Shown here piece after piece: positions 1 through 60,330 of a stretch of DNA of 60,330 bases (its first letter is position 1; each line of letters begins with the position of its first letter). The translations under genes and the position numbers were made by a program. Under the pieces are notes generated by a model. It saw only the letters and a list, made by a program, of their open reading frames with translations. It was not told where the DNA came from and ran no database searches. The DNA comes from Chloroflexota bacterium (lineage in GTDB: Bacteria > Chloroflexota > UBA6077 > SHYK01): the NCBI GenBank assembly GCA_009377635.1, contig WHTR01000005.1, positions 1-60,330 on the forward strand, given 5' to 3'.

Positions 1-154
1 AAAGGACGATCGCGACCACAATGGCGGTGACCACCGCGCCGTTCAATCCGTCAAGCCATCCCCACGCACGACCAAACCGGCCGTTCGACCCATTGTCTCG
101 GCGCCACGGGTCTTGCCGGGCGTCCCATGGGCGCTCGGGGTCGCGACCCTCCAT
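1..154 (-). CDS. Partial (3'-truncated by window edge) membrane protein, [10 protein letters not shown]...[13 protein letters not shown]
   Basis: Manual translation. ATG at 154 overlaps the upstream TGA (TGATG coupling), the frame is open to base 1, and it ends in a hydrophobic stretch. Confidence 0.55.
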
Positions 155-648
155 CAGACGACTCCGCCGCCATCCCTGCCGCGGCCCCGCCTGAGAGGTG
201 TGGGTGTGCGTGTTGGCGTGCGAATGATCGTTCCGGGCGGAACGCCAATGACGCTCGCGCTCGGCGTTGGGGTGATGGTAGGCGACGGCGTGGGAGTCTT
301 CGTCGGGGTCATCGTCGGGGTGGGGGTTGGTTCAGGTGTCTCAGTTGGCTCGGGGGTTGCGGTGGCAGTGGGGGTGGGCGTTCGCGTGACCGTTGGTTTC
401 GTCGTCGCAGTGAGTGCCGGCGTCGAGGACGGCGTGATCACTGGCGGCGCCGGAGGCGGGGGCGCGGCGCTCAGCGTCGGGGTGAAGGACGCGAGACGCC
501 AGAATCCTAACGCATAGAAGGGTAGAGTCGCGAGACAGATGGAGAGGAACAGAACCGTCAGGTTCCGCTGCGACGGCGAAAGCCCCTCGTACCAAGTCCG
601 AATGCTGCCACTCCGTTCCCGAGCGCCCAGGGGCCCGGCCGCACAGTG
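154..648 (-). CDS. Membrane-anchored Pro/Thr-rich protein (start uncertain)
   Basis: The frame of ORF 154..441 stays open up to a TGA at 649-651. It encodes a TM helix ([24 protein letters not shown]) followed by a PTPT-repeat tail. There is no ATG/GTG/TTG start before the TM helix. Confidence 0.6.
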
Positions 649-688
649 TCATTGAAAGGCCGCAGGCCGAAGAATCATTGCTTCCTTG

Positions 689-2263
689 TCAGATCCGGAC
701 GGCCTTGACGTATTCGAATCCGGGGATCTCCCGAATCCGCTTGAACACCTTGGGTGGGATGGGGTCGTCCACAAACGAGAGCATAAGGGCCGGCCCTCGG
801 GGCCGCTCGCGGCCAACCTGCATGGCTGAGATGTTGATGTCATTCTCCCCGAGGATCGTTCCGAGCCTCCCGATCATCCCCGGCTGGTCGGTATGGTGGG
901 TCAGCAGGACATAGCCGCCGGTCGGCACGACGCTGACCCAGTAGTCGTCTATTCGAACGATGTGGGGCTCCGCGGCGATGATCGTTCCGCCGACGAGCGA
1001 ACGGCCGCGGTCGGTTTCGACGCGCACGGTGATCAGATTCGCGTAGTTCTCTGTCTCGCCGCTCTTCCGCTCCGTGATATTGAGCCCCCGGTTGCGAGCG
1101 ACGATCGTCGCGTTGACCAGCGTCACGGTCTCCTCGGAGATTGGCTGGAGGAGCCCGCGGATTACCGCGGCGCGAGGGGCGGCGGTGTCATACTCGGCGA
1201 TCTCTCCGCTGTAGGTGATCTCGACGCGCCTGAGCTGTCCCTCAGCGAGCTGCGTGGCGAGATTCCCGAGGACCTGCGCCATCTGCGCGTACGGAGTCAG
1301 GACGCGCGCGGTTTCAGCGGAGACGGCGGGCGCGTTCACGGCGAATGCGGCCGGGCGGCCTTCGAGTACCGCGACGATCTGCTCGGCAAGCTCGACTGCC
1401 ACGTTGACCTGGGCCTCCACCGTGCTGGCTGCCAGGTGTGGCGTCGTCACGATTCTCGGATGACGGAGCAGCGCGAGGTTCGTCGCGGGTTCCTCGCGGA
1501 ACACGTCCAGCGCAGCGCCCGCGATGGCCCCGAGGTCCAAGGCGTCCAGGAGCGCGTCCTCGTCCACGATGCCGCCCCGGGAGCAGTTCACGATCCAGGC
1601 GGTTGGCTTCATGCGCGTGAACTCTGTCTTTCCGATCACCCCGTCCGTCTGCGGCGTCGCTGGGACGTGGATCGTCAGAAAGTCCGACTCGGCCAGCAGC
1701 GTGTCGAAGTCGACCAGGCCGACACCAATCCGGCTGGCGTGCTCCTGCGACACATACGGGTCGTGCGCGATCAGCCGCATCTCGAAGCCGAGCGCCCGCT
1801 TCGCGACCTCGGTCCCGATTCGCCCGAGTCCGAGCACGCCGAGCGTCTTCCCGTGGATCTCGACGCCCATGAACTTTGACCGCTCCCACCGACCCTCGCG
1901 CAGAGCCGCCGACGCCTGGGGAATGTTTCGCGCCGCGGCGATGATGAGTCCGAGGGTGTGCTCAGCAACGGCGATCGTGTTCCCGGCCGGCGCATTGACG
2001 ACAACGATCCCACGCGCCGTTGCCGCGTCGACGTCAATGTTGTCGACCCCGACGCCCGCTCGGCCGATGACCTGGAGCTTCGTCCCAGCCCTGATGACAT
2101 CGGCGGTCACCTTGGTCTCGCTGCGGACGACGAGCCCTTCGTAGCCGGGAATGAGCTCGAAGAACGCCTCGCGGGACAGTCCGAGGCGGACGTCTACCGG
2201 AGTGTGGCGCGCCAAAGCGTCGACCCCGTCGGCTGCGATCGGGTCAACGACGAGTACCGCCAC
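689..2263 (-). CDS. serA: D-3-phosphoglycerate dehydrogenase with C-terminal ASB/ACT domains
   Basis: GRAGVGVDNID, GLGRIG Rossmann motif, TPHLAAST, ACT domain (DQPGMIG...NISAMQVGR). Confidence 0.96.
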   Translation of the reverse strand: MAVLVVDPIAADGVDALARHTPVDVRLGLSREAFFELIPGYEGLVVRSETKVTADVIRAGTKLQVIGRAGVGVDNIDVDAATARGIVVVNAPAGNTIAVAEHTLGLIIAAARNIPQASAALREGRWERSKFMGVEIHGKTLGVLGLGRIGTEVAKRALGFEMRLIAHDPYVSQEHASRIGVGLVDFDTLLAESDFLTIHVPATPQTDGVIGKTEFTRMKPTAWIVNCSRGGIVDEDALLDALDLGAIAGAALDVFREEPATNLALLRHPRIVTTPHLAASTVEAQVNVAVELAEQIVAVLEGRPAAFAVNAPAVSAETARVLTPYAQMAQVLGNLATQLAEGQLRRVEITYSGEIAEYDTAAPRAAVIRGLLQPISEETVTLVNATIVARNRGLNITERKSGETENYANLITVRVETDRGRSLVGGTIIAAEPHIVRIDDYWVSVVPTGGYVLLTHHTDQPGMIGRLGTILGENDINISAMQVGRERPRGPALMLSFVDDPIPPKVFKRIREIPGFEYVKAVRI

Positions 2264-2271
2264 GGCACCGC

Positions 2272-3366
2272 CTACCGCGTCGAGACGGGGGCAACGTGGC
2301 TGATGACCTCGCCCAGCGGATGGATCGCCGCGTCGATGTCCGCCTCGCTGACCCAGCCGAGGTGGCCGATGCGCATCGTCGTCTTGGTGATGGAGCCCTG
2401 GCCGAGCGCGAGTACCGTGTCGTACTCCTCCTCAAGCTCCTTGGCGATCGCGCGGGAATCGATCCCCTCGGGTGTACAGAACGCCGTTACGGTGTTCGAA
2501 GCATGGGGCGGATCGGCGAAGAGCTTGAGCCCGAGCGAGGCCACGCGCTCACGGCAATACCGGGCGATGCGCGCATGTCGTGCGAACACCTGCTCGCACC
2601 CCTCATCGACCAGGAGCCGCAGGCCCTCGCGCAGGGCGTACATGACGCTGACAGCCGGCGTCCACGGCGTCTCACCGTGCTCGATGTACCGCTTGGCCTG
2701 GGTGAAGTCCCAGTAGAATCGCGGCAGCGTTGCTCTGGCGTGCCGTTCCCAGGCGAGGGGACTCACCGATGCGAAGGCCAGGCCCGGCGGCGCCATCCAT
2801 CCTTTTTGGGACCCGCTGAGCACAACATCGCAGCCCCACTCGTCGGTCAAGACCGCGATCGACCCGATGGAGCTGATGCCATCCACGATGAGGAGCTTGT
2901 CGCGCTGCTTGACGACGCCGGCGAGCGCCGCCAGGTCATTCGTTACGCCGGTGGAGGTTTCGTTGTGCGTCACGACGACGGTGGTCACGGCGGGGTCCGC
3001 ATCAAGCCGGCGAGCGATCTCGTCGGGATCCGCGGCCTGGCCCATGGGAAAGTCAACCTTGACGAGGTCGATCCCGAACCGGCGCGCGATCTCGGCGAAG
3101 CGATCGCCGAAGTTGCCGATGGAAACGACCATCGCCCGCTCCCCGGCGGAGAGGGTGTTCACAAGGGCAGCCTCCATCGCGCCGGTCCCCGACCCGGTGA
3201 GGATCAAGAGGTCGTTCTTCGACTGAAAGAACTGCTTGAGGTGATCGGTAACTTCGGCGATGATCTCGCCGAACTCCGGCCCGCGGTGGTTGATCATCTG
3301 CTTCCGCTGTGCCTCACGTACGCTCGGTGGCAGCGGAGTCGGGCCGGGAATACGAAGATTCATCAA
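2272..3366 (-). CDS. Class V PLP aminotransferase (alanine-glyoxylate/serine-pyruvate family, probable phosphoserine aminotransferase role)
   Basis: PGPT, GSGTGAME, HNETSTG, SGSQKG (PLP lysine), RIGHLG; directly upstream of serA. Confidence 0.9.
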   Translation of the reverse strand: MMNLRIPGPTPLPPSVREAQRKQMINHRGPEFGEIIAEVTDHLKQFFQSKNDLLILTGSGTGAMEAALVNTLSAGERAMVVSIGNFGDRFAEIARRFGIDLVKVDFPMGQAADPDEIARRLDADPAVTTVVVTHNETSTGVTNDLAALAGVVKQRDKLLIVDGISSIGSIAVLTDEWGCDVVLSGSQKGWMAPPGLAFASVSPLAWERHARATLPRFYWDFTQAKRYIEHGETPWTPAVSVMYALREGLRLLVDEGCEQVFARHARIARYCRERVASLGLKLFADPPHASNTVTAFCTPEGIDSRAIAKELEEEYDTVLALGQGSITKTTMRIGHLGWVSEADIDAAIHPLGEVISHVAPVSTR

Positions 3367-3391
3367 ATCCTCCGTGGCATGAACGCATTAT

Positions 3392-3411
3392 GCCATGCAC
3401 CCTTGCATGGC
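3392..3411. promoter_or_regulatory. Palindrome GCCATGCA-N4-TGCATGGC abutting a minus-strand CATAAT -10-like box upstream of the ser operon
   Basis: Perfect 8-bp inverted repeat read from the sequence; operator role is inferred. Confidence 0.35.
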
Positions 3412-3492
3412 CACCATCCCATTCAACCGCGGCCCGATCATCATTCCCGTCAGGGCCGTTTAGGGACGTTCGGGCTCGACGAACGAATGCCC

Positions 3493-3516
3493 GGAGCCCT
3501 TCCTCGGAAGGGCTCC
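3493..3516 (-). terminator. GC-rich hairpin after the methyltransferase gene
   Basis: GGAGCCCTTC-CTCG-GAAGGGCTCC, 6 nt past the TGA at 3523-3525; no strong U tract. Confidence 0.5.
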
Positions 3517-3522
3517 AACGTC

Positions 3523-4632
3523 TCAGGGGACGAGGCGGTAGAGGCGGAACGTGTCGTGCTCGATGGGCAGCACCTCCATCTCGCGGAACCCCGCGTCGAG
3601 GGCGTAGCGCCGGAGCGTGTCAGGTCGCATCATCGTGCCGGTAGCAGCCGACGGCTGCTCTGCCATGGCGACCGGCAGTCAGCAGACGACGCTGAAGCCG
3701 TAGAAGAGGCGTTCCAGCTCGTCGCCGGGCGCGGTGAACGTCTCCGCGACCCGCTCGTCCACGACCAGTACCGATGCGCCCTCGCCGAGCAGACCGCGCA
3801 TCGAGCGCAGCGCCTCGACGGGACGCGGGAAGTCGTGGAGCGACTCGCACATGATGGCGAGGTCGTATCGACCGGCGAGCGCTGGGTCCGATGCGTCGCG
3901 AGCATGGAAGTGGACCCGATCCTGCACACCCGCCGCCGACGCATTCGCCCGTGCCAGCTCGATGACGGCCTCGTCCGGGTCGAACCCATCCACCTGCACA
4001 GCAGGGTACGCCCGGGCGATCGCGATGCTGGACCAGCCTGCTCCACAGGCGACGTCGGCCACGTGGCCAGGTCCCTCGCGCTGGAGCCGAGGGTGGACGT
4101 CGGGGATCGCCGGCAGCCACTCGTTTCCCAGGAGCTGGAGGAAGATGGGCCGGTTCTGCTGCGCCTGCGCTTCCCGTGCGTCGGCCCCGTAGTCGCGCCA
4201 AGGGATGCCGACGCCCGTCCGGAACGCATCGACGACGTCCGGCAGGCGTCTGCCGATGCACGCGGCGTACCGCCCGAAGAATGCGAGGTGGCTGAGGCTA
4301 TCGGGATCGAGGAGCACCTCGGCGTGCCCGGGCGGCAGGCGGTAGCGACGTGCGCCCGGCTCTGCCCCGGCGTCGTTGACGTTCAGGATGCCGGTGACTG
4401 CCTGCTGTTCGAGCCACTCGCGCACGTAACGCTCGTGGGTCCCAGATCGTGCGGCGAGCTCCATCGCCGTCGCGGGACCACCGTCGTTCAGGACGCGGTA
4501 CAGGTCGAGACGATCACCGATATAGACCGTCGAGAGATCCATCGTGTCGAGCAAGGCCTGGAACAGACGACCCACAAGGGCGTCTCGCTGCTCGGCCACC
4601 TGCTCGACGGTCGCCCCGTTCGTGTCAGTCAT
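3523..4632 (-). CDS. Winged-helix + class I SAM-dependent methyltransferase (Rv2258c-like), 369 aa if the in-frame UGA at 3679-3681 is read (candidate selenocysteine)
   Basis: RBS GGAGGAG, ERYVREWL wHTH, DVACGAG motif I. After the UGA the frame continues LPVAMAEQPSAATGTMMRPDTLRRYALDAGFREMEVLPIEHDTFRLYRLVP*, the expected C-terminal helix and strands. Confidence 0.88.
3636..3678 (-). promoter_or_regulatory. Candidate bacterial SECIS element
   Basis: Immediately 3' of the UGA: lower stem UGCCGGU/ACCGGCA, upper stem AGCAGCC/GGCUGCU, apical loop GUC beginning after 26 nt. Confidence 0.55.
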
Positions 4633-4803
4633 CGATCTCTCCTCCCAGCCGGATGAGTCTGGTCGGCCCGGCTGTCACCATGAGTCTAGGCGGGGCGCGC
4701 GGATCCGGCATCGGGGAAACCACCTAGCTTCAGAGGACCCGAGTACCGGACTTCCGGAGCGGCAGGATACCAGTCTCCGGCGCCGAGCGCGCGGGTAGGC
4801 GTC

Positions 4804-7800
4804 CTAAATGTCCGGAGGCTCGATGCCCCGCTCGACCACCCACGCGGCGATCTCGGCGCGCCTGGAGTGGCCAAGCTTCGACATAATGTTGGCGACGTGC
4901 GCCTCGACGGTTCGCGCGCTGAGGAACAGTTCGTCGGCGATCGCGCGGTTGGTGCTGCCCCGGGCGATCAGCGCTGCTATCTCCCGCTCGCGCTCCGTCA
5001 GTCCGCCGAAGGCCTGCTTGGCGGCGACTCGCGTCGACGTCGGGCGAAGGCGCGGGAAGAGGGCCGTCGCGCGCTGGAGAAACTGGTCCCGCAGCGCGCG
5101 GTGGGGCAAGTCGGCGGCGAGGTCGTTCACGATGGCGCGGCTGGCGGAGAGCTCCGCCTCGGCCTCCGGACGGTGCCGTTGCAGACGGTACACATTGCCG
5201 AGGGCGAGGTGGATCCGCCACAGCAGCGGGCGCGCACCTTGAGCGAGCGCCGCGTCTCGAGCGTGTCGAAGCGTGTCCTCAGCATCATCCAGTCGGCGCG
5301 CCGATGTGAGGGCCTCGCCTCGGAGCTTCAACAGGCGCGGAATAGGCTCGGCAGGGTGCGCACTCGGTCCGGCTGCGAGTAAATGGTCGAGGATGTGCAG
5401 CGCCTGAGTCGCGTCGCCCCGGGCCAGCGCGTGCTCGGCGCGGGCGCAGGCGAGCATGCGTTGGAAGAGGGTTGCCGCCATGTCGGCTCCGAGCGCCTCG
5501 CCGATCAGTGTATCGGCCCGCGAAAGGTCCCGCATGGCGATGCACGTCCGGGCGAGAAAAGCCGACACCTCTCGAAGAAAGAGAGACGAGCCGATCTCCC
5601 CGGCCAGTGCCAACGCTTCCTCGAGATGCTGGCGCGCTGCGGGGAACGCGAGGAGATCCAGATGGAGCGCCCCCAGCGCGCAGCGGGCCTGGGTCATCCA
5701 CTGGCGGTGATCGATCTCGCGCGCGACCTCGAGGGAGCGCTGGGCCGCCTCCAGGGCCCGCGCGTAGTGGCCGGCGGCACCGAGGCACATGGCCAGCTCC
5801 GCAAGCGCGTACGACTCGCCGGCGCGCCAGCCGATATCGCGAGCGATAGCCAGTGACTCCTCCGCATAGGGCACCGCCTCCGGCAGAGCGACCGGCGCTG
5901 GCGGCGCCGTATCGGCCTCGTAGGATCCAGTACACAACGACATGGTCGCGAGGATCGAGGAGAGGCCCTGGCGATCGTCCAGCTCGCGGAAGAGTGCGGC
6001 CGCCTTCCGTCCATAATCCCAGGTGTCCCACGCATCGCCACGGCCAGCGCTGGCCATCGCCAATAGGTCCAGCGTTGATGCCACCCCCCGGCGATCGCCC
6101 AGTCGTTCGAACATCGCCAGCGCCTCCTTGTGATACGTGATCCCCTCGTGCGGCTGCTCGACGTTCACGTACCAGTTCCCGACCCGATTCAGGCTCTCGG
6201 CGATGGCGTCCGGGTGACCCAGCTCACGTGCCAGGTCGAGGGCGCTGCGAAAATACTCGCCCGCTTGGCCGTAGTCGCGCGCGGCCCAGAGGAAGCCGAG
6301 GTCGATGAGCGCTTGCCAGACTGCCCGCTGATCTCCAGCCTCACGCCCGACGCTGAGCGACTCCTCGTAGTCGCTGCGTGCGGCCTCGAGGTCGCCGAGC
6401 GCTTCGTACGCGCGCCCTCGCGCGCGGTGCAGGCTCTCGGGTGGGGCACGACCGAGCCGCTCCGCCGCCTCGATGGCCCGCGTGAAGCACAGCGCCGCGG
6501 CCCGGGGCGTGTAGAGCGCCTGCGCTCGATCTCCAAGCCGCTGGGCGTATTCGAGGGCCTTCTCCCAGATGCCGCCCCGATAGAAATGATCGGCCAGATC
6601 CACCAGGTGCCTGTCCGTCGGCTCGGCGTACATCCGCTCCATGACCTCGGCGACGCGACGATGAAGGCTGCGACGCTCGGGTGCAAGGAGCTCTCCGTAC
6701 ACCGCCTCCTGCGTGAGCGCATGGCGAAAGGCGAATTGATCCGGCGATGTCTGGACGACGAGCTGCTCAGCGAGCAGCTCCCTCAGGACCTCCCAGAGCT
6801 GGCTCTCGTCGATCGTGGCCAGCGCTTGCAGGAGGGCCAGATCGAAACGCCGCCCGGCAACCGCGGCGAGCTGGACGATCCGTCGTCCGGCCGGGCTCAG
6901 TCGGCTCGTCCGCCTCTGGACCGCGTCCTGCAGGCTCCGGGGGACGGGCCATCGGCCCGGCTCGCGCGCAAGCGCCGACAATGTGTCGTGCCCGGTGGTG
7001 AGCGATCTCAGGACTTCCTCGATGTAGAACGGATTCCCCTCCGTGAGGGTGTGGACTGCGTCCAGAAGGCCGGGGGGTATGGGGCGCTCCGGCCCGAGAA
7101 GCGAACGAAGCATCACGTCTGTGTCCGAACGGCTGAGGGGCTCGAGCCGCAGCTCGCTGCCCAGCCGTTCGCGGTCGACGGTTGCGAGAAAGCGGGCAAA
7201 GCCTTCGTGTGCTTCGTCGCTTCGGTAGGTCGCAAGCAGCAGGATCGCTTGGCGGCCGATGCGCCGAGCGACATACAGCAGGAACTCCAGGCTCGTGTCG
7301 TCGCTCCAGTGCAGGTCCTCCATGATCAGCAGGAGGGGATGTCCCTCGCCAACGGAGGTAAAGAACTTGGCGAGGCTGTGAAAGAGGCGATGCTTCTCCT
7401 GCTCCGCGTCGAGCGCTGGCGCCGGGGCAGCCTCCAGTCGCGAGGCCAGATCGGGCACAAGTTTTGTCAAGTCCCCTGCAAGGGGTCCGAGGTGTGCAGA
7501 GGCTTGCTGGGCGAGCTGGGCTGCTGGGAGCCGCTCGAATAGGTCGACCATCGGGGCGTACGGAAGGGTACGGTCCGTCTCGTAGCAATGTCCCTCGAGG
7601 ACGACGAACTCCGGGGAGCCGGCATATGACGTCGTCTCAGCGACGAGTCGTGATTTTCCCATGCCGGCCTCCGCCGCTATAAGGACGAGTGCCCCGTTGC
7701 CATGCTCCACATCGTCAACAATGTCATGAAGAGCATGGATGTGGGTACCACGACCGACGGTCACCGGGCAGACGAGGGGCGCATTGATGGGAAGCGTCAT
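4804..7800 (-). CDS. Large ATP-binding LuxR-family (LAL/MalT-like) regulator: AAA ATPase, TPR region, C-terminal LuxR HTH
   Basis: AEAGMGKS Walker A, LLLIMEDLHW Walker B, GNPFY, TPR-like helices, GLTEREREIA...IADELFLSARTVEAHVANIMSKLG. ATG 7800 preferred over 7902. Confidence 0.92.
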   Translation of the reverse strand: MTLPINAPLVCPVTVGRGTHIHALHDIVDDVEHGNGALVLIAAEAGMGKSRLVAETTSYAGSPEFVVLEGHCYETDRTLPYAPMVDLFERLPAAQLAQQASAHLGPLAGDLTKLVPDLASRLEAAPAPALDAEQEKHRLFHSLAKFFTSVGEGHPLLLIMEDLHWSDDTSLEFLLYVARRIGRQAILLLATYRSDEAHEGFARFLATVDRERLGSELRLEPLSRSDTDVMLRSLLGPERPIPPGLLDAVHTLTEGNPFYIEEVLRSLTTGHDTLSALAREPGRWPVPRSLQDAVQRRTSRLSPAGRRIVQLAAVAGRRFDLALLQALATIDESQLWEVLRELLAEQLVVQTSPDQFAFRHALTQEAVYGELLAPERRSLHRRVAEVMERMYAEPTDRHLVDLADHFYRGGIWEKALEYAQRLGDRAQALYTPRAAALCFTRAIEAAERLGRAPPESLHRARGRAYEALGDLEAARSDYEESLSVGREAGDQRAVWQALIDLGFLWAARDYGQAGEYFRSALDLARELGHPDAIAESLNRVGNWYVNVEQPHEGITYHKEALAMFERLGDRRGVASTLDLLAMASAGRGDAWDTWDYGRKAAALFRELDDRQGLSSILATMSLCTGSYEADTAPPAPVALPEAVPYAEESLAIARDIGWRAGESYALAELAMCLGAAGHYARALEAAQRSLEVAREIDHRQWMTQARCALGALHLDLLAFPAARQHLEEALALAGEIGSSLFLREVSAFLARTCIAMRDLSRADTLIGEALGADMAATLFQRMLACARAEHALARGDATQALHILDHLLAAGPSAHPAEPIPRLLKLRGEALTSARRLDDAEDTLRHARDAALAQGARPLLWRIHLALGNVYRLQRHRPEAEAELSASRAIVNDLAADLPHRALRDQFLQRATALFPRLRPTSTRVAAKQAFGGLTEREREIAALIARGSTNRAIADELFLSARTVEAHVANIMSKLGHSRRAEIAAWVVERGIEPPDI

Positions 7801-7904
7801 GGCCGTTAGCTTACCACCGCCTCTCACAGGTCGGGCCCACCGGGTTTTCTCATTCCACCGTGACACCCGCGTTCCGACGGCGCTCCAGCTTACGGGTTTC
7901 ACTC

Positions 7905-8493
7905 TGGATTCCGTTTAGAATACGTGCGGCTCAGCCACGCCGTCAGCCTCAAGGCGCCGGAGGCGCTATGACCGACCTCGCCTCGAAGATTCGGGCGATC
8001 CCGGATTTCCCAATCCCGGGGATCCTGTTTCGGGATATCACGCCCCTCCTGGCGGACCCCGTGGCCTTTCGCACCACCGTTGACCAGCTTCACGATCGGG
8101 TGCGCGATCTCAGGATCGATGTCGTTGTGGGAATGGAGTCGCGCGGATTCATATTCGCGGCGCCACTGGCCTACCTCCTGGGCGCCGGACTCGTGCCCAT
8201 CCGGAAGCTCGGGAAGCTGCCCGCTGAGACGGTGAGCGCAGAGTACGACCTCGAATATGGAAAGAACAGCGTGGAGATGCATCGCGACGCCATCTCGGCG
8301 GGCCAGCGGGTGCTCGTCGTCGACGACCTCATCGCGACCGGTGGCACGGTCGAGGCCACGCTGAGCCTCATCCGGCGACTGGGTGGCGAGGTCGTCGCGT
8401 GCCTGTTCCTCATCGAGCTGCAGGAGCTGAATGGGCGCAGTCGCGTCGACGGCGCGCGGGTCATCTCGCTGCTCCCCTACTAAACGGAATCCA
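7905..8493. repeat. 14-bp perfect inverted repeat pair flanking apt (7905-7918 TGGATTCCGTTTAG / 8480-8493 CTAAACGGAATCCA)
   Basis: Exact reverse complements read from the sequence. Confidence 0.7.
7968..8483 (+). CDS. apt: Adenine phosphoribosyltransferase
   Basis: PDFPIPGILFRDI, ESRGF, RKLGKLP, YDLEYG, VVDDLIATGGT; GGAGG RBS before ATG 7968. Confidence 0.96.
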   Translation: MTDLASKIRAIPDFPIPGILFRDITPLLADPVAFRTTVDQLHDRVRDLRIDVVVGMESRGFIFAAPLAYLLGAGLVPIRKLGKLPAETVSAEYDLEYGKNSVEMHRDAISAGQRVLVVDDLIATGGTVEATLSLIRRLGGEVVACLFLIELQELNGRSRVDGARVISLLPY

Positions 8494-8564
8494 AGGTGAT
8501 ACCCGCATGATGGCGTCCCTCCGGAATGCGGGTGGCACTGTGGAATAGAAATAGGGACCGCCAC

Positions 8565-9647
8565 GTGCGAACGATCTATCGCGAAGGCCAGGTTGTCAAG
8601 CTCATCGACCAGACTCGCCTCCCTCTTGAGTTAGTCATTGTCGAGTGCACGGAGGCCGGCGAGCTGTGCGAGGCCATTCGAACGATGCGGATTCGCGGTG
8701 CGCCCGCGCTGGGCGTCGCAGCCGCGTACGCGTTCGCCCTCGGCGCGGAGGAGGCTGGAGGGGACGCTCAGGCTGTTCTCGCCCATCTCGACGAGGTCGC
8801 CGCCCTCGTTCGCCGGACCCGTCCTACGGCAGTGAACCTGTTCTGGGGTGTCGAACGCGCCCTTGCAGAGGCTCGATCCGCTGCCGCCAACGGGCCGTTG
8901 GCGCTCCGAGCAGCTCTCTGGGAGCTGGCCGATCGCCTCGCCGACGAGGACGTCGCGCTGAACCAGCGGCTTGGGGCGAACGGGGCCGCCCTCATCTCTG
9001 AAGGCGCGCGCATCCTGACGCACTGCAATGCCGGTTCCCTCGCGACGGTCGGGTGGGGGACGGCTCTCGGCGTTGTCCGCACGGCCCATCGCGCTGGCCG
9101 GCGGTTGCATGTGTTCGTCGATGAGACCCGCCCGTTCCTGCAGGGCGCGCGGCTCACGGCCTGGGAGCTGGAACAGGAGGGGGTACCGTACACCATCATC
9201 ACGGACAGCACGGCCGGACATCTCATGGCCCGCGGCGAGATCGACCTGTGCCTCGTCGGGGCCGACCGAATCGCTGCGTCGGGTGACGTGGCCAACAAGA
9301 TCGGGACGTACACACTTTCGGTGCTCGCGAACGCGCATCGCCTCCCGTTCTACGTTGCGGCGCCCACCTCGACGATCGACCTCAGCACAGAGACGGGGGC
9401 GGAGATCCCGATCGAGGAACGCGACTCTTCGGAGGTTCTGTCGTTTGCCGGCGTTCGCGTGGCGCCCTCCGGGGCCCGGGCGCGCAATCCGGCGTTCGAC
9501 GTCACCCCCAGCCGATTCGTGACGGCCATCATCACGGAGGTGGGAGTGCACAGCGCGCCGTACGAGATAACGCTGGAAGAGGCTGTACGGGCAGGTCCCC
9601 ATCCCCTGCCCCCCGACCCCGACCGCCACGCGGGGTCGCCCCCATGA
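8565..9647 (+). CDS. mtnA: S-methyl-5-thioribose-1-phosphate isomerase
   Basis: IRGAPALG, TRPTAVNL, THCNAGSLAT, ETRPFLQGARLT, GADRI, NKIGT, NPAFDVTP. Start GTG 8565 or ATG 8526. Confidence 0.96.
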   Translation: MRTIYREGQVVKLIDQTRLPLELVIVECTEAGELCEAIRTMRIRGAPALGVAAAYAFALGAEEAGGDAQAVLAHLDEVAALVRRTRPTAVNLFWGVERALAEARSAAANGPLALRAALWELADRLADEDVALNQRLGANGAALISEGARILTHCNAGSLATVGWGTALGVVRTAHRAGRRLHVFVDETRPFLQGARLTAWELEQEGVPYTIITDSTAGHLMARGEIDLCLVGADRIAASGDVANKIGTYTLSVLANAHRLPFYVAAPTSTIDLSTETGAEIPIEERDSSEVLSFAGVRVAPSGARARNPAFDVTPSRFVTAIITEVGVHSAPYEITLEEAVRAGPHPLPPDPDRHAGSPP

Positions 9648-10456
9648 TCGAGCGCGAGCAGGTGGCCGAGATCGGCGTCATTGGCGGGTCTGGCTTCTAC
9701 AGCTTGCTCGAGGACGCCGTCGAGCGATGGGTAAACACGCCTTACGGGCACCCGACGGACACGATCTCCATCGGCGAGATTGGCGGCCGGCGGGTCGCGT
9801 TCGTGCCGCGACACGGCAGGGGACATCGCCACCCCGCGCATCGGGTCAACTATCGCGCCAACGTCTGGGCGATGTGGAGTCTCGGCGTGACCCGGATCCT
9901 CGCGCCGTCCGCCGCTGGGAGCCTGCAGCCCCATGTCTGCCCTGGGCACTTCGTCGTGTGTGACCAGTTCGTGGACCGGACCAACGGGCGCGATGATACA
10001 TACTTCGACGGGCCGGTCTCCGCGCACATCAGCTCCGCGGATCCGTACTGCCCGGACCTCCGCTCGCTCGCCGTGACGAGCGGTCGCTCTCTGGACATCC
10101 CCATGCACGATCGCGGGACCGTGGTCGTGATCCAGGGACCCCGCTTCAGCACACGGGCTGAGAGCCGGTGGTTCAGCAGCATGGGGTGGGAGGTCATCAA
10201 CATGACCCAGTACCCGGAGGTGGTCCTCGCCCGCGAGCTGGAGCTATGCTACGTCAACATCTCGCTCATCACAGACTGGGACGTAGGGCTCGACGACGCG
10301 CCCGGCGTTGCGCCCGTCTCCGCCGAGGAGGTGCTGCACGTGTTCAATGAGAATAATGAGCGGGTGAAGGACTTGATCTACCGGCTCATCCCCGTGATCC
10401 CAGCGGAGCGGACCTGCCCGTGCGCCACGGCGTTGGCCGGCGCGATCATCAGTTGA
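9644..10456 (+). CDS. mtnP: S-methyl-5'-thioadenosine phosphorylase
   Basis: IGGSG, PRHG, VNYRAN, QGPRFSTRAES, NMTQYPE, TDWD. Confidence 0.95.
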   Translation: MIEREQVAEIGVIGGSGFYSLLEDAVERWVNTPYGHPTDTISIGEIGGRRVAFVPRHGRGHRHPAHRVNYRANVWAMWSLGVTRILAPSAAGSLQPHVCPGHFVVCDQFVDRTNGRDDTYFDGPVSAHISSADPYCPDLRSLAVTSGRSLDIPMHDRGTVVVIQGPRFSTRAESRWFSSMGWEVINMTQYPEVVLARELELCYVNISLITDWDVGLDDAPGVAPVSAEEVLHVFNENNERVKDLIYRLIPVIPAERTCPCATALAGAIIS

Positions 10457-11430
10457 CAACCGAGGTGGCACGTCCCGTGCCAGTTCTCGTGGTCGGTTCT
10501 CTGGGCCTCGACACGTTAACGACCCCATTCGGGCAGGTCAAGGAGGTCCTTGGAGGAACGACGTCGTACTTCGCGCTGGCGGCGAGCATGTACACGGACG
10601 TGCAGGTCGTCGCGGTCGTCGGGACGGACTTCCCTGAGGAGTATCGGCGCGTGCTGGATGGCCGACGCATCGATCTCCAGGGGATCCAGGTGCGGGAGGG
10701 CAAGACGTTTCGGTGGTCTGGCGAGTACCGGTTCGACATGAACCTCGCTCAAACGCTGGACACGCAACTGAACGTCTTCGCCGACTTCCACCCGCGCCTG
10801 CCCGAGGAGTACCGGTCGACCCGGTATGTCTTCCTCGCGAACATCCATCCGGCGCTTCAGCTCGAGGTGGTGAGCCAGGTGCATCGGCCGAAGCTCGTGG
10901 TCATGGACTCGATGAACTTCTGGATCGAGCACAGCAAGGCGTCGCTGACCGAGGTGATGCGCCGTTCAGATGTCGTGCTGCTCAACGACGCCGAGGTGCG
11001 GCAGTTCGCGGAGACGCCGAACCTGATCTCCGGCGCTCGGCACATTCTCAGCCTCGGGCCTCGTGCCGTCGTGGTCAAGAAGGGCGAGCACGGCGCGCTG
11101 CTCGTCTCGAAGGAGGACGGTGTGTTCGTCGCGCCCGCCTACCCGCAGGAGGAGGTCCGCGACCCCACTGGAGCGGGAGACTCCTTCGCGGGAGGGGTCA
11201 TCGGGTACCTGGCGAGCAGAGACGATGTCTCGCCGCAGGCGATGCGACGGGCGATCATCCACGGCTGTGCGGTAGCATCGTTTACGGTCGAGGACTTCAG
11301 CGTACGGCGGCTCGAGCGTCTGAGCAGCTCCGAGGTCCGGGAGCGGTACACCCTATTCCGTAACCTGACGCAGTTTACGGACGAAGAGCTGGGGGTTGGG
11401 ATATCCCAACCCCCAACCCCTAAATCCTGA
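10453..11430 (+). CDS. PfkB-family carbohydrate/nucleoside kinase
   Basis: [26 protein letters not shown]; TTG start overlaps the mtnP stop. Confidence 0.9.
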
Positions 11431-11441
11431 AGGAGATTCCC

Positions 11442-12710
11442 ATGGCCACAGTTCCGTTGAGCCACGATGTGCGGGACCTCTCGCTCGCCCCAGACGGTCG
11501 ACGTCGCATCGAGTGGGCCGATACCCAGATGCCGGTCCTGCGAACCATCCGCGAGCGGTTCGAGCGGGAGCGGCCGCTGGACGGCTTCAACCTCGCGGCG
11601 TGCCTACATATCACGTCCGAGACGGCGAACCTGGCGATCACGCTTCAGGCCGGCGGCGCCAGCGTGCGGCTCTGCGCGAGCAACCCGCTCTCGACGAATG
11701 ACGAGGTGGCCGCCTCTCTTGTGGCGGACTTCGAGATCCCGGTCTTCGCCATCAAGGGCGAGGATGAGTCGACCTATTATCAGCATATCGAGGGCGCGGT
11801 CGCGATCCCTCCCCACGTGACGATGGACGACGGTGCGGATCTGGTCACGACGCTCCACACCCGGCGTCGGGATCTGCTGGCCAGGATCGTCGGCGGAACG
11901 GAGGAGACGACAACCGGCGTCGTTCGGCTCCGGAGCATGGAGGCCAGTGGCGTGCTCGAGTACCCCATCGTGGCGGTGAACCAAGCTGACACGAAGCACC
12001 TGTTCGACAACCGTTACGGGACCGGACAGAGTGCCATAGACGGAATCATTCGAGCCACGAACGTTCTGATCGCCGGACGGACGGTCGTCGTCTGCGGCTA
12101 CGGCTGGTGCGGACGGGGCGTGGCGTCGCGCGCGCATGGCATGGGCGCGAACGTGATCGTCACGGAGGTGGATCCGACGCGGGCCATCGAGGCCGTCATG
12201 GAAGGAAGCCGCGTGATGACGATGGCGGAGGCCGCACGGGTTGGAGATATCTTCGTCACGACAACTGGTAATATCCACGCAATCGGGATCGAGCACCTGC
12301 GCTCCATGCACGATGGTGCGATCGTCGCGAATGCAGGACACTTCAACGTCGAGATCGACATCGACGCGATGGAGCAGATCGCGGCGAAGCGTCGCATGCG
12401 GCCGTTCGTGGATGAATATCGATTCCCGGACGGACACTGCGTCTTCCTCCTCGGGGAAGGACGGCTCGTCAACCTGGCGGCGGCTGAGGGGCACCCGGCG
12501 GCAGTGATGGACATGAGCTTCGCGAATCAGGCGCTGTGTGCCGAGTATTTGGTCCAGAACGCGGCCAGCCTCGACCGAAAAGTGTACGACGTTCCCACGG
12601 GCATCGATCGGGAGGTCGCCCGGCTCAAGCTGGTCAGCCTCGGTATGGAGATCGACGTGCTGACCGCCGAGCAGCGCCAGTACCTTGAATCCTGGGAGTT
12701 GGGGACATGA
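11442..12710 (+). CDS. ahcY: Adenosylhomocysteinase
   Basis: [47 protein letters not shown]. Confidence 0.97.
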
Positions 12711-13933
12711 GCCATTCCTTCATGGCGTCGCCGCGGCTGCTCTTTACATCCGAATCGGTCACGGAGGGGCATCCGGACAAGCTCTGTGACCAGGTCTCGG
12801 ACGCGGTGCTGGACGAGGTTCTGGGCCAGGACCCGTTCGGCCGCGTAGCGGCTGAGGCAGCCACCACCTCGGGGCTCATGATGGTGATCGGGGAGATCAC
12901 GACGAACGCCCAGGTGGACTACGAACGTGTCGTGCGAGAGACCATCCTCGGGGCAGGCTACACCGACGCGGCGTACGGATTTGACGGGAACACCTGCGCG
13001 GTGGTGATCTCCATGAAGAAGCAGTCGTCGGATATCGCGATGGGTGTGAACGCGGCGCTTGAGACCAAGGTGGGCCGGGAGTCCGACGAGGGCGACGAGC
13101 TCGGCGCCGGCGATCAGGGGATGATGATTGGGTTCGCATGCAACGAGACCCCGGAGCTCATGCCCATGCCCATCGCGCTCGCGCATCGGCTGACGAAGCG
13201 CCTCGCCGAGGTCCGGAAGAGCGGACTACTGCCATGGGTGCGGACCGACGGCAAGTCCCAGGTGACCGTGGAGTACGCCTTCGGGCGCCCGACGCGGGTG
13301 GACACGATCGTGATCTCGACGCAGCACGCTCCGGACGTCGACCACGTGACGATCGTGGAGGGGGTCATCGAGCAGGTCATCAAGGAGGTGGTTCCTCCGA
13401 CTATGCTCGTGGACACCCGCTACCTCGTCAACCCGACCGGTCGGTTTGTCGTCGGCGGGCCCATGGGCGACGCCGGTCTCACGGGACGCAAGATCATCGT
13501 GGACACCTACGGGGGCATGGCCCGTCACGGCGGTGGCGCCTTTTCCGGGAAGGACCCCACGAAGGTCGATCGGTCGGCGGCGTATGCGGCCCGCTATGTG
13601 GCCAAGAATGTGGTGGCCGCGGGGCTTGCCGACCGCATGGAGATCCAGATCGCCTACGCTATCGGCGTCGCCAAGCCCGTGTCCATCATGTGTGAGACCT
13701 TCGGCACGAGTCGCGTGTCCGCGGAAGTCATCGACCGGCTTGTGGGGGAGTGCTTCGACCTGCGCCCGGCGCGGATTCTCGAGAACCTCCGTCTGCGACG
13801 CCCGATCTACAAGAACACCGCCGCCTACGGGCACTTCGGGCGCACGGACATCGACGCCCCCTGGGAGGTGACGGACAAGGCCGAGCTCCTGCGCTCCCTG
13901 GCGGGTCTGGGTGACGCCGTTGCCGCAGGCTAA
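12707..13933 (+). CDS. metK: Methionine adenosyltransferase
   Basis: [53 protein letters not shown]. Confidence 0.98.
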
Positions 13934-13936
13934 ACC

Positions 13937-15370
13937 GTGTCTGCTGTGAAGATCGAGTTCGGCACGGACGGCTGGCGCGCGGTCATCGGCGAGGAGTTCA
14001 CGTTCGAGAACGTGCGCGTCTGCGCCCAGGCCGTTGCTGACTACCTCGGCGCTGTCGGTCTGGCGGAGCGAGGCCTCGTCGTCGGCTACGACACGCGATT
14101 CGCGTCCGATCGGTTCGCCGCCGCGGTGGCCGAGGTCGCCGCGGCGAACGGAATTCGCACCGCGCTGTGCGATGCGCCAGCGCCGACACCGGTCGTTTCA
14201 TACGCCGTGCTTGACCGGCACGCGGGTGGGGGCGTCGTCATCACCGCGAGCCACAACCCGGGCGAGTGGAATGGCTTCAAATACAAACCCGAGTACGCCG
14301 GCTCGGCGACACCGGAGATCGTCGCCGCGCTCGAGTCGCGGATCGAGACGATTCAGAAGCGCGGTGACGGCGTGCGCCGGGTGCCACTTGCGCACGCCGA
14401 ACGGGATGGGTTGGTCGAGCGCTTCGACCCGTCTGGACCGTACCTCGCCCAGATCGAGCGGCTGGTGGACGTGCAGCGGCTCCGCGATGCCGGGCTGACG
14501 GTGGTCGTGGACGCGATGTACGGCGCCGGCATGGGCTACTTCCGCCGCATTCTCGAGGGAGGGTCTACGCGTGTGGTCGAAATCCACAGTGAACTGAACC
14601 CCCTGTTCCCCGACATGCACAACCCCGAGCCCATCGCGCGGAACCTGGCTACGCTGAGGGAGCGCGTCTGTTCGGAGGGCGCGGACATCGGGCTGGCGAC
14701 CGATGGCGACGCCGACCGTATCGGTATCGTCGACGAGCGGGGTATCTTCGTCAACCAGCTTCAGATGTACGGGCTGCTCTTGCTCTATCTCCTCGACGTG
14801 CGTGGCATGCGCGGTCCCGCCGTCCGGTCGTTCACATCGACTGCCATGGCTGACCGCCTCGGCGAGCGCTACGGGATCCCGGTGATCGAGACGCCCGTCG
14901 GCTTCAAGTACGTCGGGCCGAAGATGATGGAGACGCGTGCGATCATGGGCGGGGAGGAGAGCGGCGGCTTCGGGTTTGCTGGTCACATCCCGGAGCGCGA
15001 CGCGATCTTGGCCGGACTGTACGCACTGGACCTCATGGTGCACCGGGGGCGTCCGTTCTCGGGCGTGCTGGAGTACCTCACCGAGAAGGCCGGTCCATCG
15101 TTCTACGACCGCGCGGACATCACGTTCGACGGGGACGGGCGCGAAGCGATTCTGCGGCGGGTCGAGCGCGCGCAGCCAGCGACCCTCGACGGTTCTCGCG
15201 TGGTCGCCGTCAGCGACATCGACGGCACGAAATTCGTGCTCGAGGACGGGAGCTGGGTGCTCATCCGGTTCTCCGGAACCGAGCCGCTGCTCAGGGTCTA
15301 CACAGAGACGACCGATCAGGACCGTGTCGCCCGCTTGCTGGCGGCCGGGCGGCAGATCGCCGGTGTTTGA
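13937..15370 (+). CDS. Phosphoglucomutase/phosphomannomutase family protein
   Basis: FGTDGWR, TASHNP, DGDADR, GGEESGG, RFSGTEP. Confidence 0.95.
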   Translation: MSAVKIEFGTDGWRAVIGEEFTFENVRVCAQAVADYLGAVGLAERGLVVGYDTRFASDRFAAAVAEVAAANGIRTALCDAPAPTPVVSYAVLDRHAGGGVVITASHNPGEWNGFKYKPEYAGSATPEIVAALESRIETIQKRGDGVRRVPLAHAERDGLVERFDPSGPYLAQIERLVDVQRLRDAGLTVVVDAMYGAGMGYFRRILEGGSTRVVEIHSELNPLFPDMHNPEPIARNLATLRERVCSEGADIGLATDGDADRIGIVDERGIFVNQLQMYGLLLLYLLDVRGMRGPAVRSFTSTAMADRLGERYGIPVIETPVGFKYVGPKMMETRAIMGGEESGGFGFAGHIPERDAILAGLYALDLMVHRGRPFSGVLEYLTEKAGPSFYDRADITFDGDGREAILRRVERAQPATLDGSRVVAVSDIDGTKFVLEDGSWVLIRFSGTEPLLRVYTETTDQDRVARLLAAGRQIAGV

Positions 15371-15376
15371 GCGGCC

Positions 15377-16450
15377 GTGATGGATCTGGATGCACCTCGA
15401 CGGTTCCGGACCGTCGATCGGACTGGCGCGCTGGGTCGCATCCTTGGACTGCCCGACCAGCTGCGCGCAGCCTGGTCCCTCGGCCAGAGCATGCATCTGC
15501 CGTCCGAATACTCAGACGCGAGCGATATCGTGATCTGTGGGATGGGCGGCTCTGCCATCGGCGGAGATCTCGCCCGCGCTATCGTCGAACCGGAGGCGCG
15601 GGTCCCGTTGGCGGTCGTGCGCGGGTACGACCTTCCTGGGTTCGTCAGCCCGTCGTCGCTCGTCGTGCTCTCCAGCTTCTCCGGGACAACGGAAGAGACG
15701 CTCGCGGCCGGCGACCGTGCCCTCGAGGTCGGCGCACGGGTGCTCGCGCTCACCACCGGAGGCACCCTCGCCGCGCGAGCGGCGGAGTCTGGCTTCCCGG
15801 TTGTGCGCTTCGCCTTCGATGGGCAGCCGCGGGAGGCCATCGGCTACTCGTTGCTGCTCATGCTCGGGTCCCTTGCGCGTCGTGGTTACGTGAGGGATTG
15901 CACGGATGACGTAGAAGCCACAGCGCTCCTGCTGGACGCGATAGCCGGGGAACTTGGCCCCGAGGCTCCTGCTGAGAGAAACCAGGCGAAGCGACTTGCC
16001 GAGCGCCTGCACCGGAAGGTCGGCATAATCTACGGAGGCGGCCTGATGGGCGTGGTCGCTCGCCGCTGGAAGGGCCAGTTCAATGAAAACGCCAAGAGAT
16101 GGGCTTTCTTTGAAGAGCTACCGGAGCTCAATCACAACGCCATTCTCGGGTACCAGTTTCCCTCCGGCGTCGCCGCGCGCGTGATGGTCGTCATCCTCTC
16201 CAGCACGTTGGGCCATCCGCGCATTGCCTTGCGCGAAGCAGTGACCTCGGAGGTGCTCGATCGGTGGGAAGTCGAGGCCGCGCGCGTCGAGGCAAGCGGC
16301 AACAGTGCTCTGGAGCAGGTCCTCTCCGCGATGTTTGTGGGCGATCTTGTAAGCTATTACCTGGCCATGCTCGATGATGTCGATCCGAGTGACATCGAGA
16401 CGCTCGCATACCTCAAGGCCCGCCTCGCTGAGGCGACGAGCGAGCAGTAG
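15377..16450 (+). CDS. Bifunctional phosphoglucose/phosphomannose isomerase
   Basis: GMGGSAIGG, SFSGTTEET, QPR, RWKGQFNENAK, PELNHN. Confidence 0.93.
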   Translation: MMDLDAPRRFRTVDRTGALGRILGLPDQLRAAWSLGQSMHLPSEYSDASDIVICGMGGSAIGGDLARAIVEPEARVPLAVVRGYDLPGFVSPSSLVVLSSFSGTTEETLAAGDRALEVGARVLALTTGGTLAARAAESGFPVVRFAFDGQPREAIGYSLLLMLGSLARRGYVRDCTDDVEATALLLDAIAGELGPEAPAERNQAKRLAERLHRKVGIIYGGGLMGVVARRWKGQFNENAKRWAFFEELPELNHNAILGYQFPSGVAARVMVVILSSTLGHPRIALREAVTSEVLDRWEVEAARVEASGNSALEQVLSAMFVGDLVSYYLAMLDDVDPSDIETLAYLKARLAEATSEQ

Positions 16451-16560
16451 GTGCAAGCGTTGCCGAGCGGTTTCCTTTGGGTAGCAGTACGACCAGAGAT
16501 CCCTTCGGCCTGAGGTGGACATCAGGCTGGCTCAGGATGACCGGTCGAGGGTGGTGAACG

Positions 16561-16818
16561 GTGACCGAGACTCACGACGTAGCCTGCAGCAGGTGCGGCA
16601 GAACCGCGGCCGGGATCGCGGAACCACCCGTTGCAGGAGATGTTGGGCAGCTCGTCTACGACCATGTCTGTCGTGAATGCTGGAGCGAGTGGTTCGAACA
16701 GTCCGTGAACGTCATTAACCACCATGGCCTCAATCCGGCGCTCCGGGAGCATCGACTGCAGCTCTACGAGATCATGAAGGAATTCCTGAACATCCCGGGA
16801 CGGACTCCATCTCAGTGA
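16561..16818 (+). CDS. YggX-like Fe(II)-trafficking / oxidative damage protection protein
   Basis: C..C...PP..G.VG..VYDHVC.ECW.EW......IN...LN pattern. Confidence 0.8.
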   Translation: MTETHDVACSRCGRTAAGIAEPPVAGDVGQLVYDHVCRECWSEWFEQSVNVINHHGLNPALREHRLQLYEIMKEFLNIPGRTPSQ

Positions 16819-17309
16819 ATGCCTCAACAACCGTTCTGCCGGATGCGGTGACCGACCAACCAGAGGACAGCTCGAACGGCGCACCACAATACTGGCTGCG
16901 TGTCCACGGGTATCCAGGCGACCTCACCGACGAGGTGGTCTACTACAACGAGTTCTACGATCCCTACATCGGCCGTCTGCCCGGGGATCCGAAGCGAAAC
17001 ATTCACGTGGGCGACGTCCTCATCTACTTCGCCGACGGTCCGGCCAGTGTCTACGGCGTTGCCACGGTCGTCGGAACACCGGAGGGCCCGTTCCCCGACC
17101 GCCGCCGCGGCAAGATCTGGAGAATCCCGATCAAGCGGGAGGCGATCATCCGCGCAGTCAACAAGGCGCCCCACGCTGCAGCTCTTCAGCCGCCGAGCGG
17201 GTGGCAATTTCTCCACGTGGTGCGGGACTACACGTACATTCGCCTGCCGGACGAGGACGGTCCGTATCTGGTGGAGCAGGTGCGCGCGCGCGCGGGCGCG
17301 CGGGAGTAG
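16815..17309 (+). CDS. Hypothetical protein, EVE/PUA-like fold suspected
   Basis: GTGA overlap with the upstream gene; YWL...GDVLIYF...VYGVATV pattern. Confidence 0.6.
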   Translation: MNASTTVLPDAVTDQPEDSSNGAPQYWLRVHGYPGDLTDEVVYYNEFYDPYIGRLPGDPKRNIHVGDVLIYFADGPASVYGVATVVGTPEGPFPDRRRGKIWRIPIKREAIIRAVNKAPHAAALQPPSGWQFLHVVRDYTYIRLPDEDGPYLVEQVRARAGARE

Positions 17310-17379
17310 TCCCCATCGCCGGTCCGTCAGCTCAGGATACCGTCGTCAACAAAAGAGTGAGGACAGACGGTGTGACCGC

Positions 17380-19098
17380 ATGAGGAAGTGGTCCCTGCCC
17401 GCGCGCCTGCAGCTTCCAAGGGTGCTTCTCGACCGTGCGGTAGCGATGCGCCTATACATCATCGGCGGAGTGGGTCTCTGCCTGCTCTTTGTGCTCCTTT
17501 ACTACGCGGGGGAGGGTCTGGCGGACGCTCAACGCCAGGAGCTCTGGAATCGCGTCGCCGTCGGGAGAGACGTCGCGTCGGACGTGGAGGGCGCCAACGC
17601 CCCCTCGCCGCCGATGGATGCCATGTCGCTCACGGAACAGGCGCCAGAGTCGATCGACGGAGTGCCAAGCATCCGCGAGACGTCTGCGGACGTGCCCACC
17701 TGGGTCCAGCCCTTCCGTGGCGCGAAGCTGTGGCGCGAGGTCACTGGCGAGGAAGCGATCGCCCAGGTCAGCCAGTGGGAGTACCTCAGGGTCAAGACAG
17801 CAGAGCTGGGCCGCTTCCAGGTAGAAGGCGGGAGCGGTGACGCCGCGTCCGTGAATGGCTGGATCGATATCGACGATGTGGGGATCTCGGGTCCGCCGCC
17901 GAGCTGGGTGCGGGCCAACTGGGACGCGCCGCTGTTTGCAGGCGCAGAGAGCGACGATGCCGTGGGAGCCCTACCTGCAGGCGCGGACGTTGTGGTCACG
18001 GAGCAGCCAACCGGCGCTCGGATTTCTGTGTACGTCCCGAGCGATCCCGCCGCGAGGAACAGCGCATACGGGTGGGTCGAGGCGGATGCGGTTGTGCCCT
18101 CAAACCGTCCGGAGGGCGTTGCCCTTCCCTCGCCAAGCTTCCGTGCCGTGCCGGTCGGCCGCTCAGAGATCTACCGCGTCCGTCCCGGGGATTCGCCAGT
18201 CACCATCGCCACGCGTTTTGGTGTGCCGTGGGAGGAGCTGGTTCGCCGCAATGATCTCGCTCCGGCAGCGCCCCTGGTCGTGGGTCAGGTGCTTCGGCTT
18301 CCCGTTGCGGCCGATACGTCGCAGCCCGCATCGCATAAGCCGGATCAGGTGCGCGACGTTGCACCCGGCCCGATCGGTGCCGAATACGCGGTCGCGGTTG
18401 ACGGGGAGTCGGGAGAGATCCTGTGGGCCCGGGAGGCAAATTCAGCGGTTGCGCCCGCCAGCCTGACCAAGATCGTCACCGCCCTCGTCGTTCTCGACCA
18501 AGCACGCCTCAGCGACTCGGTCACCGTGCACGTCGACAGTCGGCGCATGCCAGAGAGCACCGTCATGGGGCTCGAGCCGGACGAGGAGCTCACCGTCGAA
18601 GACCTCCTCTACGGGCTCATGCTGCCATCGGGCAACGACGCGGCTGTCGCGTTGGCCGAGCACGTCGCTGGCAGCGTGGAGGCGTTCGTCGCCCTCATGA
18701 ACGGAAAGGTTCGATCGCTGGGACTCACGAGTACGCGCATGGTCAATCCGCATGGCCTCGATGCCCCCGGACATGTGACGAGCGCCTACGACATGGCGAT
18801 GCTGGCCCGCGAAGGCATGCGCAACCCCGTGTTCCGAGAGCTAGCGATGGCTCGCTCGCACGAGATCCCCCGAGGCAAGGGCTACTCCCTGGGGAACCTC
18901 AACCAGCTCCTCTGGCTCTTTCCGGGAGCTGACGGCGTGAAGATCGGGTACACGGACGCTGCTGGACGGGCCATCGTCGGGTCGGCGTCGCAGGGTGGAC
19001 ACCGCGTATTCGTCACATTGATGCGCAGCCCGAACACGTATGGGGACAGCGCTGCCCTTCTCGACTGGGCGTTCGCGTCGTTCACCTGGCCCGAATGA
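17380..19098 (+). CDS. Membrane-anchored D-alanyl-D-alanine carboxypeptidase (S11) with LysM domain
   Basis: N-terminal TM; LysM (YRVRPGDS..IA.RFGV..EL..RN); SLTK, SGND, NPHGLD, KIGYT. The ORF-track start at 16900 is an over-extension. Confidence 0.9.
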   Translation: MRKWSLPARLQLPRVLLDRAVAMRLYIIGGVGLCLLFVLLYYAGEGLADAQRQELWNRVAVGRDVASDVEGANAPSPPMDAMSLTEQAPESIDGVPSIRETSADVPTWVQPFRGAKLWREVTGEEAIAQVSQWEYLRVKTAELGRFQVEGGSGDAASVNGWIDIDDVGISGPPPSWVRANWDAPLFAGAESDDAVGALPAGADVVVTEQPTGARISVYVPSDPAARNSAYGWVEADAVVPSNRPEGVALPSPSFRAVPVGRSEIYRVRPGDSPVTIATRFGVPWEELVRRNDLAPAAPLVVGQVLRLPVAADTSQPASHKPDQVRDVAPGPIGAEYAVAVDGESGEILWAREANSAVAPASLTKIVTALVVLDQARLSDSVTVHVDSRRMPESTVMGLEPDEELTVEDLLYGLMLPSGNDAAVALAEHVAGSVEAFVALMNGKVRSLGLTSTRMVNPHGLDAPGHVTSAYDMAMLAREGMRNPVFRELAMARSHEIPRGKGYSLGNLNQLLWLFPGADGVKIGYTDAAGRAIVGSASQGGHRVFVTLMRSPNTYGDSAALLDWAFASFTWPE

Positions 19099-19162
19099 TT
19101 CGCGAGAGGCGCACGTCATGTCGAGTCTTGGGCCCGCTGTTCATGGAGGCCGTATCCCCTCT

Positions 19163-19798
19163 CTACCCCGCACGCTTGGCCGTCATCACGATCGTTTCGG
19201 CAATCAGGTCGTGGCCGAGAAGGCCCGCGTTGAGGAGCAGGTGGTAGTGGTGCGCAGCCTGCCAATCGGCGTGGTAGAAGAGTCGAGCGTAGCGCCCCCG
19301 GGCCGAGTCGAAGTCGCGCACGATCCGCTCGGCCTCCCCGCGGCCGATCGATTGCTCGGTCATGACCGCCTGGACGCGTAGGTCAAACGGCGCGAAGATG
19401 TGCACGTGCAGGGCCCGCGGATCGTTTCGCAGAATGAACTGGCTTCCACGTCCGACGATGACGACATTCGCGGTGCGCACGGCCTCCTGAATCACCTGTT
19501 CGGTGACCTGCACGTAGGCCCGGTTCGACAGGTCGGGAAAATCGCCAGGCGGTTCGATCATGTCCGGCGGTAGAGACGCGTCCGGGTAGCTGAGCCGAAG
19601 GGCGTTCACGAGGCGCGCGACGATGCTCTCCCCACGTTCGTCATGCTCGCTCACGACGTCCTCGGGGAGCCCGAGGCGCCGAGCCACCTCGTGGATGAGC
19701 TCTCGGTCAAGGAGAACCGCGTCGAGCCGCTCGGCGACTCGCTGTGCGATCTCGCCCCCACCGCTGGCATACTGGCGAGACACGGTGATGACGGCCAT
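19163..19798 (-). CDS. Cytidylate kinase-like family protein
   Basis: ITVSRQYASGG, VIVGRGS, YHLLLN. Confidence 0.88.
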   Translation of the reverse strand: MAVITVSRQYASGGGEIAQRVAERLDAVLLDRELIHEVARRLGLPEDVVSEHDERGESIVARLVNALRLSYPDASLPPDMIEPPGDFPDLSNRAYVQVTEQVIQEAVRTANVVIVGRGSQFILRNDPRALHVHIFAPFDLRVQAVMTEQSIGRGEAERIVRDFDSARGRYARLFYHADWQAAHHYHLLLNAGLLGHDLIAETIVMTAKRAG

Positions 19799-19828
19799 GC
19801 CTCTTCGAAGAACCTCCTGGCGGTTGAT

Positions 19829-20761
19829 CTAGGCCCCGACCGGTGCAGGGACGACCGGCGTACACCATTCCCGAGAGCGGGCGCTGTTCCCTCGGATGAC
19901 CTGCTCGTACAGGTCCATGAGCTTCCGTGTGATGAGGCCGGGGGCCCCGTTGCCGATCTGTCGATTGTCGATCTCAATGATCGGTGCCACGTGGGCCGCG
20001 GTCCCCGTCAGGAAGCACTCGTCCGCACCGTACAGTTCTGAGCGCGGGATCTGCCGCTCTGAGGTTTCGATGCCCAGCTCCGTCCGTGCCAGCTCCATCA
20101 CGGTGTTCCGTGTGATGCCGACGAGGATCCCAGCCGACGGACTGGGCGTGACGAGCTGCCCGTCGGCGACGACGAAGATGTTCTCCCCGGATCCCTCGGC
20201 AACGTCGCCCTCTTGCGTCAGCATGATGGCCTCGTCGCACCCGTGCATCCAGGCTTCGGTCTTGGCGAGAGCGCTGTTGACATAGATGCCCGTGACCTTC
20301 GCGCGGCCGGGAATCGACGTGTCCGGCACGCGGCGCCAGGAGGATGTGCAGCAGCGAATCCCCTTGTCGGCGTCGAGATATGCCCCAAAGGGCGCGACGA
20401 AGATGTTCAGGTCGTCCTCGACGTCGTGGAGACGAACGCCGATCACCTCCCCGGACTTGTACGCGATCGGGCGGACGTACACGTCCTCCTGAAATCCACT
20501 CCGGCGGACCAGCTCCACGGTGACCTCGCACAGCTCCTCGACCGACTCGCGGATCTCGATCTGCAACGTACGGGCGCTGCGCATGAGCCGGTCAAAGTGC
20601 TCCCGCATGCGAAAGAGATAGATCTGCTCGTGCTCCGGATTCCAGTTTCCTCGGATACCCTCGAAGCATCCGGTGCCATAGTTCAGAGCGTGGGTGACAA
20701 TGCTTACCTTGGCATCCTCTAGAGGAACGATGTGCTGTCGGAAGTATGCGTAAGATCCCAC
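19829..20761 (-). CDS. ilvE: Branched-chain amino acid aminotransferase
   Basis: HALNYGTGCFEGIR, YVRP, AKVTGIYVNS, EGSGENIF, GITR, FLTGTAA. Confidence 0.95.
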   Translation of the reverse strand: MGSYAYFRQHIVPLEDAKVSIVTHALNYGTGCFEGIRGNWNPEHEQIYLFRMREHFDRLMRSARTLQIEIRESVEELCEVTVELVRRSGFQEDVYVRPIAYKSGEVIGVRLHDVEDDLNIFVAPFGAYLDADKGIRCCTSSWRRVPDTSIPGRAKVTGIYVNSALAKTEAWMHGCDEAIMLTQEGDVAEGSGENIFVVADGQLVTPSPSAGILVGITRNTVMELARTELGIETSERQIPRSELYGADECFLTGTAAHVAPIIEIDNRQIGNGAPGLITRKLMDLYEQVIRGNSARSREWCTPVVPAPVGA

Positions 20762-20812
20762 GCCCGTCTTGCTCCCTCAGTGAAGTGTGATACGCCGAGC
20801 GGCGCCACCATG

Positions 20813-21271
20813 TTAGCCGGCGAGGTGCTCGCGCGCGATTCCGACCTCGGCTCGCGCTCGCGTCTGCTTGATGGCGCGCGCGACGATCGCAGCCTCGCTC
20901 GCGAATGACATTCGGCCCAAAGCCTCGGTGTCTGAAAGCCAGGCGACGAAATCGTTCTCCCAGTCGTGCTCCTGCGTGCTCCCGCCGATCGCTTCGAGCA
21001 GATAGAAGTGCACCGTCTTGTGGTGTCGGATGCCGCGCGTCGAGAACGAATACTTGATCTCCCCGAGCGGTTCGAGAATCTTGACGATCAGGCCGGTCTC
21101 CTCGCGCACTTCTCGTAGCGCCGTTTGCTCGATGCTCTCACCGGAAACCGGGGTCCCCTTCGGGATGCTCCACCGCTCTGGTTGAGCCCGCCCGACCAGG
21201 ACGACCTCCAGGCGGCCGTCCTCGACCCGGCTGATGACGCCTCCAGCTGAAACGTCGCGCACTACTCTCAA
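20813..21271 (-). CDS. NUDIX hydrolase
   Basis: SAGG, PKG....GE.....ALREVREETG Nudix box; TTG 21271 after a GGAGG RBS. Confidence 0.9.
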   Translation of the reverse strand: MRVVRDVSAGGVISRVEDGRLEVVLVGRAQPERWSIPKGTPVSGESIEQTALREVREETGLIVKILEPLGEIKYSFSTRGIRHHKTVHFYLLEAIGGSTQEHDWENDFVAWLSDTEALGRMSFASEAAIVARAIKQTRARAEVGIAREHLAG

Positions 21272-21428
21272 CGTCCTTCCTCCAACCGGATGCCGCGACA
21301 TTGTACACCGGCCTCGGCTGGTCCTCGGCTCCGCGCGAGCTCTCATGAACGAACGCATGGAGCTGCCCATGCACATGCGGCGCCGGAGGTGCGGGCTGGA
21401 GCGGGTCGGTTTCCGGATGGCGTCCCGC

Positions 21429-22010
21429 TTAGAAGCTGGGTGCGTACCACCTCTGTACGGCATAGACGACGAGGAATCCAATGATTGCGGCGATGATTCC
21501 CACAACGATGATGAGGATCCAGTCCATCGGAAAATGCGAGGCGCCGCCCATGAAGAAGAGCATAGGGAAGGACAGGGTGAAGTTCGCCCGCGACGCGAAG
21601 AGCGCCATTCTCGCCCAGGAGGGATCAGCCGCCTGGCCGGCCTCAGCTGCCTGAATGATGCGCCGTTGGTTGGGCCAAATGATGAACCACACGTTGAGCA
21701 TCATCAGGATGCCGAGGATGCCACCGATGAGGATGGTCTTCGCGTTGTCGGAACTGATGACGTCGCCGCGCTGCCAGTAGAGGAGCCAGATGAGCAAGAG
21801 GCCGGCCAGCACGGTGACCCAAGCGGAGTGACGGAACCATGCCATGACCCGCTTGACGTTCGCCTGAACGAGCTGTGGTCGGATCCCAGCGTCGAGGGAT
21901 GCCATCATCCGAACGTTGACGAGGTTCAAATAGTACAGAAGGCCGATCCACGTGATACCCGCGAGGAAATGGATCCACCGGATAAGGACGTTTACGAGGT
22001 CAACCGGCAT
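21429..22010 (-). CDS. Membrane protein with urate-oxidase N-terminal (PuuD-like) domain
   Basis: RWIHFLAGITWIGLLYY, WFRHSA, MMLNVWFIIWPNQR, SRAN..LSFPMLFFM...SHF; GGGAGG RBS before ATG 22010. Confidence 0.8.
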   Translation of the reverse strand: MPVDLVNVLIRWIHFLAGITWIGLLYYLNLVNVRMMASLDAGIRPQLVQANVKRVMAWFRHSAWVTVLAGLLLIWLLYWQRGDVISSDNAKTILIGGILGILMMLNVWFIIWPNQRRIIQAAEAGQAADPSWARMALFASRANFTLSFPMLFFMGGASHFPMDWILIIVVGIIAAIIGFLVVYAVQRWYAPSF

Positions 22011-22387
22011 ATCGGCATCCTCCCAAAAGTGGTATGTAGTCATGCCAACCCATCGTATCAGCGTCTCCGCTGCCTGTCAACTGCCTGATATGTCTTCGCG
22101 CCCATGAGGTGGACTTGCGAGCAAAACGGGTACACTCTGTGCCTCAGCGTCCCGGTACGTACCCGTCAGGCAGCATCCGCGTTGTCACAGCGCTGCGACT
22201 TTTCGGGCGCCTCAGGGCAACGGCTGACGATGGTCGCCAGCGTCCCGAAATGCGCCCGTTACGGGTCGATTGTGTAGTCCTTGGGATTGTCATAAGGCAC
22301 CGCGCGAGCGTAAATTGCGGGACACCCGGAGCACGGAGCTACGCCGTTGGTACCCATTCGCGTGTCCACCGCGAGTCTGACGGACTG

Positions 22388-24970
22388 ATGCCGCCTCTCG
22401 CACGACAGAACGTCGCGTCGGCGTACCAGCCCGGCTGGCCGCCGTTCCCGACGCTCGCCCTTCGTCCTCTGCGCAAGGAGGAGGCGCTGTGCGTCGGGCT
22501 GGTCGTCGCGATCGTGGTCGGGCAGCTTGGGTGGAGTCTTGGGACGATGGTCGGCGCCGGGGCATGCGCCCTGGCGTGCATGTCGGCCGCGCGGAGGCCG
22601 CGGGGCGACCGCCTCGTCTGGGGAACCCTGGCGCTCGCGCTCGGGGCGTTGGCGATCACGTCGAGCGCCGGCGCGTACGGCATCTGGCAGAGCTTCAGCG
22701 TGGCTGGACTCGACCTGCCCGAGCTCGGAGTCATCTGCTTCGCTTCGCTGGCGGCGGCCGCGCATCTGGCGTGGCCAGAGATCCGCCAGGAAACGCGCCG
22801 GCTCCTTTCCAGTCTTGTCGACACGGTGACGACCATAGCGGCGCTCTCCCTCTGGGGACTGAGCGGATTCCCGCTCCTGGGGCTCCTCAGTCCAGTGGCG
22901 TCGGCTGCGGCGGTTGCGGGGTCCGCCGAGGGCTTGCTCCCGCTCGTCACGGCGGCTCTGGCCGTTCCCCAGCTGCCCCGCCAGCGGCGCGCCTCCGGGA
23001 TTGGGCTGGCCATCGCCATGACCTTCTTTCTTCTGGCGGTTCTGTTTGGGAAGCTCGCGCTTGGACCCCCCTGGCTGGGGTTACACGCCGCCTGGATACT
23101 GCAGGCTGGGGCGTTCGCTGTCCTCTACAGGGGCGCCCTCGCGGCACAGGGCGCGCGCAGTGGATGGCACCCGGCACAACGCGGGACGGCCCGTGCCCCG
23201 TTCGTTGTCCCGGGCGCACTCGGTGTCGCGGCGCTGGTGTTCGCTGCGTTCGGACCCCGAGACGACGGTCCGTTCGTGGCGCTTGCCGCCGGAGCGGTCG
23301 CCGTGTGCCTAGCCGCGCGCGAGACGCTGCGCGTGAGCGATCAGAGGCGGGCGCAAAGCCAGCTTTCTGCCTCCCTCGACCTCGAGGCCCGCCTGCTGAA
23401 GCTACAGGCGGAGCCTGAGCAGGAGTCGGGGCCCCGGCACACGCTTCGCCAGTCCTGCATCCTGGCGACAGAGGTTCTCCGAGCCGAGGCGGTGTTCGCC
23501 TGGATCGCTGAGGGTGATGCCCTCGTCCTGGCGGCCGCGGCCCCAGAGCGGCGGGAGGTACTCGCCGGCCGTCGGCTCGCGCTGGACGAGGCCGATCACT
23601 TCGCAGGACGCGTCTTTCGAGGCAACGCGCCGGAAACCTGCGACGCGAGCGCCCTTGACTCCCGCGTTGACCGTTTCCTCGGCACGATTCTCGACGCGCG
23701 TGCGTTCCTCGGCGTGCCCATCACACTGGAAGGGACGGCCATTGGCGCCCTCGTGCTCGTCCGTGCTCGCGGTGCGCCCTCGTTTAGTGAAGCAGACCAG
23801 CAGGAGGCAGCCCTCATTGCCGGCCAGGCGGCGGGGCTTCTCCGACGGATCGAGCTGTACGACCAGCTCGAGAGCCAGGTGCGCGAGGTCACCCTCGTGT
23901 ATCGGTTCGCTGTCCAGGCGGTGACGGCGAGGAACGTCAACGACGTGGCCTGGTCCTTGCTCGAGGCGGTCCGCTCGCACACCCGGTACGACCGCGGGTC
24001 CGTGTATCTCGCGGACCCCGCCGCCCGGCGATGCGTCACGCCCATCGCCCACTTTCGCTCGCGCAGTCCGGACGCATCCGAGCCAGGAGCGGACTCGCTC
24101 CGGCTCAGCATCCCCCTCCGGTGCGGTGAGCGCCTCGTCGGCTGCCTCGAGCTGGACCGGACCGGGGCGGGCCCCTTTTCCCCACCTGAGGAGCGAGTCG
24201 CGCAGGCGCTCGCCCAGCAGGCGGCGGTGGTCATCCAGAACCTGCGCTTGCAGGAGGAGTCGGGCAAGCTCTCGATCTATCGCGAGCTCGACCGCCTCAA
24301 GACAGACCTCCTGAATTCCGTCTCCCACGACTTGCGCGGACCGCTCACGAATATCAAGGGGTACGCGTCCACGCTGGTCGAGGCTATCGGTGACATGCCC
24401 GCCGACGAGCGGGACTCCTATCTCCGCACGATCGAGGAAGAGGCCGACCGACTGAGAGATCTGCTGGATCACCTACTCGATCTGTCGAAGATCGAGGCTG
24501 GTGTTCTCAAAGTGGACCTTCAGCCCGTGAATCTCCATCGAATTGTGCATCACACCATCGCCTCGCTCCGGGCTCCCAGGCACGCGCTCCAATCGACGGT
24601 TCCCGAGGACCTGTTCGTTATGGCAGACGGACGTCGTCTACGCCAGGTGATCCACAACCTCCTCGAGAATGCGGTGAAGTATTCGCCAGACGGTGGCCCC
24701 GTGGACGTGGCGGCGAACGTCAGTCACGGGGAGGTGGTCATCTCGGTGGCCGATCAGGGTGTCGGGATCCCACGGCACCTGTGGGATCGGGTCTTTCGTC
24801 CCTATCAGCGGGCCGAGGCAGTCGCCCGTCAGGGGATCTCGGGCAACGGTCTGGGGCTTGCGATCTGCAAGGGCATAGTGGAGGCCCACGATGGTCGGAT
24901 CTGGGTGGAGAGCGAACCGGAGGTGGGCAGTACGTTCTCGTTTACCGTGCCTCGAGCTCCAATCGGGTAA
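22388..24970 (+). CDS. Multi-TM sensor histidine kinase with two GAF domains
   Basis: ~9 hydrophobic segments, GAF-like regions, SHDLRGPL H-box, NLLENAVKYS, DQGVGI, GNGLGLAI. Start uncertain. Confidence 0.9.
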   Translation: MPPLARQNVASAYQPGWPPFPTLALRPLRKEEALCVGLVVAIVVGQLGWSLGTMVGAGACALACMSAARRPRGDRLVWGTLALALGALAITSSAGAYGIWQSFSVAGLDLPELGVICFASLAAAAHLAWPEIRQETRRLLSSLVDTVTTIAALSLWGLSGFPLLGLLSPVASAAAVAGSAEGLLPLVTAALAVPQLPRQRRASGIGLAIAMTFFLLAVLFGKLALGPPWLGLHAAWILQAGAFAVLYRGALAAQGARSGWHPAQRGTARAPFVVPGALGVAALVFAAFGPRDDGPFVALAAGAVAVCLAARETLRVSDQRRAQSQLSASLDLEARLLKLQAEPEQESGPRHTLRQSCILATEVLRAEAVFAWIAEGDALVLAAAAPERREVLAGRRLALDEADHFAGRVFRGNAPETCDASALDSRVDRFLGTILDARAFLGVPITLEGTAIGALVLVRARGAPSFSEADQQEAALIAGQAAGLLRRIELYDQLESQVREVTLVYRFAVQAVTARNVNDVAWSLLEAVRSHTRYDRGSVYLADPAARRCVTPIAHFRSRSPDASEPGADSLRLSIPLRCGERLVGCLELDRTGAGPFSPPEERVAQALAQQAAVVIQNLRLQEESGKLSIYRELDRLKTDLLNSVSHDLRGPLTNIKGYASTLVEAIGDMPADERDSYLRTIEEEADRLRDLLDHLLDLSKIEAGVLKVDLQPVNLHRIVHHTIASLRAPRHALQSTVPEDLFVMADGRRLRQVIHNLLENAVKYSPDGGPVDVAANVSHGEVVISVADQGVGIPRHLWDRVFRPYQRAEAVARQGISGNGLGLAICKGIVEAHDGRIWVESEPEVGSTFSFTVPRAPIG

Positions 24971-25077
24971 TCTATCGCGTCACCGGACCGGCTGCGATGG
25001 ACTGGAACGAACATCCCTGCGCGTCGAGCCGCTGCGTGTGGGCGGTAGGGCGGACTAGCTCACGTTGAGGAGTCTCC

Positions 25078-25806
25078 ATGTACGGAAAGAACGGCAAACG
25101 AACAAGTATCGGCGTCGTCGATGATGATCCCAAGATGATCCGCCTGGTGCGGAGGCACCTCGAGGAAACAGGATTCCGCGTCATCTCCGCGATCGACGGT
25201 CCGGGGGCGGTCACGCTCGTGGAGTCGGAGGACCCGGATCTCCTCGTGCTCGACCTCGTGATGCCAGGAATGGACGGATGCCAGGTGCTGCAGCGCCTGC
25301 GGGAGTTCACGCCGCTGCCGGTCATCATCCTGTCAGCCAAGGGGGATGAGCACGACATCGTCCGAGGTCTCGAGGCAGGCGCCGATGACTACATGACGAA
25401 GCCCTTCGCCCCGAAGGAGCTGGTCGCGCGCGTCCAGGCTGTGCTGCGCCGGTCGAGCTTCGGGCCGGATGAGCGCCATCCCGCGACGATGAAGAACGGC
25501 GATATGGTCATCGATTTCGCCCAGCATCTGGTGACCCTGGATGATCGGGAGATCACGCTCACGCCCACCGAGTACCGACTCCTCGCCTGCCTCGCGCAGA
25601 ATGTGGGTCGAACCCTCACGCAGGACGACATGCTGCTGCGCGTGTGGGGCAACGGGTACGAGGATGAGGCCCACCTGCTGCGGGTGAACGTGGCCCGTCT
25701 TCGCTCGAAGCTGGGCGAGACCGCGACGGCGAACCGGTACGTGGTCACCCGGCCCGGCATCGGGTACCTGATGCCCCGGTTTGAGGGAGCGACCGAGCCA
25801 GCATAG
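25078..25806 (+). CDS. OmpR/KdpE-family response regulator
   Basis: VVDDD, LDLVMPGMDG, GADDYMTKPF, LTPTEY, TRPGIGY; GAGGAG RBS. Confidence 0.95.
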   Translation: MYGKNGKRTSIGVVDDDPKMIRLVRRHLEETGFRVISAIDGPGAVTLVESEDPDLLVLDLVMPGMDGCQVLQRLREFTPLPVIILSAKGDEHDIVRGLEAGADDYMTKPFAPKELVARVQAVLRRSSFGPDERHPATMKNGDMVIDFAQHLVTLDDREITLTPTEYRLLACLAQNVGRTLTQDDMLLRVWGNGYEDEAHLLRVNVARLRSKLGETATANRYVVTRPGIGYLMPRFEGATEPA

Positions 25807-26100
25807 CCCGATCCTCTTGGGGTCTTCGTAGCCAGCCTGTGACTCCGGTGCATGCGGCTGTAACGCGGTGGTGAGCATCGCCCATCTACAATGCCGCCTA
25901 TGGACAGAATGCTGCGGAGCACCAGACCAGAATCGCGTGGCCGACTCCTGAGACAACCGGGAGTAATGACCCGCGGCGGGCGATCGGGAGGCTGCGATGT
26001 GTGGCCGGTTGCGCGAGCGCTTTCGTTCCGTTTACTCTTCTCAGAGCTAGGGGCAGCGGGAAGTCTCCGGCATCCATCGTGGGAGAAGCCTCGGGCTCGC

Positions 26101-26631
26101 ATGATCCAGGACGTGGCGCTGGCTGTGCAGGAGCTGTCTTTTCACATTCGCTTGGCGACGGCCGAGGATGCCGCTGCCCTGCGCGAGATCGTCGGCACGA
26201 CGCTTTCTCACCCTCACGGCAAGGGCCGCCGGGCAGTGTTCCGATCCGCTGCGCAGCGCGGGGAGCTCCTCGTGCTCGAGCGGTACGACCCGAAGGCGCG
26301 GGAATGGCGGGTCGGTGCGTTCGTCGATTGGCACATGCGCGTGGACGACGTCCTCACCATCCGCGACATCGGCACGGAGGGCGAGGTTCCTCACTCCGGC
26401 ATGGTCAAACAGCTCATTATGGAGCTGATTCGGTCGCTGTCGCCTGTCGCGATGTCGGTGAAGGTCCGCGCGGACGCGACCGAGTGGAACGACGTCATTC
26501 GGAGCATTACCGGCTTCTCCTTCGAGGGGTCGGAGTACCGGCGACCACACTGGATCAACGTCTGGAGATGGTCACGAGAATCAGCGGAGCGCGCGGCACA
26601 TGTCCAACGCGCGCCGCGATTCCGGCGATAG
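26101..26631 (+). CDS. Hypothetical protein, divergent GNAT-like fold
   Basis: IRLATAED N-terminus and GF..EG C-terminal pattern; start uncertain. Confidence 0.55.
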   Translation: MIQDVALAVQELSFHIRLATAEDAAALREIVGTTLSHPHGKGRRAVFRSAAQRGELLVLERYDPKAREWRVGAFVDWHMRVDDVLTIRDIGTEGEVPHSGMVKQLIMELIRSLSPVAMSVKVRADATEWNDVIRSITGFSFEGSEYRRPHWINVWRWSRESAERAAHVQRAPRFRR

Positions 26632-26646
26632 ACGGGAGGGGTTGTA

Positions 26647-27561
26647 TTGGCTGACCAGCTTGCCCACGAAATCAACGCGTTCCTGACCCACATGGCGAAT
26701 CACCGGCGAATTGCCCCGAACACGGTTGCGGCGTATCAGAACGACCTGAACCAGTTTCACGGGTACGTCCAGTCGATGCCCAATGGAGCGAGCACGTCCG
26801 ATCAACCGGGCGGACCAGACCTGCGGGCCCTGGATGCCGGGACCCTGGCGGGATTCGTCTTGCACCTGCGCGAGAAGCACTACGCGGAGGCGACCGTTGC
26901 TCGCAAGGTGGCAGCCGTCAAGTCCTTCTTCAACTATGCTGCCGAGGCCGGCCTTGTCGCGGACAATCCGGCCGCGGCGCTCGACTCGCCCCGTGTGCAG
27001 CGCATCATGCCTCACGCGGTGAGCCCGAATCACGTGCATGCGCTGCTGGAGGTCGGGTGTGCCGGTCGAATGCCCGACGCCCTCCGCAATCGGGCGATGC
27101 TCACTCTGCTCTACCATTCGGGCATGCGGGTCAGCGAGATGGTTGCCCTCGACGCGGGCGACATTGACCTGCAGAAACGGGTTGTTCGGTGCAGAGGCCG
27201 GGTCGGTCGGGTCCGCCAGATCCCGCTCACCGAGCCGGCCCGTGCGGCGCTTGAGATCTATCTGGCCAGTGGACGCGCCGCCTTAGCTCGGGCGGACGAG
27301 GACGACATCGACGCACTGTTCCTGAACCACCGCGGCACGCGGCTCACGCGACAAGGGTTCTGGCTGATCATGAAGGAGTGCGCGCGCCACGCCGGAATCG
27401 CCGCGCCGATCACCCCTCACACGCTGCGACATTCGTTCGCTCTGCATCAGCTCGGTCGGGGCACCACGCTGACCGATCTGAAGGAGCTGCTCGGCCATGT
27501 GAATCTCTCCACCACGCAAGTGTACGCGCTCGCGGACCGTGGAGCCCCGGCGCCGGCGTAG
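26647..27561 (+). CDS. XerC/XerD-type tyrosine recombinase
   Basis: T..AY..DL, TVARKVAAVKSFF, SGMRVSE, LFLNHRG.RLTRQGFW, HTLRHSFA, LLGH, TTQVY. Confidence 0.9.
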   Translation: MADQLAHEINAFLTHMANHRRIAPNTVAAYQNDLNQFHGYVQSMPNGASTSDQPGGPDLRALDAGTLAGFVLHLREKHYAEATVARKVAAVKSFFNYAAEAGLVADNPAAALDSPRVQRIMPHAVSPNHVHALLEVGCAGRMPDALRNRAMLTLLYHSGMRVSEMVALDAGDIDLQKRVVRCRGRVGRVRQIPLTEPARAALEIYLASGRAALARADEDDIDALFLNHRGTRLTRQGFWLIMKECARHAGIAAPITPHTLRHSFALHQLGRGTTLTDLKELLGHVNLSTTQVYALADRGAPAPA

Positions 27562-29431
27562 CCGCCTCGTCACCTTTGCCGGGCTGCTGGTGCCCGCGAG
27601 CCTGCTTGTCGGCGTGCTCGCGGGCTTCGTTTCTCTGTCCCAAGGGTCGTCAGCTGAGTCGGTTTGGGCTCCCCAAGGGACCGCTGCAGTGCCGCGGGAC
27701 CTCTCCCAGCTCGCCGAGGAGTATCTCGGCCTCGACGACGTGCCCCGCGTCGTCAATACAGAACCGCTCGACTACCGTCCCGGCCGGATCGACACCTTCT
27801 GGGTCACGCGGGAGCGACCAGCGGACCACGTTGAGGTGGACGCGGTCCTTCGTATCGTCGGCCAGCACGCGTACTGGTACGTGCAGCAGGGTGTGCCGGT
27901 CTCTGATGCGGCACTCCGGCACAGTGCTGACGTATTCGACGCGAGGATCTACCCGGAGGTGCGCCGGATTGTTGGCAGCGAGCCGTTTCCGGGAATTGAC
28001 AACGACCCGCGGATGACCATCTTCAGCGGCGAGGTGCCGGGCGTGGCGGGCTACGCCTCGTCGGCGGACTCCTACCCGCGATCGGTCCACCCCTATTCGA
28101 ACGAGCGCGAGATGGTCTACCTCAATACGGGCGTCCTGGAACCTGGTAGCCCTGAGTACCTAGCCACTCTGACGCACGAGCTCACCCATGTCGTGCATGC
28201 GGGCGTACATCCGTCAGAGGACACGTGGATCAAGGAGGGGCTCGCCGAGCTGGTGGCCGGTCTCCTCTTTCCCGAGCAGCGCCCCTCGGCGCGCGCGATG
28301 CTCGCACTGCCGGATCTGCAACTGACCGCCTGGTCCGGCGCCGGGGATGAGGACCTGCGCCTCGCGGCTCATTACGAGGCTACCGCGTGGTTTCTTCGCT
28401 ACGTCGTCGATCGATTCGGACAGGAACCGCTGGACACGTTGCTGATGCGAGACACGCTCGGGCCAGACAGCATCAGTGCATTCCTGTCAGAACAGAGATC
28501 TTCCCTCACAATGGCTGACCTCTTCGGCGACTGGGTGGTTGCCAATCTCGTCGGTGGCCAGGGCGCACGCGGGATCGTTCCGTACGCGACCGCGCCGGTC
28601 GGCACTCCGGCGATTCGCCGTCTTGCCCCACCCACGGCCGTTGACGAGACCGTAGCGCAGTTCGGTGCGGACTACTACGAGGTTCCCTGGTCACCCGGGG
28701 TGGTCGTCGAGTTCGCTGGTACGACGACTGCGCCGCTCATCTCGGCACGGCCCTTCTCCGGAGATGCCATGTGGTATGGCGGCCGAAGTGACACCACCGT
28801 CTCGACCATGGAGCGGATATTCGATCTCACGGGTGCTGACGGAGCCGCCCTCAACTACGCTGTCTGGCACGATCTGGAGCGCGATTACGACTACGCGTAC
28901 GTCTCGGCGTCCAGGGACGGGCGGACATGGACACTACTCGACACGCCAGCGATGACTCGCGCGAACCCCAACGGAAACAACCTGGGGGTCGGCTACACAG
29001 GCATGAGCGGGGGCGGTCCCACTCCCGACTGGGTCGAGGAGCAGGTCGACCTCGGCGCCTACGCGGGCGCGCCGGTGTGGATTCGGTTCAGCTCCATCGC
29101 GGACGACGCCCTGGCGCGTCAGGGCGTCGCAATCGACGACATCCGTATCGACTCCACAGGGTTTGTCGACGGTGCGGAGGAGACCGACGGCGGATGGACG
29201 CTTCGGGGCTGGTCCCCGGTCGGTGAGACGATACCGCAGTCCTGGTCCGTGCAGGTGGTCGCGTACTCCACCGAGGGCGCAGAGGTGACCCGCATTCCCG
29301 TCGACGGAAGCGGACGAGGGAGGTGGATCAGCCCTCCCGGACCGCTCGATCGGGTCGTCGTCATCGTGTCGGGGACGGCGCCCGTGACGCTCCAACGCGG
29401 CCGCTATGCGCTTCGCGTCGGCATGGGCTAG
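27539..29431 (+). CDS. Secreted/anchored zinc metallopeptidase with immune-inhibitor-A-like C-terminal domain
   Basis: N-terminal TM/signal; HELTH plus downstream WIKEGLAE; E.DYDYAYV beta-domain motif. Confidence 0.82.
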   Translation: MEPRRRRSRLVTFAGLLVPASLLVGVLAGFVSLSQGSSAESVWAPQGTAAVPRDLSQLAEEYLGLDDVPRVVNTEPLDYRPGRIDTFWVTRERPADHVEVDAVLRIVGQHAYWYVQQGVPVSDAALRHSADVFDARIYPEVRRIVGSEPFPGIDNDPRMTIFSGEVPGVAGYASSADSYPRSVHPYSNEREMVYLNTGVLEPGSPEYLATLTHELTHVVHAGVHPSEDTWIKEGLAELVAGLLFPEQRPSARAMLALPDLQLTAWSGAGDEDLRLAAHYEATAWFLRYVVDRFGQEPLDTLLMRDTLGPDSISAFLSEQRSSLTMADLFGDWVVANLVGGQGARGIVPYATAPVGTPAIRRLAPPTAVDETVAQFGADYYEVPWSPGVVVEFAGTTTAPLISARPFSGDAMWYGGRSDTTVSTMERIFDLTGADGAALNYAVWHDLERDYDYAYVSASRDGRTWTLLDTPAMTRANPNGNNLGVGYTGMSGGGPTPDWVEEQVDLGAYAGAPVWIRFSSIADDALARQGVAIDDIRIDSTGFVDGAEETDGGWTLRGWSPVGETIPQSWSVQVVAYSTEGAEVTRIPVDGSGRGRWISPPGPLDRVVVIVSGTAPVTLQRGRYALRVGMG

Positions 29432-29485
29432 GGGTGCGGTCGCCTGCGTAGCCCTCGTAAGGCGTATCTAACTCCGGATTTAGTG

Positions 29486-29516
29486 TTGACTAATCTGTAT
29501 GATTAGGCTATCCTTC
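29486..29516 (+). promoter_or_regulatory. Sigma70-type promoter TTGACT-N17-TATCCT overlapped by a DtxR/IdeR-like iron box (29498-29516)
   Basis: TATGATTAGGCTATCCTTC matches TWAGGTWAGSCTWACCTWA at 15/19; also a CTAATC-N5-GATTAG palindrome. Confidence 0.65.
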
Positions 29517-29560
29517 CATTCCGCAACTCCGACACCGAGTCTCGAGGGCCTGCGGCCGCC

Positions 29561-29878
29561 GTGCCAGCAGGCGAGAGGTATGTGGCCGTGTTTGACAGGG
29601 AGTGGCGTCAGCGGGGAAGGGTCGGCGCGGAGCTGGCCCAGACCGCCCTGGAGAGCCCATCAGACCGGATTGCCATCGCTGACCTGACCAGTCGCGAGCG
29701 GGACGTCGCGGGCTTGGTAGCCCAGGCCCGTACCAACGCCGAGATCGCCCGGACCTTGGGACTGAGCCGGGCCACGGCGAAGTGGCACGTCAGTCAGATC
29801 CTGCGGAAGCTGGATCTGACCCGCCGAGTGCAGCTGGCGATGTATGCCCGCGAGCATGGCCTCCTGCCGCCCGAATGA
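29561..29878 (+). CDS. Small stand-alone LuxR-type HTH regulator
   Basis: LTSRERDVAGLVAQARTNAEIARTLGLSRATAKWHVSQILRKL; start may be GTG 29582. Confidence 0.85.
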   Translation: MPAGERYVAVFDREWRQRGRVGAELAQTALESPSDRIAIADLTSRERDVAGLVAQARTNAEIARTLGLSRATAKWHVSQILRKLDLTRRVQLAMYAREHGLLPPE

Positions 29879-30013
29879 GACTGAGGCTGTGTCTCGTGCC
29901 CGGGGCCGTCGACGCAGGCCGTGTCGATGGCAACGGGTCACCGTCGGCATCGGCCGGCCGAGTACTTCGTTACCTCTCGTGAAATGCCCGAGTTGTGAGG
30001 AGGATCGTGGATC

Positions 30014-30985
30014 GTGCATAAGTCGCTCTGTCCGAAGCTCAGGCCGTGGCGCCCCGTGAGAGCGGGCGCCGCAGGCGTGCTGATCCTCCTGGTGATCGCG
30101 TGTGCACCGGCGGCCACGCGCAGTCCGTCCGCCGAACCCGCGCAGGAGCGGGTCGTCCAGCACGCCATGGGCGAGACCCGGGTCCCAGTAAATGCGCAGC
30201 GAGTCGTCGTGCTGGACACGGGCGAGCTGGACAGCGCCATCGCCCTGGGCGTCGTGCCGGTCGGAGCCGTCACAGTGTTTCAGGGTGGCGATTTCCCCGA
30301 GTACCTCAGGCCCAGGGCGGCCGGAATCGAAAAGGTGGGCACGATCGGCCAGCCCAACCTGGAGGCGGTCGCGGCTCTCCGGCCGGACTTGATTCTAAGC
30401 AACAAGGTGCGGCACGAGCAGATCTACGACAAGCTCTCCCAGATCGCCCCCACCGTCTTTACGGAGACGGTCGGCGTCGCGTGGAAGGAGAACTTTCAGC
30501 TCCACGCGGAGTCCTTGGGTCGGAGCGAGCAGGCGAGCCAGATGATGGCGGACTACCGCGCCCGCCTCGACCAGTTCCGGGGAGAGCTGGGCGGTCGGCT
30601 CGGCGAAACAGAGGTCTCGATCATCCGCTCGATGCCAGACCGGGTCCGCATTTACATGAAGGACTCCTTCATCGGCACGATTCTCGATGACGCCGGTCTG
30701 CCCCGCCCACCCGTGCAGGACCACGAGAAGTTCGCCGAGGAGGTCACCAAAGAGCGCGTCGCCGACATGGACGGGGACGTCATCTTCGTGGGCTACTTTG
30801 CCCCGGAACAGGGCGCCCAGCTCAACGAACTGAAGAGCGACCCACTCTGGCCCCAGCTGACCGCGGTGAGATCGGGCAGGGTGTATGACGTGTCCGACGA
30901 CACCTGGTTCCTCGGGATCGGCATTCTGGCCGCCAACCGCGTCGTGGACGATCTGTTCACCTTCCTCGGCAGGCCGACAGCGTAG
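30014..30985 (+). CDS. Iron-siderophore ABC transporter substrate-binding lipoprotein
   Basis: Lipobox-like VIAC, HAMGET.VP...QRVVVLD, PNLEAVAALRPDLIL, LSQIAPTV. Confidence 0.93.
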   Translation: MHKSLCPKLRPWRPVRAGAAGVLILLVIACAPAATRSPSAEPAQERVVQHAMGETRVPVNAQRVVVLDTGELDSAIALGVVPVGAVTVFQGGDFPEYLRPRAAGIEKVGTIGQPNLEAVAALRPDLILSNKVRHEQIYDKLSQIAPTVFTETVGVAWKENFQLHAESLGRSEQASQMMADYRARLDQFRGELGGRLGETEVSIIRSMPDRVRIYMKDSFIGTILDDAGLPRPPVQDHEKFAEEVTKERVADMDGDVIFVGYFAPEQGAQLNELKSDPLWPQLTAVRSGRVYDVSDDTWFLGIGILAANRVVDDLFTFLGRPTA

Positions 30986-31012
30986 CCCAGCGCTTGCGGC
31001 CGTAGCCTCCAT

Positions 31013-32065
31013 GTGGCAGATGGGAGGCCACGACTGTTTGTCCAAGAGCGAGCCCGCGCGCGGTTCGCTCCACTCCACCTGCCGTCACTCGTGGGACTGT
31101 GCCTGGGAGTCCTGCTGGTCCTGTTGACGTTCCTGGCTAGCCTCCCCGTCGGCGCTGCTGACATCGACCCGGGTACGGTCGTCGAGGCATTTGTGGCATT
31201 CGATGGGTCGCGGGAGCACCTGATCGTGCGGAACGTTCGCGTCCCGCGGGCGCTCGTCGCCACCTTCGTGGGCGCCAGCCTGGGAGTGGCAGGGGCGATT
31301 GCCCAGGGGCTCACCCGCAACCCGCTCGCGGCGCCGGGCATCCTGGGCATCAATGCCGGCGCAGCGCTCCTCGTGGTCGGGGCTATCCTGCTGCTACCGG
31401 TAACCTCGTTAGCCGTCTATGTCTGGTTCGCCTTTCTGGGAGCCGGCCTGGCCGCCGCGATCGTGTTTCTGTTGGCGTCATTCGGTCATGGTGGCCTGAC
31501 CCCGATGAAGATTGTCGTCGTCGGCGCGGCGCTGACGGTCCTGCTGTCGTCGCTGACCCAGGGGCTGCTCGTCTTGCACGAGCGCACCCTCGACGAGATC
31601 CGCTTCTGGCTAGCAGGCTCCGTCGCCGGACGCGACCTGGGCATCTTCTTCCAAGTGCTGCCCTACATGCTGCTCGGCTTGACCGGCGCGCTGGCGCTCG
31701 GCAAGCAGCTCAACACGCTCAGCCTCGGGGAGGACGTCGCGAAGGGGCTCGGGCAGCGGACCGGACGAGTCAAGGCCGCGGCCGTGGGGCTCATCATCCT
31801 GCTGGCGGGGAGCTCCGTTGCCGTGGCCGGGCCGATCGGCTTCCTCGGCCTCGCCGTCCCGCACCTGGCCCGGCGCCTGGTAGGCCTCGACTATCGCTGG
31901 GTGCTGCCCTACGCGGCGATTCTGGGCGCGACGCTCCTGCTGCTGGGTGACGTAGCTGCGCGCGTGGTCCTGGCGCCAGAGGAGCTGCCCGTCGGCGTGA
32001 TGACGGCGGTGCTCGGTGCTCCCGTCTTCGTCGTGCTGGTTCACCAGGGAGCGCGGCGGGTATGA
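31013..32065 (+). CDS. Iron-siderophore ABC permease (FecC/FhuB-like)
   Basis: [42 protein letters not shown]. Confidence 0.94.
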   Translation: MADGRPRLFVQERARARFAPLHLPSLVGLCLGVLLVLLTFLASLPVGAADIDPGTVVEAFVAFDGSREHLIVRNVRVPRALVATFVGASLGVAGAIAQGLTRNPLAAPGILGINAGAALLVVGAILLLPVTSLAVYVWFAFLGAGLAAAIVFLLASFGHGGLTPMKIVVVGAALTVLLSSLTQGLLVLHERTLDEIRFWLAGSVAGRDLGIFFQVLPYMLLGLTGALALGKQLNTLSLGEDVAKGLGQRTGRVKAAAVGLIILLAGSSVAVAGPIGFLGLAVPHLARRLVGLDYRWVLPYAAILGATLLLLGDVAARVVLAPEELPVGVMTAVLGAPVFVVLVHQGARRV

Positions 32066-33105
32066 GCCAATGGCTGGTGCTCCGACTCGATCGCCCGGAG
32101 CTGTCGATCCGCGTCGACCGGCGCGCCCTGCCGCTCCTGCTGGGCCTCACGCTGGCGGCCTTCGGAGCCGTCGTGCTCCACGTCGCCCTGGGCGTGTACC
32201 CCATCTCCCCGCCCGAAGTCGCGCGCACATTGCTCGGCGGTGGAAGCCCGGAGCAGAGCTTTATCATCCACGCCCTACGTCTGCCCCGCGCCCTGGTTGC
32301 GTTCGCTGTGGGCGCGGGGCTGGCTGTCTCCGGCGCAATTCTGCAAGGACTCACCCGCAACCCGCTCGCCGCGCCCGATGTGGTGGGCGTGAGCGGTGGA
32401 GCGAGCCTGGCCGCAGTAGTCGTCATCGTCCTCTTTCCTGGTGTGCCCGTCGCCGTCCTGCCCGCAGCGGCCTTCGTTGGGGCGCTTCTCGCAGCGGTCT
32501 TGGTCTATCTGCTTGCCTGGAGACAGGGCACGTCGCCCGTCCGTCTGATCCTGGTCGGGATCGGTGTCGCAGCCGTGGGGCACGCCCTCGTGACCGCTCT
32601 CATCACGCGCACGGTGGTCTACGCCGGCTACGCCACACGGGCCATGATCTGGATGACCGGCAGCGTATACGGGCGCAGCTGGGAGCACCTGTGGCCGCTG
32701 CTGCCGTGGCTCCTCGTTCTCCTGCCCGTGGCGTTCCTTGGCGCGCGGCACCTGAACAGCCTGCACCTGGGCGACGATCTCGCCCGCGGCCTCGGCAGCC
32801 GTGTGGAGTGGCAGCGCGCCTGGCTGCTGATGACGGCAGTCGCCCTGGCGGCCGCCTCGGTGGCCACAGCCGGCCCGGTCGCCTTCGTGGGTCTCATGGC
32901 GCCGCACATTGCTCGCCGGTTGACGGGCCCCTCGCACGGCGCGCTGCTCCCGGCGGCCGCGTCGGTCGGCGGGCTGATCGTCGTGGGGGCCGACCTGCTC
33001 GGCCGGACGCTCTTTGCCCCGATCGAGGTCCCGTGCGGGGTCATCACCGCCGCGGTGGGCGCCCCGTATCTCATCTCCCTGCTCTACCGGAACCGTCGTG
33101 TCTGA
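32062..33105 (+). CDS. Iron-siderophore ABC permease (FecD/FhuG-like)
   Basis: [40 protein letters not shown]. Confidence 0.94.
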
Positions 33106-33967
33106 TCCAGCGCTCCGCCAGCCGGACACGCTTGTGACTCGACAGCTGACTCTCGGCTACGACGGGCTCGTCGTCGTCCGGGAGCTCAACGTCGCCATCC
33201 CTTCTGGGCGGATCACTGCGCTGGTCGGGCGGAACGGCTCTGGAAAATCAACACTCCTGCGCGCGCTGGCTCGGCTGCTGAAGCCGCGTTTCGGAAGCGT
33301 GTACCTCGACGGCGCGTCGATCTTCAAGCTCTCGACCAAGGAGGTCGCCCGTCGGCTCGGGATCCTGCCCCAGGGGCCCGTGGCACCCGAGGGATTGACG
33401 GTGCGCGAGCTGGTCGCCCAGGGACGGTATCCCCACCAGAGCTGGCTGCGGCAGTGGTCCACGCAAGACGAGCGGGCGGTCGAGCACGCGCTGGCGGTGA
33501 CGGGCATGGCCGAGCTGGCCGAGCGGCCGCTGGAAACACTGTCCGGGGGTCAGCGGCAGAAAGCCTGGATCGCCATGGCGCTGGCGCAGGAGACATCCGT
33601 CATGCTGCTCGACGAGCCGACGACCTTCCTGGACCTGGCGCATCAGATGGAAGTGTTGGACCTGCTGGCCGACCTGGCCCTCTCCCAGGCTCAGGGTGAA
33701 CGGGGCGGACGGGCGATCGTACTGGTGCTGCATGATCTGAACCAGGCGGCTCGCTACGCCCACCATCTCGTGGCGATCAAGGACGGCCGTGTCTTCGCTC
33801 AGGGTATCCCCGCGGACGTGATAAGCGAGGCGATGGTCGACAGTGTGTTCGGCCTCGAATGCCGGGTCATCGAGGACCCGATCGCGGGTACTCCCCTGTG
33901 TATCCCCGTCAGTCGGCATCGACCGACGCCGCATCGGGCGGACGACGCTTCGGGCGTGAGGGGCTGA
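33098..33967 (+). CDS. Iron-siderophore ABC ATP-binding protein (FecE/FhuC-like)
   Basis: [30 protein letters not shown]; GTG 33098 overlaps the permease end. Confidence 0.95.
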
Positions 33968-33995
33968 GTCACTGGCTGACCGCGCTCGCAGGAGG

Positions 33996-34841
33996 GTGGA
34001 CCGCATGCATGATCGGATGATTCGGCACGCGCTCGGCGAGGCACGTGTGCCGGCAAGCCCGCAGCGGGTCGTCGTGCTCGAGACTGGGGCGCTTGACTGC
34101 ACACTTGCCCTGGGCATCACGCCCATTGGGGCGGCGACAGCACTCCCGTCTGACAATCTTTCGCGCTATCTAGAGCCAAGGACCGAGGGGATCCGGACGG
34201 TCGGGAACATGGCGCGACCGGACCTAGCTGCAGTTGCTGTCCTCAAGCCCGACCTCATCCTGACCAGCACGGTCCGGCACAAGGCGCTGGCGGAGCGACT
34301 TGCTCTCCTCGCCCCCACCGTCTTCACAGAGTCTGTCGGCGCGACCTGGAAGGAGAACCTGACGCTGTACGCGCAGGCATTGAACCGATCGGAAGTCGCT
34401 GAGCGGCTCCTCGGCGAATATGCAGGGCGCGTAGACGAGTTCCGGCGCCGCATGGGGAAGCGCCCAGAGACCCTCCGGGTTTCCGCCGTCCGGTCGCTGC
34501 CGGGCCACGCCCGCATCTACCTGAAGCGATCATTCATCGGGACGATCCTGGAGGACGCTGGATTGCCACGTCCGCCCGCTCAAGATAGGGACATGTTCGC
34601 GGTGCGGGCGACCGAACACCGCATTCCCGACCTCGACGGCGATGTCGTGTTCATCTTCTACTACGGCCGGGATGAGGACGCGGCGTTGGACACGCTGATC
34701 CAGCACCCCGACTGGATGCAGCTTGGCGCTGTCAAGCGTGGCCGGGTCTATGAAGTGGACGACGAAGCCTGGGCTCTGGGTCTCGGACCGCTCGCGGCCG
34801 GTCTTGTCCTCGACGATCTGCACACGTATCTGGCCCGATAG
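33996..34841 (+). CDS. Second siderophore-binding protein paralog, no signal peptide
   Basis: HALGE..VP..PQRVVVLE, PDLIL, APTVFTESVG..WKEN, SFIGTIL.DAGLPRPP.QD, collinear with 30014..30985. AGGAGG RBS fits ATG 34005. Confidence 0.88.
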   Translation: MDRMHDRMIRHALGEARVPASPQRVVVLETGALDCTLALGITPIGAATALPSDNLSRYLEPRTEGIRTVGNMARPDLAAVAVLKPDLILTSTVRHKALAERLALLAPTVFTESVGATWKENLTLYAQALNRSEVAERLLGEYAGRVDEFRRRMGKRPETLRVSAVRSLPGHARIYLKRSFIGTILEDAGLPRPPAQDRDMFAVRATEHRIPDLDGDVVFIFYYGRDEDAALDTLIQHPDWMQLGAVKRGRVYEVDDEAWALGLGPLAAGLVLDDLHTYLAR

Positions 34842-34925
34842 GCGCCCTTCGCTCGGACTGGCCCGAAAACCGTCCATGTGGCAGGTGCGCATGGCCGTCG
34901 CGGCTGCTATGATTCCCCGACGATT

Positions 34926-34972
34926 GATATTAGTACATAAGAATATTCGATATTAGTACCTACTCATATCCT
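34926..34972 (+). promoter_or_regulatory. AT-rich operator/promoter of the siderophore synthesis operon
   Basis: GATATTAGTAC repeated at 34926 and 34949; the second copy forms the palindrome GATATTAGTA-CC-TACTCATATC; TATCCT -10-like box at 34967-34972. Confidence 0.55.
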
Positions 34973-35101
34973 GCCGCGATGTCTGGCTGCGAGGCGTGTC
35001 CGTCCAGATTGGTCCGGAGTTGTCCGCAGTCGCGGGCTCTCGTCGTGAGACCCCGCGCTCCGCACGTCACATCACGCCTGATGTTAGGAGGAGGGCAATC
35101 G

Positions 35102-36484
35102 TTGATGGCCACCGCTCCATCGCTTGCGTCGGAGCCGTACCTGGCGCGGCAGGCGCGTCGGGAATCGGCCGCCCGGACGTATCCGCGGAACCTGCCGATC
35201 GTGTTGTCCCACGCCCGAGGCATCTACGTGACCGACGTCGATGGCATTACGTACCTCGACTGCCTGACCGGTGCGGGAACGCTCGCGCTTGGTCACAATC
35301 ACCCCGTGGTGGTCGAGGCAATCCGCGGTCTGCTGGATCGTGGGGCCCCGCTGCAGACCCTCGACCTGCCCACTCCGGTCAAGGACGAGTTCGTAGAGAC
35401 GCTCTTTGCGTGCCTCCCAAAGGGCCTGGCGGCCGACGCCCGCATCCAGTTCTGCGGACCGGCGGGCGCTGACGCGGTCGAGGCCGCGCTGAAGCTCGCC
35501 AAGACTGTCACCGGCCGACGTGGCGTCCTTTCCTTCGCTGGTGGATACCACGGCATGACGCACGGCGCGCTCGCCGTCACGGGTAACGTCGCCGTGAAAG
35601 CGCCGGTAAGCGGTCTCGCCCCCGACGTGCATTTCCTGCCGTATCCCTACTCCTATCGCTGTCCCTTCGGAGTTGGCGGTCATGCGGCGGTGTGCATCGC
35701 CGCGCGCTACGTGGAGCGCGTGCTGGACGACCCAGAGAGCGGCGTCGTTCAGCCCGCGGCCCTGATCTGCGAGGTGGTGCAGGGCGAGGGCGGTGTCATT
35801 CCGGCACCCGACGAGTGGATGCACGAGATGCGCCGAATCACGGCCGAGCATGACGTCCTCCTCATCGTCGACGAGGTGCAGACCGGTGTGGGCCGCACCG
35901 GCGCGCTCTGGGCTGTCGAGCACAGCGGCATCACCCCGGACATCATGATCCTCTCCAAGGCGATCGGTGGGGGCCTCCCCCTGGCCGTCATCGTCTACCG
36001 AGGGAACCTAGACCGCTGGAATCCCGGAGCGCACGCCGGGACGTTCCGAGGCAACCAGCTTGCGATGGCAGCCGGCGTCGCCACACTGCGTCACGTTGTC
36101 GCCGAGGATCTGCCGGCGCACGCGGCTGCTCAGGGAGCACGCTTGCAGGCCCGACTGCGCGAGATCCAGACGGCGACCCGCTGCATCGGCGACGTCCGTG
36201 GGCGGGGGCTGATGGTCGGCGTGGAGATCATCGATGCCGAGGCCGACGCCGACCCGTTGGGCAGTCGGCTGTCGCACCCTCGGCTCGCCCGCGCTGTTCA
36301 AGCCGAGTGTCTGCGACGGGGCCTGATCGTCGAGCTCGGCGGACGCCATGGGTCCGTGGTGCGCTTCCTCCCGCCGCTCATTGTGACCGCCGAACAGATC
36401 GAGACGATTGCCGACCGATTCGGTGCAGCAGTCACGGTGGCCGAGCGGGCCGTCCAGCCCGTGCCGATGAGGAAGGGGCGATGA
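35102..36484 (+). CDS. Diaminobutyrate--2-oxoglutarate transaminase (RhbA/Dat-like)
   Basis: ES.ARTYPR, GTLALGHNH, GPAGADAVEAALK, EVVQGEGG, DEVQTG, SKAIGG, GTFRGN; AGGAGG RBS. Confidence 0.93.
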   Translation: MMATAPSLASEPYLARQARRESAARTYPRNLPIVLSHARGIYVTDVDGITYLDCLTGAGTLALGHNHPVVVEAIRGLLDRGAPLQTLDLPTPVKDEFVETLFACLPKGLAADARIQFCGPAGADAVEAALKLAKTVTGRRGVLSFAGGYHGMTHGALAVTGNVAVKAPVSGLAPDVHFLPYPYSYRCPFGVGGHAAVCIAARYVERVLDDPESGVVQPAALICEVVQGEGGVIPAPDEWMHEMRRITAEHDVLLIVDEVQTGVGRTGALWAVEHSGITPDIMILSKAIGGGLPLAVIVYRGNLDRWNPGAHAGTFRGNQLAMAAGVATLRHVVAEDLPAHAAAQGARLQARLREIQTATRCIGDVRGRGLMVGVEIIDAEADADPLGSRLSHPRLARAVQAECLRRGLIVELGGRHGSVVRFLPPLIVTAEQIETIADRFGAAVTVAERAVQPVPMRKGR

Positions 36485-37968
36485 GCACTCTGCTGAAGGT
36501 TCCATCGGGTCCGCTCTTCGCCACCGGCTCTGACGGCTCCACTGCGCATGTCCAGGCGCTCGCCGCTGCAGCTCGAGCGGTGGCCGCCGGCGTAGCGGCG
36601 CGGGGCGGTCCGGCGCCGGCCGAGCCGCCAGACGGAGTGGACGCAGCCGTAGCTGAGCTCAACCCACTTCCCGCGGACGGTGTGGGACTTGAGGAAGTCC
36701 TCCTTGAGGTGGCCACGGCCGTGGTCGCCCGGAGCATCGACCCCACTCATCCTGCCTGTGCAGCGCACCTTCACTGCCCGCCGCTCGTCGCGGCGCTCGC
36801 GGGCGAGGCCGTCGCTGCAGCGACGAACGCCTCTCTGGATTCCTGGGACCAGGCGGGTGGCGGAGCTGCTGTCGAGCGGCACCTGGTCGGCGAGCTGGCC
36901 CGGCTGATCGGCTGGGGGCGCGCCGCGGACGGCGTCTTCACGCCCGGCGGGACGCAATCCAACCTCATGGGCTTACTGCTGGCCCGGGACCATGCCGCCC
37001 GAACAACACTCGGCTGGGACGTCGCTGCCCAGGGCCTGCCGCCCGATCATGGGCGCTATCGCGTCCTCTGCTCAACCGCTGCTCATTTCTCGGTCAGCCG
37101 CGCCGCTGCCCTCCTCGGCCTGGGCGAAGCTGCCGTCGTACCGGTCGGTACTGATCCCAACGGCCGGATGGACCCAGCCGCTCTCGACAAGGTTTTCCAC
37201 CGCCTCGATGCCCAAGTGCTGCGACCAGTTGCTATGGTCGCGACGGCCGGCACGACCGACTTCGGCAGCATCGACCCCCTCGTCTGCATCTCCGAGCGTA
37301 CCCGCTCCCGGAACATCTGGCTCCATGTCGACGCCGCCTACGGTGCCGGTCTGCTCTTGTCTGACCGCCACCGCTGGCAACTTGACGGTCTCTCCGCCGC
37401 CGATTCGGTCGCGATTGACTTCCACAAGTTTGGCTGGCAGCCGATCACCTGTGGCACGTTCCTCGTCCGAGATTCGGCGAGCTTCGCCCCGCTGGCCCGG
37501 CGGGTCGCGTATCTCAACGCGTCCGAAGATGAGGCAGCCGGGTATGAGAGCCTGCTGGGGAAGTCGCTCCAGACGACCCGCCGCTGTGACGCGCTCAAGC
37601 TGCTCGTCACCTTCCGAGCGCTCGGGCGACGGGCGCTGGGGGCAATGGTCGACCACTGCCTCTCGCTCGCTCGTCACGCGGCAGCTCGCGTCGCCCGGGA
37701 GCCGCGGCTCGAGGCTGCACACACCCCGACGCTGTCCACGCTCGTCTTTCGGTATCTGCCGGACGATCGTGCCCGGTCAGATCTCGTCAACGCCGCAACG
37801 CGCCGAACGCTGCTCGCTGGCGGGCGGGCAGTTGTCGGACGGACCGAGGTCGCTGGTCACGTCCACCTCAAGCTCACATTCCTCAACCCCGCTGCAACTC
37901 CGACCGATGTGGACACGTTGATCGACGTGGTCCTGCGTACCTGCTGTCAGCTGGAGGCTCGCCCATGA
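36481..37968 (+). CDS. PLP-dependent diaminobutyrate decarboxylase (RhbB/Ddc-like)
   Basis: AHLHCP, N.SLDSWDQ, GGTQSNLMGLLLARD, TAGTTDFGSIDPL, HVDAAYG, DFHK, SLQTTRR. Confidence 0.92.
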   Translation: MSTLLKVPSGPLFATGSDGSTAHVQALAAAARAVAAGVAARGGPAPAEPPDGVDAAVAELNPLPADGVGLEEVLLEVATAVVARSIDPTHPACAAHLHCPPLVAALAGEAVAAATNASLDSWDQAGGGAAVERHLVGELARLIGWGRAADGVFTPGGTQSNLMGLLLARDHAARTTLGWDVAAQGLPPDHGRYRVLCSTAAHFSVSRAAALLGLGEAAVVPVGTDPNGRMDPAALDKVFHRLDAQVLRPVAMVATAGTTDFGSIDPLVCISERTRSRNIWLHVDAAYGAGLLLSDRHRWQLDGLSAADSVAIDFHKFGWQPITCGTFLVRDSASFAPLARRVAYLNASEDEAAGYESLLGKSLQTTRRCDALKLLVTFRALGRRALGAMVDHCLSLARHAAARVAREPRLEAAHTPTLSTLVFRYLPDDRARSDLVNAATRRTLLAGGRAVVGRTEVAGHVHLKLTFLNPAATPTDVDTLIDVVLRTCCQLEARP

Positions 37969-39678
37969 ATTTCAAGCAGGCTGCATCCAATGCCGCCATC
38001 GAAGCGCTCGTTAACTGTTGGCTGCGGGAAACCGGACTGGTCGGTCAGATCGATGCGTCCGCTCGAGGAGGCGCCGTACGACTGTCGCTCCCGCGCCTCG
38101 GTCTGGAGATCGGTGCGGAGCTCGCCTCGTGGTCTCGGACCGGCCGCCATCGCTGGGGGCGCGTGACCTTCGGCCGGGGCGTGCCCGCCGACCCGGTGTC
38201 CCTCGCGGCTCTGCTAGCGCGGGAGGCGGCGGTCGCCGAGGCGGATGATGGGGTTGCAGCATTCGTCGTTCGCGTCGCCGACAGCACGGCCCGAATCGCG
38301 GACTTTCTCGAGGCACGTGCCTGGCAGTCGGGGACTTCTACAGCCACCGCATTTCTCGACGCGGAGCAGTCGCTCCTGCTCGGCCACCCGTTCCACCCGA
38401 CGCCGAAAAGCCGTGAAGGTCTGACCGCTGTTGAGGCTCGGCGCTACTCGCCGGAGCTGCGGGGTGCCTTCCCCCTGCATTGGTTCCGCGCTGACCGACG
38501 AGTCATTAGTGAGGACTCGGCAGTCGACAGGCCCGCATCGGAGCTGCTGGCCCGTCTCGCCGGCTTCGAGCGCGGAGAGGCGGGCCGACGTGCTCGTCCC
38601 CGCGCATCCCTGGCAGGCGCGACTCCTCCTTGCTCAGCCGTATGTCCAGGAACTCTCAAAGAATGGGTTGCTGGTCGATCTCGGTGAGCGGGACCCCGTT
38701 TGGTACCCGACCTCGTCCGTGCGCACGGTCTATCGGCCGGACGCGCCGTACATGCTCAAGCTCTCTCTGGCACTGCCCATCACCAATTCTGTGCGCTGCA
38801 ACCTCCGGAAGGAGCTCGCCCGCGGCGTCGAGGTGCATCGACTGCTCGAGACCTCCCTCGGCGACGACCTCTGTGCCCGGTTCCCCAGTTTCGGCATCGT
38901 CCGCGATCCCGCGTGGCTCACCGTCGACCCGCCGGCAGGCCGAAGCGAGTCCGGCTTCGAGGTGGTCATTCGGGAGAACCCCTGGCCGGCCGAGACCGAC
39001 GCCGACGCGGCCTGCGTCGCCGCGCTCTGTGCCGAGCGGCCTGACCGCCCAGGTGGCGCCTCCCGCTTGGATGAAGTCGTCCGCGGCCTCGCTGCCGCCC
39101 AGGGCCGCCCGATCCCAGAGGTTGCCCGTGATTGGTGGGACCGCTACCTAGAGGTCGTCGGCAGACCGCTCCTCTGGCTGTATGCCGTGCACGGGATCGC
39201 CCTTGAGGCCCATCAGCAGAACTCGGTCGTCGTGCTGCGAGACGGCTGGCCAGTCGCCTACCGGTACCGCGACAACCAGGGCTACTACTTCGCGCTCTCT
39301 CACGCCGATCGTCTGGCGGCCCTTGTGCCGAACCTCGGGGCCGAGAGCAGCACTGTGTGTGACGATGCAGTGGCTGATGAGCGGTTCGGGTACTACTTCG
39401 GCATCAACCACTTGCTCGGGATGATCGGCGCGTTAGGCGCCGCCGGTCTGGTCGATGAGCGAGACCTGCTCCGCGACCTGCACGCGTTCTTTACTCGGAC
39501 TGCTGCAACACTCCCGACGGTGCCGCCGGTGATCAGCAAGCTGCTCGCGTCCCCACGGCTGCGCTGCAAGGCCAACCTCCTCACGCGGGTCGCAGGCCTC
39601 GACGAGCTCGTTGGCCCCTTGGAGACACAGTCCGTGTACGTCGACATCGCCAATCCGATCGTGGAGGCCGTGTCATGA
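37965..39678 (+). pseudogene. IucA/IucC NIS synthetase (RhbC-like), split by a 1-bp frameshift near 38582-38586 (real or assembly error)
   Basis: First frame has EQSLLLGHPFHPTPKSR. Second frame has PAHPWQ, PTSSVRTVY, KLSL...ITNSVR, EAHQQN, RDNQG, KANL. Joined length is ~570 aa. Confidence 0.85.
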
Positions 39679-40220
39679 CGATCTACACGGCTGACATCCC
39701 CAGGGGAGGACACTTTGCCCTACGGCCAGTCGACCTCGAAGTCGACCTCGACCTCCTTCACGCCTGGATGCATCAGCCGCATATCGTTCCTTTCTGGCAG
39801 CTCGCCATTGGGCGGGACGAGCTGGCTGTCTATCTGCGGGCGAAGGCATCTGCTGACCATGAGGGGCCGCTGATCGGGTGTTTGGACGGTCGGCCGATCT
39901 CCTACTGGGAGGCGTATTGGGCTGCCCGGGATCCGTTGGCCGCGTACTACGAGGTCGACGAGCACGATCAGGGCATTCACCTCTTGATTGGACCCCCGGA
40001 GTGCACCGGCCACGGGCTCGGCCTCCGGCTGCTGGAGGCCGTCGTGGCCTGGCAGTTCGGACGCGAGCCTCGCACGAGGCGGGTCGTCGCCGAGCCGGAC
40101 GTGCGCAACATGCGCATGATCCATGTCTTCACCCGCGCGGGGTTCCGGAAGGCTGGCGAGATTGAGCTACCCGATAAGCGCGCAGCGCTCATGGTCCGCG
40201 ACCGGGAGGTCTGTGGATGA
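39675..40220 (+). CDS. Siderophore N-acyltransferase (RhbD/AlcB-type GNAT)
   Basis: LLHAWM..PH...FW, Y.EAYWA..D, DQGIHLLIG, VVAEPDVRN, LPDKRAALM. Confidence 0.92.
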   Translation: MTIYTADIPRGGHFALRPVDLEVDLDLLHAWMHQPHIVPFWQLAIGRDELAVYLRAKASADHEGPLIGCLDGRPISYWEAYWAARDPLAAYYEVDEHDQGIHLLIGPPECTGHGLGLRLLEAVVAWQFGREPRTRRVVAEPDVRNMRMIHVFTRAGFRKAGEIELPDKRAALMVRDREVCG

Positions 40221-41518
40221 TGCGCGTCCACGACCTCATCGGCGTCGGCATCGGCCCGTTCAACCTCAGTCTGGCCGCGCTGCTGGAGGGTGTCGACGGC
40301 GTGGATGCCCTCTTCTTTGACGCGAAACCGGCGTTCACATGGCACCCCGGCCTCCTGATCGAGGGCACGAGTATCCAGGTGCCGTTTCTGGCCGACCTTG
40401 TCACGCTGATCGATCCGACCAACCGCTGGAGCTATCTGAACTATCTCCGAGCCCACGACCGGCTCTATCGCTTCTACTTCCTTGAACGCTTCCATATTCC
40501 GCGGCGAGAGTACGACCACTACTGTCGGTGGGTGGCCGATGGGTCGCCGTCCTGCCACTTCGCCCGACGCGTCGACGCGATCGCATGGCATGGGGCCGAG
40601 GAGTGTTTCGTTGTTGACGTCGCCGACGTCATCGCGGGACGACGCGAGCAGCACGCAGCCCGGAACGTCGTTCTCGGCGTTGGCACAGTTCCCCACGTGC
40701 CGGCGCACTTGCACGGTATTCTTGGCGGCGACGTGTTTCACTCCGCGGACTTCCTCGACCAGCGGAATCGGTGCGCGGCCGCCGGCACGGTGACCATCGT
40801 GGGCTCCGGCCAGAGCGGTGCAGAGGTCTTCCTCGAGCTGCTCCGCGAACAGCCCGCCCACGGTTATCGGCTGCGGTGGCTGACTCGCTCACCTGGGTTC
40901 TTCCCCATGGAGTATTCGAAGCTCGGGCTCGAGCACTTCACGCCCGACTACACCCGCTACTTCCATGGTCTGCCCGACCACGTGCGCGATCGGATCGTGC
41001 CGACTCAGGACCTTCTCTACAAGGGCATCGGCGTCGAGACGATCGCCGAGATCTACGATCTGCTCTATGAGCGGAGCGTCGCTGGGGCGAATGTCGACGC
41101 GTGCCTGCTCGCCCATACGGAGGTCGAGTGTGCGGAGCGCACGTCAAACGGGCTGCGGCTGCGGTGCCGCCACCGGGAGCAGGATGCCGTGTTCATCCTT
41201 GAGACCGACCGTCTGATCCTGGCGACGGGCTATGGCGCCCGCGCGCCCGGCTGCCTGGCACCTCTAGCCGCCCTCATCGTTTGGGATGGCGCAGGTCGCT
41301 ATCGGGTCGGTCTCGACTACCGCGTCGAGATGAGCCCATCGGTGACGGGATCGCTGTTCGTGCAGAACGGTGAGCTTCACACGCACGGTGTGGGCGCGCC
41401 GGACCTCGGCCTTGGAGCGCACCGCGCCGCGGTCATCATCAATACCGTCGCCGGTCGGGAAGTCTATCGGCTGCCGACCCGCGTGGCCTTCACACAGTTC
41501 GGGACGCCCTGCCCGTGA
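40217..41518 (+). CDS. Amine N-monooxygenase (RhbE/IucD family)
   Basis: GVGIGPFNLSLA, WHPGLL, QVPFLADLVT, GSGQSGAE, ATGY, PDLGLGA.R. Confidence 0.94.
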   Translation: MMRVHDLIGVGIGPFNLSLAALLEGVDGVDALFFDAKPAFTWHPGLLIEGTSIQVPFLADLVTLIDPTNRWSYLNYLRAHDRLYRFYFLERFHIPRREYDHYCRWVADGSPSCHFARRVDAIAWHGAEECFVVDVADVIAGRREQHAARNVVLGVGTVPHVPAHLHGILGGDVFHSADFLDQRNRCAAAGTVTIVGSGQSGAEVFLELLREQPAHGYRLRWLTRSPGFFPMEYSKLGLEHFTPDYTRYFHGLPDHVRDRIVPTQDLLYKGIGVETIAEIYDLLYERSVAGANVDACLLAHTEVECAERTSNGLRLRCRHREQDAVFILETDRLILATGYGARAPGCLAPLAALIVWDGAGRYRVGLDYRVEMSPSVTGSLFVQNGELHTHGVGAPDLGLGAHRAAVIINTVAGREVYRLPTRVAFTQFGTPCP

Positions 41519-42729
41519 CCGCGAAGCGCGGGATCACGCGCGCGGTCTTGCTCGGCGTCGTGTTCGCCCACGTCGCCACCGAGGCCGTGCTCTCGCCCTT
41601 CTACCCGCGCTTCTTTGCGGAGGTCTTCGGTGTCACCGACCTGTCCTTCACCGGGTACTACATCTTTGCCTGCCGCCTGGCTGTGGTTCTGGTCCTCCCG
41701 CTCTGGGGCCTGGCGGCCCGCTGGATTCCCGTGCGACAGCTCCTGACCGTTGGCCAGGCCGCTGCCGCTGCGTTCACAGGAGCGCTGGCCCTCGTGCCAA
41801 CGTCTGATCTGTTCCTAGGCCTGTCCGTTGCGCTTGTGGCGGCGAAGGCGAGCTCCTTTCTCGCCTATCCGCTGCTCGTCGAGCTGGAGGGCGGTCGGGA
41901 TCCAAGGGCCACGATCGTCCGTCACGGCGTAGTCTTCCACGCCGCCATCGTCGTTTCATCTGTGGTCGGCTCCATCGTGGTCAGCCTGCCCCAGCCGACC
42001 ATCATCTTTCCCGTCCTCGCCGTCGTCGACCTCGCGCAGCTCGCTGCCTGTCGAGCTGTGCTGCGCCCGGGCGTAGCTCTACCGATCCGATCGCCCGCTG
42101 ACACATCGACGTCCCACGCCGACCACGCACTGGTGGAGTCGAATGGTGGGCCGCTGGTCCGGTTGGCTGCGCTGGTCGGCCTGTTTCACCTTTCCGTTAA
42201 TACAGTCCGCCCGTTCTTCGCCGAGTGGCTCGTCGCCGACATCGGACTTTCGGTCAATGGTGCTGGCATCCTGTATCTGCTGCCGAACCTGGCGGCCCTG
42301 GCCGCCCTCGCCGGTGTCAGCGCGGTGCGCTGCCGCTTCCAGCCGGAACGCGCGTTGCCGGGTGCCCTCATCGCGGCGGGCGTCGGGCTGGCCTTGCAGC
42401 CTGTCATGGCTGCCACCGTGCTGCTGATCGCTGCTCGTCTGCTCTTCGGAGCCGCATTGAGCCTCGCACAGATGGGCCTCGACCTGCGGTTATTCGCTCA
42501 TAGGAGACGTGGCTTGCCTACCCGCTACAGCGTGTTCGCCGCAGCACAGAACGCGGGCCTGCTCGGGGCCCCCCTCGTCGCGACCGCCGCGGTGGCGAGC
42601 GCCGGGCTGATGGCCCCGCTCGCTGTCGGCGCGTTCGGCTGCGTGCTGGCATCTGCGTGGGCGTGGATGCCCAGCCGCTCGGGCGCTCCGATTCCGAAGA
42701 CCATCCGCGCTATCCACCTGTGGAGGTGA
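41515..42729 (+). CDS. MFS transporter, probable siderophore exporter
   Basis: ~12 hydrophobic helices; embedded in the operon with a GTGA overlap. Confidence 0.8.
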   Translation: MTAKRGITRAVLLGVVFAHVATEAVLSPFYPRFFAEVFGVTDLSFTGYYIFACRLAVVLVLPLWGLAARWIPVRQLLTVGQAAAAAFTGALALVPTSDLFLGLSVALVAAKASSFLAYPLLVELEGGRDPRATIVRHGVVFHAAIVVSSVVGSIVVSLPQPTIIFPVLAVVDLAQLAACRAVLRPGVALPIRSPADTSTSHADHALVESNGGPLVRLAALVGLFHLSVNTVRPFFAEWLVADIGLSVNGAGILYLLPNLAALAALAGVSAVRCRFQPERALPGALIAAGVGLALQPVMAATVLLIAARLLFGAALSLAQMGLDLRLFAHRRRGLPTRYSVFAAAQNAGLLGAPLVATAAVASAGLMAPLAVGAFGCVLASAWAWMPSRSGAPIPKTIRAIHLWR

Positions 42730-42732
42730 CTC

Positions 42733-44514
42733 GTGATCGTCGATGAACCAACTGCGCTCACCCCTGACCGCTGGCAGACGGCCGGTCGCCGCCTGCTGGC
42801 CAAGATCCTTGCGGAGTTCGCCTACGAGGAGCTCCTCGAGCCGACTGACCTCGGCGGTGGCCAGTACCGCGTTGACCTGAGTGCCGGGGTCTCGTACGTC
42901 TTCAGAGCTCGGCGCCGGCTCTTCGATTCGTGGCGCGTCGATGACAGCTCCATCGAGCGGAGACAGGGCGAGGCCCGCGGGCCGGCTGACGACCCACTCC
43001 GCTTTGTCCTCGACGCGTATGAAACACTGGGTATCGCGCCGGCGACCGCTGGGCACCTCGTGCGCGAGCTTGCGGCGACTCTCGTGGCCGATACGCATAT
43101 TGCCGCGGCTGCCACGCGCAGCGCCGGCGAGCTGGCCGATCTCGATTATGCTCAGCTCGAGGGGGAGATGACGGGCCACCCCTGGATCGTGTTTAACAAG
43201 GGCCGGCTGGGTTTCAGCCACAGCGACTACTGCCGCTACGCGCCGGAAGCGCGCCGCTCCCTGCGACTTCCCTGGATGGCTGCCCATCGCAGCATCTCGT
43301 CCTACCAGGCGGTGCCCGGCCTCGGTCACGGTCGTCTGCTTGCCGGTGAGCTCGATGACCTCACTCGGGAGCGATTCGCCGCGATCCTCCGTGGGCGCGG
43401 CGCCGATCCTGACGACTACTACCTCCTCCCGGTACACCCGTGGCAATGGGAGCATGTCGTCATTCCTCTGTTCGCCGCCGATGTCGCTGCTGGTCGGCTC
43501 GTCGCACTCGGAGAGGGGCCCGACGCCTACCTTCCGCAGCAGTCCATCCGCACGTTCACCAATGTCAGCGCACCGCTGCGTCACCACCTCAAGCTGCCGC
43601 TCTCGATCCTGAACACCCTCGTCTGGCGCGGTCTTCCCAACGAGCGCACCGTCGCTGCTCCACAGGTGACCGCATACGTGACCGGCATCTGCGCTGCTGA
43701 CCCATTCTTGCGAGATGAGTGCCGACTCATCCTCCTGGGCGAGATCGCGAGCGTCAACGTGACACACATGGTGTTTGAGTCGCTTGCAGCCGCGCCCTAC
43801 CAGTACCGCGAGCTCCTCGGGTGCATCTGGCGGGAGTCGATCCTTACCAAACTCGATCCCGGCGAACGACCCCGAACCCTCGCCTCACTTCTGCACGAGG
43901 ATGCGCGCGGCGAGCCCCTCGTCGGCACGCTCATCGAGCGCTCCGGGCTCGCGGTGGCCGAATGGCTCGATCACCTGTTTGGAGCTGTCCTCCCGCCGCT
44001 CCTGCATTACTTGTATCAGTACGGAGTGGCTTTCAGCCCGCACGGTGAGAACGCCATCGTCGTGTTCGACGAGCGCGATGTGCCCACTCGGCTCGCGATC
44101 AAGGATTTCGTCGACGATGTCAACGTCAGCGCGCACCCCCTTCCCGAGCTCGAGGCGATGCCTGTCGACGTCCGAGCCGTCCTCCTGTGTGAGCCCCCGC
44201 TGTTTCTCTGCCAGTTCATCCAGACCGGGCTCTTCATCTGCCACCTGCGCTATCTATCGGATCTCATTGAGGACCGCTTCGGCTTCGATGAGCGTGCGTT
44301 CTGGCGATCGGTGCGTTGGCATGTGCGTGCGTATCAGGAGCGGTTCAGTCACCTGGCCGAACGGTTCGCTCTGTTCGACCTGCTCGCGCCGGATCTGGAG
44401 CGGCTGTGCCTCAACCGCAACCGGTTGCTCCTGGATGGCTACGCCGATCGGCCGGAACGGCCTCATGCGTCAGTCCACGGACGGGTTCCCAACGCGCTGG
44501 CGGTTGTCGACTGA
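42733..44514 (+). CDS. IucA/IucC NIS synthetase (RhbF/IucC-like)
   Basis: GHPWIVFNKGRLGF, YAPE, PVHPWQW, PQQSIRT, KLPLSILNT, PHGEN, KDF, LCLNR. Confidence 0.94.
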   Translation: MIVDEPTALTPDRWQTAGRRLLAKILAEFAYEELLEPTDLGGGQYRVDLSAGVSYVFRARRRLFDSWRVDDSSIERRQGEARGPADDPLRFVLDAYETLGIAPATAGHLVRELAATLVADTHIAAAATRSAGELADLDYAQLEGEMTGHPWIVFNKGRLGFSHSDYCRYAPEARRSLRLPWMAAHRSISSYQAVPGLGHGRLLAGELDDLTRERFAAILRGRGADPDDYYLLPVHPWQWEHVVIPLFAADVAAGRLVALGEGPDAYLPQQSIRTFTNVSAPLRHHLKLPLSILNTLVWRGLPNERTVAAPQVTAYVTGICAADPFLRDECRLILLGEIASVNVTHMVFESLAAAPYQYRELLGCIWRESILTKLDPGERPRTLASLLHEDARGEPLVGTLIERSGLAVAEWLDHLFGAVLPPLLHYLYQYGVAFSPHGENAIVVFDERDVPTRLAIKDFVDDVNVSAHPLPELEAMPVDVRAVLLCEPPLFLCQFIQTGLFICHLRYLSDLIEDRFGFDERAFWRSVRWHVRAYQERFSHLAERFALFDLLAPDLERLCLNRNRLLLDGYADRPERPHASVHGRVPNALAVVD

Positions 44515-44585
44515 TTCGTCGGCCTCGAGCGAACCCGGGAACAGCGGCGGCGTCGCAGAGCCTGCGTGCCTGTGCGGAGCTCTGG

Positions 44586-45071
44586 CTACTGGCCCGGCTG
44601 TCCCGACGCGTGTGCGTGCGCCTCACGGGCCGACTGGCACGAGGGACAGAGTCCGTAGAAGTCGAGGCGCGGCCGGACGCGATAGTATCCTGTTCGGGCC
44701 GCCACCGTGGCGATGAGCCCATCCATGTCGCCGACCTCGAGGTCCTGGATTCGGCCGCATTGGGTGCAGATCACGTGCGGATGGGGCTGAGGGATGTTCG
44801 CGTCGTACCGGTTGGCGCTATCACGGAACTCGAGCTCAAGGATCTCGCCGAGATCTTTGAGCACCTCAATGGTCTTGTACACCGTGGCGGGACTCATCAT
44901 GGGAAACGTCGGCGCGACCTCGCGGTAGATGTGATCGGCGCTCGGGTGGTGTGGACTGGACACGAGCGCACGGAGTACGGTGAGGCGCTGCGGCGTGAGG
45001 CGTTGGCCGCGAGCGCGGATCTTCCGCACGATGGCTTCAACGCGCGTCTCGACGTGCTGCTGTGTGACCAC
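44586..45071 (-). CDS. Fur-family repressor, PerR-like
   Basis: RLTPQR, HPSAD.IY, ATVYK, RYDAN, HPHVICTQCG.IQD, YGLCPSC; GAGGAGG RBS before GTG 45071. Confidence 0.9.
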   Translation of the reverse strand: MVTQQHVETRVEAIVRKIRARGQRLTPQRLTVLRALVSSPHHPSADHIYREVAPTFPMMSPATVYKTIEVLKDLGEILELEFRDSANRYDANIPQPHPHVICTQCGRIQDLEVGDMDGLIATVAARTGYYRVRPRLDFYGLCPSCQSAREAHAHASGQPGQ

Positions 45072-45172
45072 ACTTCCTCCTCGCGGTGCGCGACGTCCGC
45101 GCCCACGCATGGTGAGTATACGCCTTGCCATCGCACAGATGTACGACGGCGTGCCTGCCGTAGCGTCCGCTG

Positions 45173-45721
45173 TCAGTGGTGGAGAACGGCCGCAGACTGA
45201 CCGAGTCCGACTCCGTCGTGGGGCGCCGGAGACCGGAATTCCCGTGCGCTCTGGGCGCCATCGGGGAAGTCCAGCGATCGCGCGCAGTTGGGACAGATGC
45301 CGATGAAATCCAGACGGCGACCGGTGACGACATACCCACGCGTCTCGCCGATGTCGGCCCGTTCGAACGCGAGGGCCTCCAGCTCGAGCTCCAGCATCTG
45401 CCCGCAACGCTCGCACTGAACCTCGGCAGGGCGCCACGGCGCGGGGCCTGACCCTTTGATCGACAGGGGGTGCTCATCCAGCGCGTCGGACAGCCCGGCC
45501 TGACGCAAGACGTTGAGGGTCCGCTGGACCGTTCGCCGTTGGACGTTGGGACACGTCTCACGCACCCGGTCTAAGACGGCGCCCACCTCGTCGGTCGGGC
45601 GCTGGAGAGCCGCGTCGATCACGGCCCGGCGCTGAGCCGTCATCCGCACGCCAGCGGCGCGCAATCGGCGGAGAATCGATTCCGGTAGCGCCGGTGCGCC
45701 CTCCGGTCTGGGATTATCCAA
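45173..45721 (-). CDS. Degenerate Fur-family protein (structural Cys4 kept, regulatory histidines lost)
   Basis: GVRMTAQRRAVI, RTVQRTL..L..AGL, CERCG, LDFIGICPNC; start uncertain (TTG 45721 or GTG 45751). Confidence 0.7.
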   Translation of the reverse strand: MDNPRPEGAPALPESILRRLRAAGVRMTAQRRAVIDAALQRPTDEVGAVLDRVRETCPNVQRRTVQRTLNVLRQAGLSDALDEHPLSIKGSGPAPWRPAEVQCERCGQMLELELEALAFERADIGETRGYVVTGRRLDFIGICPNCARSLDFPDGAQSAREFRSPAPHDGVGLGQSAAVLHH

Positions 45722-45739
45722 AACGATTCTCCAGAAGTA

Positions 45740-45768
45740 TTGACACTCCACATCGGGTTTGCTATGGT
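45740..45768 (+). promoter_or_regulatory. Near-consensus sigma70 promoter TTGACA-N17-TATGGT with extended -10 TG
   Basis: Read directly. An upstream 7-1-7 imperfect palindrome CTGGGAT-T-ATCCAAA (45708-45722) is a possible Fur/PerR site. Confidence 0.75.
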
Positions 45769-45857
45769 ACGAACCATCCGAGTGGACGGTTGTCTACTAT
45801 AGCACGGACCGGAGCGCGGTCCGCCGCCACATACATCAGGGCCGATCAGAGGACTGG

Positions 45858-46109
45858 ATGACGGACGTAGTGATCGCAACTGTCGGGCGCGACGTGTATG
45901 AGGTGCGTCTCTACAAGACCTGAGGAGGCTGCTGGTCGGCCGTGGCGCGCGACGGGGGGCAGGTGCTGGCAGCGGCGAACGCTGACTCCCGAGAGGGGGT
46001 GATCTCTGCCCTCGTAGATCGTCTTGCTGCGCTTGTCCCAGAGGGCGAGGTCACGATCGGGTCAGCGGCCGGCGAGGCGCCAGCCTCGCCGCGCGCACGT
46101 GGAGGTTGA
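45858..46109 (+). CDS. Candidate small selenoprotein (83 aa, U-G-G-C motif at residues 22-25)
   Basis: GAGGA RBS and ATG 45858. MTDVVIATVGRDVYEVRLYKT-UGA(45921)-GGCWSAVARDGGQVLAAANADSREGVISALVDRLAALVPEGEVTIGSAAGEAPASPRARGG, ending in tandem TGA TGA. Confidence 0.6.
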
Positions 46110-46239
46110 TGAGAGGGGAGGTGTCCATCGGGAAGGCGAGCCGCGATTCCAGCAAGAAGCGCGGGAGTCGACTGCGTTGTGACGGAGCTCCCGGCGAGCT
46201 CGAGGGTCCATGGCCGATTGCGAAAGAGGAGGGAGACTC

Positions 46240-46881
46240 ATGGGCAAAGTAGCGCGACAGGTTGTCGAGGCTGCAGGCATCAACGTCAATGAGCTGTTGA
46301 CGAAGCTCGTCGCCGCGGCGGGTGCGGAGTTCACCACCTTCTACTATTACACCATCCTCCGGGTCAATTCCATCGGCCTGGAGGGGGAGGGTATAAAGGA
46401 GATCATCGAGGACGCCCGCATCGAGGACCGAAACCACTTCGAGGCGCTGGTTCCGCGGATCTACGAGCTCGGCGGCAAGCTTCCCGATGACATCCGCCCC
46501 TTCGCCGACCAGGCGGGGTGTCCGGATGCCTATCTCCCCGACACCCTCGGCGGCGTGGCGGCGGAGCGGCGCGGCGCTGGACGGACGACATTCGGCGAAT
46601 ACCCGGGCCGACAGCCCAGCTCAGTCCAGGATCTGCTGACGGTGCTGGTCGAAGCGGAGCGGTGTGCCATCCGCACGTACACCGACATCTGTCATTACAC
46701 GTTCGGGAAGGACCACAGAACCTACGAGCTCGCTCTGGCAATTCTGAACGAGGAGATCGAGCACGAGGCCTGGTTCAGCGAGTTCCTCGGCGAGGGGCCG
46801 TCTGGCCACTTCCGCCGCGGATCCCCGGGCGTGTCTCCGTACGTCGCCCGGTACATGACTGCAGATGTCGGACGGCAGTGA
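46240..46881 (+). CDS. DPS-like (DPSL, thioferritin) ferritin-superfamily protein
   Basis: [66 protein letters not shown]. Confidence 0.93.
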
Positions 46882-47043
46882 GTCTGCCTCATCACGACTC
46901 GTTCATCGGCGGTACGCGGAGTGGCCGCTGCTCGCCCTCGGCGGTCGGGCAGCGGCCGCCGTCGGTTCAGCGATGCCGAGCGAGCGCGGCGGCGCCGCGC
47001 GTCGTGGCAGGAGAAGCATGACAACACGGCGAGGGCGGTCTCT

Positions 47044-47439
47044 GTGGAGCCATGGAGAGACGAGTACGTGCACGTGATGCCAGCCGCGGAGCTGGCGCCG
47101 GGCCAGCTTCACGAGCTGCAGGCGGGAGAGCATCGCGTGGTGGTGGGGCGGCTCCTCAGCGGTGAGCCCGTCGCGTTTCAGGCGCTCTGCCCGCACGAGG
47201 CAGCGTCACTGGTTGAAGGGCATTTCCACGGGCCTGCCATCGATTGTCCGCGGCACCACTATTTGTTCGATGTCCACTCGGGTGACAACCTGTTTCCGCT
47301 GCCGCTCTATCCGATGTGGAAGCGTGCTCAGGTAGGCGACCTCCGGCTGGGCCGGTTCCCCGCCACAGAGCGCGAAGGCTGGATCGTCATCGCGCGTAAC
47401 CCCTACTCCGAGCCCTTCGACAGACCGCCCGAGCGATAG
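47044..47439 (+). CDS. Rieske [2Fe-2S] ferredoxin
   Basis: CPH...CPRH Rieske motifs; start uncertain (GTG 47044). Confidence 0.85.
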   Translation: MEPWRDEYVHVMPAAELAPGQLHELQAGEHRVVVGRLLSGEPVAFQALCPHEAASLVEGHFHGPAIDCPRHHYLFDVHSGDNLFPLPLYPMWKRAQVGDLRLGRFPATEREGWIVIARNPYSEPFDRPPER

Positions 47440-47514
47440 CGCTGGTTCCGCGCGGCCGCTCGGGTGGAGCAGGGAGAGTCTGGGATCCGCGCTCGAACGA
47501 CTGAGTGAGAAGGT

Positions 47515-48642
47515 ATGCCGTCCCTGTGGGGTTTACGGTCCCGTCGCGCGTTCCTGGCAGTCGCCGGGCGTGTCCTGGTGGCCGCCGGCATAGCTGCGCC
47601 AGCAGTGTCCGCCCCGGTTCGGGGACAGGCTCAGACCCCGAGCGGCGCAGGTGGCCACGGGCCCGGACCGGGCGATCACGCGTCGGCTCATGGTGGTTCG
47701 AACACCGTGGCGGGAACTGTCGATGTGCAGCGCCTTGGCTTCGACCCAATGGAGATGCTGTCGGAATGGGACTATGGCGCCACGAGCCGGCTGCCCGACG
47801 GCCGGAGGCTCCGGGAGTACTGGATAACCGCGGCGGACCAGGAGATCGAGGTGGCCCCGGGGGTCGTCTTCAACGCGTGGACGTACAACGGGCGGGCGCC
47901 GGGCCCTTCCCTTCGATGCATCGAGGGGGAGATGATTCAGGTCCACTTCACGAATGGGGCGTCGCACGCGCACACGATCCATTTCCACGGCTTCCACGGC
48001 CCGGACATGGACGGCATTCCGGGGGTTGGTCGCGGTGTGATCGAACCGGGCGACAGCTTCACCTACGAGTTCGAGGCGCGGCCGTACGGCTGCCACCTGT
48101 ACCACTGTCACGCGATTCCCCTGAAGCGACACATCGCCAAAGGGCTGTACGGCGTATTCGTCATCGACCCGGACCCGGCGCGTCATGGGGGACCCCAGCG
48201 GGAGCTGGCAGCGCGCCGAAACCATCGGGAGCCGGCGTGCCAGGCGATCAACGAGATGGTCATGGTCATGAACTCGTTCGACACGGATTTCGACGGGGAG
48301 AACGAGGTGTATGCGGCGAACACGGTCGCGTTCTATTACATGCAGTATCCCATCCCCGTTCGGAGAGATCAGGTCCAGCGCCTCTACCTCGTCAACATGA
48401 CCGAGTTCGACCCCGTGAACTCGATCCACACCCACGGATTCTTCTTCAACTACTACGACCACGGCACGACGCTGGAGCCCACGCTTCGCATGGTGGACAC
48501 GGTGATGCAGTGCCAAGGGCAGCGCGGGATTCTCGAGTTCTCCTTTGCGGACGCCGGCCTGCCCCCGGGCAGGTACATGTTCCACGCGCACCAGAGTGAG
48601 TTTGCCGAGCTCGGATGGATGGGATTCTTTGAGGTCATCTAG
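47515..48642 (+). CDS. Tat-exported two-domain multicopper oxidase
   Basis: SRRAFL twin-arginine signal; HTIHFHG, YHCH....H...GL (type 1 Cu in domain 1), SIHTHG, MFHAH. Confidence 0.9.
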   Translation: MPSLWGLRSRRAFLAVAGRVLVAAGIAAPAVSAPVRGQAQTPSGAGGHGPGPGDHASAHGGSNTVAGTVDVQRLGFDPMEMLSEWDYGATSRLPDGRRLREYWITAADQEIEVAPGVVFNAWTYNGRAPGPSLRCIEGEMIQVHFTNGASHAHTIHFHGFHGPDMDGIPGVGRGVIEPGDSFTYEFEARPYGCHLYHCHAIPLKRHIAKGLYGVFVIDPDPARHGGPQRELAARRNHREPACQAINEMVMVMNSFDTDFDGENEVYAANTVAFYYMQYPIPVRRDQVQRLYLVNMTEFDPVNSIHTHGFFFNYYDHGTTLEPTLRMVDTVMQCQGQRGILEFSFADAGLPPGRYMFHAHQSEFAELGWMGFFEVI

Positions 48643-48680
48643 GAGGCGCCGGGCGTGGTAAGGGAGGCGGCGAAGGCGCG

Positions 48681-49886
48681 GTGAGCGGATCCGGGGCTGC
48701 GTGGGAGCTGACGGGCTTCCGTCATCCCCTCTGGATGGCCGCCGCTCTGCCCATCATCCTGCTTGGTGCGCTCCTCGGGGCCCTTGCCTGGTTCGGCCCG
48801 CTCGGCGTCCTCAATCGCGGCGCGCCACCAGTGGAACAGCTTTCCATCGAGCGGATCGAGATCCGGGCGGACCCGCCTCGCTTCGTCATGACCGTGGTCA
48901 ATGCAGGCACCGAGCCAGTGATAGTCGCGCAGGTGCTCGTGGACGACGCTTACTGGGAACACAGCGTGGTCCCGGAACGCCGCCTTCCGTATCTCGGTCG
49001 AGCGACGGTCACGATCCCCTACCCGTGGGTTGAGGGCGAGCGTCATGAGGTCAAGCTTCTCACCTCCACGGGGACCGTCATGGCCGGCGAGATCCCGGTG
49101 GCCGTTGAGAGCCCTCAGTTCGACGGGCGTTGGTTTGCGGCCCTCACGATGGTTGGCATGTACGTGGGCGTCATACCCGTTGCCATCGGCCTCCTGTGGT
49201 ATCCGTTCCTGCGGACGTTGGACCGCCGGTGGGTGCACGTCGCTCTCGCCTTTACGGCTGGCCTGCTCGTCTTCCTGGCCGCAGATGCACTCGCGGAATC
49301 TGTCGAGATGGCGGTCGCCCTCCCGCCAGCGTACCACGGCATCGGTCTGATCCTGGCCGCCGTCGTCATCACGCTCGTCGTATTGCAGCTCGTCGCGGGA
49401 AACGGACAGCGAGCGGCAGGAGACGATGCGGCTGGCCGGCGCGCCCTCGCGGCCTTCGTCGCCCTTAGCATCGGCCTGCACAACCTTGGGGAAGGGATGG
49501 CGGTTGGAGCGGCGTACGGTATCGGCGAGGTCGCCCTGGGTGCGTCGCTCGTCGCGGGATTCGCGATCCACAACGTGACGGAAGGGCTCGGAATCGCGGG
49601 ACCGGTCGCCCACGACCGGGTCGGCTTTCCCTTTCTCGCCGGCGTCGGGCTCCTGGCGGGCGTCCCGACGATCGTTGGGGCATGGATCGGTGGCCTGGCG
49701 TATGCGCCGGTCATCGCCATCCTGTTCCTGTCGGTGGGCGCCGGCGCCGCACTGCAGGTTGTCTACCAGATTGCTGCAATTGTCCGACGGCGCAGCATTC
49801 GCGAGCTGGCTCAGCCCTCGACTATCATCGGCTTCGCGGCAGGCGTCGCCGCGATGTACGCGACGGCTCTCTTCGTGGGGGCCTGA
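48681..49886 (+). CDS. ZIP-family metal transporter with N-terminal extracytoplasmic domain
   Basis: GLHNLGEGMAVG and AIHNVTEGLGI motifs, multiple TMs. Confidence 0.9.
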   Translation: MSGSGAAWELTGFRHPLWMAAALPIILLGALLGALAWFGPLGVLNRGAPPVEQLSIERIEIRADPPRFVMTVVNAGTEPVIVAQVLVDDAYWEHSVVPERRLPYLGRATVTIPYPWVEGERHEVKLLTSTGTVMAGEIPVAVESPQFDGRWFAALTMVGMYVGVIPVAIGLLWYPFLRTLDRRWVHVALAFTAGLLVFLAADALAESVEMAVALPPAYHGIGLILAAVVITLVVLQLVAGNGQRAAGDDAAGRRALAAFVALSIGLHNLGEGMAVGAAYGIGEVALGASLVAGFAIHNVTEGLGIAGPVAHDRVGFPFLAGVGLLAGVPTIVGAWIGGLAYAPVIAILFLSVGAGAALQVVYQIAAIVRRRSIRELAQPSTIIGFAAGVAAMYATALFVGA

Positions 49887-50009
49887 GGGCCCATTGCGAC
49901 CGCTTGACGAACATTTCGTACCATGTACTCGACGACACTCTTGAGGAAGGTACGACCCGCGTCAGCGATCCCGGAAAGGGACGCTCGCCGTGCACAGTCT
50001 GGTGTACTG

Positions 50010-51494
50010 ATGCTGTCCCCTAGCGCATTCGACCGTTACAAGGCCACTGTTGATCTGCAACCAGACGACTTTGCGCTGCTCGATCATGTCCAGGAGGCAC
50101 TTCCGCTCGTTGCCGACGTGTCCCACGGCGATCTCCTCGTGTATGCGCGCGCCGACGGCGGCGCGGTTATCGTGTCTCACGCGACGCCGAACCCGGTGCC
50201 GTCCCTCTACCCGCAGAGCCAGGCTGGCCGTCTCGTGCGCCGATCAGAGCAGACGCGGATCTTCCGCGTCCTCAACGATGGGAGGGCCCACCAGTCAGTG
50301 AGCGGTACCCTCTTGTGGGGAGCCCCAACCGTGCAGGATGTGTTTCCCGTTCGGAGCCCAGACGATCGGGTCATCGCTGCCGTGAGTCTCAACATGAATC
50401 TCATCGAGCATGAGCGATTTCAGCGGCGGGACAGCCTCTTCCGGTCGGTCGTCACCCGAGTCCGGGACCAGGGCTTCGCGGGGAAGCTGGAACGAGCCGG
50501 CACACTGGGTCGATTGACCGAGCACGACGGCGTGCTCATCGTGGACAAGAACGGCATCATTCGGTACATGAGCTCCATCGCCGAGAACCAGTACCGGCGG
50601 GTCGGGTACGTCGACAACCTGCTCGGCGAGCAGATTTCGGAGCTCGACACGAACGAGTACATCTGTTTTCGGGCGATGGAGCGAGGCGTCTGCCTCGAGC
50701 AGCGCATCCAGGAGCAGGACCAGATCTGGATCAAACGGGTCGCCCCCCTCTTTCCGCAGCGCCGCCGGATGGGGCCGTTCCGCGGCGCCGCGGGGCTGCA
50801 CGACGCCCCGGAGGGGGCCGTCGTATTCATCCAGGACATTAGCGAGGAGGTGCGGCGAGAGCAGGAGCTCAAGATCAAGTCGGCGATGATCCAGGAGGTC
50901 CACCACCGCGTGAAGAACAACCTCCAGACCGTCGCATTCCTCCTCCGCATGGAAGCCAGGCGGGCCGCGCAGCCGAGTGTTCGGGAGGCGCTCCGGGAGA
51001 CGATCGGGCGAGTTCTGAGCATCGCTGTTGTCCATGAATTCCTCTCCCGGGGGGATAGCAGCGACATCAACATCCGGGACGTCTGCAATCGCATGGTGGT
51101 CGAGGTGGCAGGAGGCATCAACGATCGCGAGAAGCGGATCCTGATAACCGTAGACGGTGCGACCTTCGCCTTGCCGGCGCAGCAGGCTACCTCGTGTGCC
51201 CTGGCCCTGAACGAGCTGCTCCAGAACGCTGTTGAACATGGCTTCATCGGCCGCGATGAAGGGTGCATCCGAGTCACGCTGCGCGAGATGGACTCCAGCA
51301 TGGTGATCGAGGTGGCCGATGATGGCGTTGGCCTCCCACCCGGATTCGATCTGCGAACGAGTCCGACGCTGGGGCTCCAGATCGTCCAGACGCTCGTGCG
51401 GGATGATCTGAGGGGCCAGCTCCAGTTGGCGAACGGACAGGGCACGATCGCCCAGATCTCGTTCCCGAAGGAGCTGTGCCGGCCCATCGGGTAG
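50010..51494 (+). CDS. PdtaS/EutW-type soluble histidine kinase (N-terminal GAF-like, PAS, HisKA_2)
   Basis: LVADVSHGDLL, QEVHHRVKNNLQ, NELLQNAVEHG, DDGVGLP, LGLQIV. Start 50010 or 49923. Confidence 0.9.
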   Translation: MLSPSAFDRYKATVDLQPDDFALLDHVQEALPLVADVSHGDLLVYARADGGAVIVSHATPNPVPSLYPQSQAGRLVRRSEQTRIFRVLNDGRAHQSVSGTLLWGAPTVQDVFPVRSPDDRVIAAVSLNMNLIEHERFQRRDSLFRSVVTRVRDQGFAGKLERAGTLGRLTEHDGVLIVDKNGIIRYMSSIAENQYRRVGYVDNLLGEQISELDTNEYICFRAMERGVCLEQRIQEQDQIWIKRVAPLFPQRRRMGPFRGAAGLHDAPEGAVVFIQDISEEVRREQELKIKSAMIQEVHHRVKNNLQTVAFLLRMEARRAAQPSVREALRETIGRVLSIAVVHEFLSRGDSSDINIRDVCNRMVVEVAGGINDREKRILITVDGATFALPAQQATSCALALNELLQNAVEHGFIGRDEGCIRVTLREMDSSMVIEVADDGVGLPPGFDLRTSPTLGLQIVQTLVRDDLRGQLQLANGQGTIAQISFPKELCRPIG

Positions 51495-51659
51495 CTCGGC
51501 GTCAGGGACGTCGTCCAGGGCCGGTCAGGTGCGAAGAACGAACCACCGGACGCGCGAGCGCCACGCCACTGGCCCTCGGGGAAACCGGTGGCGCCCGTGT
51601 GCCGTGTGGGTGGAAAATACGCATGAGTAGGTCAGTTGTACCAATGGGGGACACGACCG

Positions 51660-52241
51660 ATGCCCGGTGACCGTGTGCTCATCGCCGAAGATGAAGCGAT
51701 CCCGCGAATGGGCTTGCGCGAGCTGCTCCTGGAGCAGGGCTACACGGTTGTGGGCGAGGCCTCGGACGGACAGACGGCCGTGGAGCTGGCGAGGCAGCTC
51801 AAGCCTGATCTCGTGATCATGGACATCATGATGCCGGAGCTCGATGGCATCGCGGCCTCACAGGTGCTGAGCGAGGAGCGCATCGCCCCCGTGCTTCTGG
51901 TCACAGCGTACAACGATCGCGAGCTGGTCGAGCGCGCAAAAGACGCCGGCGTTTTCGCCTACGTCGCGAAGCCGTTTACGGAGATGCAGCTTGTTCCGCA
52001 AATGGAGCTTGCCCTGGCGCGGTTCGCGGAGTTCCAGCACATGGTGCGGGAAGCCGGCGACGCCAAGGCCGCGCTGGAGACCAGGAAGATCGTGGAGCGC
52101 GCGAAGGGCGTACTCATGACGACGCAGGGGCTGAGTGAGCCGGAGGCCTACCGCCGGATCCAACGGTTGAGCATGAACCGGCGCAGCTCGATGCGGAACG
52201 TCGCAGAGGCGATCCTTCTTACGAGCCAGGCCGGTGGATAG
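51660..52241 (+). CDS. ANTAR-domain response regulator (PdtaR/EutV-like)
   Basis: IAEDE, MDIMMP..DG, KPF, RKIVERAKGVLM, EAYRRIQRLSM. Confidence 0.93.
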   Translation: MPGDRVLIAEDEAIPRMGLRELLLEQGYTVVGEASDGQTAVELARQLKPDLVIMDIMMPELDGIAASQVLSEERIAPVLLVTAYNDRELVERAKDAGVFAYVAKPFTEMQLVPQMELALARFAEFQHMVREAGDAKAALETRKIVERAKGVLMTTQGLSEPEAYRRIQRLSMNRRSSMRNVAEAILLTSQAGG

Positions 52242-52248
52242 CGAGTGG

Positions 52249-52407
52249 TCAAGCCATCGGCAGGGGGATGCGGATCCCGAAGATTGTCGAGACGAAGACG
52301 GTCACGGAGACCAGTAGGACGAGCATCGCTGCGGCGAACGCGACGGCCAGAATGATCCCACAGCCGAACTTGAAACCGTCCGTGACGGACAGCGTCACGC
52401 TTCGCAC
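52249..52407 (-). CDS. Small membrane protein (52 aa)
   Basis: Manual translation MRSVTLSVTDGFKFGCGIILAVAFAAAMLVLLVSVTVFVSTIFGIRIPLPMA; starts just after the upstream stop. Confidence 0.65.
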   Translation of the reverse strand: MRSVTLSVTDGFKFGCGIILAVAFAAAMLVLLVSVTVFVSTIFGIRIPLPMA

Positions 52408-52417
52408 TTCGGCTCGA

Positions 52418-52873
52418 TCATGGTATGCGTGCTGCTGCCTTCCGGATGTCGGCCGCTAGACGAAGTGCCTCCTCCTCGAGCCGGGCGAAGAGCTCCTGCG
52501 CGTAGTGGTCCGCGTTCGCTGATAGCTCGGCTGCCTCCTCGCGAGCGTGGTTGACGATCCGCTCTCTCTCGAGCTCCGCCGACTTGCGGATCGTGTGTTC
52601 GGAGACCACATATGCGGCGTGGTCGCGGGCACGGTCGAGAACACGTTCCGCCTCGTCGCGCGCCTCAGTTACGATGCGCTCTCGTTCACGCATGATGCGG
52701 TCGGCCTCCACGATTGCATCTGGCATCTCGTCTCGGATCACATCGATAAGGTCCAGCAGTTGATCCCGCGACACGACGATGCGGCCCCCGACGGGAAAGC
52801 CCGGGGCGGATGCGAGAACCTCTTCCATTTGGTCGAGCAGGGCGAGAACGTCGATCTTCGTCCCTACACGCAT
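52418..52873 (-). CDS. Coiled-coil protein (SepIVA/DivIVA-like or ATP synthase b-like family)
   Basis: LLDQMEE...P..GR.......L.LID.IR..P....A..I..ERE pattern; helical. Confidence 0.75.
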   Translation of the reverse strand: MRVGTKIDVLALLDQMEEVLASAPGFPVGGRIVVSRDQLLDLIDVIRDEMPDAIVEADRIMRERERIVTEARDEAERVLDRARDHAAYVVSEHTIRKSAELERERIVNHAREEAAELSANADHYAQELFARLEEEALRLAADIRKAAARIP

Positions 52874-53062
52874 TGCTTCCCACCTACCATGCGGCTAAGG
52901 CGTCGTTATTCTACGCGCGTCCTCGTCGGGCGGGCAATCCTCTGCTGGAGTCTCGCTCGCCCAGATTGTGTCAGGTGAGTGCCGATTCTGCGCGCAAAGT
53001 TCCCTGAACGGGCATCGGTCAGAGGTGCCCCGAGGACTGGCTGACGGTATAATCTGCGCCCA

Positions 53063-54250
53063 ATGGCACATGTATTTCGCTTCGTCAGCGCGAGTCGAGC
53101 CCGCCGGCTCCTCACGGCAGCTGCCGTCGTCGTCCTTCTGGCTGCGACGCAGGTGTATCGACTGATCCCGGCTGAAGCGTCCCAATCTTCGCTCCACGCC
53201 CTGCAGACTGACCGCCCGCTCCGCATGGCGTACTATTTCCCGCTGGACCGGGCGTCGTTCGACTCGCTGCGCGAGAATGTGCAGCGCCTTGATGTCGTCG
53301 CCCCACACTGGCTGACGATGAGTGGCGACGGCCGCGTTCGGTCCTCGGAGGTGGGTGACGTGGTTGCCTTCCTCCGATCCTCAGAGGTGGTGGTCCTTCC
53401 GTCGGTCGCGCTTGAGAATCACGACGCGGCGCATCCCGTCCTCGGCGACCCCGCATTGTCAGCGATCGCCATGGACGAGCTGGTAGCGGCGGCGTCGCAA
53501 TGGGACGGGCTGGCGCTCGATTTCGAGGGCGTCGATCCTGCCGATCGCGATGCGCTGACTGCGTTCATCCGGACGCTTGGCGATCGTCTGCGTGCGTCCG
53601 GCAAGGTGTTCGCGATCGCGCTCCCTGCGAAGAATGGTGACATGGTCACCGGCTGGTCAGGCGCATACGACTACGCGGCCATCTCAGGGGCAGCCGACCT
53701 CTACCTCATCATGGCCTACGGGTACCGCACGAGCGCGAGCTCCATACCGGGATCCACTTCGCCGCTTTCGTGGGTGGACCAGGTGATGGCATTCGCGGCC
53801 ACCCAGCTCCCGGTCGACCGGGTCATCCTGGGAGTGGCATTCTACGGATACGATTGGAACCTCGCGCAGGGGCCGCCGGCCCGCGCGCTGCGCTACGTCG
53901 ATACGGGGGAGGTGCTCGCGACGACCGGCGCAACCGCGCAGTTCGACCCGGAGGTCGGGTCTGCCACGTTCTCGTATGAGCGAGATGGTGAGGCGCATGA
54001 CGTCTGGTTCGAGGATGATCGCTCCGTCGGAGCAAAGCTTGACCTCGTGGCGAAGTATGGGCTCCGCGGTGCGGGTGCCTGGCGCCTGGGACAGGAGCAC
54101 CCAGGGACTTGGCGTCTGTGGGACGATCTCCTCAGCCAGAAGGTGGCGGGGGCCGCGGACTGCGCGCCAATCCAAGGGGCGAGCCTGGTCGCGGTGGGTC
54201 CGATCGTTGTGGCCTTTCTCGCAACGCTCTCTGGCACACTCAAACGCTGA
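53063..54250 (+). CDS. Glycoside hydrolase family 18 protein (YaaH/SleL-like)
   Basis: Signal/TM; DGLALDFE, MAY, LGVAFYGYDW, VWFED, WRLGQE; TATAAT at 53048-53053. Confidence 0.88.
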   Translation: MAHVFRFVSASRARRLLTAAAVVVLLAATQVYRLIPAEASQSSLHALQTDRPLRMAYYFPLDRASFDSLRENVQRLDVVAPHWLTMSGDGRVRSSEVGDVVAFLRSSEVVVLPSVALENHDAAHPVLGDPALSAIAMDELVAAASQWDGLALDFEGVDPADRDALTAFIRTLGDRLRASGKVFAIALPAKNGDMVTGWSGAYDYAAISGAADLYLIMAYGYRTSASSIPGSTSPLSWVDQVMAFAATQLPVDRVILGVAFYGYDWNLAQGPPARALRYVDTGEVLATTGATAQFDPEVGSATFSYERDGEAHDVWFEDDRSVGAKLDLVAKYGLRGAGAWRLGQEHPGTWRLWDDLLSQKVAGAADCAPIQGASLVAVGPIVVAFLATLSGTLKR

Positions 54251-54884
54251 GGCTTCTCTTTCGCCCTCCACGCCGCGAACGCGGGCTGCGTGCCCCCGAG
54301 ACGGAGCGGTTGCCGCGGATAAAGTAGCGCAGAGGACGCAGAGCCCACTCACCAGCGTAGTCCACGCCAATCCTCGGGCTGACGCCGACGTTCTCCGGCG
54401 GGATGGGCTCGCCCGGCGTGATCCCAAGCGGACTCACGGTCAGGTCCGCTCGGTTCCAGGCGCCGTTCAGCCCAAATGCCCGGCACAGCTTGCCCGGGCC
54501 GTCTGCGGACAGAGCTAGGCCGGCGATCGGCTCGACTGCGCGGAGTAGCACCGCGCACGGTTGCCCCACCTCCTCCGTCACGACGTTGAGACACCAGTAC
54601 ATGCCGTAGATCAGGTAGATGTACGCGTGCCCGGATTCCTCGTACATCGGGGCCGTGCGTTGCGTTTGGCCTCGCCACGCGTGACAGGCCCGGTCCAGCT
54701 CGCCAAGGTAGGCCTCGGTCTCGACGATCCGCCCAATCCTTGGCGCCGCGTCGGGTAGGCTGAGGGTGAGGTCGCGACCGAGCAGGTCGCGCGCGACCTC
54801 CTGCGTCGGACGCTGATAGAAGGCACGGGGAAGCGGAGCTGCGGGGGAGCCGGGCCCGGGCACCGAGGGCTCGGAGGTGATCAC
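54240..54884 (-). CDS. DNA-3-methyladenine glycosylase (MPG/AAG family)
   Basis: GRIVETEAY, YIYLIYGMYWCLNVV, AVLLRA.EP, GPGKLC, PRIGV. Confidence 0.94.
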   Translation of the reverse strand: MITSEPSVPGPGSPAAPLPRAFYQRPTQEVARDLLGRDLTLSLPDAAPRIGRIVETEAYLGELDRACHAWRGQTQRTAPMYEESGHAYIYLIYGMYWCLNVVTEEVGQPCAVLLRAVEPIAGLALSADGPGKLCRAFGLNGAWNRADLTVSPLGITPGEPIPPENVGVSPRIGVDYAGEWALRPLRYFIRGNRSVSGARSPRSRRGGRKRSLSV

Positions 54885-54969
54885 GCCTCCGCCCTCATCG
54901 CCCAGGCCGGTGCTTGATCGTAGGGTACGTGCCGCGAAACGGGTGGATCGTCATGGACGTCACGCTTGC

Positions 54970-56007
54970 CTACCCGCCCCCGCCCTGGAGCGCGGCGCTG
55001 CACAGCGGCACCAGCCCGAGAACGAGGATGAAGGCGATCAGACCGAGGGCCACGATCGGCCAGGTCTCGCTGCGGCGCCGAGCTGCGGGACCGACAACGC
55101 TCCCTGTTCGCTGCCCATGTGTCCCGGCGACCCGCGCGAGGGGTGGAGCGTTGGGCTCGGCTGCGCGGACCAGCCGCGTGGGCTGCTCCGCAAAGTCATC
55201 GAGCTGGAGAAGCTCTCGGGCGAGCTCAGCGCCCGTCGAAGGTCGTCGCCCCGGGTCCTTTTCCATCGCATGGAGAATAGCGCGCTCCACGCTGGGCGGC
55301 ACCGCAGGGTTAAATCGTGAGGGTGGTGGGGGCGGCTGCGTGACATGCTTCGTCGCGATCTCGATGGCGCTCTCCCCCTCGAACGGCAGTCGGCCTGTTG
55401 CGATCTCGTAGAGCACGACGCCCAGAGAGTACAGATCCGAGGCCGGCGTCGCGGGAGCCCCGCGAGCCTGCTCAGGCGACAGATAGTGCGCGGTCCCGAG
55501 GACGCTGCCCGCCTCAGTGAGGGATGCGCTCCCCCTCGCAACCGCGATTCCAAAGTCGACGAGCTTGGCTGCCCCTTCAGAGCTGACGAGGATGTTGTGT
55601 GGCTTCACGTCTCGGTGCACCATGCCTGCCCGGTGCGCGTAGTCGAGCGCCGTGGCGATCTGGACACCGATATCGATCGACATGTCGACCGTGGCCTCGC
55701 CTCTTCGGATGAGGTCCTTGGCAGACTTCCCTTCGACGAGCTGCATGACGATGAAGTGATTGCCACCTTCTGTGCCGACATCGTAGACGTCGACAATTCC
55801 GGGATGGCTCAGGGCAGCGATCGCGCGAGCTTCTCGCTCGAAACGGGCGACGAACCCCTGGTCGGCCGCGTACTGGGGATGCAGGACCTTCAGGGCAACG
55901 CGCCGGCCGAGCGCGGTGTCCTCGGCGACGAACACGCGCGCCATGCCACCGGTCCCGATCTCGCGCAGAATGCGATAGCGGCCGGCGAGAGGCTTCCGCT
56001 CATCCAA
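54970..56007 (-). CDS. Hanks-type Ser/Thr protein kinase (PknB-like, single TM, no PASTA)
   Basis: GTGGMARV, VALKVL, HRDVKPHN, DFG, YLSPEQ, SDLYSLG; C-terminal TM. Confidence 0.94.
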   Translation of the reverse strand: MDERKPLAGRYRILREIGTGGMARVFVAEDTALGRRVALKVLHPQYAADQGFVARFEREARAIAALSHPGIVDVYDVGTEGGNHFIVMQLVEGKSAKDLIRRGEATVDMSIDIGVQIATALDYAHRAGMVHRDVKPHNILVSSEGAAKLVDFGIAVARGSASLTEAGSVLGTAHYLSPEQARGAPATPASDLYSLGVVLYEIATGRLPFEGESAIEIATKHVTQPPPPPSRFNPAVPPSVERAILHAMEKDPGRRPSTGAELARELLQLDDFAEQPTRLVRAAEPNAPPLARVAGTHGQRTGSVVGPAARRRSETWPIVALGLIAFILVLGLVPLCSAALQGGGG

Positions 56008-56031
56008 CGCTGTATCACCTCCACGCCCGGG

Positions 56032-58041
56032 CTATTCCGTTGGCCGCCCGAACTCCCTGTGTCGGAAGCGCGCTGGTACCGCGGCGACCCGCCGGCCGAG
56101 CGCACTCGGCCCTCTGGGCTGCTCGGCGTCCGTCCTGCGCAGTGCTGCCAGCTCGCGATTGTGCTCGAGGATCTTCGCCTTGATCTGGTCCGCTGCGTCG
56201 GGGTCCATGTCCGGTAAGAGTGCCGTCAGGTCGCGCAGCTCGAGTGTGAGGCGTATCGACCGGACCTGCCGCGCGATGGACTGGGCGGCTGCCGAAACCT
56301 GCGCGTCACTCAACGCCTCGACATCCCGCAGCAACTGGCGCACTCGCGCCGTGGGTTCTTCGAGCCACGGGTCTGTGACCAGGGCTAACGGATCGGGCCG
56401 CCATTCCCCGCGGCCTGTCGAACGCAGCGTCTCCGCGGCGCGCATGGCCAACGCCCGGGCCGATGGGTCCGCGAAGTCTGTTGTCTCCAGATCGATGGTT
56501 GGGAGACCGCGTTGGGCCGCGGCGACCAACAGTGCGATGGCGTAGTACTCTTCGCTCCCGCCGACAGGAGGCGCAGGAGGATTGGGATGAGGCCGGGGAT
56601 CAGCGGACTGCGGCCGGAAAGCCGGCACGTGCCGCCCTGTCTCCGGTGTCCTGGCGCCGGGTCCCGGGCCGGCGCGTCGGCCACTGGTCCCCAGCGCGCG
56701 GCCCTTGGCTGCTTCGGAGCGCACGCGCTCCGCGACCGCTGTTGAGTCGACGCCCAGGCGCTGGGCGCTGAGCTCGATGTAATGGGAGCGCTGGATCGGA
56801 TCAGCGATGTCGCGAAGGAGGGGGGCGAGCACGTCTGCAGCCTCGGCTTTGCCCCGCGCTGTTGAGAGGTCGTGTCGAGTCGCTACCCAGTCGAGCGCGT
56901 GCTCGACCACTGGACGGGCATTCGCGATGGCGGCGCGCCACTGGTCTGGGTCGCCGAGGATGACCTCGTCAGGATCCTTTCCCTGGGGCAGGGCGGCACT
57001 GGTAATGCGCGCGCGGGATGTCGCCTCGTACCGCACGAGGCCGCGCCAGGTCGGAACCGGGACAGCGGCATCGGCAAGCGCCGTGCGAGCCACCTCCGCG
57101 CCGTGCAGGGCCGCGCTCTCGCCGGCGGCGTCTGGGTCGAGTGCAAGACAGATCTCCGATGCGATCCGCGCGAGCTGCCGTAGCTGTCGGTCTGTTATGG
57201 ATGTGCCCAGGGTCGCCACGACGTTTCGGAATCCCTCCTGATGGGCGATGACGACATCGACGTAGCCTTCGACGACGACGGCTCGGCGCTCCTGGCGGAT
57301 TGCATCGCGGGCACTATGGATCCCGAAGAGTACCATCCCCTTGTCGAAGAGCGTCGTCTGTGGGCCGTTCAGATATTTCGGTTGCGCGTCACTGGCCAGC
57401 GCCCGCGCACCAAAGCTGACGATGTGGCCTTCGACCTCGCGGATGGGAAACATGAGGCGGCCCCGGTACCGGTCCCGTGGAGGTCCATCCTCGGGCGCAT
57501 ACAGGAGGCCGGCTGCCAGCAGCTCCTCCGGCGTGAAGCCCTGACTGAGGAGTTGCCGCTGCACCGCGTCGGCGCTGTCCGGCGCCAGCCCAAGGAGAAA
57601 CGAGCGGACCGATTCCTCCGAGATCCCGCGGCTCGCGACGATCTTCTTGCCCGCGGCGGAGTTGAGCAGGACGCTGTGGTAGTAGACCGCGGCCGCCTCG
57701 TTGGCGGCGTGCAGACGCCGATTGGCCTCCCGGCGCTCGTCGCTCTCCCGAGCGTATGAAACGGGAACACCGATTCGGTCCGCGAGGCGGCGGAGCGCCT
57801 CGGCAAAGGAGAGATTCTCGATCTTCATGAGGAACGAGAAGACGTCGCCTCCCTCCCCACAGCCGAAGCAGTGCCAGCGTCCGGTATCGGGAAACAGTAC
57901 GAAGGAGGGCGTCTTCTCGGTGTGGAACGGGCAGAGCGCCTTGAAGGTCCGACCGGCTTTCTTGAGTGAGACATACTGCGCGACGAGGTCGACGATGTCG
58001 ACTCCCGCCCGGACCTGCTCGACCGGCGATGCTTCCTTCAT
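56032..58041 (-). CDS. dnaG: DNA primase
   Basis: CPFH.EKTPSF...CFGC, RLMFPI, KYLN, VVVEGYVD, DPDAAG, KDPDE. Confidence 0.96.
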   Translation of the reverse strand: MKEASPVEQVRAGVDIVDLVAQYVSLKKAGRTFKALCPFHTEKTPSFVLFPDTGRWHCFGCGEGGDVFSFLMKIENLSFAEALRRLADRIGVPVSYARESDERREANRRLHAANEAAAVYYHSVLLNSAAGKKIVASRGISEESVRSFLLGLAPDSADAVQRQLLSQGFTPEELLAAGLLYAPEDGPPRDRYRGRLMFPIREVEGHIVSFGARALASDAQPKYLNGPQTTLFDKGMVLFGIHSARDAIRQERRAVVVEGYVDVVIAHQEGFRNVVATLGTSITDRQLRQLARIASEICLALDPDAAGESAALHGAEVARTALADAAVPVPTWRGLVRYEATSRARITSAALPQGKDPDEVILGDPDQWRAAIANARPVVEHALDWVATRHDLSTARGKAEAADVLAPLLRDIADPIQRSHYIELSAQRLGVDSTAVAERVRSEAAKGRALGTSGRRAGPGPGARTPETGRHVPAFRPQSADPRPHPNPPAPPVGGSEEYYAIALLVAAAQRGLPTIDLETTDFADPSARALAMRAAETLRSTGRGEWRPDPLALVTDPWLEEPTARVRQLLRDVEALSDAQVSAAAQSIARQVRSIRLTLELRDLTALLPDMDPDAADQIKAKILEHNRELAALRRTDAEQPRGPSALGRRVAAVPARFRHREFGRPTE

Positions 58042-58047
58042 GAGGCG

Positions 58048-60330
<2,283 letters not shown>

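What the first reader, a model, noticed from the sequence alone, without database searches (positions are those of the whole stretch)
3523..4632. Candidate selenocysteine-containing SAM methyltransferase (C-U-L-P) with SECIS-like hairpin
Seen: the ORF stops at FYGFSVVC-TGA, but the frame continues for 51 codons of methyltransferase-like C-terminus to a second TGA followed by a terminator-like hairpin. A two-stem hairpin with a GUC loop starts right after the UGA. Established: bacterial SECIS elements sit directly 3' of the UGA with a G early in the apical loop, and Sec typically aligns with Cys. From memory, Rv2258c-like proteins have a Cys here (S-x-x-x-C-[LM]). Inference: a vicinal Cys-Sec methyltransferase, a family I do not recognise as a described selenoprotein, possibly acting on thiols, selenols or metalloids.
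Basis: partly seen in the sequence, partly recalled or inferred. Interest (0 to 1): 0.85.

Follow-up and report, generated by a model that had tools for sequence, protein, structure and literature searches.

The report
Selenocysteine-containing Rv2258c-like methyltransferase gene
A small-molecule methyltransferase gene carries an in-frame UGA exactly where all its relatives have an invariant cysteine, in a bacterium that has the full selenocysteine machinery, so it is most likely a new selenoprotein and it marks that cysteine as the family's key functional residue.

Summary
The gene lies on the minus strand, 4632..3523. It has an in-frame TGA at codon 318 (window 3681..3679), then 51 more codons of conserved C-terminus, then a second TGA (3525..3523).

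The UGA column is Cys in 120 of 120 close homologues, in 21 of 21 orthologous loci from other genomes, and in 113 of 116 usable 50%-identity cluster representatives. The genome encodes tRNA-Sec, SelA, SelB and SelD, and at least six other genes of known selenoprotein families with in-frame UGA.

Two further sequence variants keep the TGA: a second contig of the same assembly (85% aa identity, dS about 0.47) and a contig from a public run (about 94% nt identity). Both show no synonymous change around the TGA.

A 7-bp hairpin with a GUC triloop sits 26 nt after the UGA. This hairpin type follows only 0.074% of the genome's TGA triplets. It resembles the post-UGA hairpins of selD and the PDO gene in the same genome.

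No UGA form turned up outside this lineage. The protein has the Rv2258c/TnmJ fold (wHTH plus class I SAM methyltransferase). That family did not appear among the methyltransferase entries my term searches retrieved from a 2026 review of prokaryotic selenoproteins. Substrate and chemistry remain inferred.

Verdict: very probably a genuine selenoprotein from a family not previously listed; moderately interesting.

The parts
3523..4632 (-). Whole gene: 369-codon Rv2258c-like methyltransferase with Sec at codon 318. Final stop TGA at 3525..3523.
   Evidence: Pfam HTH_65 (residues 36-107, 44.7 bits) plus Methyltransf_25 (191-284, 54.5 bits). Homologues of 364-370 aa cover 95-99% of the read-through.
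3679..3681 (-). In-frame UGA, codon 318, proposed Sec codon. Preceded by Cys317 (TGC).
   Evidence: Aligned with Cys in 120/120, 21/21 and 113/116 relatives.
3643..3659 (-). Candidate SECIS apical hairpin H2: AGCAGCC-GUC-GGCUGCU, 7 bp, GUC triloop 26 nt after the UGA.
   Evidence: Identical in contig C135 and unchanged in the X1 contig.
3660..3678 (-). Hairpin H1: CUGCCG-[GUCGCCA]-UGGCAG, directly after the UGA. In C135 the loop differs (ACCUGCA) while both arms are kept.
3526..3678 (-). 51 codons downstream of the UGA. They encode the conserved C-terminus (helix, beta6, beta7).
   Evidence: All 10 invariant columns of alignment A1 that lie downstream of 318 are, by definition, kept in both UGA forms, which are themselves rows of A1.
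3492..3516 (-). 11-bp GC-rich hairpin after the final stop, without a U-tract.
   Evidence: Read. No terminator by the rule.

Best explanation
The gene encodes a genuine selenoprotein. It is a 369-residue small-molecule SAM-dependent methyltransferase of the Rv2258c/TnmJ type, with an N-terminal winged-helix dimerisation domain and a class I Rossmann methyltransferase domain.

UGA-318 is decoded as selenocysteine by SelB and tRNA-Sec. Decoding is guided by a stem-loop in the coding sequence just downstream. Most likely this is the 7-bp, GUC-loop hairpin 26 nt after the UGA, perhaps within a three-way junction.

Sec replaces the family's invariant Cys in the signature S-x-L-[H/C/x]-C-L-P. The motif lies at the C-terminal end of the long helix that follows strand beta5.

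Shown: the UGA/Cys pairing, the Sec machinery, conservation of the UGA and its RNA context, and the fold.

Inferred: that this helix lines the substrate pocket. In related family-2 O-methyltransferases I recall, without having tested it here, that the catalytic His sits on the equivalent helix. From that I infer that the Cys/Sec acts as a nucleophile, a redox-active partner of Cys317 (a Cys-Sec selenenylsulfide), or a ligand for a soft metal(loid) or chalcogen substrate.
For: 1. Cys/UGA pairing.
- Column 318 is Cys in 120 of 120 best homologues.
- It is TGC or TGT in 21 of 21 orthologous loci from other genomes.
- It is Cys in 113 of the 116 cluster representatives that passed my in-frame filter (S at 314, G at 332). 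That filter kept 116 of 150. The 3 exceptions look frameshifted.

2. Sec machinery in the same genome.
- tRNA-Sec: 69.2 bits against a cut-off of 47; ARAGORN gives SeC with anticodon tca.
- selA 561 bits, selB 314.6 bits, selD 364.9 bits with its own in-frame TGA.

3. The organism uses Sec widely. Six further genes carry an in-frame TGA in known selenoprotein families:
- PDO_seleno_TRX, 250.9 bits against a cut-off of 185.
- DsrE, AhpC-TSA, Rhodanese and OsmC, where one Pfam domain spans the TGA, and GRDB, where the match ends one residue before it.

4. The UGA is conserved in diverged copies.
- Contig C135 is 85% aa identical. Over the 297 upstream codons dS is 0.471. It keeps FSVVC-TGA-LP and an open frame to the same stop.
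- A 9,021-nt contig of public run X1 is about 94% identical (61 differences in 1,040 nt). It has no listed difference between 3569 and 3720. The changed codons among the listed differences split 23 synonymous and 13 non-synonymous.

5. Purifying selection downstream of the UGA.
- dN/dS is 0.49 in frame, against 1.28 and 1.38 in the other two frames.
- Non-synonymous change is lower than the gene-wide synonymous rate (Fisher p = 3.6e-5).

6. RNA-level constraint.
- There is no synonymous change from 22 nt before to 58 nt after the UGA between the window and C135. The only changes are 4 in the H1 loop.
- The chance of no third-position change in 24 codons is 2e-4.
- For X1, the chance of no change in 152 nt is 1.3e-4.

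7. The hairpin resembles those of known selenoprotein genes in the same genome.
- selD: 8 bp, GCU triloop, 15 nt after the UGA.
- PDO: 5 bp, GUC triloop, 22 nt after the UGA.
- A GUC triloop on a stem of at least 5 bp follows 0.37% of TGA triplets; on at least 7 bp, 0.074%.

8. TGA is the commonest ordinary stop in this genome: 811 of 1,445 long ORFs. The codon is therefore not reassigned.

9. Fold. The AF2 model has pLDDT 93.9 and residue 318 lies in helix 305-322. Best structural matches are TnmJ and Rv2258c at TM 0.79-0.83, followed by natural-product O-, N- and S-methyltransferases.
Against: No UGA-bearing ortholog was found outside this lineage.
- 0 of 38 other genomes of the order.
- 0 of 400 other sampled genomes of the phylum, 17 of which have Cys orthologues.
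- 0 hits of a TGA-containing degenerate pattern in one genome each of 185,579 species.
- Only one hit in JGI metagenome contigs, and it is a chance hit.
- None of 150 cluster representatives ends at the UGA position.

The three UGA-bearing variants are close kin, so they count as one or a few evolutionary events.

Hairpin evidence is individually weak.
- Fold z-scores run from -0.26 to -1.93.
- Cys-form orthologues in this GC-rich family fold about as stably.
- The generic bSECIS-like criterion is met by 13.6% of all TGA triplets.
- In the 50-nt window fold, the minimum-energy structure does not contain H2.
- The loop lies further from the UGA (26 nt) than in the other selenoprotein genes of the genome (15-22 nt).

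The downstream dN/dS test against the downstream region's own dS is not significant (p = 0.068).

There are no RNA, ribosome or protein data. The catalytic role of residue 318 is not shown.
Confidence: 0.85

Rival explanations
1. Pseudogene. A TGC-to-TGA nonsense mutation inactivated the methyltransferase in the ancestor of this lineage, and the 3' part is decaying.
For: The UGA form is confined to one narrow lineage, while 17 other phylum genomes and all database relatives carry Cys. Downstream dN/dS (0.49) is higher than upstream (0.17).
Against: - The TGA and an intact 51-codon frame persist across copies separated by dS of about 0.47 and about 6% nt divergence.
- Downstream non-synonymous change is far below the neutral expectation (p = 3.6e-5 against gene-wide dS).
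- All 10 invariant downstream columns are kept.
- Synonymous sites around the TGA are frozen, which decay does not predict.
- The stop falls exactly on the invariant Cys of a genome that carries the full Sec machinery.
Confidence: 0.07
2. Split gene. UGA-318 is a true stop, and the last 47 residues are made separately from AUG-323, 12 nt downstream, by re-initiation. The two pieces then assemble.
For: An ATG (Met323, a conserved M/L column) lies 4 codons after the TGA. Public databases hold 47-aa ORFs that start at this Met: 4 of 30 short relatives. Local sequence conservation could also serve translational coupling.
Against: - No Shine-Dalgarno-like purine run precedes the ATG in either copy (read).
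- The break would cut a helix (305-322) inside a single compact domain.
- It does not explain why the stop sits exactly on the invariant Cys codon, or why it is TGA in a Sec-using organism.
- The 47-aa database ORFs could not be tied to an upstream stop. Two of them fit my TGA pattern downstream of the stop, yet the pattern found no such contig. Other short fragments begin at the first Met of clear Cys forms, so they look like artefacts of gene calling.
Confidence: 0.05
3. Assembly or sequencing error, or near-cognate read-through (Trp or Cys insertion) rather than Sec.
For: The window comes from a fragmented assembly of 343 contigs at 84% completeness. There is no protein evidence for what is inserted.
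Against: TGA is present in three independently assembled variants. The Sec machinery and at least seven other UGA-containing genes of selenoprotein families are present. The Cys alignment is the classic Sec signature.
Confidence: 0.03

Closest known systems
Rv2258c (PDB 5F8C/5F8E/5F8F) and TnmJ (PDB 8G5S): Rv2258c-like wHTH plus class I SAM methyltransferases
   Same: Same two-domain architecture (Pfam HTH_65 plus Methyltransf_25). Sequence E-values are 7.5e-41 for TnmJ and 1.3e-31 for Rv2258c. Structural TM-scores are 0.79-0.83. Rv2258c has Cys at the aligned position, in the motif S-L-M-H-C-M-T.
   Different: Those proteins carry Cys (Rv2258c) or Ser (TnmJ) where this one has UGA/Sec. Sequence identity is only 25-31%. 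This protein has Cys, not His, at position 317.
Cys-form orthologues in Chloroflexota, e.g. 'class I SAM-dependent methyltransferase [Nitrolancea hollandica]' (P0004)
   Same: 60-68% identity over 95-99% of the length. Same signature S-[VT]-L-C-C-L-P-x-G-[ML]-A-[ED]-x-P-S-A.
   Different: TGC/TGT instead of TGA. The downstream RNA folds differently and lacks the AGCAGCC-GUC-GGCUGCU hairpin.
[quoted passage not shown]
   Same: SAM-methyltransferase domain proteins that carry Sec. MduS is also assigned to PF13649, which this protein matches too.
   Different: - NF047649 scores 18.8 bits against a cut-off of 460.
- No arsenite methyltransferase model appears among the 25 best NCBIfam hits.
- MduS is listed with a CxxU motif and two Sec residues. 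This protein has a CU motif, one Sec and a wHTH domain.
- A sequence comparison with MduS was not possible, because the source paper (PMC12013261) is not held.
Vicinal Cys-Sec centres: the mammalian thioredoxin reductase C-terminal GCUG (recalled), and the 'CU' motif of metal-binding double selenoprotein MbdU (review table)
   Same: Adjacent Cys and Sec residues, which in thioredoxin reductase form a redox-active selenenylsulfide.
   Different: Unrelated folds. Here the pair sits inside a helix of a methyltransferase domain, not on a flexible C-terminal tail. No redox partner has been identified.

Membership tests
Bacterial selenoprotein gene (SelB/SECIS-decoded UGA) | In-frame UGA aligned with Cys in homologues, with conserved sequence on both sides | tested here: met
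   Cys in 120/120, 21/21 and 113/116. Homologues cover 95-99% of the read-through.
Bacterial selenoprotein gene (SelB/SECIS-decoded UGA) | Genome encodes tRNA-Sec, SelA, SelB and SelD | tested here: met
   all four score above their curated cut-offs.
Bacterial selenoprotein gene (SelB/SECIS-decoded UGA) | Stem-loop shortly downstream of the UGA with G early in a small apical loop (the bSECIS model; its parameters are recalled) | tested here: met
   A 7-bp stem with a GUC loop 26 nt after the UGA, similar to selD and PDO in the same genome. The generic criterion discriminates weakly: 13.6% of TGA triplets meet it.
Bacterial selenoprotein gene (SelB/SECIS-decoded UGA) | UGA-containing orthologues in other organisms | tested here: inconclusive
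   Two further variants keep the UGA (C135; run X1), but both are close kin. None was found in 38 order genomes, in 400 phylum genomes, or by pattern scans of the genome and metagenome collections.
Bacterial selenoprotein gene (SelB/SECIS-decoded UGA) | Selenium demonstrated in the protein | not testable with these tools
   Needs 75Se labelling or mass spectrometry.
Rv2258c-like methyltransferase (wHTH plus class I SAM methyltransferase) | N-terminal Rv2258c-like winged HTH domain (PF21320) | tested here: met
   44.7 bits against a cut-off of 24.1, residues 36-107.
Rv2258c-like methyltransferase (wHTH plus class I SAM methyltransferase) | Class I SAM-binding Rossmann domain with a glycine-rich motif I | tested here: met
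   Methyltransf_25 at 54.5 bits. Invariant D193, C196 and G199. Beta-alpha topology in the model.
Rv2258c-like methyltransferase (wHTH plus class I SAM methyltransferase) | Overall fold matches the solved members | tested here: met
   TM 0.79-0.83 to 8G5S and 5F8C/E/F.
[quoted passage not shown] | Score above the curated cut-off of the family model | tested here: not met
   18.8 bits against 460.
MduS methyltransferase-domain selenoprotein | CxxU motif and two Sec residues (as listed in the table of review PMC13188914) | tested here: not met
   This protein has one Sec in a C-U motif. Sequence homology to MduS could not be tested, because neither a sequence nor the paper was available.
Arsenite S-adenosylmethionine methyltransferase (ArsM, NF008823) | Match to the family model | tested here: not met
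   Not among the 25 best of 30 NCBIfam families at E <= 0.01. The best score for any family is 38.6 bits.

The most novel reading that the evidence does not exclude
Sec at position 318 reveals that the very large, functionally uncharacterised Rv2258c-like methyltransferase family works through a catalytic chalcogen. This is the invariant Cys of the S-x-L-[H/C]-C-L-P motif.

The residue could act as a covalent nucleophile or methyl relay. It could be a ligand that holds a soft metalloid or chalcogen substrate (As, Se, Te or a thiol) next to SAM. With Cys317 it could form a vicinal Cys-Sec selenenylsulfide redox switch, analogous to the GCUG centre of thioredoxin reductase, embedded in a methyltransferase active site.
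Probability: 0.3. Interest if true: 0.65.

Novelty: new member of a known kind. Interest (0 to 1): 0.5.

Why it matters
Sec is costly to insert. It is found almost only at catalytic, redox or ligand positions.

A natural Cys-to-Sec swap therefore acts as a pointer. It identifies Cys318 of the S-x-L-x-C-L-P motif as the functional residue of the Rv2258c-like methyltransferases. This family has more than 9,000 cluster representatives at E <= 0.001, two solved structures, and no function assigned in anything I could read.

The gene adds a candidate family to the prokaryotic selenoproteome. It also gives a concrete, testable hypothesis: activity of U318C and U318S variants, metal(loid) or thiol methylation, and selenenylsulfide formation.

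There is an annotation point too. Gene callers split this gene into a 317-aa truncated methyltransferase and a 47-aa 'hypothetical protein'.

Tried and rejected
- Rfam scan of 3400-4800 at E <= 10: no SECIS or other credible family. The best hit is AS1726 at 25.9 bits against a cut-off of 50.

- Terminator and promoter scan of 3300-4900: nothing found.

- Fold energy as a discriminator. Cys-form orthologues fold as stably as the UGA forms, so minimum free energy alone was dropped as evidence.

- Search for other UGA forms:
  - Order, 39 genomes.
  - Phylum sample, 401 genomes.
  - Degenerate TGA pattern in genome contigs: 0 hits.
  - Same pattern in metagenome contigs: 1 hit, L047. It is low-GC with no methyltransferase, so a chance hit.
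  - That pattern requires R308, Y311, S314, L319, P/A320, E/D325, P327, S/T328 and A/V329. It would miss UGA forms from more divergent subfamilies such as ...ESDEAA....
  - Cluster representatives: none of 150 ends at position 317. P0283 ends at Y311, probably at a contig edge.
  - Short C-terminal ORFs: 30 found, of which 4 are 47 aa long and start at Met323. This is unresolved and counts neither way.

- Conserved gene neighbourhood. The window's class-V aminotransferase, SerA and LuxR neighbours are not next to the Cys orthologues in 21 other loci. Only C135 is syntenic. Context therefore gives no functional clue.

- Residue-level equivalence of 317/318 with the catalytic His of family-2 O-methyltransferases. 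Profile alignments to MfnG, MmcR, RedM and SibL stop before residue 318, so this stays a recalled analogy.

- RNA evidence: no RNA holder listed. Runs X2 and X3 gave only short pieces under 90% identity.

- Literature:
  - I read passages found by term search in PMC13188914, PMC1976440, PMC1242214, PMC13326102, PMC12013277 and PMC10784701.
  - Haft & Tolstoy 2025 (PMC12013261) was not held.
  - Supplementary tables, for example BSepDB Table S2, were not seen and could list this family.
  - The searches behind 'not in print' were made, plus the in-paper term searches.

Full report
**What is there**

The feature is a gene on the minus strand, from ATG at 4632 to TGA at 3525..3523.

Table 11 stops it after 317 codons at TGA 3681..3679 (...FYGFSVVC-TGA). 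The same frame then runs 51 further codons (LPVAMAEQPSAATGTMMRPDTLRRYALDAGFREMEVLPIEHDTFRLYRLVP) to the second TGA.

The read-through product (P0001, with C standing in for U) matches two Pfam domains:
- HTH_65, 'Rv2258c-like winged HTH', residues 36-107, 44.7 bits.
- Class I SAM-methyltransferase models, for example Methyltransf_25, residues 191-284, 54.5 bits.

No NCBIfam model comes near its cut-off. The best is 38.6 bits. The one selenoprotein methyltransferase model that appears, NF047649, scores 18.8 against 460.

**Cys/UGA pairing**

A search of 5.8 billion proteins gave thousands of relatives. The best 120 are 358-425 aa long (most 358-403), 60-68% identical, and cover 95-99% of the read-through. 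The named ones are from Chloroflexota, for example Nitrolancea hollandica.

In their alignment the UGA column is Cys in 120 of 120. It lies within S-[VT]-L-C-C-L-P-x-G-[ML]-A-[ED]-x-P-S-A, and position 317 is Cys in 92 of 121 rows.

At the DNA level, 21 of 21 orthologous loci from other genomes have TGC (19) or TGT (2) there.

I then looked at 150 representatives of 50%-identity clusters, which are 38-66% identical to the query. I kept the 116 rows that have S at 314 and G at 332, meaning an in-frame C-terminus. Of these, 113 have Cys; the 3 exceptions look frameshifted. Position 317 is His in 63 of the 116, so the family signature is S-x-L-H-C-L-P.

Rv2258c itself reads S-L-M-H-C-M-T. TnmJ reads S-V-L-Y-S-V-P.

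**Sec machinery and Sec use in this genome**

The assembly is 3.5 Mb in 343 contigs, 84% complete. It contains:
- tRNA-Sec: 69.2 bits, anticodon tca.
- selA: 561 bits.
- selB: 314.6 bits.
- selD: 364.9 bits, itself with an in-frame TGA.

TGA is also the commonest normal stop codon, closing 811 of 1,445 long ORFs. The codon is therefore not reassigned.

A crude scan of my own combined coding potential on both sides of a TGA with a downstream hairpin. Family searches on the candidates turned up six more genes with an in-frame TGA in families known to include selenoproteins:
- PDO_seleno_TRX (TIGR02187, 250.9 bits, motif T-U-P-H-C).
- DsrE, AhpC-TSA (W-U-P-K-C), rhodanese-CBS and OsmC (U-x-x-T), where one Pfam domain spans the TGA, and GRDB, where the match ends one residue before it.

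The organism therefore decodes UGA as Sec in many genes.

**The UGA is conserved, and so is its RNA context**

The same assembly holds a second, 1,979-nt contig (C135 = L028). It carries an 85%-identical copy that is cut at its 5' end. This copy is followed by the same aminotransferase gene, so it is probably a co-assembled related strain. It reads FSVVC-TGA-LPTCMAEQPSAA and is open to the same final TGA.

Window against C135:

| Region | Codons | dS | dN | dN/dS |
|---|---|---|---|---|
| Upstream of the UGA | 297 | 0.471 | 0.079 | 0.17 |
| Downstream of the UGA | 51 | 0.304 | 0.149 | 0.49 |

The other two reading frames of the downstream region give 1.28 and 1.38.

Downstream non-synonymous change is well below the gene-wide synonymous rate (Fisher p = 3.6e-5). 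It is not significantly below the downstream region's own small synonymous sample (p = 0.068).

From 22 nt before to 58 nt after the UGA the two copies are identical, apart from four changes in the loop of hairpin H1 (VA to TC). Elsewhere, third positions differ at 30% of codons. The chance of none in 24 codons is 2e-4.

A third variant comes from public run X1. A 9,021-nt contig covers 3521-4560 with 61 differences, so about 94% identity. The 36 changed codons among the listed differences split 23 synonymous and 13 non-synonymous. The longest gap between listed differences is 3569-3720, which contains the TGA and both hairpins. The chance of no change in 152 nt is 1.3e-4, or about 1e-3 after allowing for choice of window.

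Only 40 of 62 differences were printed. They are sorted by place and end at 4433, so I take the rest to lie beyond that point.

**The hairpin**

Two hairpins follow the UGA:
- H1: CUGCCG-[GUCGCCA]-UGGCAG.
- H2: AGCAGCC-[GUC]-GGCUGCU, with its loop 26 nt after the UGA.

In the 76-nt fold both sit in a three-way junction closed by UGCUG/CGGCA. Only H2 survives in the centroid structure.

Energies are unremarkable for a 65% GC genome:
- z = -0.26 for 76 nt.
- z = -1.93 and -1.74 for 50 nt in the two copies.
- For comparison, -1.27 (PDO) and -1.96 (selD) for known selenoprotein genes of the same genome.
- In the 50-nt window fold the minimum-energy structure is an alternative that lacks H2.
- Cys-form orthologues fold as stably but lack this hairpin.

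The hairpin type is more telling. selD has an 8-bp stem with a GCU triloop 15 nt after its UGA. PDO has a 5(+3)-bp stem with a GUC triloop at 22 nt. Among 83,956 TGA triplets of the genome, a GUC triloop on a stem of at least 5 bp, 12-30 nt downstream, follows 0.37%; on at least 7 bp it follows 0.074%. These classes were defined after seeing the methyltransferase hairpin. The PDO match is therefore the fairer test.

The generic 'at least 6 bp, G early in a 3-6-nt loop' rule is met by 13.6% of TGA triplets. Five of the other selenoprotein genes were found with that rule, so their compliance is circular.

**Is it found elsewhere?**

Not outside this lineage.
- No in-frame TGA in orthologues of 38 other genomes of the order.
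- None in 400 other sampled genomes of the phylum, of which 17 have Cys orthologues at E <= 1e-80.
- No hit of a TGA-containing degenerate pattern in one genome per 185,579 species.
- One chance hit in JGI metagenome contigs.
- No truncated representative among 150.

Thirty short database proteins match the C-terminal ORF. Four of them are 47 aa long and start at Met323. I could not read their upstream DNA, so they count neither way.

**Structure and likely mechanism**

AlphaFold2 on a 47-row alignment gives pLDDT 93.9. Residue 318 lies near the C-terminal end of helix 305-322. This is the helix that follows strand beta5 and precedes a loop, a helix and the beta6-beta7 hairpin.

Foldseek ranks TnmJ and Rv2258c first, at TM 0.79-0.83. 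Next come natural-product O-, N- and S-methyltransferases of the wHTH-dimer type: MfnG, MmcR, RedM, DtpM, DnrK, PhzM-like and ASMT.

From memory, and not tested here, the catalytic His of that enzyme class lies on the equivalent helix. Profile alignments to those enzymes end before residue 318. The family's H-C pair would fit that picture.

I therefore infer that Cys/Sec318 faces the substrate pocket. It could act as a nucleophile, as a redox partner of Cys317, or as a ligand for a soft substrate. This step is inference only.

**Context**

Downstream on the same strand lie a class-V aminotransferase (3366..2272) and a SerA-type dehydrogenase (2263..689). Upstream lies a large AAA-TPR-LuxR regulator (7902..4804).

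On the other strand, from about 3.2 to 9.3 kb away, lie a phosphoribosyltransferase, MtnA, MTAP, a PfkB kinase, SAH hydrolase and SAM synthetase. None of these neighbours accompanies the Cys orthologues elsewhere.

**Comparison with what is known**

A 2026 review of prokaryotic selenoproteins (PMC13188914; I read passages of its table) lists these methyltransferase selenoproteins:
- arsenite methyltransferase (UxxG);
- methylated-DNA-protein-cysteine methyltransferase;
- MduS (PF13649, CxxU, two Sec);
- methyltransferase/UXPK-star (NF047649);
- two ArsM fusions.

No entry matched 'PF21320' or 'SAM-dependent'.

The BSepDB paper and the deep-Sep paper do not mention methyltransferases in their main text. 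Their supplementary lists were not visible, and the primary paper for MduS was not held.

By motif (C-U against CxxU), number of Sec residues (one against two) and architecture (wHTH), this gene is not MduS as listed. Sequence-level identity with it could not be excluded.

**Verdict**

This is very probably (about 0.85) a genuine Sec-containing member of the Rv2258c-like methyltransferases. That makes it a new selenoprotein family member of a familiar kind: a Cys-to-Sec swap at a functional Cys. It is confined, as far as sampled, to one Chloroflexota-like lineage.

Its main value is as a pointer to the functional residue of a large uncharacterised enzyme family. Pseudogene (about 0.07), split gene (about 0.05) and error or other read-through (about 0.03) are the remaining alternatives.

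Noticed in passing
G000 contigs: C111 (L054), C274 (L053:247-939 minus), C13 (L055), C289 (L056), C298 (L057), C288 (L058), C222 (L059): The genome carries at least seven other genes with an in-frame TGA in known selenoprotein families. They are selD, PDO_seleno_TRX (T-U-P-H-C), DsrE-like (V-U-E-A-C), AhpC/TSA (W-U-P-K-C), GrdB-like (G-U-P-V-C), rhodanese-CBS and OsmC-like (U-L-A-T). Each has a small G-initial apical loop 15-22 nt after the UGA.
   Followed up: partly
L058 (G000:C288:54403-55100, minus): In the rhodanese-CBS candidate the TGA lies five residues after the usual active-site Cys (VVVYCQDYQ-U-DLSARAA), not at it. This placement is unusual. I did not check it against homologues.
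   Followed up: no
window 7860-13933 (+): A cluster of methyl-cycle and methionine-salvage genes lies about 3.2-9.3 kb from the methyltransferase. It comprises a phosphoribosyltransferase, MtnA (IF-2B family), MTAP-like phosphorylase, a PfkB kinase, SAH hydrolase and SAM synthetase. A functional link is not shown.
   Followed up: partly
L028 (G000:C135:1-1979): A short contig in the same assembly duplicates the window's methyltransferase-to-aminotransferase junction at about 85% aa identity. This probably reflects a co-assembled related strain (strain heterogeneity in the bin) rather than a paralogue.
   Followed up: partly
window 3492-3516 (-): A perfect 11-bp GC-rich hairpin (GGAGCCCTTCC-GAG-GGAAGGGCTCC) lies 6 nt after the final stop, without a U-tract. 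A related hairpin, not an identical one, follows the stop in C135.
   Followed up: no
proteins P0124, P0131, P0146, P0150 (public database): Four 47-aa 'hypothetical proteins' begin exactly at the Met that lies 5 codons after the UGA column. They could mark further UGA forms or pseudogenes in metagenomes, or they could be artefacts of gene calling. Their contigs could not be fetched.
   Followed up: partly
alignment of 150 cluster representatives: Position 317, just before the invariant Cys, is His in 63 of 116 diverse family members. In the subclade nearest the window it is Cys (92 of 121 rows). The family thus shows an H-C to C-C to C-U series at one site.
   Followed up: partly
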